NCBI RefSeq assembly: GCF_004010195.1
Contig: NC_057754.1
Location: 11,935,609-11,999,608, forward strand
Origin: Chiloscyllium plagiosum
Taxonomy: Eukaryota
DNA length: 64,000 nucleotides
Direction of reading: 5' to 3'
The notes beneath the pieces were generated by a model. The model was given only the letters and a program-made list of their open reading frames with translations. It was not told the origin of the DNA and did not search any database. The position numbers and the translations under genes were made by a program. Shown here one piece after another: positions 1-64,000 of the stretch (position 1 is the first letter of the stretch; each line of letters opens with the position of its first letter).

Positions 1-843
1 CTGTGTTTTTAGTTTCCTGTACATTCTGCAGAGACTGGAAACCATTGTTGATAAATGGAAGATAGTAAACCTTATCTAAGCATCGTCGATGAATGGAATG
101 GATCTAAGCATCCACAAAGGGAAAAAGAGATAGTGTGGCGAACTGTGGATCAATTAACTTAACATCTGTAGGGAAACTGTTGGTATCTATTATATAGGAT
201 GTGGTATTGGATATTTAAAAATTAACAGCAGCATTGGTGAGAATAAGTATGAATTTCTGAAAGGAAAATCATACCTTGATTAAATTCAGAATTGTTTGAA
301 GGTTATGTGGAGGAATATATGTAAGTGGAAAGTTACATTTCGGTTCGCCTTCATTTCAGGGAATCAGACTATAGATGTCAGGACATGTTGAAGCAGTTTC
401 ACAGCGTGTTGGCGAGACTGTAGCTGGAATATTGTGTACAATTTTGGTGAGACTGTACCTGGAATATTATGTTAAAAATCATACCCCAGTCCAACACTGG
501 CATCTCCGAATCATGGAATATTGTGTACAGCTTTGATGACCCAATATGAGAAAGAACATACTGACCACAGAGGAAGTGCCATAAGCATTGTCCAGATTCA
601 TCCCTCAGATGGCGAGATTATCTGATGAGGAAACGCGGCCCGTGTTCTCTAGAGATTCAAAGAATGACAGGTGGGCCACAGTGAAATTTTGAAAATTCAC
701 TAAACATATAACAAGATGGGAATAAACAGGATGTTTCTCTGACTGTTTACCCTACATTTAAGACAAATAATTGCAGGATCTGGGGCAGGCCATTTAAGAC
801 AGCAATAAGGAGGAAATTCTTCACTTGAAGGGGACTGACTAAC
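1..843 (+). mobile_element. Decayed CR1-clade LINE, RT and 3' region
   Basis: Degenerate CR1 ORF2-like sequence (tggaatattgtgtacaattttgg = LEYCVQFW motif; aggaaattcttcact 3' motif) with many stops and indels. Confidence 0.75.
470..513. mobile_element. Very short PLE-type terminal fragment inserted in CR1
   Basis: ttaaaaatcataccccagtccaacactggcatctccgaatca resembles the reverse complement of 1928-1975; flanked by tggaatattatgt / tggaatattgtgt. Confidence 0.55.
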
Positions 844-1671
844 GGTCTAGATTAGAGTGGTGCTGGAAAAGCATAGCTCTTCAGGCAACATCCGAGGAGT
901 AGTAAAATCGACACTTCGGGCAAAAGCCCTTCATCAGGAATACAGGCAGAGTGCTTGAAGGGCGGAGAGACAAATCAGAAGAGAGTGGGCGTGGGAAGAA
1001 GGCAGTATAGAGTGCAGTGGGAGAGGCACTCCCTGAGATTCTTGTCGAGAGAGGAGGAAAACTTCTTCAAGTCAGGCATCCTTGCTAGAGGATTCGCAGG
1101 TTTAAAATCAACTAGGTAAAAACACTGACTGCAGATGCTGGAAACCAGAGTCTAGATTAGAGTGGTGCTGGAAAAGCACAGCAGTTCAGGCAGCATTCGA
1201 GGAGCAGTAAACTCGACGCTTCGAGCAAAAGCCCTTCATCAGGAATCCAGGCAGAGTGCCTGAAGGGCAGAGAGACAAATCAGAGGAGGGTTGGGGTGGG
1301 GAGAAAGCGGCATAGAGTGCAGTGCTCTGGTTTCCAGCATCTGCCGTCATTGTTTTCACCTAGTTGATTTTTAACCTTACTGAGAATCCTCTTGCAAGGA
1401 CGCCTGCCTTGAAGAAGTTTTCCTCCTTTCTCTACAATAATCTCAGGGAGTCCCTCTCCCACTGCACTCTATGCTGCTTTCTCCCCACCCCCACCCTCCT
1501 CTGATTTGTCTCTCTGCCCTTCAGGCACTCTGCCTGTATTCCTGATGAAGGGCATTTGCCCGAAGCGTCGATATTACTGCTCCTAGGACGCTGGCTGAAC
1601 TGCTGTGCTTTTCCAGCACCACTCAAATCTCGACACTGGTTTCCAGCATCTGCAGGCATTGTTTTTAACCT
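844..1671. mobile_element. Non-autonomous PLE-derived / retrozyme-like multimer (~305-nt unit; about 1.6 copies on - strand, then about 1.1 inverted copies on + strand)
   Basis: Perfect 15-bp TSD aggggactgactaac at 829-843 and 1672-1686; unit starts repeat at 845 and 1150; 1325-1671 is the reverse complement; each copy has an HHR-like core. Confidence 0.85.
1538..1573 (+). ncRNA. Minimal type I hammerhead ribozyme motif (GAAG variant)
   Basis: CTGATGA-A-GGGC-ATTT-GCCC-GAAGC-GTC; antisense copies at about 906-940 and 1211-1246. Confidence 0.65.
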
Positions 1672-1927
1672 AGGGGACTGACTAACACAGGGCCATGGAA
1701 AACTGCTGGAAAGGCAAGGTTAGGGAGAATCCCCAGATATTCTACAAATGTGGAAAGCCGGGAAGAATAACTAGTGAATAGTTGGGACCTATTAGTGACT
1801 TGCCAAGTTGCATCCAAATCAACTTTAGTGGTCGGAAAAGGTGGTGGTAGAAGGCTGTTTGTGTGACTAAAGACCGGTGTCCAATGGTGTACCATAGGTA
1901 TCAGTGCTGTGTCCCTTATTAGTTGTG

Positions 1928-2119
1928 ATTCGGAGGTCCCAGTGTTGAACTGGGATGGACCAATTTAAAAATCACACAACACCAGGTTATAGTCCACCAG
2001 GTTTATTTGCTGGCACGATCTTTTAAAGCGCACAACCACCTGATGAAGAAGGAGTGCTTCGAAAGCTAGTGCCTCGAATAAACCTGTTAGACTATACTTT
2101 GGTGCAGTGTGATTTTTAA
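1928..2119. mobile_element. Mini PLE-type fold-back element with HHR
   Basis: Inverted arms 1965-2007 / 2077-2119; imperfect 14-bp TSD ccttattagttgtg (1914-1927) / ccttatcatttgtg (2120-2133). Confidence 0.75.
2037..2071 (+). ncRNA. Minimal hammerhead ribozyme motif, intact core
   Basis: CAC-CTGATGA-A-GAAG-gagtg-CTTC-GAAAG-CTA-GTG: stem I CAC/GTG, stem II GAAG/CTTC, CUA triplet. Confidence 0.7.
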
Positions 2120-2989
2120 CCTTATCATTTGTGGTATTCATAAATGTGAATGTGGAGGGGAGTGAGGGGAGAGTGTGTTAAGTATGTTACAGGAAGATAC
2201 AGATGGAATGGTCAGACGGGAAGATCAATGACAGGTGGAATGTAATCCCGATAAATATGAGGTGACACAGTTTGGAAGAAGGAACCAGTCAGGGGAGTAC
2301 TCAATGAATGGCAGCATACTGTGAAGCTCAGAGGGTGTTTCTCCACACATCCCTGAATGGGACTGGACAGGGTAATGCACAAGTTGACAAAGCATAGGGA
2401 CCGTAAACATAGCCTTTCTTCATCGATGCATAGATCATAAGAGCTATGTGGAACTTTGGTTAGGTCAAGATGGAGTACCGTGTGCAGTTCTGGGAGCCAC
2501 ATTACAGGAAGGACGTGATTTCACTGGACGGGGTGCAGAGGAGATTCACCAGGATGTTCCTTGGGATGGAGCTTTTCAGTTATGGAGAGAGGCTGGATAA
2601 GCTCGGGTTGTTTACTTTGGAGCAGAGAAAGCTGAGGCGATTCCGAAGGATAAGATTGTGAAGGATATGGAGAGGATAGATAGACAGCAGCTGTTCCTTT
2701 AATTCAAAGGGCCAAGAACAAGAGAGCACACGTTTAAAGTGAAGTGGTTGAGGATTAGAGAGGATCTGAGGATTGTTCTTCACCCAGAGTGTGTTGGTGT
2801 CGAGAACGTATTTCCTGAGAAGGGAGTTGTCATGGGTAACCTCACAGCCATTACAAAGTACTTGGACGAGCAGTTGAAGTGTCATAACATTCTCACTCAT
2901 GGGCCTCATGTCAGAAAGTGGGACTAATGTAGATCATGCTGTATTTCTGTCGGTACAGAGTCTATGCATCTATGATTGTGTGGCTGTTA

Positions 2990-4630
2990 AAGGTCAATCA
3001 CTGAGCAGCTTAAGACAGGCATTGACGTGTTTCGTAACAGTATATTCACAAGGGTTATAAAAGTGAACTTCTGTGACAGCTTCAAAACGGATGTCCATGG
3101 CAAAACTATGGGGAAAAGGTGCAGCTTCCATACAGTTCGAAACTGGAGAATGGAGAACAGGGAAAAGGCAGAACAATGGAGCAAATATTTCAGTTATGTC
3201 TTCACAAAGAAATCAAAACCAAAAAGCAATTTTCCCAGCAATACCAGTAAACTTTACTCTGGTTCGGAAAAAGGGAATAGAACTAAATTAGCAAATAAAC
3301 GTTTTAGAGAAAGTGTTGGTACTGAAAGTAATGTCCATGAACAAAAATAACAGAGATTTATCAAATGGGAATTATACTTGAGAAACGAACTTTTAGCAAA
3401 ATTATGGAGAAGCAATCAATGCAATACAATTGGATATTCAGAAAGATTTTTGATAAAGCCCAAACCTCCTATGCAAATTCGAATCTTATGGGTCTGGGAT
3501 TAGTATATGGTAATGGATTTAGAATGAGAGAGCTGGCAGGACACAGTGAGTAGGAGAAAAAAAACAATGTTTTTTTAGAGTGGAAAGCTTGGAGGTTATT
3601 GCAGGAATCAGGGCTTGGGACCGAGCTGTTGCCAATGGAATCAAATGCAACTTTTCCCGGCCTGCTGATGGCACTAAACAAAGTGAGATTGCGAGTGGGT
3701 GAGCAGGATGTGACAAAGCTCCAAGGTGACTGAGGCAAGTGGATCGTCTGTGCAAATACGAGGCAATGAAGAGCAATGTAGGTCGATGTGACGCTGAGGC
3801 CTTTGATGGGAAAAACAAAACGGCAGCCTAACATTTGAAAAGGTCGGAAAATGTAACTCTATAAAGGGACTTCTGCTCCTTTTTCTTGTTTCCTTCTGCG
3901 CATCCTTCCGAGGTTCATACGAGGCAGTGAGTTCTGAATCCAGGAGTCAATACTGGCATGCTGACCAGTGTACATAGACCAAGCAAGTGGGGAGCTGGAA
4001 CATTGAAAAGGACCTGGATCTCCCTGTACACCAGTCACTGAAAGCAGTATTGCAGGAACGGAAAGCAGTTAGGAAGATAATTGGGGCGTTCACCTTCATT
4101 TCAGGGGGATTTGCGTCCAGGAGTAAAGGTGCCTTACTGCAGCTGCTAAGGGCCTTGGTGAGACCCCATCTCGAACATTGTCCAGTATTGTGTGCAGTTT
4201 TGGTCTCCTTATTTAATAAAGGACAAACCTGAAATTGAGGGAGAGCAGCGAAGGATGACCTGACTGATCTCTGAGATGGCAGACTTGTTGTGGGAGCAGA
4301 GTTTGGGTCGACTGGGCATGTATTTCATGGGGTTTAGGAAAATGAGTGGAGATCTCAGTTCAATATATAAACACTGATAAGGTGATAAGAGTGGAAGGAA
4401 GAATATAATTCCCCTGGCTGGGACGTCGACATGAAGGGCTCACAGTATTAGGTAAAGGCAGGTCACTCTGCATTGAGATGAGAAAAATGTCTGCACTCAG
4501 AGACTGGCGAACCTGGGGAATTCTCTCCCATATAAGGTTGTGAAAGTCACGGCACTGAAGATAAATAAGGATTTCTGGAAACTAAAGTAATGGAGCTGTA
4601 GCAGTAGAATGCTTTGGGGATAGAGGATCA
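2990..4630 (+). mobile_element. Older CR1 LINE fragments
   Basis: ORF 3987-4232 DLDLPVHQSLK...LLRALVRPHLEHC; degenerate RT and 3' motifs. Confidence 0.75.
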
Positions 4631-4649
4631 GCCATTCTGACAGGTAGTT

Positions 4650-5012
4650 CTCCAATAATCTGGTAGCTATGATCCTGTGGAACACTGTGTTACTGAAAAT
4701 CATATAAATCCACTTCTCCGCAAGGTTCTCCCCCCGGTTTGAAATAAAGTTCCTTCTAAATGTAGACTACAACCCCCGGTTTCAGGCTCAGTTTCAGGGC
4801 TTGCAGAGCAGATTGCATTCCTGTTTTAGCTGAACACACTGAGGGTGCATTTTGCAGGTAAAGGATCCTGAGGCTGGGATTTACTTGCAGCTGGTGCCAG
4901 GGATGGAATCGTGTCATAGTGAACAGGAGCTCGCTTTATAAAGAAAGGTGCACAATTCACTAATCTCATAACAGCCACATCACGTTTAACTAACACGTGT
5001 TATAGGAGAATC
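4650..5012. mobile_element. Probable MITE (DNA-transposon derivative); second partial copy near 7411-7480
   Basis: Start aggtagttctccaataat is an imperfect inverted match to end gttataggagaatct; 4630-4705 is closely similar to 7404-7480. Confidence 0.45.
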
Positions 5013-5477
5013 TTCACAGAGAAGCGAAGGCGAAGGACTGAATTGACCAATGCAGTTTATATATCCCAATGGTTTATCCTATTAAGGGATATGTGCATTG
5101 TGTGGGAAATGTGCATTGAGGAGATATTCGACCATGAACTGGAATAGGGAAGGATCAATGTGATGAATAGCCGACTCCTTTCCTGATGTTCTGTGCAGTT
5201 TGTGTGAAAATTCTGTAAATGTTGTCACGAGTTCTCAGATGTGAGGAAGGAGGTCTCTGCAGGGACAACAGGCTGTGTTTCCCGCTCCCTTTTCCGACAC
5301 CGAGGCTGGGGCTGAGTGTTCTGTCCGGGCTGTGTAAGATATTGGAGGAGTGTGAAACAATAGAGTGTCTTGCTTGGCCGTTTTAGACACTATTGACATG
5401 TTTCTTAGATGTCTGTGTGTCTGGATTCACTTTCAGTATAGACTAGGACAGCACAAGAGATTAACTTCCTGAAAGTA

Positions 5478-5653
5478 CAGTGGGGAAACAAATTGATGTT
5501 TACAATCGACATTGGCTTCAAGGTCACTGTTACTGACACTAGATTTTAGATCTCGATATTTTATTAATTGTTTTTAACTTCCACCAGCTGCTAGAGCATT
5601 AGCCTGGTCTGGATTATTAATCCAGTGACACTTCCACAACAGCAACATCTCCA
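5478..5653 (-). mobile_element. Old SINE (Deu/SacSINE-like head)
   Basis: Reverse complement begins ggagatgttgctgttgtggaagtgtcactggattaataatccaga, a tRNA-like SINE head. Confidence 0.45.
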
Positions 5654-5799
5654 ACTGGGGAACTATCAGAAGCCACACTGAGCGGGCTATTTCTGTGCTG
5701 CTTGACAGATCCGTCAAAAAGAACTCCCACCAATCTAACTGTCGCTATGGGACTTAGGGGGTGTCAATTGATCAGATTGTAATTATTCTCCTCTTAGGG

Positions 5800-6420
5800 G
5801 GATGGATATGGTTGAGTCATTTTCCACATTGCCAGAGAGATGTCAGAGTTGGAGCTGGAATGAAACAGGCGCACGGCTAACTGTGCAGCACAAATATTCA
5901 GTCTTATTGCAGGAACGCTGTCAGAGCCCTTTGCCTTTGTCGTATGAGCAGCGTTCAGCTGTTTCTTCATGTCATGTGCAGCGAATAGAATTGGTTGCAG
6001 ATGGGCTTCTGTGATTCTGTGGGCATCATGAGGAGGTTGAGGTGGATCATAACCTCAATACGTCTGGCTGAGGATGGTGCAGATATTACATCCTTGTCTG
6101 ATGTGCAGGGCTGTTTTCCTTTCCTCCAGAGATTTGTTGAATCGTCAACACCATTTATGCCTGAATGTGGCAAGCCTGCAGATCTATGATTTGATCTGTT
6201 TGTCAAGTGCAATAGATTTATTGGGTTGTCATCAGGTTTAGGCTCACATGTTTCTGACCCTGACATGTTCACCCACACTTGTCACTGAACCATAGATTGC
6301 CTTGATGGTAATCGTTGACTGAGGGATTATCGCAGGCAAAAAGGTACACATTGTGATTGAATGCAGTTCTGCTTGTATTGCTGCTGTGATCTGCAGGACG
6401 CTATGAATGAACAGTTTCGA
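5800..6420 (-). mobile_element. Decayed LINE ORF2 fragment
   Basis: Minus-strand remnants such as KAKGSDSVPAIRLNICAAQLA (KAxGPDxIP-like). Confidence 0.55.
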
Positions 6421-6863
6421 TCTGAAATATCTGCAATACAATTTTGTCTGTCCCCTATTTCACATCAAGATCCATCACCCCTGCACTCAGTGACCTAATC
6501 TGGTGTCTCATATTGTAACGCTTCCATTTTCACATTCTCATTCTGCTGAGAGTCTCTCCCTGGTGTCACGCCTCCAATCTGACACATTCCTCAAAACCAT
6601 TTAACTGATTTTAATGCAACTGTTTAATTCACCTGAATGCTTTGCCTTGAGTAGTGCCATCTTCTCTGTTTGATGTGAATGTGTTTCCCTGTTTCTCTCC
6701 CTGACCATGATTCAGAGATCTGTAGTGTCAGTGATGCCAGCCTTATGTAGTTTTAGAGCCGATGAACTTGTGCACCTTGCATTATTGCTCACTTCCTGGT
6801 GTACGGCGCTCCGTGTTGGACAGAGTGATTGAGCAGCTTTGACACACGCCTTTGAAACTTGTT

Positions 6864-7945
6864 CAAAAGCAGAAATTACAGGAGAAAGTAAGCTGGTCTG
6901 GCAGCATCCGTGGAGTGAAAGCAGAGTGAAATCTTTCGGGTCCAGTGATCGTTCTTCAAAGCTTCTAGCTTTTGTTTTTGCTTCAGATTTCCAGTATCCC
7001 CAGTTCTTTGTTTTATTGAACATTTGTCCAGCTCATTTATGGAGGAACACAACAGATCGACGTCATCTTCGTAGGCAGGGAAACGGAGTTAACTTTTAAA
7101 GGCCACTGTGACTCTTCTTCAGAACTGGAAGGGATTGGAAATTGGCTTTTAAATTCCTTCGCAGCAGTGGAGGAGGGGTGACAAAAACAGGGGGTGTGGC
7201 GGTGCAGCACAGAAGACAACGGACTTTTAATTGTGGGAGAAAGAGAAACAGATGTAAAATAGGTGTAAGTTCGGTTTTGAATGGGAGCAACTGATTCACT
7301 CCATTCAGTGCAGTATAAACAAGACACAAACGGAGCCCAGAAGGGAGAATGTATGAAGAATGGAGAACGGCCTACAGGCTGTAATGCACCAATTGTGAAG
7401 TCAGCCATCCTGACAGGTAGTTCTTCAATAATGTGGTAACTGTGATGCTGTGGAACACTGTGTTATTGAACATCGTACAATATGAATAATGGGGCTTGTA
7501 GGGGGAAAAAGTGTCAGAGGCAAACCACCAACCGTATAAGTAAAAATCAAAACAGAAATAGTAGTTAGTCAAACACAAATGATAGCACAGTCTAAGTAAA
7601 TCTTTAGATCATATATATTGTAATGAAATAATGCAGTAAATGTAACACCTCAACACAACAATCACTGACTACCACACTCTGGTGTTACTTGAACTTGGCT
7701 TGTGCTTCACTGGAACATTGTAGCAGCCCAGGGCCGAAATGTTAGCATGAGAGCAAGGGAGATTGTTGAAATGGGAAGCAATGAGAAGGTCATGGCTATT
7801 CCTACGGACAGATTGGGAGTATTCCTCAATTCAGTCTCTGTTTGTTCTCGCCAATGTATAAGGAGACTGCATTGTGAGCAGCAATGACAGGAGACTGGAC
7901 TGAAAGAGTACAAGTGAAATGCTGCTTCACATGAAACCCAATGCA
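6864..7945 (-). mobile_element. PLE fragments: pseudo-LTR pieces with decayed HHRs and GIY-YIG endonuclease remnant
   Basis: HFTCTL...SLYIGENKQRL at 7826-7935; decayed cores at about 6930-6960 and 7088-7125. Confidence 0.6.
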
Positions 7946-7949
7946 TTTA

Positions 7950-8345
7950 GAAATAAGGAAGTTTTTCTCCAGTTTACAGATTAATGGTGAGACTGCTTTC
8001 ACTTTATATGTGTGTCTCCTTGTTATTGAGCCTTCGAGTAAGGACTGGTCACTGTTCACCCTGTAGATGTACTGCATGCTGTTGAGCACCTCTATCAGGA
8101 GCACCGCTCAACCTCCTATGCTTAAAAGTGAAATCAAGTAACTCTAGCTTCTCTTCAGTTTGAGTTCTGTCTTGTCTTGTTCCTTCTGAAATTTATCACA
8201 TTTATCAGTGTTAAATTTAATCGGTGATTGATCTGTCCACCTGAACAATTGGTTTATCCCCTCCTGCACCCTCACACGTTCCTCCTCACTGTGAACCACC
8301 CAACTCATCTTTGTGTCATCTACAGCATTGTTTATCATTTCCCCC
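7950..8345 (-). mobile_element. Decayed CR1 fragment
   Basis: ORF 8144-8380 AVDDTKM...WTDQSPIKFNTDKC (FADDTK / WQMxFNxDKC motifs). Confidence 0.65.
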
Positions 8346-8940
8346 ACCAACACCCTCCCTCTCATTCTCAGCATCATCATTCATGAAGTTCACTACTAAG
8401 CCTTGATTTTCTTCCTGTTTTTTCAGTTGTTATTCACAGGAAAAGAATTGAGAATCCCAATCTCTTGTTATTATTTTCCTATTTCGATGAATTTACAGCG
8501 TGATGCAATTGAAGTATTTTTATGAAGGAGCCACAGATTTTATTTTGGACATGGAGCTGAATTCCCCTATCATGCTATGCACCTCTGTATGTTTTATTCA
8601 TTAGGCTTGGGCATAATTAATATTGGATTCGGTTTAGTTGGCTTTATTTGTGCAATATTTGTTTTTTATGTGGACCAGGATAATGTTCTTTATAACATTC
8701 CCTGCAACAATCCGAGCTGAAGACACGTTTCGTCTGTAGGGTGGACACAGGTTCATAATTTTGTTTGAAGGATCTGGAGTGATGAGGATAAAGATTCAAT
8801 TAAACACTACATATGGACTAACAGCAGGGGATCAATTTATATCGGCATGTCTACATTGAACTGGAAACAAATTACTAAAACATACGCCCACTTATCTTCA
8901 TATTGTAAAAACAGTTGCAAAAAATATTCTTAGAGCAGCA

Positions 8941-9004
8941 TGGATCTCACAGCTGATCCTGGGATTGGAGGCAGTTAAATATTTATTATAGTCTTGTTTG
9001 AAGT

Positions 9005-9054
<50 letters not shown>

Positions 9055-9195
9055 TTATTTCTTTAATAGAGCGGTTTTAGGGTGGATCTCACAGCTGATC
9101 CTGGGATTGGAGGCAGTTAAATATTTATTATATATAATTATATATATATAATTTTTTTTATTTATTTATTTCTTTAATAGAGCGGTTTTAGGGTG
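8941..9195. repeat. Tandem duplication containing (TA)n microsatellites
   Basis: tggatctcacagctgatcctgggattggaggcagttaaatatttattata at 8941 and 9083; each followed by a TA run and tttatttctttaatagagcggttttagggtgg. Confidence 0.9.
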
Positions 9196-9789
9196 GTTTA
9201 CAAAAGCAAAGTCTATTTATGCTTTAAAAGATTTTTTACGCTGCAATTCGTTTGATTTCGAAAAATTAAACTTTTTTTTAAAATAAGGAGTTGTGCCTTC
9301 ATTCCGGAGAGTCCTACGCGCGTTAAGCTCCGGAAAAGATATTTTTCTTCTCGTAATTTATTTAAGAGAAATATTTTTATTGATTTCATGAGCAAATTGG
9401 TTCACTTTATATACTTTTTATATGTTTGATATGTATATGTATATATTTCTCTATTTTAACATTATTGTCTGTAGGTAATGAAAGGTAACATTAATATGGT
9501 TACTCACAATGCCAATTCAACCGGGGAAGGAACAAAAGGCTAAAGGAGAAAAAATCTATAGCTGAAGAGCTTATTTGTTGTTGAGGGATTTGTTTTGGAG
9601 AAATTGGAATGTGTTTTTGGAATAAAAAATGTCCTGTTCAAAAAGGATTGGTATAAACTATACTGGAAAGTAACCAATATCTTAGCAAGGAGATTTGCTC
9701 ACTCTATGTAGGGAGACTTTATATTGATAGGGAAGGTAACGGGAGGATTCTCAGTAGCAGTGTTAATGGGATTACGGAGGAGGTTATGA

Positions 9790-10965
9790 ATGTGAGGAGA
9801 GCACATCAGTTAAAAAGAATGACGAGAAAGTCAGAGCATACAGTAATTCTCACGCACTAAATTGCATTTATTTCAACGTATGGGGTCTTACAGGGAAGGC
9901 TGATGAACTAAGGGCATGTTTTAGAACATGGGATTGGGACATCACATTTACTACAGAATGTTGTTTGAGAGATGTTCAGGTTGAGAGTGTAGTGCAGGAA
10001 AAGCACAGCAGGTCAGGCAGCACCTGAGGAGCAGGAAACTCGGTGTTTCAAGCAAAAACCCTCATCAGGAATGGGCTGATGAAGGGCTTTTGCCCGAAAC
10101 ATCGATTTTTCCTGATCTTCTGCTGCTGCCTTACTTGCTGTGCTTTTTCCAGCACCACACTCTCGACTCTAATCTCCAGTATCTGCAGCACTTGCTTTTG
10201 CTTGAGAGATGTTCAAGACTGGAAGTTCAACGTTTGTGATTACCACAGTGTTAAAGATTTGGATAGTTGTTTAGTTTGTCAAATGTGTTCAAGAAAATTT
10301 TCTTCATCGATATGTGGATGATCCTAGTAGAGAAGGAGCAAAACCAGACCTTCTTTTTGCTTTGTTTAGGACAAGTGACTGAAATAAATATGGGGGAATT
10401 CTTTTGGTCTTGCAAACATAACATTATTCGTTTCAAAATGGCTATGGAAAAGAATACACCTTCAATTAATATTATCTTTTTAATTGGAGAACCATAAAGT
10501 TTAATGGCACGGGACAAGGATGAACCAAGTTTGATGGGACTAGACTGTTAGCAGGTAAAACTATATCTGACAAGTGGGAAGCGTTCAACAGTGTGACGGC
10601 GAGAGTTGAGAGGCATTATCTTCCTGTCAGAGTGAAGGGTAACAGTTTAAAATTAAGGAACAATGGATGACTAAAGTTATTGACGTTGTAGTCAAGAATA
10701 AAAGAGGGTCTTACTTTAGATATAGACAACTTTATTCAATTGAATCGCTTAATCAATACAAAGAGCGTTGGGAATTATTTCGAGATAAATCAGGAAAGCA
10801 AAAAGGAGATCTGAGATAGCATGGGCAGATAAGGTTAAGGATAATCCAAAGATAGTGTCCAACTATATTATCAGAAAGAGGGTAACCATGGAGAGGATGA
10901 GGCCTCTTCATGATCATGAAGGATATTGATGTGTTGAACCCAGAAGATGGGGAATAAAATCGTCC
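9790..10965 (+). mobile_element. Decayed CR1 LINE, endonuclease and linker region
   Basis: tgcatttatttcaacg...aaggctgatgaactaagggcatg = CIYFN...KADELRA motif. Confidence 0.7.
9979..10201. mobile_element. Mini PLE: inverted pseudo-LTR pair with HHR
   Basis: Perfect 14-bp TSD ttgagagatgttca at 9965-9978 and 10202-10215; CTGATGA-A-GGGC-TTTT-GCCC-GAAAC-ATC at 10076-10103. Confidence 0.85.
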
Positions 10966-11004
10966 CATTCCTGGTGCACTAGACAGCAGCAAACAAGCAC
11001 TATT

Positions 11005-11300
11005 GTTTGCACCTCTCATTTATCCAGATTGAACTCTATCTGCTATTTGTCAGCACATTGACCCATTTGATCAAGATCCTTTTATAATCTTAGAAAAACT
11101 TCTTCACTGTTCACTGTGCCAACACTTTTGGTGTCATCCGCAAACTTACTTACCATGCTTTCTATATTCTCATCCAAATCATCCAAATCATTATATAAAT
11201 GACAAACAATGAAAACCAAGAACCAACGTATGAGAAGCACTGCCTCCAGTCTGACGAGCAACCGCCCACCATTACTTTCTGTCTCCTGCCATTGTACCAA
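11005..11300 (-). mobile_element. CR1 RT fragment
   Basis: [19 protein letters not shown]. Confidence 0.85.
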
Positions 11301-11515
11301 TTGAAAGTGCTGGAGAGAAACCCCACAGTTCAGGCTGGATCGGAGCAGAGAAAAACAAAATTAACTTTTTGAGTCCAGTATGAGTGGTTCAGAACAAGTT
11401 CAGATCAGACTCGATACGTTAGCACTGTTTCCTTGCCCAGATCCTGCATCATCTGTTGTATTTCTCCATAATCTTGTGTTTGTATTTCAGATTTCCACTA
11501 TCACTAATATTTTGC
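11300..11515. mobile_element. Old PLE inverted pseudo-LTR pair
   Basis: Inverted arms around gagtccagtatgagtggttcagaacaagttcagatcagactcgatacgttag (decayed HHR-like centre). Confidence 0.5.
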
Positions 11516-11984
11516 TTTTTTTATTTGTCTAGATGCTGAATCCGATTATATATGGATATTATGCTCCATTCCTGTTCCCATTTCTGGTACCAGTACACAT
11601 GTATGACACTGGAGTCTGTTCTTCTTTAAGTTCTGAAAATAAATGTGTGATCTCAGAAAATTGATTTTGATTCAAAAGGCATTTTAGAGACAGCTACACT
11701 TGATGAAATAATATGAATAGTTTCTTAATTACAACATTGTCTGTGCGTTTTATGATGAAGCTTGTTATCTCAGGCTCTGAAAGTTTTCAACACGTTTCTC
11801 AGAATAATTGCAGCAAAAATGGTACCACACGCAGGCCATCATCTCTGTACCAGCTCAGAATGAACTATATCCTCACTCTATTTCTGCTATAACTCCATTT
11901 AATCGCAGACATTTTATTACCTGTATCTGTTTTTAATGCTGAATATCATGTTGAAATATAAACAACTTAACAACCTGTATAACC

Positions 11985-12501
11985 TGTGATGAAACATTCT
12001 ATATATATTAGATTTAATTCCATACATTACATTTAAAATTAAAAATAAATACAACGAACCGAACATAAAATATCCGAATAACACTTCCTATCCGAATCTA
12101 ACAGGCTATCACAACTTAATGATGATGTTCCAGATTGCTTGCAACAATTCCAATAAACAAACCCCTGAGGACAAAGAGCAAAAATTACACAAAACACTTA
12201 CAGGTTACGAAGTCGGAGGGCAGAAGGAGGGGGAGAGCAACCAGTTTCAACAGTGATCCTAACTCAACTAACCCTCGAAATGAATTGACATGTGCAGCTG
12301 AAGATCTGGCCACGTGTCCTTGATTGTACCAGTATTTTTAAAGATTCTAAAGACTTCTTCCCGAGGCATTACCTGTTAAGTATAAACCAAAGGATCCCAA
12401 CGAACGATTCAAAATTGAGAAATATTCGAACCTTGGTTCGGTTTGAACCTCTCTGAAAATAGTAAAGGACAACATGATGTAAAGAGACCGCCTTTGTGAC
12501 A
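11985..12501 (-). repeat. 3' LTR of the Gmr1-like element
   Basis: On - strand, polypurine tract gtggggtgggaggagt immediately precedes TGTCAC at 12501; ends ...catcaca at 11985. Confidence 0.65.
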
Positions 12502-14355
12502 ACTCCTCCCACCCCACATGATAAAACTGAATCGTCAATATCCAAAGATGGCTTCAGTTTTCAAAACCAAATAGTGGTTACTACACTAAAACACACATAT
12601 ACGTTCACTTACTATAAACATGCAGCATGAACAGCTGCATCCGGATTCAATGCATGGCACTCCCATCATTGAGTGCTGTGACCTGTCTTTAAGTTCTCGA
12701 CAGTGCATCGACAATCATGTTTTCAAGACCTGCGACATGCAAAATTCTCAAACTGAGTGGCTGTAACTGCAGCCTCTGGCTAAACGGTCCAGCATTTTCG
12801 TTCTTAAATATTTCCATAATCTTAAATGTGTTTCGATCAGTGTATATGGTTATCTCAGATGTGTTGCTGGTAATATAAACACTGAAATGTTGGAGTGCCA
12901 ACACGAAGCTCAAAGTCTTTTCCTCAGCTGTTGAATATTTCTACCAAATAACGTTCACCTGCTGGAGAAATGTCCAATAGGTCTTTCTATCTTCTCGTCA
13001 TCTTCCTGCACGAGCATAGCACCAATGCCCATATCACTCCCATTTATAGCCACTTTGAAAGGTTTTGTGTAATCAGATGTGGCTGATACTGGGGCAGTGG
13101 TTAACACATTTTTCATGCTGTCAAATGTCTTTTGACAGTCTGTTGTCACCTGAAACTCTTTGCCTTTCTTTCGCAATTCAGTGAGTGGAGCATCCACGCT
13201 GCTAAAATTAGGCACTAACTTTTGAAAAAATCCACTCAATTCCAGGAACTGTAGTAATACTCCTCTTGTCAATGTTACATTCCATGGCACCATTTATCTG
13301 TGCCCATGGCCCAGGAAAGTGACTTGTACTTTGGCAAATTCACGTTTAGCTCGGTTTATCACGAAGCCTGCCTTCCGAAGTTGACCAAACAAGTCTGGTA
13401 AATGTTGTAAATATTTCTTCCATGAGTGACTAAAAATCACCAGGTCATCAAAATACACCACATATTGGATAATCCGGCAAGTTATTGGTTAGTCTCTGAA
13501 ATGTGGCTGTCACGTTTTACATAAAAAATGTAAATTGCTGGTCTCACATTTTCAACACAGTCTTGCAACCGCAGAAGTGGATATGCATCAGTCTTTGTAA
13601 CTGCATTAACTTTGCGATAGTCCACACATAACTGTTGGGCAATATCTGGCTTTGGCACCATGGCTATGAGTGAGTTCCAGTCACTGTAACGCACTTTGAT
13701 TCTGCCACCTTGGAGCATGTGTTCAATCTCCTTCTGAACCTGTGCCAATTTTAGAGGGTTATGCCTGTAAGGATGTTGCTTAATTGCCACAGCATCTGCT
13801 ATATCTACATTATTCACAAATAGGTAAGTACTTCCCAGTTAATTTCCGCATATCTCCTATGTGATATTAATAACTCGCCAAGGTCATTCCGATTATTTGT
13901 CAGGAAGGTAACTCAATAATTTATCCCAATTTTAAACAACTTCCTTATTGTCCAATTTAACTTGAGGAATGTCCAATTCAGAAGCCTCTGAACTTGGTTC
14001 TTCTTTCTTTGTTGTCATTATTATCACCTTCACCTCTTTTTTTCTTCCCTGTCAAAACACATTTTGAGCATATTCATAATACACAATCTGTGAGATATCT
14101 TTCTGTCTGCAGTCCCTATCAAGTATTTACCCCCACTCAATTTCATTTGCATTTGATAAGGTCCACTAAACCTTGCTTTTCAAGGTTCACCTATTACTGG
14201 AAGTAACACTAATACATTATCCCCGACAGTAAAATTGCAAATATTTGATTTCCTATCCGCTTCCTGTTACATTGCAAGCTGCAATACTTTTAAATGATAT
14301 CGAGCCAACTCCTCAGCGCTATTATTCGTTCCAAAAAATTTGAGACCTGGTCCAA

Positions 14356-16515
14356 TTTTAATGGTATTAGGCAAGAACTTTCGAAAGCTGATTGGAGGTA
14401 GATGATTGCAGGCAAAGGGACGGCTGGAAAATGGGAAGCCTTCAGAAATGAGATAACACGCATCCAGAGAAAGTAAATTCCAGTCAGGGTGAAAAGGAAG
14501 GCTGATAGGTATAGGGAATGCTGGATGACGAAAGAAATTGAGAGTTTGGTTAAGAAAAAGAAGGAAGCAGATGTCAGGTATAGACAGGATAGATCGAGTG
14601 AATCCTTTGAGGAGTATAAAGGAAGTGGGAGTATACTTAACAGGGAAATCAGGAGGGCAAAAATGGGACATGAGATAGCTTTGGCAAATATAATTAAGGA
14701 GAATCCAAAGGGTTTTTACAAATATATTAAGGACAAAGGGTAACTAGGGAGAGAATAGGACCCCTCAAAGATCAGCAAGGCGGCCTTTGTGTGGAGCCAC
14801 AGGAAATGGGGAAGATGCTAAATGAATATTTTGCAACAGTATTTACTGTGGAAAAGGATATGGAAGATATAGACTGTAGGGAAATAGATGGTGACATCTT
14901 GCAAACTGTCCAGATATACAGAGGAGGAAGTGCTGGATGTCTTGAAATGGTTAAAGGTAGATACATCCCCAGGACCTGATCAGGTGTACCCTAGAACGCG
15001 GTGGGAAGCTGGAAAAGTGATTGCTGGGCCTCGTGCTGAGATATTTATATCATCAATAGTCACAGGTGAGGTGCCGGAAGACTGGAGGTTGGCAAACGTG
15101 GTGCCATTGTTTAAGAAAGGTGGTAAGGACAAGCCAGGGAACTATAGACCGGTGAGCCTGACCTCAGTGGTGGGCAAGTTGTTGGAGGGAATCCTGAGGG
15201 ACAGGATGTACATGTATTTGGAAAGGCAAGGACTGATTCGGGATAGTCAACATGGCTTTGTGCATGGGAAATCATGTCTCACAAACTTGATTGAGTTTTT
15301 TGAGGAAATAACAAAGAAGATTGATGAGGGCAGAGCAGTAAATGTGAACTATATAGACTTCAGTAAGGCGTTCGACAAGGTTCCCCATGGGAGACTGATT
15401 AGCAAGGTTAGATCTCAATGAATAGAGGGAGAACTAGCCATTTGCATACAGAACTGGCTCAAAGGTAGAAGACGGAGGGTGGTGGTGGTGAAGGGTTGTT
15501 TTTCAGACTGGAGGCCTGTGACCAGTGGAGTGCCACAAGGATCGGTGCTGGGTCCTCTACTTTTTGTCATTTACATAAATGATTTGGATGAGAGCATAAG
15601 AGGTACAGTTAGTAAGTTTGCAGATGACACTAAAATTGGAAGAGGGTTACCTCTGATTTCAACAGGATCTGGACCAGATGGGTCAATGGGCTGAGAAGTG
15701 GCAGATGGAGTTTAATTCAGAGTGCTGCATTTTGGGAAAGCAAATCTTAGCAGGACTTATACACTTTATGGTAAGGCCCTATGTAGTGTTGCTGAACAAA
15801 GAGACTTTGGAGTGCAGGTACATAGCTCCTTGAAAGTGGAGTCGCAGGTAGATATGCTAGTGAAGAAGGCGTTCGGTATACTTTCCTTTATTTGTCAGCG
15901 TATTGAGTACAGGAGTTGGGAGGTTATGTTGTGGCTGTACAGGACATTGGTTAGGCCACTGTTGGAATATTGCGTGCAATTCTGGTCTTGTTCGTATCGG
16001 AAAGATGTTGTGAAACTTGAAAGGGTTCAGAAAAGATTGACAAGGATATTGCAAGGATTGAAGGATTTGATCAATTGGGAGTGTCTGAACAGGCTGGGTC
16101 TGTCTTTATTGGAGCGTCGGAGGCTGAGGGGAGACCTTATAGAGGTTTACAAAATTATGAGGAGCATGGATAGGATAAATAGAGAAAGTATTTTCCCTGA
16201 GGTCGGGGTGTCCAGAACTAAAGGGCATAGGTTTAGGTTGAGAGGGGAAAGATATAAAAGGGACATAAGGGGCAACCTTTTCACGCAGAGGATGGTATCT
16301 GTATGGAATGAGCTGCCAGAGGATGTGATGGAGGCTGGTACAATTGCAACATTTAAGAGACATTTGGATGGGTATATTAATAGGAAGGGTTTGGATGGAT
16401 ATGGTCCAGGTGCTGGCAGGTGGGACTAGATTGGGTTGGGATATCTGGTCAACATGGACAGGTTGGATCGAAGGCTCCGTTTCCATGCTGTACATCTCTA
16501 TGACTCTATGAGTCT
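14356..16515 (+). mobile_element. 5'-truncated, fairly young CR1 LINE inserted in the Gypsy integrase
   Basis: ORFs 14888-15421, 15479-15694, 15722-16429 with RT motifs ([27 protein letters not shown]); tail tctctatgactctatgagtcta. Confidence 0.95.
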
Positions 16516-16568
16516 AAATGCGTGACCATTGAAAACTGATTTACTAATTACTTCTTAATCAATTTTAA

Positions 16569-16871
16569 TTAGATTAGATTACTGGAAACAGGCCCTTCGG
16601 CCCAACAAGTCCACACCGACCCGCCGAAGCGAAACCCACCCCTACATTTACCCCTTACCTAACACTGCGGGCAATTTAGTATGGCCAATTCACCTGACCC
16701 TGCACATCTTTTTTTGGACGGTGGGAGGAAACCGGAGCACCCGGAGTAAACCCACGCAGACACGGGGAGAACGTGCAAACTCCACACAGTCAGTCGCCTG
16801 AGGCGGGAATTGAACCCGGGTCTCTGGCGCTGTGAGGCAGCAGTGCTAACCACTGTGCCACCGTGCCGCCC
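16569..16871 (-). mobile_element. HE1-type V-SINE, well conserved, inserted in the Gypsy integrase
   Basis: GGGCGGCACGGTGGCACAGTGGTTAGCACTGCTGCCTC..GGTTCAATTCC (A/B boxes), V-domain, CR1-like tail and TAATCTAATCT. Confidence 0.95.
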
Positions 16872-19699
16872 ACATGGTCCTCTCATGTCATTCCCAAAGA
16901 CTAACTCAAATAGACTAAATTTGTTCGATTCATTTGATGCATCTCTGATCACAAAAAGCACAAAAGGATTTCCCTTACCCTAATCATCAGGATAATCCTG
17001 ACCATAAGCCCTCATCATGGTCTTTCATGTTTCATGTCACTTTTCTAGTGCTCCCTGCGATTTTGCGTGGTACGCAGTAGATTTGAATTGCTAAGCGGTC
17101 CTTAACTTCCTTGAATAGTTTGGATGTGAAATTTGAACTTTGATCTCACTGTATCTCGATTGGAAGTCCGTATCTATTTATTTTTTTTAAAAGACGACTA
17201 ATTCCTCTCGTTCTTTTAAAACGCTACAATCGTTTTAGCTGTGAGATTGCATCTGGGAATTGATCTAACCAATTAATTAAGATTCTTGGAAAAGGTTCCT
17301 CAAACACAGGAACAGTTATTAAAGTTGCAGGTCTTATTACCAGCTGTGGTTATCCAATTACCTGACATGTATGCCACGTCTGGCAAACTTCAACTACATG
17401 CTGGTGCCGTAGAGGCATGCAAAAATGTATTTGTATTTCAGCCTGTGTTTTCCTCCAGATGGTCGCTCATGCGCCACTCACATCACCTCATTTCCATACT
17501 GCATTGGCAATAAGATTTGATGCATTAATGCCCATTTCTCATCTCCTTGAATATTTGATAGTCTCCATTTCCTTATAACGACATCATTTTAAAGGTAATA
17601 ACACTCTGGGATCCATTCAGAATCCCGAATTTACATGCTTCTTTGTTATAACTGCATTACATTTTAACTTTTCTGCTTTAACTCAATTAGTATAGGTGAA
17701 CTAAAAAAAAAATGCATGAAACCCTGTTTGCTCCTACTTCGTCTCACCTATTTGATAGAATAACATGTCTGCTAATGCCACTTCATCTTCCTTATCTTTG
17801 CATTTTTGATTTTTCCTGTTTCAACTGGTGACATTTGGACCTTGTTACCCCACAATCAGGAAAGATTACAGATTAAGACTCCTGCATTGCTTCTGTTGCC
17901 TGTGTCTGTGCTGCCTTTTCAACCAAAGTAGGAAGCACTTCTACGGGTGAATCAGCTGTTGATGTCGCAAAGACAATTTGTATTCCTGGAGCTGTCAGTG
18001 TGTCCAATACTCCAACCACAATTTTCCACACTCTTCTTGACACTCTGCCCTTGCACTTTCTGTCTCACCATGTATTCCTTTAATAGTACCTTTTCTGGAA
18101 ATAATCCTTCCGGAGTACATATCTCCTCATTTTTCAGCATCCAAGGTTGAGAGGATCCTGTGTCCCTTAATATCACATTTTCTTTACCTACTACTCCTGG
18201 ACTATGTGAATACACTTTGCAGGTAATTTTATAAACAGATCCGGCACTTCCTCCTTCACCAATCTTCAATAAGCTTGCACACTCTCATGCAGCTTTCTAG
18301 CTTCCTCTGTGCTTTCTGTTACCGCTCCAACAAAACCCCCAGGCTTATTCTGTTTTCCTACATCTGTTTTCTTTTTGCTAGCCCACCAACAGATTGACTT
18401 CATGTGACCTAAGTTATTGCAATGAAAACACCAGAGCTTTTCTAACTTCATTGTACTATTCACGGGTTTCCTTTTTATCATGTAGTAAGTTGTTCTTATG
18501 ATCTTCACAGTGATCTACCTTTCCCTTTCCACGTGAGGATTTATCATTGGTCCAATTTCTATCCCTCATGGACTGAAATTGATTCTGGAAGCCAAACTGT
18601 GTTGTATGGATCAATTCATAATCATCTACTACTTCAGCTGCTAACCTTGCTGTTTTCACTCTCTGTTGTTCCAAATGAGTTTGCACTATGTCAGGCAAAA
18701 ATTTTTTGAACTCCTCCAAATTATTTGTCTCTCGACGAGCATCGTAGATTTTCTTGATTTTAAAAGCTCTTGTCCATTTATCAAATTACTTTGTTTGATC
18801 CTTTCAAACTCAAAAATAAGTTAAATCTTTAACGAACGTGTATGTTGAAGTAAGGAGTATTTTTTTTTTGTTGCTGTACTGAGTCTGAGCATGCCAAGTC
18901 AATGGATATCACCGCTTCCTCCCATTTAATTTTATCTCTGCAGTAAAACGCTCATTGAGTCTTTTAGAGCTGCACCATTTGCTGTTTTTAATGTCAGGAA
19001 TTCATGTTCATTTTTCACACGTTTTACAAGCATGCTAAACCGCATTCCTCTCTGACCATTAAACTCAGGAAACAACAGTGCGATTGCTGATTCCCAACAA
19101 CTAGAGAACCAGAGAAGGCTTTACTTCTTAACACTGCTTGTGATTTTTCGTTCAAAACCTGAGAAAAAATCACTGAATTTTAAAAGCAATGGGCACAGTC
19201 CCTTCGTCCCATTATAGCATTGACAGTCGTCACACATGGTACGTCTGAACCAAGATTCCAAAACTTGACCTTGTGTGTTCAAATGCGTTTTAAACGTTCA
19301 TCCAAATATGAATTCCTTGTCTTGAAGGCTGCAGCGGAACAAATAAAAGCTCCTTGAACCAATAACAGTGAGCATTGTTGTTTGTTGGAACTTGCACTCT
19401 CAGTTTTCCTCCTTGAAGAAGTTTCTGAAAACCAAAACCTTTCTTAGAGCCGATTGCCTGTTTTCCTTATGCCGCCAAGTATGGGTTTAAATCCATCAGC
19501 TTACGAGGAAAGACTGTCCTTTCCAAAATCTCTGCTCATCTGTTGTTTGATTTCCCTTAGTGTCGATCACCACCAGTTCTCCCTCTGTCTAATAACAATC
19601 CAGAACGACTATTTCACATCAGGTCCAATTTAACCAATTAGTTTAAATTATGTCACAATTATTAAAACCCAATCGAAGGAGACTTAGCGTTTTCAATAT

Positions 19700-19871
19700 T
19701 TGTTGTTTAATGTTCAGTTTTAGAATTACAGAATCAAACTGATAAACATTTGTTAAATACTGGAATTTGAGTCGCTCTTTGTCACTTTTACATGAACAGA
19801 TTATGAGACGAGGTGAGAGTTTCTGTGTGTTTGGTTTCGTTAGCAGAAAGGTTTACCATGGTGTCGTTACA
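19700..19871 (+). repeat. 3' portion of a Gypsy LTR
   Basis: Similar to 45650-45815; ends gtgtcgttaca. Confidence 0.5.
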
Positions 19872-20989
19872 TAGAGGAAGACTGCATTCGGTTTGGTCTG
19901 TCCATGTTTCTAAAGAGCGACACAGGTGACACCGTAATTGAAAGAAAGACAATGGCAGACAAACTGCAGAATTACTTTGCATGTATCCGCACACAGGATT
20001 GATTTCTCGTGACATAGATGGGTATGCAATGGCTGGGAGAATACTGCCCATATCTTTCGACAATGAAAGTCCCAGCCTATACTTTGGAAGTGGAACACTG
20101 ATCGAGGACAACTGCCATTTCAGGAAATGCAGTCTAAAGCTTGAACTCGATGACACATATTTTTCGGAATCCTACATTTTTTACACCTGTTTTGTATTTT
20201 GTCAGCATGTTCGGCTGTTCACAAAAATATTTCTGCGTTGATAGAGCTCATAATCTAAACTTAGGGCCAGACCATTCAAGATGCATGCTCAGAAGCACTT
20301 TCAACCACAAAATGCAAAAGGCAGGAAAATGGATTTGGTCTCCGATTATCCATGATTTCTTTAAATTCTGGAACGGCATCGAAGCGCTCAATGGTCTACT
20401 CCTGTTACAAAATTCCTCCAATCTTTACTGTTTCCTTATCATATATCTCCAAGATTCCACTGACATTTTAATGAGGAAGCAATAATGTCGTTGGCCTCTG
20501 ATGGTTTAATTTAATTCAGTGAATGGCTTTTCAACAGTTACCTGGCCTTGATAAGAGATGTAATTGTAGTTTGTTAGTGTTGTCCACTTGCCAATGTTAG
20601 GAGAATAAGCGATTTTTAATCTCAAATCATACATTTGACACCCTCATTGCACAATGTTCCATTGAATATCGTTTTTTTTAGCTGAACATTGACTTTTCAT
20701 TCCACTGGCAGAGTAATCACATTCGAAGCGAGTTTACCTGCTGTTCTGAATATTAATGCCTCAGTTGCTGGTACAAAGTGACAATTACGTGTGAACGAGA
20801 GACACGTTTGTAGATGTGTCTTAAAGTTGACTGAGTGGAGGCACTTAAAATTTTTCCGCTTCTACTCATGTCCTGACACCAATAAGTGACTCAATCACAG
20901 ATGGCCAGATGTTTCATTAATCAAAAGAAACCGATCCATAAAAGAGACGGATTTGATTCATATTTAATCTGCCTCCCGGATGTGAGAAT

Positions 20990-21372
20990 GGAGTGCACAT
21001 GTGTGCGATCACAGGTGATCAGGGCAGAGAACAGAAAAAATTAGGGATTTCAAGGAATGGTGGAGATCTATCCACCAGTGTCAGAGAGGAGCTCACTACC
21101 TCTCCCATGTCCCTATCAACTTAACATTGAATCTCTGGAGGAAGATAACATTAGTGAGAATTAGGACGATGTGAAAAATCAAAGTGTTCCCATGATAAAC
21201 GGAAATTTATTAACAGACAGTGGTCATAGATTTTACTGTGAGACCTAAGAGGAGGCAATTGAGAATGATAATGATGGAGCTCACCCGAAAATAATATGAG
21301 TTTACTCCGACCTCTCCATATGTAACATCCACGATCCTTACCCTAACTGCAAGGAGGAGGACCTGGATAATG
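20990..21372 (+). pseudogene. Candidate decayed coding exon (acidic)
   Basis: Near-open frame NIESLEEDNISEN*DDVKNQSVPMING...CKEEDLDN ending at donor G|GTGAGA. Confidence 0.35.
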
Positions 21373-21582
21373 GTGAGAAATTTCCTTATATTTGAATCAA
21401 TTCGCTGCTAAGGCAGGCTGGTATTTGCAAACATCATATAATCACAAAATTGGTTTCAGGAAAAACATACACATTTTCGAAACAAGTGAATTTATGGCTG
21501 CGTAACTGACTCTTAATCTTTTCACAGTCTGTTCACTGGAGCACCAAATAAGTTTCTATGTGCCATTACTATTTTTATCTAG

Positions 21583-21880
21583 TAGGCTGTCACGGTGGTT
21601 TGCACTGCTGCCTCACAACGCCAAGGATCTGGGTTCAACCTCGGCCTTGGGTGACAGTCTGTGTGGACTTTTCACAATCCCCACTTGTGTGTGCGCATTT
21701 CCTCCTACATTTCAAATATGTCCTGGTGAATTGGATTGCCCACAGTGTTCAGATTTATATTGGCTGGTCATGGGACGTGTACTCTTGGAGGGTAGAGGGG
21801 TGACTCTCGTAGGGACGCTGTCCAGTAAGTTGGTGTGGACATGTTAAGCTGAATGGCCTATTTCCCCACATCAGGAATGT
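21583..21880 (+). mobile_element. Old V-SINE
   Basis: ggctgtcacggtggtttgcactgctgcctcacaacgccaagg..gggttcaa. Confidence 0.8.
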
Positions 21881-22369
21881 ATAATGCTAAAATTTGTAAT
21901 CTTGTCAGATGAACACATTGAGGGGTAGCGTTCAATTGCTGATGAATCGCGTGGCTCTTTCAGATATCAGTATAGTATCTTGTTTAATTTTCCCATCAGC
22001 AAATACTCTCTTTCTCATCAATTCGAAAAAAAAGCACAACATTCAGCTCTGCTAAATATAGAACAAGAATGTTGCCAGGGAAACCAGTTCGTATGAAACA
22101 TTTTTCCTTTCTGTTAATCTCAAAGTTATAAATCTGTTTCCCACATTCTTCCTCGTGTTCCGACAAAATCGAAATTCTGGTATGGATAATTAATTTATGA
22201 AGCTATTTTAAAAAAAAAATGCATATGGAAACAGTGATGTGCTTGATAATTCAATTTAGTCAATGATTCTCTCAAATAATTAATCACAGTATAGTTGTAC
22301 AACTAGATTGAATATGAGATATTAGTGCCATGTTCTTGACGGACTGTGTGGAGATTCAATGACTAATTT

Positions 22370-22745
22370 TGAATCACAGAATTGTTAACGTGCAGAGGAG
22401 GTCATTCAATCCTTTGGGTCAACACCATTCTCCGAATATGCTTTCTGATTTTGTGTCATTTCCCTGACTTCTCCCACTGTAATCCTGTCATGTTTCCTTA
22501 TAAAATAATCTTTTAATGCCCTTGACTGATAAAGCCCAAACCACAGATCCATAAAACAATTCCACATCTAACGACTCTCTGTGTGAAGTTTATTTCTTGC
22601 ATCACATTTTCTTCTTTTGTAATGTTTTTGAATTCTCCACTCTTACTCTCAAAGCTTTTCCGCGTGGGAACACTTTCTCACCATCAATTCTGTACTGTAC
22701 CCTCATGATTTTGAAAATGTTTTTGAATTTCCTGTCTGCTTTCTC
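22370..22745 (-). mobile_element. CR1 3' end fragment
   Basis: IFKIMRVQYRIDGEKVFP (ORF 22602-22796). Confidence 0.65.
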
Positions 22746-22870
22746 CAATTTAACGTCATGGCTGAAATGCTTCAATACCGGAGACTGTCGTTTCAATGTC
22801 GTTTCTCCAATTTAACGTCATGGTTGAAATATTTAACTGCCGGAGACTGTTGTTTCAATGAGATTTCTCT
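22741..22870. repeat. 62-bp tandem duplication
   Basis: ttctccaatttaacgtcatgg..ccggagactgt.gtttcaatg at 22741 and 22803. Confidence 0.9.
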
Positions 22871-23149
22871 AAACCTGCCAGTTTTCCCTTCGTTCCTGTT
22901 CTCCCGCTTATACTCAATTGCATGTGGAATCCATCTCGTGAGCCATCTTGCTTTCTGCTTCACTTCATGCTGATTAATTAACTCTAATTAATACTGGGAA
23001 GATTTAAGGCAGTGTTTCTAATCTTCAATACTGTCCACAGTCGCTCTCTGTTTTAACTTAACGAGATTCTGCTTGGAATGTTCACGCTGTGCCTGTTACC
23101 GTAAGAAACTATGCAACTGATGCTCACTCAAAGCAATAAACAGTCTTAT

Positions 23150-23505
23150 TTGGACTTTTACGCCAACATTGGGTATTTGGGACACTCCCAGTGTTAGTAA
23201 GCCTCCAGTTCCAGCCAGTCTGGCTCCAGCCCGTGGTTTGTGTCTGCACCAACACTTCACACAATACTGCACATGTACGCTAAACAGGTGATTGACAGCG
23301 GCACCTGTCCAATATGAGTAGGGGCGAAAATATTAATCCACCAAACGCATAGCGAACGAGGATGAGGCTCGTGTCGTCGCAGACATGCTGGAGAGAAATT
23401 CACTCTGTCCTCACTCATAATAAGCCAGACTGGAAATGAGCTACTTATCTCAAAGATTGTCTGTCATGGGGCAGACGGGGCCATCCAGCACAATCAGTGC
23501 ACAAG
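23150..23505 (+). pseudogene. Candidate decayed exon
   Basis: Non-repeat, CpG-containing; frame ..RIANEDEARVVADMLERNSLCPHS**ARLEMSYLSQRLSVMGQTGPSSTISAQ ends at donor AAG|GTAAGA (GT at 23506). Confidence 0.35.
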
Positions 23506-23779
23506 GTAAGACTGAACCATTGTTAATAATCTCAAGACAGAAGTGTGAAATGATGGAGACCCTGGACGATTCTATATCAGTTCGCCCACCCCGAATGTGC
23601 CCAGCATTGATATATCAGAATAGCAGGCGGTCATTTGGGCCTTCAAGCTTGTCTTTCCCTTCGATATAATGATTGATGGTCATCATACTCAATGCCCTGC
23701 TCCAGCTTTCACAACAGCGTATTGTAACCACGACATTCATATTGATACAAGTTTATTAAAAATGCCCAGTTGTGATGAG

Positions 23780-24900
23780 TCCACAAAAGCGGGACAACCC
23801 CAACCCTTATTCCGGTTAATCAATGCTCAACCAACAGCAAAGTGATGGAAGGGAGTAATAACTGTGCTTTCAGATTGTACTCAGTCAACAATAAGCAGCT
23901 CTCTGATCCTGCGTGTTTGATCAAAGGCACATAGCTTTTGTCCTCATTACATAATTAGTCCAAAATGGATAAAATACTGCACTCACAATGCAAGGTGAGA
24001 CTGACTGCCCTTGAAATTAAGGGTGCATCTGAATGACTAAGACATTGAATAGCTTTTGCAAAACTGGAGTCAATTGGAATCAACGGAAACCACTGTTACA
24101 ATGAGGACGTGGAATCCCTCGTTAATTAATAGCAAACAGTCGGAAAACCTCTCCGCATCTCGTAATCTATTCAAACTTGAGTGAGTGACACAGAAATTCC
24201 AATTTCCAATACATAAAGAAAAACAACTTTTTATTTCACTCTATTGCGAATACTAAACAAAACAATGAACAAACTAAACATTATTTACTTTAATTGAACG
24301 CAATCTATGAACATGCTGTTTCAATAACACAGCTGTTAAACATTACATCAACTTCATCTCAAGTCGACACAGTTTGTATGTGCTCCGCTGTTTCCAACTT
24401 CTATCTGCTCATCTCAATTTTTCCAACTTCTTTCATTTATACAGAGTGTGTTTTGCAGAAAAAGGTACCTTCTTGGTAGAGAGTGCTTTCTAATTTCTTA
24501 GAGAGGGAAGTGTTGGGTGGGCTCTCCAGCAATAGCTCTCACTCTAGTTTTCAAAATATTGGTTTTATATACACTCCAATGACACATTAATTTGTATAAA
24601 TTGATTAGGTTCCGGATGCAAAGCAAAACCAAAATTGAAATTTCATTTGCTTCTGGGACCCTGGGCATAATTTAATGTAATTGATTAAATGTGAGTTGTT
24701 GTCAAAACAGCAGGAAAAAAATCAGATTTTCACCGAGAAGTGAACAGCCTGTCCCCCAGCCTTTTCATTCAGGGAGCAAAGCATGCACTCTTAATTTCCT
24801 TCAGCATTCAGAAAATACACTATTTTAAAGTGAACATGTGTGTGTCAATAAAGTAACACTCTTCACTTGGTGTAATCATCCAGCCCAAATGCTTGCAATT
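23780..24900 (+). mobile_element. LINE RT fragment split by a solo LTR
   Basis: actgcccttgaaattaagggtgcatctga..gcaaaactggagtcaattggaatc (TALDIKxAFD..AKLESxGI) resumes after 24858. Confidence 0.6.
24094..24858 (-). mobile_element. Solo Gypsy-type LTR
   Basis: TGTTAC...GTAACA termini; left end resembles the reverse complement of LTR ends at 19760-19871 and 45700-45815. Confidence 0.7.
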
Positions 24901-25114
24901 TCGGAATGTCAATCATCCCAAGCCCAGCACATCACTGCAGTGGGTTCGCAGGTTATTGTCTCAGTCCCAATCGTTCTGAACTGTTTCAATTACTATTGTT
25001 CAATCATAAAATAAGAGTTGGTTATTTGAATCACGGAAACTTGGAATCCCTGAAAGGGGCCAATTTACCCAACAACTTCACATCTGCCTTCCAAACACCA
25101 TCCAATAATCTCCC

Positions 25115-25347
25115 ACCCTCCTTCGGTAACCCTGCATTTCCCATCGCTAAGTATCTAACCCAGACTTCCTTGGATAATTTAGCAATTGTAAACTACCTAA
25201 CCTGCACATCTTTGGGCGTTGAATAGAAACCATACAAACGTGGGGACATTGTGCATACTCCACACAGAATATCACCCAAGGCTGCAATTGAAGCAAGGGC
25301 CCTGTCCCTGTGAGAAAACAGTGGTGACTATTGCGCCAACATGCCAT
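25115..25347 (-). mobile_element. Old V-SINE
   Basis: Reverse complement ggcatgttggcgcaatagtcaccactgttttctcacaggg...gtggagtatgcaca. Confidence 0.7.
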
Positions 25348-26287
25348 ACCTGACTGCATATTATTTAGCACCATTTGAGCACCATCTCAGTCACACAAAC
25401 AATTCCTGTCCGGACAATGTGGAGAAAAACAGGTACTTCTCTGCTGTAGAACATGAGGAACATGGAACACATTTCGTTTCTGCTGGAATTTATTAACTTC
25501 ATCGGAAGGAAGACACAATGGGCACCATTCAATCCTCAATTAAGAAACAGTTAAACTCCTTGGCACAAATCCACAGTAAGCTGCAATTCAAACAAAAACT
25601 TCTAGTTGAGACTTTGGCACACGATGAAGCACAGCAAAAACCAGGCACTTCCTTCACTTTTGAACTTGCTGTTGTTTCAGTAGTTTGGATTTCACATCAA
25701 ATCTCTTCCCACACCTTCTCTCCCCAGAGTGAGATGGCGGGTGCACAGTGACTCAAATTAACCACTTGAATCCAGACCCATGTTGAGAGCAACTAACGGT
25801 TTCTCTTAATGTCAACGTTGATGGGTCAACAGATCCTCCGAGATTTTCAGGCGTTTCCCACGTTCAGGGCATTTAAAAAATCCTTCCTATTTGTGGACTT
25901 GCTGTTGTTCAAACAATGTGGTGGATCAAGTGAATTGTATCCCACACTCGAAACAGACGAATGGCCTCTACCTCGTCTGACTGTATTTCTGTTCTGACAA
26001 GGCAGATTATCTGTTGAATCCCTGTCGACTCGTATCAAGACACAGTTTCTCCACACTGTGAATGATGCTTTTCTCTTCCATGTTCAAAAGCGAATCATAT
26101 TCAGACAACAATCAATTGGACAACATCATCAGATGCTGAAATGATATTTGGTTTTAAGCTTTTCACTGTAAATCTTCTTTTTCAAATGCCCGGGAAATGT
26201 ATTCATAAAGGAAAAACAGAAGCACTTTGTAGTCCAGAAGAAAAAGACAATAAGATGCAAGAGCAGAAGTCGGCAATTCAACCTATA

Positions 26288-27155
26288 TAGGAGAAAGTGA
26301 GGACTGCAGGTGCTGGAGGTCAGAGCTGTGTGACTGCGAAGTCAGGTCCTGGATTCAAGTAGTTAATTTGACTCACTGTTCTCCCGCCTCCAACACACCC
26401 CATCCACCTGGACACCCCGTGCTGGCCTCTTACCTGCCCTCGATCTCTTCATAGCTAACTGCCGCCATGACATTAACTGCCTCAACCTCTCCACCCCTCT
26501 CACCCACTCCAACCTCTCACCCTCGGAATGTGCAGCACTCCACTCCCTCCGTTCCAACTCCAACCTCACAATCAAACCGGCAGACAAGGGAGGCACGGTA
26601 GTAGTTTGGCGCACTGACCTTTACACCACTGAGGCTAAACGCCAGCTCGCGGGCACCTCCTCCTACTGCTCCCTTTACTATGACCCTACCTCACAACACC
26701 AAACCATCATCTCCCAGACCATCCATAACCTCATCTCCTCAGAGGATATCCCATCCACCGCCTCAAACCTCATAGTCCCACAACCCCGCACCGCCCGTTT
26801 CTACCTCCTGCCCAAAACTCAGATTTTTCCAGTTTCCTCATTTCCCCTCCCTCCACCTTGTCTCAGTCCCAACCCTCGTACGCAGCACCACCTTCCTAAC
26901 CTGCAATCTTCTTCCTGACCTCTCCGCCCCCACCCCCACTGCGGCCTATCACCCTCACCTTATCACCCTCACCTTGACCTCCTTCCACCTAACGCATTTC
27001 CAACACCCATCCACCAAGTCCCTCCTCCCTAGCTTTTATCTTAGCCTGCCTGGCACACTTGCCTCATTCCTGAAGAAGGGCTCATGCCCGAAACGTCGAT
27101 TCTCCTGCTCCTTGGATGCTGCCTGACCTGCTGCGCTTTTCCAGCAACACATTTT
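26288..27155 (+). mobile_element. Internally deleted Penelope-like element with inverted 5' pseudo-LTR fragment
   Basis: Perfect 14-bp TSD caattcaacctata (26274-26287, 27156-27169); RT N-region ..LTIKPADKGGTVVVWRTDLY..RTARFYLLPK fused to the 3' pseudo-LTR. Confidence 0.9.
27066..27101 (+). ncRNA. Minimal hammerhead ribozyme motif, intact core
   Basis: attc-CTGAAGA-A-GGGC-TCAT-GCCC-GAAAC-GTC-gatt. Confidence 0.75.
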
Positions 27156-27299
27156 CAATTCAACCTATACAGTCTGCTCTCACTGTTCAGTGACGTTACA
27201 GCTGATCTGATAATCCACAGATTCAGTTTCCTGCAATGTCAGCTACCCTTCGAATCCCTTGCTGATTAAAATCTGTTTGTCACAGAGTTCAAATTAATT

Positions 27300-28060
27300 T
27301 CTTGGAGGATCTTCAATAAGATGCAGACCAGGAAGGCAAAGTGGGAATATGAAATTATCGAATCGGCCAGGGCTGAAAATAATCCGAAGAGGGTCTACAA
27401 AACATATCTGGCAAGTGAATAACTGGAGAAATAGTAACATAAAGATTAAAGCGGCTTACATTGCGTTTGAGCTTAGCAGATGGAAGAGCCATTAAACGAA
27501 TTTTTCACGTCAGTTTTTACTGTGGAGAAAGAAAGACCGAATGTTCACTCTCCATGTATGAAGAGGACGATTCCTCTTCTTCAACTATTTGACAAAGCAT
27601 CAAAGAAATTGACATTAGGTGATATTTCCAGCGGCTGGATTGCATTCGACTCTGTGTTGCTTCATGCAACAAAGCGTTTACATGCTCCCTGGACTCGATT
27701 GTAATATAACGAGGAGACACTGAGTAGGGTTTGACTTGTCGGGCTGCAGCATCGGAGGTTGAAGGATGACATTTTAGAGATTCATAAAATCATGAGTGCT
27801 CTCGATAAGGTGAACAGCAAAGGTCTTTTTCCCTTGGATACGGGAGTCCAGAACTCATAAGATTTACATGGAATGACAAGATATCCTTTTCACACAGAGG
27901 ATGGTTTCTTTTTGGAATCAACTGCTGGAGCAACTGGTTCGTCGAGGTACTGTTGCATTATTTGAAAGACATTTGGACATTTAGATGAAGAAGACGTGAT
28001 TAGAGAGATACAGACCAAATGCAAGCAAGATGGGATAGTTTGGTTTGAGATATGTTGCAC
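27300..28060 (+). mobile_element. Decayed CR1 fragments
   Basis: LNEFFTSVFTVEK; 3' motifs ttttcacacagagg, gacatttggac. Confidence 0.7.
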
Positions 28061-28462
28061 TTAAGGAGGCTACAGAAATCATGGAAATACATACTGATAA
28101 ATACTTCATATAACAGGAAAATAATTGCTGAAATTCTCAGAAAGTGTAAAAAGCAGATAACTCTCCAGACCTTGGACTAGTGCATTGTTATGAAGATGCT
28201 GTGAAGAAAAGATTTGAAAACTTGCAAGGACACATCACAACCTGGTCTGAACAAGGGAACAATGTGACATTTATTCGAAATAGCCAGCAGAGCTGGATTA
28301 CTATCAGGTTAAATTATTAATCAAGATCCCAAACCAAAATCAGGTTGAAACTTAGCATTTTGATAATGTTAAAGCCAATGAAATAACCTGATGTTTTGGT
28401 GTATAAAACAGGACATTTTGAAAAGCTAGTGAGAGGACTGTGTCAGAAACGGCCGGTACAGT

Positions 28463-28775
28463 GGGCGGCACGGTGGGACAGTGATCAGCACTGCTGCCTC
28501 ACAGTGCTAGAGACCCGGGTTCAATTCCCGACTCAGGTGATTGACTGTGTGGAGTTTGCACATTCTCCCTCTGTCTGTATGGGTTTCCTCAGGGTGCTCC
28601 GGTTTCTTCCCACAGTCCAAAGATGTGTAGGTCAGGTGAATTGGCCATGCTAAATTGCCCGTAGTGTTCGGTAAAGGGGCAAACATAGGAGTATGGGTGG
28701 GTTGCACTTCGGCGGGTGCGTGTGGACTTGTTGGTCAGAAGGGCCTGTTTCCACACTGTAAGTAATCTAACCTAA
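28463..28775 (+). mobile_element. HE1-type V-SINE
   Basis: gggcggcacggtggg..cccgggttcaattccc..gggcctgtttccacactgtaagtaatctaacctaa. Confidence 0.93.
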
Positions 28776-29129
28776 AAGAGATTTCCCAAATGTACCAACC
28801 TCGGAAATGTGGTTGCATGGCAGAACATCGATGACTACCTGGAGAGAATCGACACAGAAAACTCCACAAAATAAGACATGGCAATGCTGAGTGGTTTAGA
28901 ACTGCGATTTGTTTAAAAAAAATCATCATTGGGAATTTTTCAAATTGGGATACTATTGTAGATTGGAAGGTAAAAGATGGGTTTCAGAGGAAGTAATTGT
29001 AAATAGTTTTCAGTTTTCATATTCTCTGTTTGACATAAATCGTGACCTTTGCGATAAGTCTTGCCTCTCAGATTTTCACACATTACAGCACGGGGTAAAC
29101 ATTTTTTTCTGTTTTGCTGGTTTCAATTA

Positions 29130-30840
29130 GCATAGAGGTTTACCCTGTGTCGGAACTGAATCCAAAAGTACTGTGGGAGGTAAGCGTGGAAATTGCAGGA
29201 CTCCTTGCTGAAATAATGGTGTCATATCTAAATATGGGTGGGATTCCAAATGACTGGACAGTGACGAGCGTAGTTGAAGAACGGCATAGGGAAAAGACTT
29301 GGATCTACAGACTTGTGAGTTTGAAATTGGTTGTTCGCAGGTTTTTAGAGGTGGTTTTGGAAGAGAGCATTTGCAGAGGCCAGGAAATATAGGGGATCAT
29401 CAGCATGGATTCGTGAGGTGGAAACTGTGTCTCACAATTTGTTTTTAGTTTTTGTTCAAGTACACAAGAGGATTGATGAGGCAACAACAACAGACGTTGC
29501 TTTAAGAAAGCGTTTGACAAGATTCCGCAAGGAAGACTAATTAGTAAATTTAGATCACATGGAGTTCGCAGTGAGCTTGCCCATTGGATACAAAATTCAG
29601 TTTACAACAAGAGAAGGGATGAGATTTTGGAGGGTTGATTGTCAGACTTGTGACCAGCAGTGTTCCACAGGGATCCATGCTGGCTCCTTTGTTTGTGACT
29701 TACGTAAACGTTTTAGATGACAATATGAAAGGCAGAGATCGTCAGTTTGTGGTTAACACCAAAATTAGCGGTATGCATATAATGAGAAGAGAACAGAAGT
29801 TTTTGTGTGTACATTGAGAACATTAAAAATGCGTTGGGACAAATACGTGGACAGCAAATGATTGGAATGATATGGGCCAAGTGCAGAGACATGCAGTTAA
29901 TGTGGACAGACATTATGATCAGTATGAACCAGTTTGTGCCAAACGGCCTGTATCTGTGCTGAAGGACTCTATAACTCTCCATGGTGGTACAGTAGACAGA
30001 GAAGAAAGTTATCTCAGGTTATCTACGATTAAAAGAGACATTGATCATTCATGGTATATGATCAAAGGAATGACAGAGAGAGTGTAACTTGGATAAATGT
30101 AAGGTGCTGATGTAGCACTTGTACAATTAAAAGTACTGCCTTGGATAGTGCTGCGTAATAGACACGTGAGTTACCTATGTGAAAGTCGTGTCACACATCG
30201 ACAGTTCCGTTAAAAATGCTGTGAGAATGCTTTCATTCGTTGTTCAGTTTTTTTGTGTTGCAGTTGGGACGTCATGTTGAGGTTGTACAGGACGTTGGTG
30301 AGGCCTTTCTGGAGTACTGCGTCAAGTTCTGGTTGATCAGTTAGACGAAGAAGAATAGTAAGTTGGAGAGAGTTCAGAAGAGATTCACCAGGAATTTGCT
30401 CGGAATGAGGGGATTGAGGTGTAGGGGAAGGTTTGATAGGCTGGGACTTCTTTCAAAGGAGCTTAGGAGGTTGACGTTTATCCGATAAAATTTTTGAAAA
30501 TCCTGAGGGATACAGATTAGCTCAACTGCAACTGTGCTTTCCTTCATTGGGGGATTTCAGGACTAGTGGACGTATTTTGAAGGTGAGAGGAGAAAGAGTA
30601 TAAAAAGACATGAGGTGCACTTTGTTTTACTTTACATGTGCAAAGTTCCAGAGGAAGTAGTGAATGTGGATAAAATTGCAAATTTTAAAAGACATTTGGA
30701 TAAGTGCATCAATAGGAAATGTTAAGAGAGATATGGGCCCAGTACACGCAGTTGGTACGACGTTAGGTTCCGTAAATGGTAGCCATGGACTGGTTGGAAC
30801 AGCGGTCTGTTTCAGTGATGTTTGAGTCAATGACTCGATG
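29130..30840 (+). mobile_element. Decayed CR1 LINE RT to 3' end (with an internal CR1 tail piece at about 29820-29980)
   Basis: YRLVSL, KAFDKIP, SSVPQGSML, LEYCVKFW motifs. Confidence 0.85.
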
Positions 30841-31057
30841 GGATTGAAATTTTCAGAATGCTGAGAGGCCTGCACACAGCCAATGTGGAGAAGACGTTTC
30901 AACCAATATGACACACCAGAACCCGAGGGCACAGAGTCAAATTGAAGCGATAACAAAATGGAAATGAGACGAGGAGGAAAATTTCAGCCAGAGAGTGGCG
31001 ATTCTGTGAAGATAGTTGTCATAGAGGGCTGTGGGCGCCAAGTCAGTGAGCAAAAGT

Positions 31058-31410
31058 GTGGCCTGGTGGCTCATTGGTTAGCACGGCTGCCTCATAGATT
31101 CAGGGTCCCAGGTTCGACACTGTCTGTGTGGAGTTTGTATGTTTTCCCCGTGTCTGTGTGGGTTTCATATGGGTGGTGCGGTTTTCTCCCACAGTCCAGA
31201 ATGGGAAAATTGTTGAATGGATGGCTGGTTTGTGATGCAGAGTGACAACAACAGCACGTGCCCAATCCCTGCACCGGTTGAGGTTGCCATGCAAGTTCCA
31301 GCTTCTGAACATTACCACTGGCCTGAGGCATAGTGACACACAGTTTAAAGTACCATCAGTCATCTCTCTCTCTCTCTTGCTCGTGAGTTTGCGGTCCTTT
31401 GATCTTCTGG
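31058..31410 (+). mobile_element. V-SINE head joined to another short repeat
   Basis: ggcctggtggctcattggttagcacggctgcctc..tgtgtggagtttgtatgttttccccg. Confidence 0.7.
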
Positions 31411-31439
31411 GACAACGACAAGTTTTGTATTAAAATTTC

Positions 31440-32105
31440 TGTTTTGTAATGAGAAGGGAATTGCTGGGAATCTAACCATGAGAAGCACCTTGTGTGAGAG
31501 TGATGCACTATGCACTACAGTGACAACGATAATTCTGAGACTGTGGGTTAAAATCTAAATGGACAAAATTATGATGGCATGAGACACAATAATTTGGGAA
31601 GATCACTTAAAACGATAAAAAAATGGAAAAGCTCTTGAAGGAACTGTGACTGTTGATCATTCCTGTCAGTCACAACATTAATCGGGATAGGTGGCCCTGC
31701 CATGGCTCACAAAGAATATGAGGGATAGAAGAAGTGACTTCAAGTAAGAGGCGTACCAACCGGCTAAAAAGAGCAGCATACAAGTTAACTGGAAGCAGTT
31801 CAGAATGCAACAAAAGAAGACTAAAGGATTACTGAAGATAGAAAAATAAATCCTGAAGGTAAGCTTTAGCTTAACATGCAAACTAATTTTCAAAGCTTCC
31901 AAAAGAATATGAAGAGAAAAAATGCCATGGAAACAAATTCCTTACAGTCAAACAGGCGAAATTATAATGTGGAATGAGGAGATGGCACAAAAATTCATTA
32001 TATATCTGGTTATGTCAGCACAAACGATCACAAAATGATATCACTAACATATTCGTGAAGAGATAAGTGAGAGGAATTGAAGGAAACCCGCAATGACAGG
32101 AATGT
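31440..32105 (+). mobile_element. Old CR1 linker fragment
   Basis: ccatggctcacaaagaatatgagggatag (PWLTKxIRD) motif. Confidence 0.6.
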
Positions 32106-32109
32106 GATC

Positions 32110-33196
32110 TAGAACATAGAACATAGAACATAGAACAATACAGCACAGAACAGGCCCTTCGGCCCACGATGTTGTGCCGAACATTTGTCCTAGCGAAAGC
32201 ACCCATCCATGTACCTATCCAATTGCTGCTTAAAGGTCACCAATGATTCTGACTCTGCCACTCCCACAGGCAGCGCATTCCATGCCCCCACCACTCTCTG
32301 GGTAAAGAACCCACCCCTGACATCTCCCCTATACCTTCCACCCTTCACCTTAAATTTATATCCCCTTGNNNNNNNNNNNNNNNNNNNNNNNNNNNNNNNN
32401 NNNNNNNNNNNNNNNNNNNNNNNNNNNNNNNNNNNNNNNNNNNNNNNNNNNNNNNNNNNNNNNNNNNNNNNNNNNNNNNNNNNNNNNNNNNNNNNNNNNN
32501 NNNNNNNNNNNNNNNNNNNNNNNNNNNNNNNNNNNNNNNNNNNNNNNNNNNNNNNNNNNNNNNNNNNNNNNNNNNNNNNNNNNNNNNNNNNNNNNNNNNN
32601 NNNNNNNNNNNNNNNNNNNNNNNNNNNNNNNNNNNNNNNNNNNNNNNNNNNNNNNNNNNNNNNNNNNNNNNNNNNNNNNNNNNNNNNNNNNNNNNNNNNN
32701 NNNNNNNNNNNNNNNNNNNNNNNNNNNNNNNNNNNNNNNNNNNNNNNNNNNNNNNNNNNNNNNNNNNNNNNNNNNNNNNNNNNNNNNNNNNNNNNNNNNN
32801 NNNNNNNNNNNNNNNNNNNNNNNNNNNNNNNNNNNNNNNNNNNNGGAACTCTACTTGTAACTGGGCTCCAGGCTGAATATTTACCATCTACCACCACTCT
32901 CTGACTTCGACTGGTTAGCCAGTTTTCTATCCAATTGGCCAAATTTCCCTCTATCCCATGCCTCCTGACTTTCCGCATAAGCCTACCATGGGGAACCTTC
33001 TCAAATGCCTTACTAAAATCCATGTACACTACATCCATTGCTCTTCCCTCATCCACATGCTTGGTCACCTCCTCAAAGAATTCAATCAGACTTGTAAGGC
33101 AAGACCTACCCTTCACAAATCCGTGCTGGCTGTCCCTAATCAAGCAGTGTCTTTCCAGATACTCATAAATCCTATCCCTCAGTACCCTTTCCATTA
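32110..33196 (-). mobile_element. Young 5'-truncated CR1 LINE spanning the first assembly gap
   Basis: Open RT frame ([35 protein letters not shown]); (TTCTATG)n tail at 32110-32137. Confidence 0.93.
32369..32844. other. Assembly gap (476 N)
   Basis: Run of N. Confidence 1.
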
Positions 33197-33280
33197 CTGA
33201 TCTCTGGGAAATTGGTGGCATTTACAGTGAACAAGTCGGGTTGCCGGTTAGTTTTTAACCGAATACACCAACTATTTAAG

Positions 33281-34148
33281 GAGGAGAAAGTGAGAACTGC
33301 TGATGCTGGATTTCGAAGTCAAGTGTGCGCCATCACATAGCAAAATTGAGACTGGTGCAAGCTTCCCCACTCAAAAACTGTATCACTGCCAAGCACCAAC
33401 CTTCCCACTCCTAACAGCACCTTCCCCTGCTACCGCAGGAATTAGGAATCCTGCGCCCATTCCTCCCAATCACCTCCGTCCAAGGCCCAAAAGAAGCCTT
33501 CTACATTCATCAGAAATTTACCCGCATTTCCACAAATGTGCTTCACTGTAGTCGTTGCTCCCAATACGGTCTCCTCTACATTAGGGAGGCAGGCCAACTG
33601 CGTACAGAACGCTTCAGAGAGCATCTGTGAGACGTCCACACCAACCAACCGCATCACCATGTGGCCGACCAATTAAACAACTCGCTCCCACTCGGCCAAG
33701 GACATGAAGGTTCTGTGCTTCCCTCATTGCCAAGTCCTAACCACCAAACGCCTGTCGGGAGAACGCCTCATCTTCCACTTTAGGTCCATCCAACCTCACG
33801 GGATTAATGTGAATTGCAACAATTTCCTGATTACCCCTCCACTCCCCATCTTATCCCAAATCCAAACTTCGAACTCGGCAACTCCCTCATGACCTGGCCT
33901 ACACTGTCGAGCTTCCTTCTCACCTATCCACTCCACCATCCTCTCTGACCTGTCCCATCATCCCCACCTTCATCTCCGTATTGCAATCTCAGCTCCCATG
34001 CCCCCGAACCAGCCCCTTTTGAAATATCTTACCACTGTCTTGGCTCACCAGACTCATTCCTGGTGAAGGGGTTTTGCTCAAAACGTCACTTCTCCTGCTC
34101 CTCGGATTCTGCCTGATCTGATGTACTTTGGCAGCACCACACTCGACA
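33281..34148 (+). mobile_element. Penelope-like element 3' part (GIY-YIG) with inverted 5' tip and decayed HHR
   Basis: FTRISTNVLHCSRCSQYGLLYI..RFREHL..ERLIFHFRSIQPHGINV; cctggtgaaggggttttgctcaaaacgtc at about 34059; imperfect flanks caactatttaa / caatgatttaa. Confidence 0.85.
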
Positions 34149-34487
34149 ACAATGATTTAACTCAATAACCTTTGATTTCAGCCCTATGCACACCAAAGAG
34201 AGATTAACAAATAGTGAAGCGATAACTTAAACGAAAACAAGACAAACTGATCCAAGGATAACGGTCTGAGGATCTCTGCGGCTTCAATCACAGCCCGTAA
34301 AACCAATTTTTTTGGTGCTAGAGTTGTGCTCAGACCAGTCATGAAAAATACAAACCTGTATATAGCTCCGTACTCGGCCCTCTCCTTCAACCTTCAATCT
34401 CCACCTTTGACGTGAGGGACCAACATTTCTGTCCGGAGATAACTTGTGGTGCGCATGTTCATAATCTACATTGTTTTCCTTCTCCAG

Positions 34488-34526
34488 CGCGCTGGCCACT
34501 GGCATGGTGATATGGCACTGTCAACA
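34488..34526 (+). other. Candidate 39-nt exon
   Basis: Acceptor ttgttttccttctccag, donor ACA|GTAAGC; open as ALATGMVIWHCQ or RAGHWHGDMALST. Confidence 0.4.
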
Positions 34527-34654
34527 GTAAGCAAAGGGCGGGGCTAGTGGTACAGGGACGGAGAAGGGTCACTGACTAAACAGGAAATAAGGGCAGGATC
34601 TCACTCTCGATGAGTGTGAGTGAGGGCGCTAGGGAGATGTTAGGCTCGCTGGGT

Positions 34655-34960
34655 CATTGATCATTACTGCTTTGTCACAGCGCTGAGGAGCCTGATTCAA
34701 TTTCAGACTCTGGCAACTGTATGTGTGAAGTTTTCACGTTCGCACTGTGCTGCATGGATTTTTTCAGGGTGCTCCAGTGTACTCGGACAGTCCAAAGACT
34801 TGCAGGGTGGGTGAATTGGCTGAGCTAAATTGCCCTTAGTGTTCAGGTTTATGTGGGTTAGATGCATTATCCTGAGGTAAATAAAGAATATTAGGATATG
34901 AGGATTGCTCTGGCTGGTTTACGCTTGGGAGCAAAGCGCCTGTATACATACTGCTGGGAT
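34655..34960 (+). mobile_element. Old V-SINE
   Basis: actgctttgtcacagcgctgagg..gtgtgaagttttcacgttc..gctaaattgccc. Confidence 0.75.
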
Positions 34961-36039
34961 TCTTTAAGGTGGAATTGTCACGTATTCTTCGGTATAAGGC
35001 TATGAGAGAGAAGTGGGCAATGTCCCCACACACAGCGGCATCTTTGGAACAATGTGTCTATTACCAAAGTTGGAGAAGTTGGAGAAGAAACAAATGCTTT
35101 CTCAACACAAAAAGTTGAAGAAAGAAATACCGTCTCTCTGCCTCGGTCTTTAAAGTCCTCCAGCCCTCTCCGGTGCAATTATGGCTGGGCAAAAAGTGCC
35201 AACACAGCCAACAATGCCTATATCCAAACAATTATTGTTTTAAAAAACACCCTTCATTATATCTGCATTACCACTAAACCATGCATCTAAGCATTCTCGC
35301 TTTTAACTTTTCCACACGTTCACAAAGGTGGCCCACAACCTATTGCTGCCAAGGGTATAAACTGTGTAGCCTCTTCACTAAACTCTCTCTCTTGATCTCA
35401 GATTGTCACTTTAAAATATCTCTTAAAAACGGCGTATTTGAACATTATACATGTTGTTACCTACGTTATAACTCGTTCTATGACTGGGGTCAAAAGGTTG
35501 ATTTGTAACACTGTATTTATATAATTAAATTTTCATTGATTTGGCATTTTTATCATTAATTATTTTTACATGAAAATTTTCTCTGAAGTGATGATTCTGT
35601 TCCTTCTAACTGCCGCTGTCTGACATCTTTCCGAGTCCTGTTGTGAATATGTTCCCTCGTCCCATTTCAAAAATGCACTGCTCACTCTGACACTTACTTC
35701 TGCATGGACAACGTTCAGTCTGTGTTGCCATCATTGTTGCTGAGTGGACTTGCCCCAGTCTCACCGAAACATTTGAACCTTCAAACCATTTGAATCATTC
35801 AGACACCGTGGTTGTGACATCAATCATCATGCAGCACTTTTAAAGGACATTGACCAGACAGTGTTGGAGCGTCAGTCTCAGGAAAGGAATTCAGAGCAGT
35901 AGCGAGGAAAAGGGACCTTTTAATTTTGGAAAAGAGAAATTTCTGTGGCTTTCTGTGACATTTATGTAATTTGTTCCTTCCCCCTGCACATTTTTATTTG
36001 GAGTTCCATAATTCACGGTATAGCAGCAATATGACAGCT

Positions 36040-36500
36040 GCATATGGGGATAGTTTCTGTGCTGAAGAGCTTCAGTTATGAGGAGAGATGAGACACCTTG
36101 GGGTTATTTTTTTCTCAGAGAGAGGAAGATTATGAGGAGACATGATTAAGAAGTACAAAATTATGACCGGCATGGATACGGTCGACGGAAAGAAACGCTT
36201 GCCATTGGTGGAGGGTTTAAATCAACAGGGACCCATAGATTTCTGATAAAAGGAAAAATGTTTTGTGGTAATGTGCGGAAAAACTTATACAGCCAGCGAG
36301 TGGTTGAATCAGGAACTTAATGTCTGCATGGGCGGGAGAGGCAGTAACCCTCATAACCTTCAGGTGTGAGTATTTGAAGACAAGGCACACAGGGCCAAAT
36401 GATGGAAAATGGAACTAGGTCAGATTGGGATGTCTGGTCGGCATGGACGAGCTAGACCAAAGGGTCTGTTTCCATGTTGTATCAGTCCATGATTCTATAA
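36040..36500 (+). mobile_element. CR1 3' end
   Basis: cttcagttatgaggagagat..agggtctgtttccatgttgtatcagtccatgattcta. Confidence 0.8.
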
Positions 36501-36504
36501 CTGA

Positions 36505-36985
36505 GGCTTCCCATTTCTGGAACTATTCTAGTAAATCGCTTCTGCATTCACATTTTTTTGATTATGTATGATCCACAGTTGTACACAATACTTCAGCTGA
36601 GAAGTGTCTTATACAGGTTCCTTACACTTGTACTCTATATTCCTATAAATAAACTCCATATGCTTTATCAACTGCTCTCTCTACCTCTCCTACCACTTTC
36701 AGTCATCTGTGCAAATATACACCCAGGTCCCTCTGCTCCTGCACCCCTTTTAGAATTGTACCCCCTACTTTATATTGCCTTTCATTGTTCTTCCAATCAA
36801 AGTGCAGCATCTCACCCTTCTCTATTTTGAACTTCATTTGCCACCCACTCCACCAACTTGGAAATGTCTTTTTGGACAGTTTACATTTTTTCCAGGTTTA
36901 GTGTTATCGGAAAACATTGAAATTGTCCCTTCTAAACCAAAATCCAGATCATTAATGTATATCAGGAAAAACAAGGGTCTTAAAA
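36505..36985 (-). mobile_element. CR1 RT fragment
   Basis: Reverse complement of IYINDLD and LKYCVQLW motifs. Confidence 0.7.
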
Positions 36986-37074
36986 ATCCTAATTTAGAGA
37001 GTCAATAGAAGTAAGAATAATAAAAAAAACAACCAAGGTAATACTGACATTCTTGGAGAAAGATAGTTAAACCC

Positions 37075-39139
37075 ATGACAGAAGCTTCATTCAGGAGAAA
37101 AGTATCAAACAGATCAATGGATGAACTGTGCTTCAGTTGGCACTAAATGGTCACATCCGCCAAAGAGACATGTAAAACATTTTGCAGGTAAGAAAGCACA
37201 GCATTAGAAGTGGGTAGATTATCAGGAAAAAAATACTGGAGTAATTTATTTGATTTATTTGATTTCACCTTGGTATTCAAATTTGGACCCGGCAGCTTGA
37301 ACAAAATCAGAAGCACTGTGGTCAGAGCAAACGTTCACAGTTGAGGAAATACCCAGGAATCAGGATGATGTTACTGAGCAATTGCCTGTGTGTAATGACA
37401 TCACCCACACGAATACACAGCATTTGGGTTTGCGCAAACAGGTAATCTCGACAAAGAATGTGAGTGTCTGTGGAGAAATCGAAAAGCAGATTTATCAGAA
37501 CAGTCAAATAAATGTGGAATATTATATCTAAGTTCAGGGTGGAGAAGTTGAAGTTGTTCTACACAGATCAAAAAACATTGAGGTGTGATTTGTTCAAGGT
37601 ACCGAGGTTTTAATGCGTTTAGGAATTTAGAGGAAGTGCAGCTGTTCCCTTTTCATGGGAAACAAATTTGTGATATTGTGCAAGAATTACTGCGAGTCAG
37701 TCGGTAGAACTTCCATGCTGCTTTTGTCTTAGCAAATAAAGTGGCATGATTTTATCTTGATACGTAATTTGGTTTCCGTGTTCGAATCTGTAACTCCTCT
37801 CCTGACATGTTGTAAAATACTTTTCAAAAGGTCATCTTAGTCAGTCCGGGACTGAAGTTCAGAAAAGAACAAATATTTATGTTTTTTGTTTTAGCTTGCT
37901 GTGTTTACATTCTCCCGCTTCACTCTATGTAGAAGGACTTATAAGCTCCATTCCCGTCAGTCCAGGTGAGACATTCACAAAACCAGCAAATATTATCACC
38001 CGCACTGTTTGACTTCAATAGTCACCACTTTGTGATGCGTTATGTTTCGTTGGCAAAGAAAGCAGATTTATCCCCATGAAGGTTCCTTTCACCCTTTGTC
38101 TGCCCATCCATTCAATTTGATCACTGCTGTTCTGATAAATTTCACCTGCTCTCCCCCTGTTGTTCTTCCATAATTCGAGGGAACCTCGAACCGAATCCCA
38201 ACATCATATTAATTTTCGGTTGTTGATGTTACATCAATGACTAGACCAGAACAAGCTTGCAGGAAATTGACGAACACACAAAAATTTTTTTTAAAATATC
38301 CTTCCAGAAAGCTAACCGACTGCAGAGTCAGAATATGAGAAATGTCACAGTGCAATGATATTTAGTCCATTTCACAATGCACAGATACTCGCACACGAGC
38401 TCAGACTTTGCAAAATGTTTATTTATAATTGTTACAATTCCCTGGGACAGATACTCCCTCAATCCACAAAAATGTATGCTGCCGAAAACTATTTCAGTTC
38501 AGATTAAAATGGCTCAGGATACTTTCCATTAACCCAATGTTTCCTGCGCCATGTCAATTGAAGTGTCTCCAGATGAGGTTAGGCCTCCCAGCCTTCTCTC
38601 CCAATGCTCCCTATCCCATTTCAACATAAGTTGCTCCAGCCGAGTTTGGAGTTCCCAGCCTGGGCGTTTCACGCGCCCCTCTGCTTTCATAGAAGGACTG
38701 CATGCTCACGGACTTTGTCATGGGCAGATAGAGTAGACATCCACGCGTTCGTTCCACTCCCAATTTCCAATCGGATCTTCGCCACTGCGCCATTAAATTT
38801 CTCTGATTCCAGACCTGGGAACGGGTGTGATGTGAGTGTGTAACAGTAGTTACTACCTTGTCTCGTGGCACTGGTAAAGTAACAATGTGAAGCTTCATTG
38901 TTATTAAAACGTATGTTTCAACAATTTATGTACTATTATCTGTATATTTCATCTTTTCTAGAAATCCATCGAACTCATTCTTCACTTTCTCAATGAAGGA
39001 ATCTCCACAGCCACTGAGGACATCGAAGATGACGATTCAACCCAATCTCAGTGGGTTATCCTCTTGTGCATGTGGTGCTGTTCCTCGCCAATCTCATCCA
39101 TTGTATTTATTGCTTTTACTTTTCGGTATTTTCATGTGA
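37075..39139 (+). pseudogene. Candidate chain of four spliced exons of an unidentified (pseudo)gene
   Basis: Donor GCAG|GTAAGA (37187); exon 37296-37441 (CAG|GTAATC); exon 37895-37965 (ttttttgttttag, CAG|GTGAGA); exon from 38962 (tttcatcttttctag); phases compatible. Confidence 0.45.
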
Positions 39140-39599
39140 TCGTATAGCGGTTCATCCTCTGCATTGTGGCTGAAGCAACCTCCATTCAAATCTGAGTATC
39201 AGTAATGCGCATTTGTTCAATGTTACTCCATGTAACCTGTGCAAAAAAAAAAAACGCAGAAAGGAAACAATCAATTTTTAAGGTGTAAATACTCCTAAGG
39301 TGATGAAGCTATTGCTTCAAACTTTATCTCCACCAAATCTCGGAGATTTTCTCCCTTTCACAAACACTATTCTTCCTTTCCATCCTCCTCCCGTGCCACT
39401 TGGGCATTGCACAAATTAACGTTCACTTTCACATTGACACCGTTAACTTACTGCTGCAGCTGTCACTCTTGTTAGTTGAACGTGCCCCAATACCACCATG
39501 AGGACCTTTAAGCCACTTAATGCAATCAGATATGAATTCCCCACATTTATTTCAAGTCTTTATTCGTCTTTCGCTGGAGGATTATGAACAATTCTGCAA

Positions 39600-40060
39600 T
39601 TTACATAAAAGAAGCAATATGACAGCTGTGGAAACGGTGCAGAAGTGATTTGCCAATATGTTGTCTGGATTCAAGAACTTCAGGTATGAAAGAGTTTAGA
39701 CAGACTAGCCTTGTTTTTGTGAGAGTAGGAGAGATTGAGAGGAGACAGTATTGAGATGTAGGAAATAATGAGGAGCATGGATTGGGTGCACTTAATGAAA
39801 AATTTCCCGATGATAGAGGGATCAATCTAAAGGTAGCCATAGATTTAAGATAGGAGTCATAAAAGTTCGAGGAGCTGTACATAGAAAAAACTTTATCAGC
39901 CAGCGAGTGGTTGGAATCTGGACACCACTGTCTCTGTGTGTCAGAGCAGCAGAAATTCTAATAACCTTCAGAGATATTTAACTGTGAATTTGTAATGCTT
40001 AAGGTATACAACGTTAAATAATGGAAAATGGGATGAGGATAATCAAGGTGTTATTGACAA
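39600..40060 (+). mobile_element. Old CR1 3' fragment
   Basis: gtggaaacggtgcagaagtgattt..cagcgagtggttggaatctggacacca. Confidence 0.7.
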
Positions 40061-40184
40061 GAGATGCACATGTAGCTTGCAGGCTCAGTTAGCTCTGACG
40101 TCCTTCGTGTGGCGTTTAGAAACCTCAGTTGTCACGTGGGAGGCCAGAGTTCATTTTCCCGCTGGTGCGGCTCTGACTGTTTCA

Positions 40185-40965
40185 GGGTTTCAAGGTTTGT
40201 GTAAAGATCTGTAGTTTCGGTGAAGGCTGCAGATAGTGTGGGGATGTTCGGTGGTTTTGTGAAGTTGGTTTGCAGCCGTTGACTCCCCTTTCTCGGTGAT
40301 ATTCTGAAGGCAGATGAAACTCGTGTGAAGCGCTGCTGTCCTGCAGCGTTTCGAATTGTTTTAATTTCCTTCCCACTGCTTTCAGTTGCTGGTTCTTGTC
40401 GTTCTTTGCATGTCTCAGTGTGTTGGGTCCAGATCAACATGTTTTTTGATGGAGTCATTGGATGAGTCTCGTCATTCTAGAAATTCTCTGGCTGCACTCT
40501 GTTTAGCTGGTCCTATTATTTTTGTGTTGTCCCAGTCAAATTTGTTGTCCTCGTCATCGCTTTACATTGCTACTCGGAACAGCTGGTTGTGTTGTTTACT
40601 GGTTACTCCAGAAAAACTTTGCAACAATAGATATTCCCGCAGATACCTTGCCAAAAACAACGCGAGGAGGACATGCCATGACCCAACACACCAAGCACTC
40701 TACATTATAGGTTAAAAAAATGTCTCAGCACGTACAGCCAGACTCCTCTGACCACTCGGATTTATGAGACAGGATAAACCGAAAGCCACGTTTGACAACA
40801 ACTCACCAAAACATGTACCCAATACCCATCATCTTCAGGACAAATTTGGCCAAACAATGTTGCACGTAATGACTGCTGGAAACATTATAAAGGACAAACA
40901 ACTCACGATACGCATTCATGAAGATCAACTTGACACAAAAGACCACTACCTGGTGTCCTGAGTAG
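40185..40965. mobile_element. Penelope-like element remnant, two halves in opposite orientation
   Basis: - strand GIY-YIG C-terminal and pseudo-LTR (40185-40610); + strand ..YLAKNNARRTCHDPTH..DKQLTIRIHEDQL (40610-40960). Confidence 0.7.
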
Positions 40966-41034
40966 GTTGACTCAAGACACTGAGCGTCGCTGATTCCATG
41001 GCTGGAAGCTCGGATTGTGTGACAGTCTGCAGCA

Positions 41035-41240
41035 ATGGATAATTTGTTGCTGGAAAAGTACAGCAGGTTAGGCAGCATCAAAGAAGCAGGAGAATGGACG
41101 TTTCTGAGATGAGTACTTCATCAGGCATTCGGCCAAAACGTCGATTCGCCTGCTCCTTGGATGCTGCCTGACCTGCTGTGTTTTACAGCACCACACTCAC
41201 GACTCTGACCTCCAATATCTACAGTCCTCACTGTCTCCTC
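41035..41240. mobile_element. Mini PLE inverted pseudo-LTR pair with decayed HHRs
   Basis: tgttgctggaaaagtacagcagg..catcagg / aaaacgtcgattc..ctcactgtctcct. Confidence 0.75.
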
Positions 41241-42406
41241 CGTTCCTTAGTTCCTTGTGTGAGTGAACTGTTGATATCACCAATGTAACATTCGATTGCT
41301 GATCGAGAAATACAACCAGGTCTGTAGCCCAAAAGAGTGTTTCTATTGTTTTGAGATTCCTGGCTGTTCAATGTGTGCTTCTGTGATCGCACAGTTGGCA
41401 GTACTCTGGGGAAAGGCTGCAGTTATCTGCGGTCGCAACCTAGATGTTATTGACGCTGTTTGATATGTTCTTGATTTGTGCAACAGTAACACAGTGACGG
41501 ATCAATTGATATTGCAAGAAGGCAGACAGGCGTGGAAAATATCGAGTTTCTCGTGACATTTGATCAGAGATTACCGAGATTCAGGAGAAAAGAATATTGA
41601 ATTCTTTCGGATCGTGATGAAGAACAACCAGGGAAATAAGTCACTCGGGGATATAGTTTACAAGGGCACTCACAGGAACCAAAATGCGAAATAAAACGTA
41701 CAAAATGACGTAGACAGATGAAGGATGACAGTAATCATGGGTAACCCGACTTCCACTCCCCTAATCCCACTCCCAGCCCCATTGTAAACAAATTTTAGAG
41801 AGCCATAAACATCAACGTCGTCGATTGGAACGATCCAAGTCTTATCTAAATTTTCGATTAGGCTATTAGTTTCAGTTATTTTTCTTTCCTGGGAAATCAT
41901 CCCTTTCATTGTTAGCAATCGGAAATGGAGCCATTCTTTTTGTCAGGGAAAGAATATCATACTAATCTTTGTTTGTGCCATGCATAAGATTCCTCTGTGT
42001 CATACGTTTCTTCTACTTTCTCTCGATTTTAATAGTACTCTGTGTTTTGACACTTCCGACCAAAGTGCATGACCTCATAATCCGGACATGAAACTGCATC
42101 TGACAAGTTTTTCCCCACTCACCCAACCTATCTATTTGCCTCTGCATAATGCCATGATCTCATCACAACATTCACTTCCACGAGTGTGTATTGTCAGCAA
42201 ATTTGGACACATTTAACACTGCCACTTGCTCCATGCTATTAACAAAGAGATAACTGAAGCCTTGAATGTACCCAGTCCTGACAGGCCTTTGCTGTAAATA
42301 CTTCTACATACTTGCTACCCTCTGAATGTGAGAACATGCTCCTCATTTGTTTCTTAAGTGGGTAACCCCTTCCCCTGAGATTGGGACCTCCGGTCCTGCA
42401 CGATTC

Positions 42407-42906
42407 NNNNNNNNNNNNNNNNNNNNNNNNNNNNNNNNNNNNNNNNNNNNNNNNNNNNNNNNNNNNNNNNNNNNNNNNNNNNNNNNNNNNNNNNNNNNNN
42501 NNNNNNNNNNNNNNNNNNNNNNNNNNNNNNNNNNNNNNNNNNNNNNNNNNNNNNNNNNNNNNNNNNNNNNNNNNNNNNNNNNNNNNNNNNNNNNNNNNNN
42601 NNNNNNNNNNNNNNNNNNNNNNNNNNNNNNNNNNNNNNNNNNNNNNNNNNNNNNNNNNNNNNNNNNNNNNNNNNNNNNNNNNNNNNNNNNNNNNNNNNNN
42701 NNNNNNNNNNNNNNNNNNNNNNNNNNNNNNNNNNNNNNNNNNNNNNNNNNNNNNNNNNNNNNNNNNNNNNNNNNNNNNNNNNNNNNNNNNNNNNNNNNNN
42801 NNNNNNNNNNNNNNNNNNNNNNNNNNNNNNNNNNNNNNNNNNNNNNNNNNNNNNNNNNNNNNNNNNNNNNNNNNNNNNNNNNNNNNNNNNNNNNNNNNNN
42901 NNNNNN
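42407..42906. other. Assembly gap (500 N)
   Basis: Run of N. Confidence 1.
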
Positions 42907-43587
42907 ATCAAACGCCTTACTGAAATCCATATACACCGCATCACCCATTTACCCTCATCCGCCTGTTTGGTCGCCATCTCAAAGAACTCAATACTTTTCT
43001 GGGAAGAACGTCCTATCCTTCACAAAAGCGTGTTGACTATCCCTAATCAAATCTTTCCTCTCTAGATGATTATGAATCGTATCTCTCATAACTTTTTCCA
43101 TCACTTTACCCAAAACCGAAGTAAGGCTCGCTGGTCCACAATTACCAGGGTTGACTCAACTCACCTTCTTCCTCTTGACAATACTGGCAACTTCTTTAGT
43201 AAACCACGGATCTCTCGTTCGACCACTTCCTCCTTACCTGACTTGAACAGACTTATCAAGGGCATGCAAGAGGTGTTCCTTGAGTAAGCTCCACATCTCA
43301 ATTGTGCTCACACCCTGTAGTTTAGTACCCCATCCTATGCATTCTAAATCTTGCCTAATCGCATCTCAATTGACTTTCCTCCAGCAATAACTCTTGTCCT
43401 GCGTTATGTATCTTTCTCTTTCCATCGCTAAAGTAAACATAACCGAATTGTGGTCACGATCATCAAAGTGCTCACCTACCTCCAAATCTAACACCTGGCC
43501 AGGTTCATTAATCAGGATCAAATCCAATGTGGCTTGGACACTTGTTGGCTTGTCTACATACTGTGTCAGGAAATCATCCTGCACACA
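42907..43587 (-). mobile_element. CR1 LINE, internally deleted (EN end joined to RT)
   Basis: [36 protein letters not shown]. Confidence 0.88.
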
Positions 43588-45815
43588 AAAATGTTTATTA
43601 CAGAATTATGAGGACATATGCAGTAATACGATGGGGAGGACTATTGCCTACATCTATCCTATTGTGCATAGGATAAATGTAGGCAATGCTGTTCCGATAA
43701 AACAAAGCCCTTGCAGGCTTATTCCTTTCAAAGCCACACAGGTACAGAAGGAAGTGGTGGCAATGCTCAATGAAGATATAATTGAAACGATTCAGAGCGA
43801 GTGGGGTTCACTAATCGTCTCAGTTCCCAAACCTGATGGATTCAACGATTTTGCATGGACTGTCGGAAGGTCAATACTGTCATGAAATTGGACTCAGACT
43901 CAATACTGAAATTAGTGGACTGCATAGAGAATGTTGGACAAGCCAGTTAGTGGACTGCATAGAGAATGTTGGACAAGCCAGGTCAATCACACAATTGGAC
44001 TTAGTGCGTGGTTATTGGCAGGTACCTTTATTGCAGGAAGCGAAAGAGGTTCCTGCGTTTCTAAACCCAAATGGGTTATATCAATTCAAAGTGATGTCCT
44101 TTGAAATGAAGAACACACCTGCCACAGTCCAACTGGCTGAACACAGTGTGCAGTCTACCTGGGCAGGGATTAAATGATCTTGACTGAGTTCTGGAAAGAT
44201 CACATGATACAGTTGGCATGTCTCTTTCAACGATTAAGAGAAGCAAAACTGGTAATAAACGTACAGAAAACAGAATTCGCGAAAGCAGATGTGACATTTT
44301 TTGGACATAACATTGGTCATGAAAGGTTGGTCCCAAGGAATGCAAAGATGAAGACCATCAAGGAATTTCCACGATCAACCTCGAAGAAAGTTTCTTCGAT
44401 GTTTGAAACTAAACAGATTCTCTCAGACGTTTGTTCCAAACTTCAGCAGCATCGTGGCACCATTAACATATTTGCTAGAGAAGAACATTGAATTTCGATG
44501 GAAACAGCAATGCCAGGAGGCATTTGACAATTTAAAAGCAGTATTAGCCACTGCACCAGTTCTACCTACGCCAAACGTTTTGAAACACTTGAAAGTCGCA
44601 ATTGAAGCTAATAACATAGCGATTGAATCTGTACTGCTGCAGGAAGATGATGATTGAATTGTCAGTTGGTTACTTTTCAAAGAAACTCAATACTCACGAT
44701 AGAAAATACTCTACGATCGAAAGAGTTATTGTGTTCTGTATTGGCCTTACAACACGTTTATTTGAACGTCATGAACAATGTGGCGAATCACAAACCTCTT
44801 ACCTTCTTAGCACTATTTAAAGACGACAAACTGAGACTATTTCACTGGAGTCTTATGTCGCAGATTTTTAATTTACAAGTCGTAAATGTTGCTGATCGTA
44901 AGAATGGAATATCAGATGTGGTATCACTGATTTGACTGATAAAGTTTGGAGGAGATGAATAGATATGTATGTGGGCAGAAGTTAACATGAATTTAGATAA
45001 ATGTCCTATGTATGTCATGGTAACGTTGCTAAGAAATAGAAACAGAATGAAACAATCTTAACATGATGATGGTTCATTTTTGTTTTCCTTAATGGGGAAC
45101 TGTTCTGAAGTTATCGGCATGTATTGTACCTTTAAGAGAGAGTGAAAGCTGGCAGGAAACTTGAAGGCTAGAAAATCGAAAAACATAAGATTTGACTGTG
45201 AAACAAATAGTTGACCTGTATTGCTACGTTCCGAAACAATTCCAATTTCCACAATCAGTTTAAATATGCCACAAGTTACTAAAACATTCTAAATTGAATT
45301 TTACTGTTTGAACAGTATCAAACCAATGAGACGATCCGATATTTTTGGCTGTAAACATCAAGTATTTTGAACAGTTAGCCAGCCAGACAAGGATCACCTA
45401 CTGTGATCGATAGGGTGCCCGCCGACGCTCTCCCTAAAAACTACCTTCTCATATGAAGAATCTGTGCAGCAGAATACTGAAGACATACCCAGGAAGACAC
45501 AGAGGATTTTGGGGGTTTGGGGGTTTTGAAAATTGATTGTTTTGTAAATTTAATTGACACATTATCGGATGAGTCGTTGTATATTGTTATAGAGCGGATG
45601 GTAGGTAAATCTTTCAGACAAAGGAGGCTTACAGAGTGGGCAGTTGTTGTTTAATGTTCTCCTTGGGAATGAAAGGATAAAATGTTTTTTTTTTTATTTA
45701 AGTAGTGGAATTTGGGTAGTTCTCTGTCACACATGCTACACCAGAGTACGAGGTGATGTGAGCTTTTCCGTGGGTCTGCATTAAATTAGCAGAAGGGTTT
45801 ATCCTGTATCGTTGA
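43588..45815 (+). mobile_element. 3' half of a second Gmr1-like Gypsy element (RT-RH-PPT-LTR)
   Basis: PIKQSPCRL, LDLVRGYWQVPL, YQFKVMSFEMKNTPAT, RKYSTIE, NHKPLTFL, ADRKNGISDVVS; then aatggggaac-TGTTCTG. Confidence 0.88.
45101..45815 (+). repeat. LTR of the second Gypsy element
   Basis: Begins TGTT after a purine-rich tract; 3' end similar to 19760-19871. Confidence 0.6.
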
Positions 45816-47331
45816 AAAAGGGAATAGACAAAATAAAAGCAGGGAGATTGTGTCCACTGACGGATAAAAGAAAAGCTGGGGCCTTGCCTGAAAAAAAAAG
45901 AGGAGCAGAATTAGGACTGATTTGAGGAGGTTTATGTATCTTTGCAATTCTCTGCTCAGTGAAGCAGTTGAGGCTATCTCGTTGAATGTTTAAAGCAAGA
46001 ATAGATCGATTTTTGAACAGTCCAAGAATTAAAGGTTATGGTGAGAGGGCGGATAACTGGAATTGAGTCCGAGAAAAGATCAGGCCTGATCTTACTGAAT
46101 GGCTGAGCAGGCTTGAGGTGCCAGATGGCATATATCGGCTCCTATATCTTATGCTTGTATGTATTGGTTTAATCATATTGTATTTTTGTGCAAAGTGACA
46201 GTTGATCTGAGCATGGGGAGAGATTCCTGTTATGAGGATAAGTGGATCTCACTCTAATTCACCACATTAATTGGTGTTCGAGTCCTCACAGTCAGAATCA
46301 CGTTAATTTCCCCCACTTCTTTCTGCACAACATTCACAGACCACGTCACCAGTCTCCAGAGATTCTGGAATTAACAAACATCCTAGTAAACATTGTCAAA
46401 CTTGAAAGTCCATTATGGACGAGAGGCACTCAGTCCGTTTGAACTACCCTGCACAGCTCCGATATTGAGCCTGTACTTGGTAAGCAGGGGGTAATTACTG
46501 CCCTTCCCAAGTCCTCAATGTGGCATTCACATGCGTGGGCAGGGTCACCAGCATGACTTCCCCTTACCCCAGGACCAGTAGTGCAGGCCATGACAGCAGA
46601 CCATGACTGCCTGCCCTGAAGTTGACCCCGAGGTTAGAGCAGTCTGAGCCCTCTGGAGGAATGTATAGCATTGCTGGGAGATCATTGTTATTCTCCACTC
46701 AACCAGTGTCAGGGGAGGCCGAGGGATAATATCACCACTCCCGATCAGAGTAACAAGCAATAGGCAGCAAGATTATTTTTCACATCAAGTTCGGCCTCAG
46801 GAAATATTCCCTGTTGAAACTCAACTGACTAAAGTTCTGAAATGAACCGCAGAACGACAGTTGACCACGCCCCTTAATAATGCCTTTTTTAAAAGACACT
46901 GAAGTCTTAAGTTGGAGGCATTATCTGTTGGGTAAACAGAAAGCCCCAATGAACCATTCAAATTTCAATCAGAATGGAACCTGGCCAATTACCACCACCA
47001 ACACCAACCCCACCGCCCCCACCCCTCCCCCCATTCCCCGGAAAAAAAAAACAAATCAAAGATATTGTAACTTTCTAACAGTACCAGTACTGGGACACTG
47101 AAAAACAGGCCAGAGACAGGAGGTAATGCAGCAACCTGTGGGTTATAAGCAGCCGTTAAATTGAATATGATGGAAATCCCTCCCTTCTCAGATACAGAAG
47201 CACAACAAACACAATGTACTCCAGGACTCCTCTCAGTAAGACTTTGTACAGCTGCAGGAGCAATTAGAATCAGATAATCCCCATATTACAGAAACAGACT
47301 ATTTGTTTCAAGAAACTCACACTGAACCTTT

Positions 47332-47575
47332 GAGGAGCATCCACCCAGACCCATCCCTCGATTACCATGCATTTCCCATGCCTAACCTACACATCCATGA
47401 ACACCATGTGCAACTTAGGATGGCCAGTCCAGTTACCTTGCACATCCTTCAAATGTGGGAGGTAACTGGGGCATCCAGCAGAAATCCACACAGACATTGG
47501 GAAAACAAACTCTGCACAGCCAGGTCTCTAACACTGTCGGTCAGCAGTGTTAATCACTAAATCACTATGCCACAC
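47332..47575 (-). mobile_element. Old V-SINE
   Basis: Reverse complement ggcatagtgatttagtgattaacactgctg..tgtgcagagtttg. Confidence 0.75.
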
Positions 47576-48283
47576 TATGTTTTCAATGATTCCATTTGGA
47601 AAATGTACTAATATTCCAGTTTTCCAACTCTTCAAATGATGAGAGACTAGTGTGGGCTGAATGGCAACCTCCTATCCCTCTGGAAGAGAGACATGGGGAC
47701 AGAATTGCTTTCCCCGTTCATAAGCAACTGTCTCTATGTTTTGAATATGTCTCAAGGTTATGCAGGCATTTAATACCAGGGCACTTAAAACTAGATACAA
47801 CGTTACACAAGGTCATTGGACACCAAATACTGTTACCTTGGTTTCTGATCTCTAGAAATGTCCGTAACAGTCATTTTATGAAGCTGCTCTGTTATTATAT
47901 CCTGGTCTACTTATATAATCAGGGTGGAACAGATACAACCCTGCAGTGCTCTGACACTGCCCCATATACAAGAAGAAATATTAAAAAGATTGAAAAGCTT
48001 ATGATCCATCCCTCAGCAACCCTCATACATTCCATGCAGTCCGAATAAATGTTCTCTTTTATTGTGATATGAAAGTGTGATGTAAGGAAGAGATTAATTT
48101 ATCCTATTTGTTCAGTGGCTATGATTAATGTCAGTCTCCATGGATTCTAATTATCCCAGTGGATGCCTTTCATATTTAAATGATAAATGGGCTTCGTTCA
48201 ATGTATTTTTCCATTGTGTAAGTAGGAGCATTACCTACAACACTAGAAGGGCTCAACAGTTCCAGGAAGAAGGGGAGGAGAGA

Positions 48284-48409
48284 TCAGATACGGAGAAGAT
48301 TAGACTGAAATGTTCCATGAATGGATCAGAATCTGACAAGATTAGACAGGCACGTTTCATCAATTAATCAGAATCTTGGAACATTAGACTGGAATGTTAG
48401 AACCATGAA
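48284..48409 (+). repeat. Three degenerate 42-bp tandem repeats
   Basis: tcaga..attagac..g.t at 48284, 48326 and 48368. Confidence 0.75.
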
Positions 48410-48614
48410 CAGTGGTTTATCTTATGAAATTTGGATGCTGTCTGCAAAATGGATGTCATTAACATTAAGGATCTATCATACATTTTGTCTTATTCGCTAT
48501 TTTTATTTTCCTATCCTGGCTATCATTGGTGTTCCTGGTAAGACTCAGATGTTATTTATATCAGTTGATGTTGATTATATTACTGTTTATTCAGCTTACT
48601 CCGATGGATCTGTT

Positions 48615-50978
48615 TTGTCCAATGTGTACAGGAGAGTTTCCTGACACAGTAGTCGAAGGACCAAAAAGACTGGAGGCCATACTGGATCTGGTGCTTGGTA
48701 ATGAACCAGGCCAGGTGTTTGATTTAGTTGCAGGTGAGCACTTTGAACGGAGTCACCATAATCCAGTTAGGTTTAGTTTAGCGATGCAAAGGGATAAGTG
48801 CATGCCACACGTCAAGAGTTATTGATGGGGAAAGGGCAATTATAATGCGATTAGGCAAGAATTAGGATGCATAGAATGGGGCAGCAAAATGCAGGGAATG
48901 CAGCCAATTGAAATGTGGAGCTGGGTTAAGGAAGAGATATTGCAAGTCCTTGATATGTATGCCCCTGTGAGTTAGGGAGGAAGTAATAAGGTAAGGGAAC
49001 CGTGGTTTACTACAGAAATTGTATCTCTTGTTAAGCGAAAGAAGGAGCCTTATGTGTTGATGAGACAAGATGATTCAACTGAGGCAATGGAGAGTACAGA
49101 TAAGCGAGGAAGGATTTAAAGAGAGACTTAAGAAGAATAAAGAGAGGACACGAACAGTCCTTAGCAAATAGAACAAAGTAGAACCTCAAAGCTTTCGATA
49201 GGTTTGTGAGGAATGAAAGGATGACGAGAGTAGAAACAGGCCACTCAAAGACAGAAGTGGGAAGTTGAGTGTGGACCGTGTGGAGATCGGAGATCTCGAA
49301 CATTTCTCATCGGTTTTCAATCAGGAAACGTAGAATATTGTAGACGGGAAGAATGAAATACGAGATATTAGACTAGAAAGGTTCGAGGTTAGTTACGAAG
49401 AGGTGCTATCAATTTTAGAAGGAGTGAAAGTAGACAAGCCCCCTGGGCTCGATGAGATTTATCTGACGATTCTCTGGGATGCTAGGGTGGAGATAGCAGA
49501 GCCTTTGGCTTTGATATTTGAGTCGTCATTGACTACACGTTTGGCACCAGCGGACTGGAGGATAGCAAATGTTGCGCCTATGTTCAAGAAGGACAGTAGA
49601 GATGACCCAAGTAATTATAGGCCAGTGAGCCTTACTTCTGTTGACGGAAGGTTTTGGAAAGGATTATAAATAAGATTTATAATCATCTAGCAAGCAACAA
49701 TTTGATTCAGGTAGTCAACATGTTTTCGACAAGGGCAGGTCATGTCTCTCAAACCTCATTGGGTTTTTTGAGAAGGTGACCAAGCATGTAGATGAGGGTA
49801 GGGCAGTTGACGTGGTATACATGGACTTCAGTAAAGCCTTTCATAAGGTTCCATATGGTAGGCTGTTGGAGAAAATGGAGAGGTTTGGAATTGATGGTGA
49901 TTTAGCAGTTTGGATTAGAAACTGGCTTTTGGAAAGAAGGCAGCGAATGGTGGTTGATGGAAAATATTCAGCCTGGAGTCCGGTTACTAGTAGTGTGCCA
50001 CAAGGATCTGTTTTGGGACCACTGCTGTTTGTCATTTTTATAAATGATTAAGACGCAGGCATAGGTGGATGGATTAGTAAATTTGCCGACGGCACTAAAG
50101 TCGGTGGAGTAGTGGACGATGTGGAAGAATGTTACAGGTTGTAGGGTGACTTAGATAAACTGCAGAATTGGACTGAGAGGGGGCAAATAGAGTCCAACGC
50201 AGGTAAATGTGAGGTGATGCACTTTGGGAAGATTAACAGGAAGGCAGAGTATTGGGTCAATGGAAAGATTCTTGATAGTGTGGATGTGCAGTGGGATCTT
50301 GGGATGCATGTACATAGATCCCTGAAAATTGCCACCCAGGTGGATAGTGCTGTTAAGAAGGCACATGGTGTGTTAGGTTTCATTCGTAGAGGGATTGAGT
50401 TCAGGAGCCGTTATATCATGCTGCAACTATACAAAATGCTGGTGCGGCCGCACTTGGAATATTTTGTACAGTTCTGGTTCCCATATTTCGGGAAGGATGT
50501 GGAAGCATTGGAAAAGGTGCAGAGGAGATTTACCAGGACGTTGCCTGGTCTGGAGGGAAGGTATTTAGGAGGAAAGGCTGAGAGACTCGTATCTGTTCTC
50601 ATTGGCAAGAAGAAGGCTAAGAGAGAATTTGATCGACACATACAAGATGATCAGAGGATTAGATAGAGTAGACAGTGAAAGTCTTTTTCCTAGGATGACG
50701 ACGTCAGCTTGTATGAGGGGGCATAACTGCAAATTGATGAATGATAGATTTAAGACAGATGTCAGAGACAGGTTCTTTATGCAGAGAGTGGTAAGGGCTT
50801 GGAATGCCCTATCTGCCAATGTAGTCGACTCAGCCACATTAGGGAGATTTTAAACAATCCTTCGGTAAGCACATGGATGATTTTGGGATAGTGTAGGGGG
50901 ATGAGCTGAGGATAGTTCACAGTTCGGCATAACACCAAGGGCCGAAGGGCCTGTTCTGCTCTGTATTGTTCTATGTTC
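48615..50978 (+). mobile_element. 5'-truncated CR1 LINE (EN end, RT, 3' UTR)
   Basis: [45 protein letters not shown]; tail gggccgaagggcctgttctgctctgtattgttctatgttc. Confidence 0.95.
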
Positions 50979-52724
50979 CAGATCCCTTTCAATTCCTGTG
51001 TAACGCGCACAAAGCTTAAAATGTTCTGCTCAGATTTCTGCATAAGAGGCATGAGTGGCTGAATGGACACATTCTGTTCCTGGTTTAGAAACCCGATGGG
51101 CTGAATGTCCTCCTTCTGTTCCTACTTGCAGACTTGACTAACGGATTATCCTGTTCCTGAGTATGAGGCTCAAGGCCTGCTTTTCATTCTGCCATTTCTG
51201 TGTAAAACACTTGAGAATTTATGGAACTTTCCTGTTGCTGGGTAACTGTTGAGGGGTTGCCGGGTCTCCTAATATCCCTGCGTAACAGGTTCACTATAAC
51301 GAACAATCTCGTTCAGCATCCCTGAAATAGGATCGTGGGAATGATTGGACTTCTCTTGATCCTATACAGCAATGAGGTGTTAAAATTATCTCCTTCCTGC
51401 TCACAACATTTCTCAACTATTCTCTCCAATTCCTGTGCACCAGCTCGATGAGCTGAGTGTCTTCCTGTTATCCCAGTGTAACAGCGTCCCATCACTTTGT
51501 GACCTCTTTCAGTTTCTATATTACAGCCATTGGCAGGCTGAATGAACTGATTCTGTTTCCGTTTAACAGGATTCTGGTGCTGCATGACCTGGTCTGGGTC
51601 CAGTATTATAGACTCGAGGGACTGATTGGCCTAAAGCTGTAACTGTATATCAGGCTCCAAGGGCTCAATAGCTTCGTCTATTTCTTGTGTATCAAGGTCC
51701 AAAGCCAGAACATGCTTCTGCTCTTCCGATGTAATAAGCTGGAGAAGTGGAATGGACTTCTCCGTTTGCTGACTCCTTCCAGTTCTCTTTGTAAAATTAA
51801 AATCACCTTAAGCTCTTGGAAGCTCAACCGTGTATTGGATCAGTCTTATCAAACTTTCTTTACAAGTAAACAACTTCATTGCACGAATAATTCGAGAGAA
51901 CCAACTCTTAGCTGCTTCCAATGTAATAATATCCTTTATTCAGTGAGGAGACTAAATCTGCACACACTACTCCAGAGGTTATCTTACTAAGATCCTGTAC
52001 AGCAGCAACAACACTTTGTCAGCCTGCTGTATGTTTCGCACACAGGTTAGAGCAGTCGCAGCTCTCTGGGGAAATGCTCAACATTGTTTTAAGGTCATTG
52101 TCCTTCTCTACTCTTGTATAAAAGAAACCTGGTAAAAATGTTACAACGACGCTTGAGAAGAACAGATAAGGCGTGGAGCGATTAACGTAACATTGAGATC
52201 AGCCTTGGCAAAAAATATCTGGCCTGAATCTCTTACTAATCTCCACAAAGCGCACGTCGCTCAGATTCCACAAAATATGCTGGGTGAAGCTTAGAAAAAG
52301 CAAGGAGAAGCAAACATTGATGTGAGTTACATATCAAAGTAAACATTGGAATTAAAATATTTGGCATGGTATAAGCAGAAAATTAGATTACAAATTTGTT
52401 GATACTGCAATAACAATGAACAAATTCAAGTTTCGTCTAAACTGTGTTTACCAGAGTGCATGTGACTGCGAGGAGAAATTGATTTCGTGACCGTGGATGA
52501 GATGTTTTGCTTTAATAGTATGTTGAGCACCGAGTGAGAAGTCAGGCTCCTATTTTGGTTTGGAGTAATCAGAAGTGTTAATTGCTTTAAATGAGCTTTG
52601 GAGTCGTGGTCACAGTATCTTGAACTGTACAGGGTATCTGAATGCCAAACGGTTTTGTTGTTATTTGAAATTATGGGCTCCATTTTCCTGCTTCCTTTTT
52701 GTAACCTTTTGTTCCATTAACAAC

Positions 52725-53760
52725 GAAGAACTTATCTACCTCTGAATTAAATATACTCAATGACGTGACCTCAACAGCCTTCTATGGCAATGAATTCCAC
52801 CGATTACCACTTTCAGTCTAAAGAAGTCTTTTTATTTCGTTTCACAGTGTCTTCCATTGACTCTCAGGTTGTGCACTCGGGTCCTCGTTTCTAATTCCAA
52901 TGGAAACATCTTCCCAAAGTTCAATCTTTAAAGGTCATTCAGTATTCTCAAGTTTCAATCAGATTCCCCCTAATATTTCTAAGTTTCTAAGTATAAACAC
53001 CGAGTCCTCAAAAGTTCCTCCTCTGTTAAGTATTTTATCCGTGTTTAATTCTCAGCAACCTTCTCTAGACCCTCTCCAGGTCCATTACAATCTTTCTGAG
53101 GTAGGCTGCCAAAAATATTCAAAATATCATCTGAACAGAGCCTTATAAAGCCTCAGAAGCCTCGCGTTTGTATTACAGTCCTCGAGAGATGAAGACCACA
53201 TTATATTTGCCTTCCTAATTACCAATTCAATCTGCACGTTTATCTTAAGAACATCCTGGTCTTGGAATCGCAAGTCCTTTTCCACTTCAGATTTATGAAT
53301 TTTCTTCCCATTTAGCAATTGTGAATGCCTCTATTGTTCCTTTGAAAGTGCATGAACTCACACGTTGCCAGATTGTATTACTTCTGCCACTTCTCTGGCC
53401 ACTCTCCCACTCTATCTATATCATTCTGTTGACTCTCTGCCTCCTCGGTACTGCATGTGCCTCCACATGTCTTTGTATCATCTGCAAAAGGTAGGCAAAA
53501 TATCCTAAATTACTTCATTCATATCATTTAAGAATAGAATGAAAAGTTATGGTCCCAAAAGTGACCTGTTTCCATCTTGAGAAGGAGCACTTTATACCGA
53601 TTCTCTACCTTTTGCCAGACAGCCAGTCATTGATCCATAATAATACCTTGCCTCTAACACCTTAGCACTTATTTTACTGAGGAGCACCCTGTGCAATATC
53701 TTATCAGAGGCGTCATGGAAGTCATTCTGACATCCGTTGGGTCTCTTTCGTCTAACCTGT
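52725..53760 (-). mobile_element. Old CR1 RT and 3' fragment
   Basis: LNGKKIHKSEVEKDL..LYKALFR; FADDTK on - strand near 53470-53490. Confidence 0.75.
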
Positions 53761-53774
53761 CAAAGAAGTCTCAT

Positions 53775-54350
53775 CAGCATGAGAGCAATGTAATTTATTG
53801 AAATGGGGACCAACGAGATGGGTTATAACTACAGACAGAGTGGAAGTGTTCCTCACTGTATGACTTGCCAATGTAAAGAAGACTGCATTGTGAGCAGCAA
53901 TGACAGTAGACTGGATTAAAAGAGTACAAGTGAAATGCCACTTCACCGAGGACCCAGGACAGTGAGGATGGAAGAGGTGAATGGGCACGTTTTGAAGCTT
54001 CTGCAATTGCATTGGACCCCCGTGCCAAGTGGAGTTGGTAAGTGTTCGGAGTGATTGAGAGCTTCACAGAGGGACGGGAGGGGAAGATGTGTTTGAGAGT
54101 GCTGTCCTGCTGGAAGTGACTGAGGATTATCCTGTGAATTAGGTTTCGAGGACAGTGGCAAGTGAGGACAAGGAGCTGTCTACCATTGTTATGGGAAGGA
54201 GGGGAAGTATGAGGTTAGAAGAGCAGGAGATGAGCCAGCCACAGCTGAAGGTCATGCCAATTAGAGTTGGGAGGATCACTGATATTCGGGAAAAGGAGAT
54301 CATGTCGAAGACAAAGACGGAGAAACTGAGAGAATGGAGTCACTCAGAAC
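53775..54350 (-). mobile_element. Penelope-like GIY-YIG fragment
   Basis: HCCSQCSLLYIGKS..EHFHSV. Confidence 0.7.
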
Positions 54351-54767
54351 TGATCATGTGTTCAGACACTTACAGATATTCTCCCTGAATGCTTGAAAAC
54401 AATCAATCATTTTAATTGCGGAAGTAGATCTTATATCCGATCTAAAACGGAGTGTGAAAACAGACTGAAGAGAAGGTCAGTCGATATGTGGGGGAGATAT
54501 TTAAGCAGATATTTTATTATGCTCAGCATTAATTGACAAAAATCAAAAAGAAGGACACGAGAAGAAGCCGAATCACTCATGGTTCACAAAGGCTATCAAG
54601 GATACTATTCAATCACAAACTAAAGAATTCAAATAGACATGAGCTAGTGTCGACGAGATTTGGGATGTTTATTTTCGGAACCAGAGCCAGTATTTTGCAT
54701 AGTTCCTCACAGGGGATGTCACAAAGTATTTCCATAGCTTAAGCAAGGTGGCAATATGAGGGAAGTG

Positions 54768-55100
54768 TAGAATCATAGAATCCCTTCAGCGTGGAAACAG
54801 GCCATTGGTCCAGCAGGTTCACTCTGACACTCCAAAGCGTATCACACCCAGAGCCATTCCACTATCCTTCTACTAATGCACCTAACCAACGTATCCCTGA
54901 ACATTGTGGGCAATTTTGCATGGTCAATTCACCTAACTTGCATTCCTTAAAAAAAATTGAAAAGACTGAATAGTGGGAAGAAATCCATGCAGACACAGGG
55001 AGAAAATAAGCAAACTCCACACAGACGGTCCCTTGAAGTTGAAATTGAATTCGGGTCCAAGGCACTGTGAGACAGCAGTACGAACCACTGAGCCACCTCA
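54768..55100 (-). mobile_element. V-SINE
   Basis: Reverse complement gtggctcagtggttcgtactgctgtctcacagtgcc..gttcaa-like B box; tail gattctatgattcta. Confidence 0.85.
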
Positions 55101-55199
55101 CCTCTCGTAAGATTTGAAATGTCTCTAACAAAACGAACAGTATTTTCTTTTCAAATAGATAATACTAAGGATAGACAGCACAGCAGCAACTGATGCACT

Positions 55200-55915
55200 G
55201 CTTTAAAAGAAGTGGTAACAGAGTGACGGGCGGAATTTTGTGAAATGTTCCAGAGTGTTTCAGCGAAACTGGAGAAACTCCAATATAGTGCCTGTCTTCA
55301 AGAAGGGAGTGAGACATTAAGCAAGAACACATAAGCCATTTAGTGCTGAAATATGCTACAGTGTTATGAAGGAAGCAATTGCAATTAATTTTAAAAAAGC
55401 TTAATGCAATCAGAGTAAAGGTGTTTTGCAAAAGGGAAATTATGTTTTGCACTATATAATGTTGCAAAGTATTGCGGGAGTTCCTGAGAACGTCACAAGA
55501 GGCTTGATAAAGGGGAATGGTTAGGCAGTTTATTGGGCTTTCTATGTCATTCTGAAATGAACAAAATAAACATGCTTAGACAAGACAGAGGTTCCCAGTC
55601 TGACAGATAATTTATTGAATGGATTTAAGATTTGTTACCACAGAGATAAAGAAGAGTCAAGATTAATGTGTTTTTATCGGATTAAAAAGATATATCTATT
55701 GGAAAACCACAAAGAGCAGTCCAAAACCATCTGTTCTTTCCAATCTATACTGATGGCTTGAAGTGGGGCTGACTGCATTGTGTGTCCGAATTTGTGGATG
55801 ACGCAAAAATATGTGGCAGGGCACGTGCCAGGAAGGATGTAAGGAATCTGAAAGTGGAAATAATAAGGTCAGTGAGTGAGCAAATAATTGGTAGGTGGTC
55901 TTTATTGTAAAAGCA
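55200..55915 (+). mobile_element. Old CR1 RT fragment
   Basis: Degenerate FKKG..KPFS and FVDDAK motifs. Confidence 0.55.
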
Positions 55916-55919
55916 CGTA

Positions 55920-56390
55920 CGGGATTAGGAAGTTTTGAGAAGTTGTGTACCTCAGGTTGAGGCTCTGGATGTAAGTTTGCTCGCTGAGCTCGGGGATTCG
56001 TGTTCAGACGTTCTGTCCCCATAGTAGGCAAAACCATCAGTGAGACTCCGGTGAAGCACTAGTGATGTGACTCGCTTTCTATTCATGTGTTCAGGTTTCC
56101 TTGGGTTGGTGATGTAATTTCCTGTTCTTTTTCTAAGTAGATGGTAAATTGGGTCCGAGTCCATGTGTTTCTTAATACAGTTCCCGTTTGAATGCCTTCC
56201 TTCTAGGAATTCTCGTGTGTGTCTCTGTTTGGCTTGTCCTAGGATGAATGTGTTGGCCTAGTGAAAGTGGTGTTCTTCCTCATCTGTATGTAAGTGTACT
56301 AATGATATTGGATCATGCCTTTTTGTGGCTATTTAATGTTCATGTGTCCTGGTGATTAGCATTTTGCATGTTTGTCCAATGTAGTATAAC
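55920..56390 (-). mobile_element. Penelope-like element 3' end (GIY-YIG and pseudo-LTR with decayed HHR)
   Basis: YIGQTCKMLITRTHEH..ILGQAKQRHTREFLE; cactgatggttttgcctactatggggacagaacgtctga. Confidence 0.85.
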
Positions 56391-56399
56391 TGTAACTAA

Positions 56400-57131
56400 C
56401 CCTTGGGAGGGGGGATCACAAAGTGGAAGATGAGGGATTCTTCCTCCAGGTCACAAAGAAACTTTGGGGCATTCTTCCTCCAGGCGTCGGGTGCTAAAGT
56501 TTGGCGATGGAGCAGGCCCAGGACATGCATGTCATTGGTGGAGTGTAGTGCAAGTAAACGTGGCAGTGAAGATTGCCTGATCTTCCGACTTGGTGCCTGC
56601 AGCAAGATCATTTCTTCTTCTGCCTTCGAGCCTGTTGCAGGAACGCCTCATCTTCTTCCTTGGAGTCTCGAAGAACACCTCATTTTCCTCCTTGGGGCCT
56701 GGAGGAAGAACGCCTGATTTTCTGCATTGGGACCCTCAAAATCCGACGGGATCAATGTGGACTTCACATTATTTCATTCTTTCAGCCCGCTGCACTTTAT
56801 CCCAGATCCATCCTTCCAACTTAACACCACCGCCTTGAACTGTCCAACTTGTCAATCTTCCTTCCCACATATCCGCTCCACGTTCCTCTCTGACCTATCA
56901 ATTTCACCCATAACTTCATCTACCTATCGCATTCCCAGCGACCTTCTCCCCAGGTACACACCCGATCCCATTCATATCTCAACCCCCTTGGAATACCTGC
57001 TCATTCTTGATGAAAAGCTTATGCTCAAAACGTCTACTCTCCTCTCTTCAGTTGCTGTCTGACCAGCTTGTTTTTTCAAGTCGACACTATTTGAATCTGA
57101 TCTCCAGCGTCTCCAAGTCCTCACTTTCTCC
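56400..57131. mobile_element. Rearranged PLE 3' end (inverted, with stuttered EERLIF units)
   Basis: - strand LEEESLIFH (56400-56575); + strand QERLIFFLG, EEHLIFLLG, EEERLIFCIG, then pseudo-LTR with decayed HHR at about 57005. Confidence 0.75.
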
Positions 57132-57139
57132 CAATGTGG

Positions 57140-59335
57140 GAAAATTCCATAAACACACACTTGTCAAAAGACAAATTCAGAAAATAGATTTCCTCTCAGC
57201 AGATCTCCAGTCCAGGAAGAAAGAGCATCAAAAGACAATTTGGAGAGAAATCTCAGAGGCAAAGTGTAGCAACTGAAGGTTTACTGTCATCCAACCATTC
57301 TGAGACTCCAGCAAAATCTGGTGATATGTAAAACTAAGAATCCCGGGTCTGTGACAGCTTGACCATCGCTCCCCCGAAGCAGACCACCACTCAACTGAAT
57401 CAGGATGAGACCGTAATGACCATAAGCAACCACCTGTATCCATACCACATGCGCCACTGTAGTTGACTTTCAAAAAATAGCCTAACCCCACCTGGGCCAT
57501 TAAATGATGGTACGATAATTGTTGCAGTTAAGCATAAATAAATAACAGAAAGGTATACAGCACGCTTGGACTGTCCACTGGTGAAGTCCACATTGTTCCC
57601 GTGTACTTGGAGGAAAACAAGGTGGAAGATGAGATGGTCTTCCTCCAGGCCAGATGTAGATAGTCTCGGGAACCCAGCACCTCCTATTCTGTCAAAATAC
57701 AGTACTTTCATCCACCTTGTGAAGAAAAAGCATTATTTCTCTCCCTTAGACTTACTTTGGAATCAGGGATGCGCCATAAACCCAATCGTCAGAGATGTCA
57801 ACTTTCCATTCGCAACCAGTGTTTTTGTGATATATAAAGGTTTACACGAAACGAGTTCACTGGAGAGATTGATGTTACTCTCTATGGATCTTAATTGTGT
57901 CACTGGAGAGCTTCTCTCTTCTATCAGTAAGGGGCTTCCTTCAAACTCTTATCCCATAGTATCAAAGGCAGCATAATCTCTAAGATAATTGGGAGCAGCA
58001 GCTAAAATGAGGAGGAGATGAAGAAAGTCTTATAGCATGAGACTGGAGTGTTTCAAGAATGGATCAGCATCTGGGAAGAAAAGACTGCAATTTTCAACAA
58101 TAAGTAAGGGTTCATGCTGGAGTCTCTACTTGCTTTCTCCAGATTGGCCATTGTTTGAATTCTGGACATGAGGCGTACTTATATTTAGCAAAGATGCAAA
58201 CGATTAGCTTCAGTATCAGTCACAAACGTCAGTTCGTTTCCATGACTCCAAACTTCTCACTCATAAACATCTAAACGTTACAATTTTTTTTCTCCCTAAA
58301 AACTGTTCCTTGGCTCAAGGTTAATCTGTCCATGATATTTTTTTCACCTGAGTAATAAACCAGATCAGTCTCCGATCAGACTCGTTTGGTACAGAGATGA
58401 AAAGGATTTTGAGAGGTGTATGGTTTATATGTAAACAAATGAGACTTCAGGTCAAAGTGGTCATGTTTTCAAACTGACCTGCTGTGTGGAAACTCTCTCT
58501 CTTCATCTAACTTCAACCTGTAAACATGTATTCCATTTATCCTGACTTTTAAAGGCGAGGGGGTGGAGGAGTTGCCTTTTAGGGCTGTTGTGTATATTCG
58601 TAAAAATATAATTAAGTCTAGTTTGGATAGATTGAGTTCTGTAGTTGTTCTCCATTGTTTTCTTTGTGTTTCGCTGTGTAATTTCATGAATAAATGGTTA
58701 TTCTGTTTTTAACTTGGTCGCCAACATTGCTAACTTACTCCAGATAATTTTCACTGTGTACTTACCGAAACAAATTGCAAAGCTATGGTCTGGGCTGCCT
58801 ACTTAAGAATGCGTTGAATGGACTGGACTAGTCTACAATGTAAGAAGGAACAAGGTTGTTCAGACCTTCGAGTCTTCCAGTTACCCTGAACTGTTTTATG
58901 TCTCAGTATTCCCTCTGTCATCAAACCTGACCATACCTAGTGCCACAATATTTCTGCCTCAGTGCTGTTGCTTTATAAGACATCATCTCTCTCTTTGGTA
59001 ACTTCAGATTTTAGGGCTCCAGTTCTCTTCTGGGCACTCTTCCAGTTACAAAAACTTTCAAGCACCAAACTTGTTCCTGTCCCTACAGTTACATCAAAAT
59101 AGAGACTCTGTAACAGAGTAGTAATGTCAACGGACAGATAATTCAGAGGCCGAAATTTTGACTGGAAACACATTGTTGCAAAACCTACCATAACTGATGG
59201 CAGAACGTAAATTCGAATGATAAAGATTGGAATGAAACATAACTTCACTGATAGCAACGAAGAACCATCAGGATTTCTTTTGTTAAAGCCTACCTGATTC
59301 AATGAAGGCCTGTTATAAAGAAATTTAACTTCATT
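57140..59335 (+). pseudogene. Possible decayed coding sequence, interrupted by a PLE scrap (57570-57650) and a probable LTR (about 58305-58838)
   Basis: S/T/K-rich near-open frames without TE motifs. Confidence 0.2.
58305..58838 (+). mobile_element. Probable solo LTR
   Basis: TG...CA ends and LTR-like composition with aataaa; no clean TSD. Confidence 0.35.
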
Positions 59336-59545
59336 AGAGATAGTAAAGACTGTAGATACTGGAAGTCGGATTCGAGAAAATGTGAATCCCGAAAGGGACA
59401 GCATGTCATGTAGCAGTGTATGAGCAGGAAAATTGACGTTTTGGGTCAGGAACTTTCATCAGGACTCTGCACTGACCTGAAGTGTTGATTTCCTGCTCCT
59501 CTGATGATGTTTGACTGACTATGTCTTTCCAGTTCCACATTTTAT
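59335..59545. mobile_element. Mini PLE inverted pair with decayed HHR
   Basis: - strand cctgatgaaagttcctgacccaaaacgtcaat at about 59432-59463. Confidence 0.65.
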
Positions 59546-60495
59546 CCAAATTAACATTATTGCCTTGTTTGGCCTAACTGTGACCTCAAACCCACAGCAA
59601 GGTGGTTATCTCCATATTGGTCTTGCAGTCAAGGGCAATTGGTGATAGACAAGAAATACTGTCCTCTCACGAGCAACAAAATTTAAGTTGAAATCAACTA
59701 AGGAACTGTGAATACTGAGAACTGAGACAAAATTCTCCAGCATCTGAAACTGTTGGAGAATTTCAGCAGGTATGGCAGCCTCTGTCAGGAGAAAAATAGA
59801 TAACATCTCCAGACTTATGACTCTACATCAGAAGTGAAAACAACTGGGAAATGACATTTCTGCCAGGTATGGTTTTGTTGGAGGTGCTGGGGGATGGTGG
59901 AGGGGAGCGTTTGAGCTGAATAGATGGAGAGATGCCCAGAAGGAGTGGGAAGGTGGGGTGGGTGAGGTAGAAATGTGGGGAGAGAGAGAGGGGGAAAAAA
60001 AAACAAAGGTATTGCTGAAGATGAACTGGAAGGAAACAAAACTTGGAAGGTACTCTAACAGTTCCATTTTTCCCATATTCCTAAAAATGGCATTCATTTA
60101 GATGTGTTCCTGTTAAAGTGAATTATGTTCCCTCTGTTTCTCTTCTCTGAATGTGGTGATCCACTTCATCGACAATATAGATGCTGACATGACGAGAAAG
60201 GTGATGTTACAGTGCCAACTGCTTCTTTGGAGAGAGGAACTATTGATGTGGAAATGTGCGGGGATGTAACGGCCTAATAATTTCACCCGGAAGAGAAATA
60301 GAGGAAAGGCAGCCATTTTCAATACTGCATAGGTGCACGACGTGTTTGGGGTATGAATTAATCCTGTCATTGAAAAGTCAGTGGAGGTTCAGTGGATGGT
60401 TTTCTCAGGTTTGTGTTGGCAATTAATATATCATTAAGGAAGATGTGAGGGTCTCGTGATTTCACTCTGGACGAGGTATGTTACTTCATTTCCAG

Positions 60496-60782
60496 GTTAT
60501 CTGGGTCCATGGTAAACAAATGGAGCCAAGATTACACAGAAAGGAAGCTCTGGAAATCGGTCGCTGCAATTTCCTCCCTGGGATTTCCAGCAACAGTTTT
60601 CCAAGCTGGACCTATGGCAGGTGTAAATTATGAAACCAGTTTGGTTCGAAAATGAGGCGGTAACTGAGCTGTGTGCCCCCCTTCCCCCGTCAGTACAACC
60701 TATAGCCTCACACCAGGGACAGGACTGCACTGGCCCTCACCATGACGTCAACTGCTTCAATTTTGGAACTTCCCAGGCAGGA
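60496..60782 (+). pseudogene. Candidate decayed exon
   Basis: Acceptor ttacttcatttccag, donor GGA|GTGAGT; about 95 codons with two TAA stops (GYLGPW*TNGAK..WQV*IMKPVWFENEAVTELCAPLPP..SQAG). Confidence 0.35.
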
Positions 60783-60849
60783 GTGAGTGACATATCCATC
60801 ATCTCCGGAGTGCCGTCCTCCAATGCATTCATTATCTGACTACTGAGCG

Positions 60850-63400
60850 AGGAAGATACAGGAAAAGAAAACTTTCATAAAAGCTGGGGAACACGGTGAT
60901 TGGTGCACAGATGACTGTAAAACTTTGCAGAGGAACATAGATACAAATTGACTGAGTGGGCAACGTCTGACAGATGGACTTTTGAAAATGAGGAACTGCA
61001 GGAAATTGGAATTAACAAAGAGGATTTTCTTTTTCAAAAACCTCACTGAATTTAAGGTTGGCAAAGCTAATGTATCCGATGAGCTATATCCCAGAGTATT
61101 GGGAGGTGGCAGAGAGGGAATACAGAAAACTGAACACTGAAGAGCTTAATGTCAGCTATGAGAAGAAAAAAAACATTGGAATGATTTATAAGGAACGTGA
61201 CAACTAGGCATTTGCAGAAAAATGACATGATTTGGTAGAGTCGGCCTAGATTCATGAATGTGATAGGATCTTTGGTAAACCTGCTAGAGATTGTGGATGA
61301 TGTCCATTGTAATATCAACAGTTCAGAACCAGTGGGAGTGGAGTAATCGAATTTTCAGAAGACGTTTGACATGTTTGAATGCAGATGATTGTAGAATCCA
61401 TAGTTATATAGGGATGGAATATACACTATATGGATTAAAAATTGGATTAATGGAGAGAATGGAGAGAACAGGTTTTTTTTCTTTGGACTGAAGGCTTGCG
61501 GGATATCAGAAAAATCAGTGATTGGGCAACAGCTGTGAGCAAGGTATTAAAATGATTCAAATGTGAACGTCAAACACTATCATTCTCCTTTATGTTTATT
61601 AAATGGTGAGAGGTTGGGAACTGCTGCCGTTGAAAACGACCTGGATGTCCTTGGTCATAAGGCCCTGACCGAATTCATGCGGGCAGCAAGTTAATTATTT
61701 GTGGCCCTTAATGCAAAATACTTGTAGTATCAGAGTAAATACATCTTTCCCAACAGTAGTGCTTCACTGAAAGAGTATTTGGTGTGTTGTTTACAGGTTC
61801 TATCTGTTTCATAAGTAATGATCTCCTTGTTACCGAAACAGTGCAAACGGGTTTCACTAGAATTACGTCTGGGTTGATGGTACCATGAGGAGAAAGGTCA
61901 ACAAATAAACACACACAAAAGAACTTCACAACTAGGAGCACGAGTAGGCTTATTGAGCTTGCTTTTGAGCAGCCATTCAGTAAGATCATGGCTGATCTGT
62001 TTCAGGTCTCAGATCCATTTTTCAGCGCTCACCCCATTTCCATCTAACTTAGCTTTAAAACATTTGCTGACGTAGCGTCAAATTCTTCACTAGGCAAGGA
62101 ATTCCATAGATTAACAACCTTCTGGGTGAAGATATTCCTTCTCAATTCAGTCCTAAATCTGGTCCCTCTCATGTTGAGGTGATGCCCTCTTCACTTAGTT
62201 TCAACTGCCAGTGGAAACATCCTCTCCCCTTTTATCTTATCTATTCCCTTCATAATTACATATGTTCATATACCATCCCCTCTCAGTCTTCTGAAATGTA
62301 ACGTATCACAGAACGTTGTGGAAAGTCAGGGAAGAAATTATGAGACCTTTTGCAGAAATATTTGCATCATCAATAACTACTTTTGAAATGGCTGATGATT
62401 GCAGCCTGACAAACGTTGTGCCTTTGTTAAATAATGATTGTAAGGAGAAACCAGTGATCTATAGATCAGTGAGTCTCACTTCTGTTGTGGCTAAATTGTT
62501 GGAGTAGTTTTAAAAGATAGGATTTGTGGACATTTACAGGGCAAAAATTATGAGGGATAGTCAGCATGGTTTATCGTGGAAAATCGTATCTCACAAATTT
62601 ATTGGGATTCTGAGGAAGTTAAGTAAGATAATACCAGAACAATAGACATTGTTTACTTGGACTTCAGTGAACTTTCGCAAGGTTGTACACAGTGGACGAA
62701 TTAGTAAAGTTAGATCAAATGGATTTCAAATTCAGCTTGGCAATTGGATACACAATTGGCCTCACGATATGACAGGGAGTAATGGTAGAGGGTTGGCTCT
62801 AGGACTGAAGGCCAGTGACAAGCGGTATTCTAGAGGGATCAGTTCTGGGTCCTATTTTGTTGTCTTTTATAGAAATGATTTCAATAGTTAGTAGGTTTGC
62901 AGACGATGCAAAAATTGGTGGCCCAGTAGACAATGAAGAAGGTATTCTAAGATTGCAAAAAGGTTTTGGTCAAATAGGCCAATGAGATGGAAATTGTCAG
63001 ATAGAGTTCAATCTGCATAAAAGTGAGGTATTTATTTTGGTGCAATAAACGAGTGTAATGCTTATGGAAATAATGATGAGGCATTGGATAGTGTTGCAGA
63101 ACAGAAGGACCTGGGGTATAGGTACATAATTCTTTGAAGTCTGAGTCGTTTATAGAAAGGGTTGATAAAAAGGCATTTGGTACACTTCCTTTTGAGTGGA
63201 AGAGTCAGGTAACCATGTTGAGATTGTACAGGACACGAGTGAAGTCTTTTCTGCAAAGTTGTCCAGTTCTGACCGCCCAATTATAGGAAGAATTTTATCA
63301 ACCTGAAGTGAGTTCAGAAGAGATTAACCATGATATTGCCGGTTCTGGAAGGTTTGAGTTAAAAAGAAAAGCGAGTACGCAAGGGTGTTTTTACTGGCGT
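60850..63400. mobile_element. Several CR1 fragments (+ 60850-61690; - 61930-62300; + 62310-63400)
   Basis: YRSVSLTSVVAKLLE, YLDFS, FADDAKIGG motifs. Confidence 0.8.
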
Positions 63401-63409
63401 GAGAAGGTT

Positions 63410-63506
63410 GAGAGTCGAGAGTGTGATGATGGAAAAGCACACAGGTAAGGCAGCATCTGAGGAGAAGGAAAGTCGACATTTCGGGCAAAAGCCCTTCATG
63501 AGGAAC
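63410..63506 (-). mobile_element. PLE pseudo-LTR scrap with decayed HHR
   Basis: - strand cctcatgaagggcttttgcccgaaatgtcgac. Confidence 0.65.
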
Positions 63507-64000
63507 ATCTTGGAGGAGGAGTTGTGGAATAATTACTCCACGTTCGACAAAAAGTTTCCAAGAGATGCAGAAAGTCCTTCACGAAATTAAACTTTAATCT
63601 TGCAAAATCAAAGCTGTGGCAGACAGAAAATGCCCTCCCTGAGTTCCAACTAGTGTTTGTCCCTCTGCAGTTTGTGCAGTTTTGTTCCCGTGCTTACCGG
63701 ATAACATTAGTATTAACAATCATGCTGGCTTGCTTTATCTCTCTAAATTAGTCATCGTCTGCTTCACTAGTTCCTAAGTTACACTTAAGCTATCACAGCA
63801 CATGACGATTATCTGTTAATGGAGCCCTGTGTTATGATCCCGGGCATACATTACAACGCTAAGTTAACTACATAACTGCCAGAATAACTTCCAAATATTC
63901 CCGCCTTTGAAACCAACAGGTCACACACAGAGAAAGAAGGCAAGGAGGCAGGACGCACAAAGACTAAATCGAATGACAGAGAATCAACGCCAGTACGAAT

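Follow-up and report, generated by a model that had tools for sequence, protein, structure and literature searches.

The insertion at positions 844-1671 of the window, a stretch of 64,000 nt from Chiloscyllium plagiosum, raised the question of how a short hammerhead-bearing unit came to lie in direct and inverted copies at one site. An initial annotation had proposed that a Penelope-like element (PLE) deletion derivative was copied more than once around a multimeric or circular RNA, and that it possibly represented a shark retrozyme family. The anatomy of the insertion, its coding remnant, its hammerheads, and its relatives in contig collections were analyzed in order to choose between these possibilities.

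A repeat scan of the window placed the insertion between two copies of a 15-bp target-site duplication (TSD), AGGGGACTGACTAAC, which matched at 15/15 positions (829-843 and 1672-1686). This score of 15 exceeded that of all 56 random edge pairs (best 12), a background whose slack was narrower than that of the test. The scan also returned a direct repeat of 845-1019 and 1150-1324 (175 nt, 89% identity, spacing 305), two inverted pairings, 845-1099 with 1380-1634 (255 nt, 89%) and 1117-1324 with 1460-1667 (208 nt, 92%), and a further inverted arm of 53 nt. The left arm amounted to 480/305 = 1.57 head-to-tail units and the inverted arm to 1.13 units. A tail repeat of 1327-1363 and 1636-1673 had about 89% identity, and the final 2 nt of the right tail overlapped the TSD. 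Read in the hammerhead sense, the unit consists of segment A (3′ region, hammerhead, and downstream pseudo-LTR, pLTR; 169-175 nt), segment T (the tail, 38 nt), and segment O (leader and ORF start). On the plus strand the order is TSD, rc(A), rc(O), rc(T), rc(A), T, O, A, T, TSD (Table 1), with a tail at the right insertion edge and none at the left. Both arms are substrings of a single head-to-tail template of about 520 nt with two junction crossings.

Table 1. Anatomy of the insertion and its target site (window coordinates)
Feature	Position	Strand	Basis or remark
Left TSD copy, 15 bp	829..843	+	repeat scan
Copy 1, segment A: PLE 3′ region, minimal hammerhead, downstream pLTR; tail-less at left insertion edge (844 is one extra base)	845..1013	-	
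Hammerhead core 1, CUGAUGA-A-GGGC-UUUU-GCCC-GAAG; G15.1 and U15.2, self-pairing helix III lost	914..937	-	
Copy 1, segment O: leader and putative PLE ORF codons 1-22, ATG 1079-1077; deletion junction ~1013	1013..1111	-	
Internal tail copy in left arm, 38 nt	1112..1149	-	
Copy 2, segment A	1150..1318	-	
Hammerhead core 2, helix II GGGC/GCUC, G15.1	1219..1242	-	
Six ORF-side letters (His-Cys codons) ending copy 2; apparent second deletion-junction crossing	1319..1324	-	listed family pieces stop at 1318
Inversion point	1324/1325		no microhomology
Tail copy opening inverted arm	1325..1363	+	
Copy 3, segment O; start codon decayed to ACG at 1400-1402 (family has T at 1401); junction 1466	1364..1466	+	
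Copy 3, segment A	1466..1634	+	
Hammerhead core 3, loop AUUU, G15.1	1542..1565	+	
Terminal tail, right end only; last 2 nt overlap TSD	1635..1673	+	
Right TSD copy	1672..1686	+	repeat scan

The perfect TSD, the roughly 1.6 head-to-tail copies starting at 845 and 1150, and the roughly 1.1 inverted, terminally redundant copies were all borne out as initially annotated, and the TSD supports the accompanying claim that 844-1671 is a single insertion event. Nested insertion was ruled out, since no inner TSD was found among the exact 15-mer pairs of the insertion. The array was absent from the nine Tandem Repeats Finder rows, which were obtained with parameters slightly different from those of the 2026 retrozyme preprint (bioRxiv 10.64898/2026.07.22.740005), and flank searches found no single older repeat spanning the insertion site. 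The right flank at 1840-1914 matched window positions 15481-15555 and is probably old LINE sequence; an ORF with a reverse transcriptase (RT) match (PF00078, E 3e-12) lies at 14888-15421. Assembly gaps (runs of N) are located far from the insertion, at 32369-32844 and 42407-42906.

No ORF of at least 110 aa lies within 844-1671, and the RT plus GIY-YIG ORF of an autonomous PLE is lacking. The initial description of a unit with no RT or endonuclease ORF was therefore correct in that neither is present, but coding remains do exist, apparently the first 22 codons of a PLE ORF. A profile of two 44-aa remnants matched two proteins among 1.84 billion, P0001 and P0002, the second of which was dropped as an unrelated repeat protein. 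Segment O corresponds to residues 1-22 of P0001, an uncharacterized Chiloscyllium punctatum protein (18/22 identical), and the match ends at the deletion junction. P0003 from Hemiscyllium ocellatum is 67% identical to P0001 over residues 1-170. Residues 390-462 of P0001 matched window positions 26380-26598 (E 1e-20), another frame of which reads IKPADKGG, and this fragment lies upstream of a sister hammerhead at 27070. According to PMC8557442, the DKG motif is diagnostic for PLE RTs. The chain from segment O through P0001 to the DKG-bearing fragment thus indicates, by a two-step link, that O is probably the start of a PLE ORF.

Pfam gave no match for P0001-P0003 or for both 44-aa remnants, a word-index protein search with the remnants returned nothing, the PDB searches returned nothing meaningful, and no full-length relative of P0001 was found. 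An Atlas search with residues 1-180 of P0003 produced only low-grade HEAT/CLASP-like leads. A 16-nt ORF-start pattern hit 119 loci, all of which were discarded as chance matches (longest alignment to the unit, 33 nt). Rather than host genes, the annotated shark proteins P0001 and P0003 (one of them named mucin-2-like) seem to represent PLE ORF starts with frameshifts. With its ORF-start side matching residues 1-22 of P0001, and P0001 linked to the DKG fragment, the proposed PLE deletion derivative is supported: the unit would be a PLE that lost nearly all of its ORF by deletion, leaving the tail and codons 1-22 fused to the 3′ region and hammerhead.

The three hammerhead cores (937-914 and 1242-1219 on the minus strand, 1542-1565 on the plus strand) all follow the pattern CTGATGA-A-GGGC-N4-GC(C/T)C-GAAG, whereas a window scan found related motifs reading GAAA at 10076, 27070, 10068, and 41124, in agreement with the initial annotation. 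Apart from G15.1, the minimal hammerhead layout is present in all three copies. A15.1, which the parent family retains, is replaced by G in 3/3 copies, and copy 1 additionally carries U15.2. Helix II is intact throughout; of the first 8 positions of helix I, 5 are paired in copy 1, 7 in copy 2, and 4 in copy 3. By calculation, GCGU can self-pair as a dimer helix III (-3.7 vs. -3.1 kcal/mol for ACGU), while the GUGU of copy 1 cannot. Folding of the monomer as a circle brought no added stability (z +0.24 vs. 60 shuffles), and the predicted read-through transcript is one long hairpin of about -560 kcal/mol. The Rfam search of the window gave no hammerhead match, its two matches being far under the gathering score, and the hammerhead pattern had 0 matches in the metagenome and viral contigs.

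Published data on such motifs bear on the competence of these ribozymes. In PMC3088659, A15.1 is treated as part of the core, and changes at 15.1 or 16.1 lose at least 10-fold activity and fail the core filter. Minimal motifs showed no monomer cleavage and low dimer cleavage in the experiments described in PMC4209133, and 8/9 Xenopus dimers remained uncleaved in the preprint. For the system described in PMC11167929, hammerhead cleavage occurred only with protein and was unneeded for insertion in vitro.

The parent family was traced by comparing segment 1150-1490 (341 bases, containing each segment once) at 80% likeness with contig runs X1, X9, and X12 from organisms A, B, and C, each of which held at most 0.37 of the words of 600-1950 and may represent relatives rather than the source species. 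The numbers of matched records were 32,676 (X1), 44,796 (X9), and 44,424 (X12); to judge from these sequence matches, the parent PLE family is very large. The comparison covered four of 24 listed runs; the fourth, the polyA single-cell RNA run X22 (about 6% read), gave 0 matching reads, which has no bearing either way. Of about 123,800 pieces, 24 were listed in detail, as were 15 of the 56 joints and 40 of the 92 variant rows. Among these, the ORF-side pieces end at 1466 (three pieces) or 1470, with 1-43 letters left over, and the 3′-side pieces end at 1318 (three pieces, from two runs), with 1-14 letters left over. These ends set the breakpoint at 1466 = 1318, immediately following the His-Cys codons.

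Among the 15 listed joints, those with the best support ran from A to T, which is normal pLTR-tail continuity; in others, an arm truncated at the hammerhead met a tail in inverted orientation, an inversion of the kind present in 844-1671. No O-to-A junction crossing occurred among the 24 pieces and 15 joints, and one locus with the deletion junction is present in the 64-kb window. The listed pieces included none from the orthologous locus, which in itself proves nothing. Depth just past the junction was 4.4, 6.1, and 11.2% of the ORF-start depth, values that are upper bounds, since short A-segment contigs can land there. In many family contigs the match breaks off at 1246, a point immediately upstream of the hammerhead core, with loose ends numbering 326, 326, and 74; sister subfamilies account for some of these and truncation for others.

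Of 175 aligned columns, 148 agree among the three copies and 27 differ, with 14 private differences in copy 1, 6 in copy 2, and 7 in copy 3, or about 5% per copy. Copy 1 has an excess of differences (14/27, p 0.04); copies 2 and 3 are 92% alike, and each is 88-89% like copy 1. The 27/175 differing columns rule out near-identity of the copies and indicate that the insertion is old; an assembly artefact or duplication was ruled out in the same way, as the copies differ by 8-12%. The insertion is thus old and decayed, and it is most likely inert.

At 1219, 1268, 1276, and 1281, all three copies read C, where another letter holds 95.6-99.5% of the summed depth in X1, X9, and X12. The family letter accounted for 98.2, 95.6, and 97.0% of the summed depth at 1219 (position 15.1) in the three runs, and for 96.4-99.5% at 1268, 1276, and 1281. 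These four rare letters point to descent of all copies from one source hammerhead region, in line with the single template proposed initially. Copies 2 and 3 also share a non-family letter at 1269/1515 where copy 1 keeps the family letter; CpG decay or conversion can explain it, and the copies do not form a perfect star. The depth of non-family letters at 1268/1276 was 119/110 (X1), 1078/503 (X9), and 40/70 (X12) against totals of 7,000-88,000, which puts the shared letters at no more than about 0.5-1.2% of the summed depth in the three organisms' contigs. Set against a depth of about 5-12 for single-locus contigs, these values suggest that the three organisms have tens of copies at most, although summed depth is no copy number. 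Any amplification of the unit looks small.

We consider it probable, though well short of certain, that the insertion arose from a PLE deletion derivative, with two cDNAs primed on either side of the tail from a deleted source template holding two junctions and then joined head to head. The proposed course is as follows. A very abundant shark-type PLE family gave rise to the 305-nt non-coding unit through a deletion joining ORF codon 22 to the last ~75 nt before the hammerhead. One source copy with four private changes would then have been transcribed and inserted in trans by the GIY-YIG endonuclease and RT of an autonomous PLE. Two staggered cuts 15 nt apart would each have primed cDNA on the same kind of template, the left arm (480 nt) starting just before the tail and the right arm (~349 nt) just after it. 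From the anatomy and PMC11167929, the two cDNAs would have been joined head to head, and later decay would account for about 5% per copy. PMC11167929 describes a PLE protein that cuts both strands and starts RT at two adjacent sites bounding the tail. Such cutting with two RT starts fits the left arm before the tail, the right arm after it, the TSD, and the head-to-head joint.

Twin priming alone does not explain the arm end points, as both arms stop at special points, one at the junction plus 6 nt and the other at the left arm's own priming point. Copy 2 carries 6 nt (1319-1324) beyond the deletion junction, past where the listed family A pieces stop, so the template probably held two junctions, as a tandem, a circle, or a re-entered monomer; this second crossing rests on the 6 nt and on the three listed contig pieces from two runs. 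The source could have been a small genomic tandem of the deleted unit or an RT passing more than once over one RNA, and the data fit both. The junction was seen at no other locus, and the pre-existing deleted source is accordingly a presumed one. Of the proposed copying more than once around a multimeric or circular RNA, the copying of more than one unit stands, although more weakly, on the six ORF-side letters, the one point in favor of the multimer idea; these letters do not single out a circle, and the tandem-plus-inverted arrangement is the usual layout of PLE insertions, not an indication of a circle.

Two further insertions served as controls within the window and, having the same insertion grammar, support this twin-primed deletion derivative. 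The first, at 26274-27172, is another internally deleted PLE of a sister subfamily, with a 17-nt TSD (1 mismatch), an inverted tail at the left end, an ORF piece with the DKG motif, a jump to the 3′ region, and a hammerhead with a CUGAAGA core at 27070. The second, at 9961-10215, consists of two PLE ends arranged head to head, each bearing a hammerhead; its TSD measures 18 nt (1 mismatch), and of its two arms only the right one has a tail.

Other repeats of the window were recorded as separate observations. The Atlas features of the DKG-motif ORF piece in 26274-27172 resemble DUF8422 clusters. A decayed head-to-head PLE-end pair without a clear TSD lies at 41045-41240, where a sub-threshold mir-1791 Rfam match arises because the region is a hairpin. 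A second hammerhead family (1926-2125, core 2040-2064) sits inside an inverted repeat, and its end matches a short insert near 467-513. The short insert at 426-539 is flanked by ~25-nt imperfect direct repeats, has 29 nt (inverted) in common with 1926-1954, and probably represents a PLE insertion the size of a tail. Additional decayed solo ends, related to the hammerhead region of the unit, were found at 34056-34150, 57003-57130, 59405-59545, and 63411-63505, and a direct duplication of ~130 nt at 8941-9182 (8941/9083, spacing ~142) surrounds an (AT)n tract.

A one-off accident is the alternative that fares best, and we regard it as unlikely. Here the RT, while making this very insertion, would have left the 3′ region and resumed at the ORF start, and the right arm would be a fold-back copy of the left; the junction would then be unique to this locus. 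It agrees with the lack of a junction-crossing piece or joint among those listed, with the right arm mirroring 845-1150 exactly in extent, and with the self-priming proposed for PLE inversions in PMC3846280; a 4-nt snap-back beside the inversion point, read from the sequence, could weakly have seeded the fold-back. However, the tail that ends the right arm is missing at the left edge and calls for one more priming or jump, the six ORF-side letters closing copy 2 demand a second jump, and the point 1324/1325 is without microhomology.

An amplified non-LTR retrozyme family, in which the 305-nt monomer self-cleaves, circularises, and is inserted as rolling-circle multimers by PLE enzymes, strikes us as distinctly improbable. 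Two tandem hammerheads do lie 305 nt apart, the unit length falls within the vertebrate retrozyme range (mean 363 bp in one sampled cartilaginous fish of the preprint), there are two junction crossings, and the copies have one hammerhead variant in common. The nonzero depth past the junction also counts in favor, but it may stem from short 3′-region contigs. Against a self-cleaving monomer stand G15.1 in all three cores, given the activity loss cited above for such changes, a hammerhead that is minimal rather than canonical, a type that cleaved weakly or not at all in vitro (PMC4209133, PMC11167929), the uncleaved Xenopus dimers, and the unremarkable circular fold; against an amplified family stand the scarcity of non-family letters at 1268/1276 (40-1,078 of 7,000-88,000 depth) and copies only 88-92% alike. 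The suggestion of a shark retrozyme family was accordingly not upheld, with rare letters scarce in three organisms' contigs, no junction-crossing contig among those listed, and a minimal PLE-type ribozyme broken at a core position.

Still less probable, in our estimate, is a history in which RT passed repeatedly over one unit-length RNA that already carried A-to-I edits when it was copied. This RNA would have been circular or a linear monomer that RT re-entered. A-to-G on the RNA strand accounts for 3/4 shared changes (from the 40 of 92 variant rows available), including the hammerhead-disabling A15.1G, against 0/27 private ones (Fisher p 0.0009, post hoc). The four shared letters are also accounted for by ordinary DNA mutation in a source copy or by an older subfamily state. 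Among the titles listed, literature searches surfaced no precedent for the return of edited templates to the genome as retroelement copies, a negative that is weak as evidence of absence. If the editing reading were true, the locus would offer direct genomic evidence for PLE rolling-circle copying with edits written into the genome. Finally, it seems very improbable that a simpler inverted insertion underwent local tandem duplication or gene conversion afterwards, expanding it in the first case and homogenising it in the second. Copies 2 and 3 do resemble each other more (92%) than they resemble copy 1 (88-89%), but the arms begin exactly at end points seen family-wide, one before the tail and one after it, an internal TSD is lacking, divergence is similar among all copies, and four rare letters occur in all three.

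The hammerheads share with the metazoan PLE minimal type I motifs of PMC4209133 the CUGAUGA box, one extra nucleotide, a G10.1-C11.1 helix II, and a palindromic 15.2-16.2 without a real helix III, and differ from those described there in the G for A15.1 in 3/3 copies and the weak helix I of copies 1 and 3. Opposite-strand hammerhead pairs 100-700 bp apart have already been reported in the same paper.

In PMC7229834, non-LTR retrozymes are linked to tandem repeats that contain canonical type I motifs and are expressed as circles; the preprint, which already places PLE-derived retrozymes in a cartilaginous fish, asks for two consecutive units with complete motifs, canonical or minimal. As in the retrozymes of these two sources, the locus has a short non-coding tandem unit with one type I hammerhead per unit, PLE ancestry, and a long TSD. 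In contrast to them, its core is minimal and mutated (G15.1 in 3/3 copies, U15.2 in copy 1, no Rfam hammerhead match), it has fewer than two full tandem units (1.57, with no Tandem Repeats Finder row), the ORF start is retained, and the contig pieces and joints listed gave no sign of amplification. The locus may have worked like a retrozyme precursor, but we do not class it as a retrozyme. Non-autonomous Chlamys PLE derivatives such as MRC1 (PMC8557442) are similar in being non-autonomous and pLTR-forming with head-to-tail insertions; as described there, they are active multi-copy algal families of another clade, whereas this is one decayed vertebrate locus.

A single decayed locus does not settle how PLE tandems form. 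It gives an example of a PLE shrinking to a retrozyme-sized unit that was apparently still inserted in trans, which fits the published idea of animal retrozymes as non-autonomous PLE derivatives. Should the unit turn out to be a dispersed family, or the shared A-to-G changes to reflect the editing of a single RNA that was copied repeatedly, loci of this kind would provide a sequence-only test of circular templates for PLE tandems.

The closest counterparts are endonuclease-bearing PLEs. PMC3846280 describes two direct pLTRs plus an inverted pLTR, with a tail at one end and a TSD, a pLTR that holds the first 12-22 codons of the ORF, one derivative with a microhomology deletion, and self-priming as a proposed alternative; PMC8557442 calls tandem and inverted structures typical and reports non-autonomous head-to-tail derivatives. 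At 844-1671 we found partial tandem pLTRs with an adjacent inverted 5′-truncated copy, a 38-nt tail at the right end only, a 15-bp TSD, a minimal hammerhead in the pLTR, and sequence apparently derived from a PLE ORF. With Pen2a_Av and the Pen2 derivative on scaffold 304 (PMC3846280; PMC8557442 Fig. 2), the locus shares direct pLTRs, an inverted copy, a one-sided tail of 30-40 nt, a TSD, a pLTR running into the first codons of the ORF, and an internal deletion derivative. It differs from the layouts described in these papers in three respects: only 22 codons of the ORF are left, the inverted arm contains an additional complete unit including the junction, and the direct arm seems to cross that junction twice. 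The 844-1671 insertion is a PLE deletion derivative in an already published layout.
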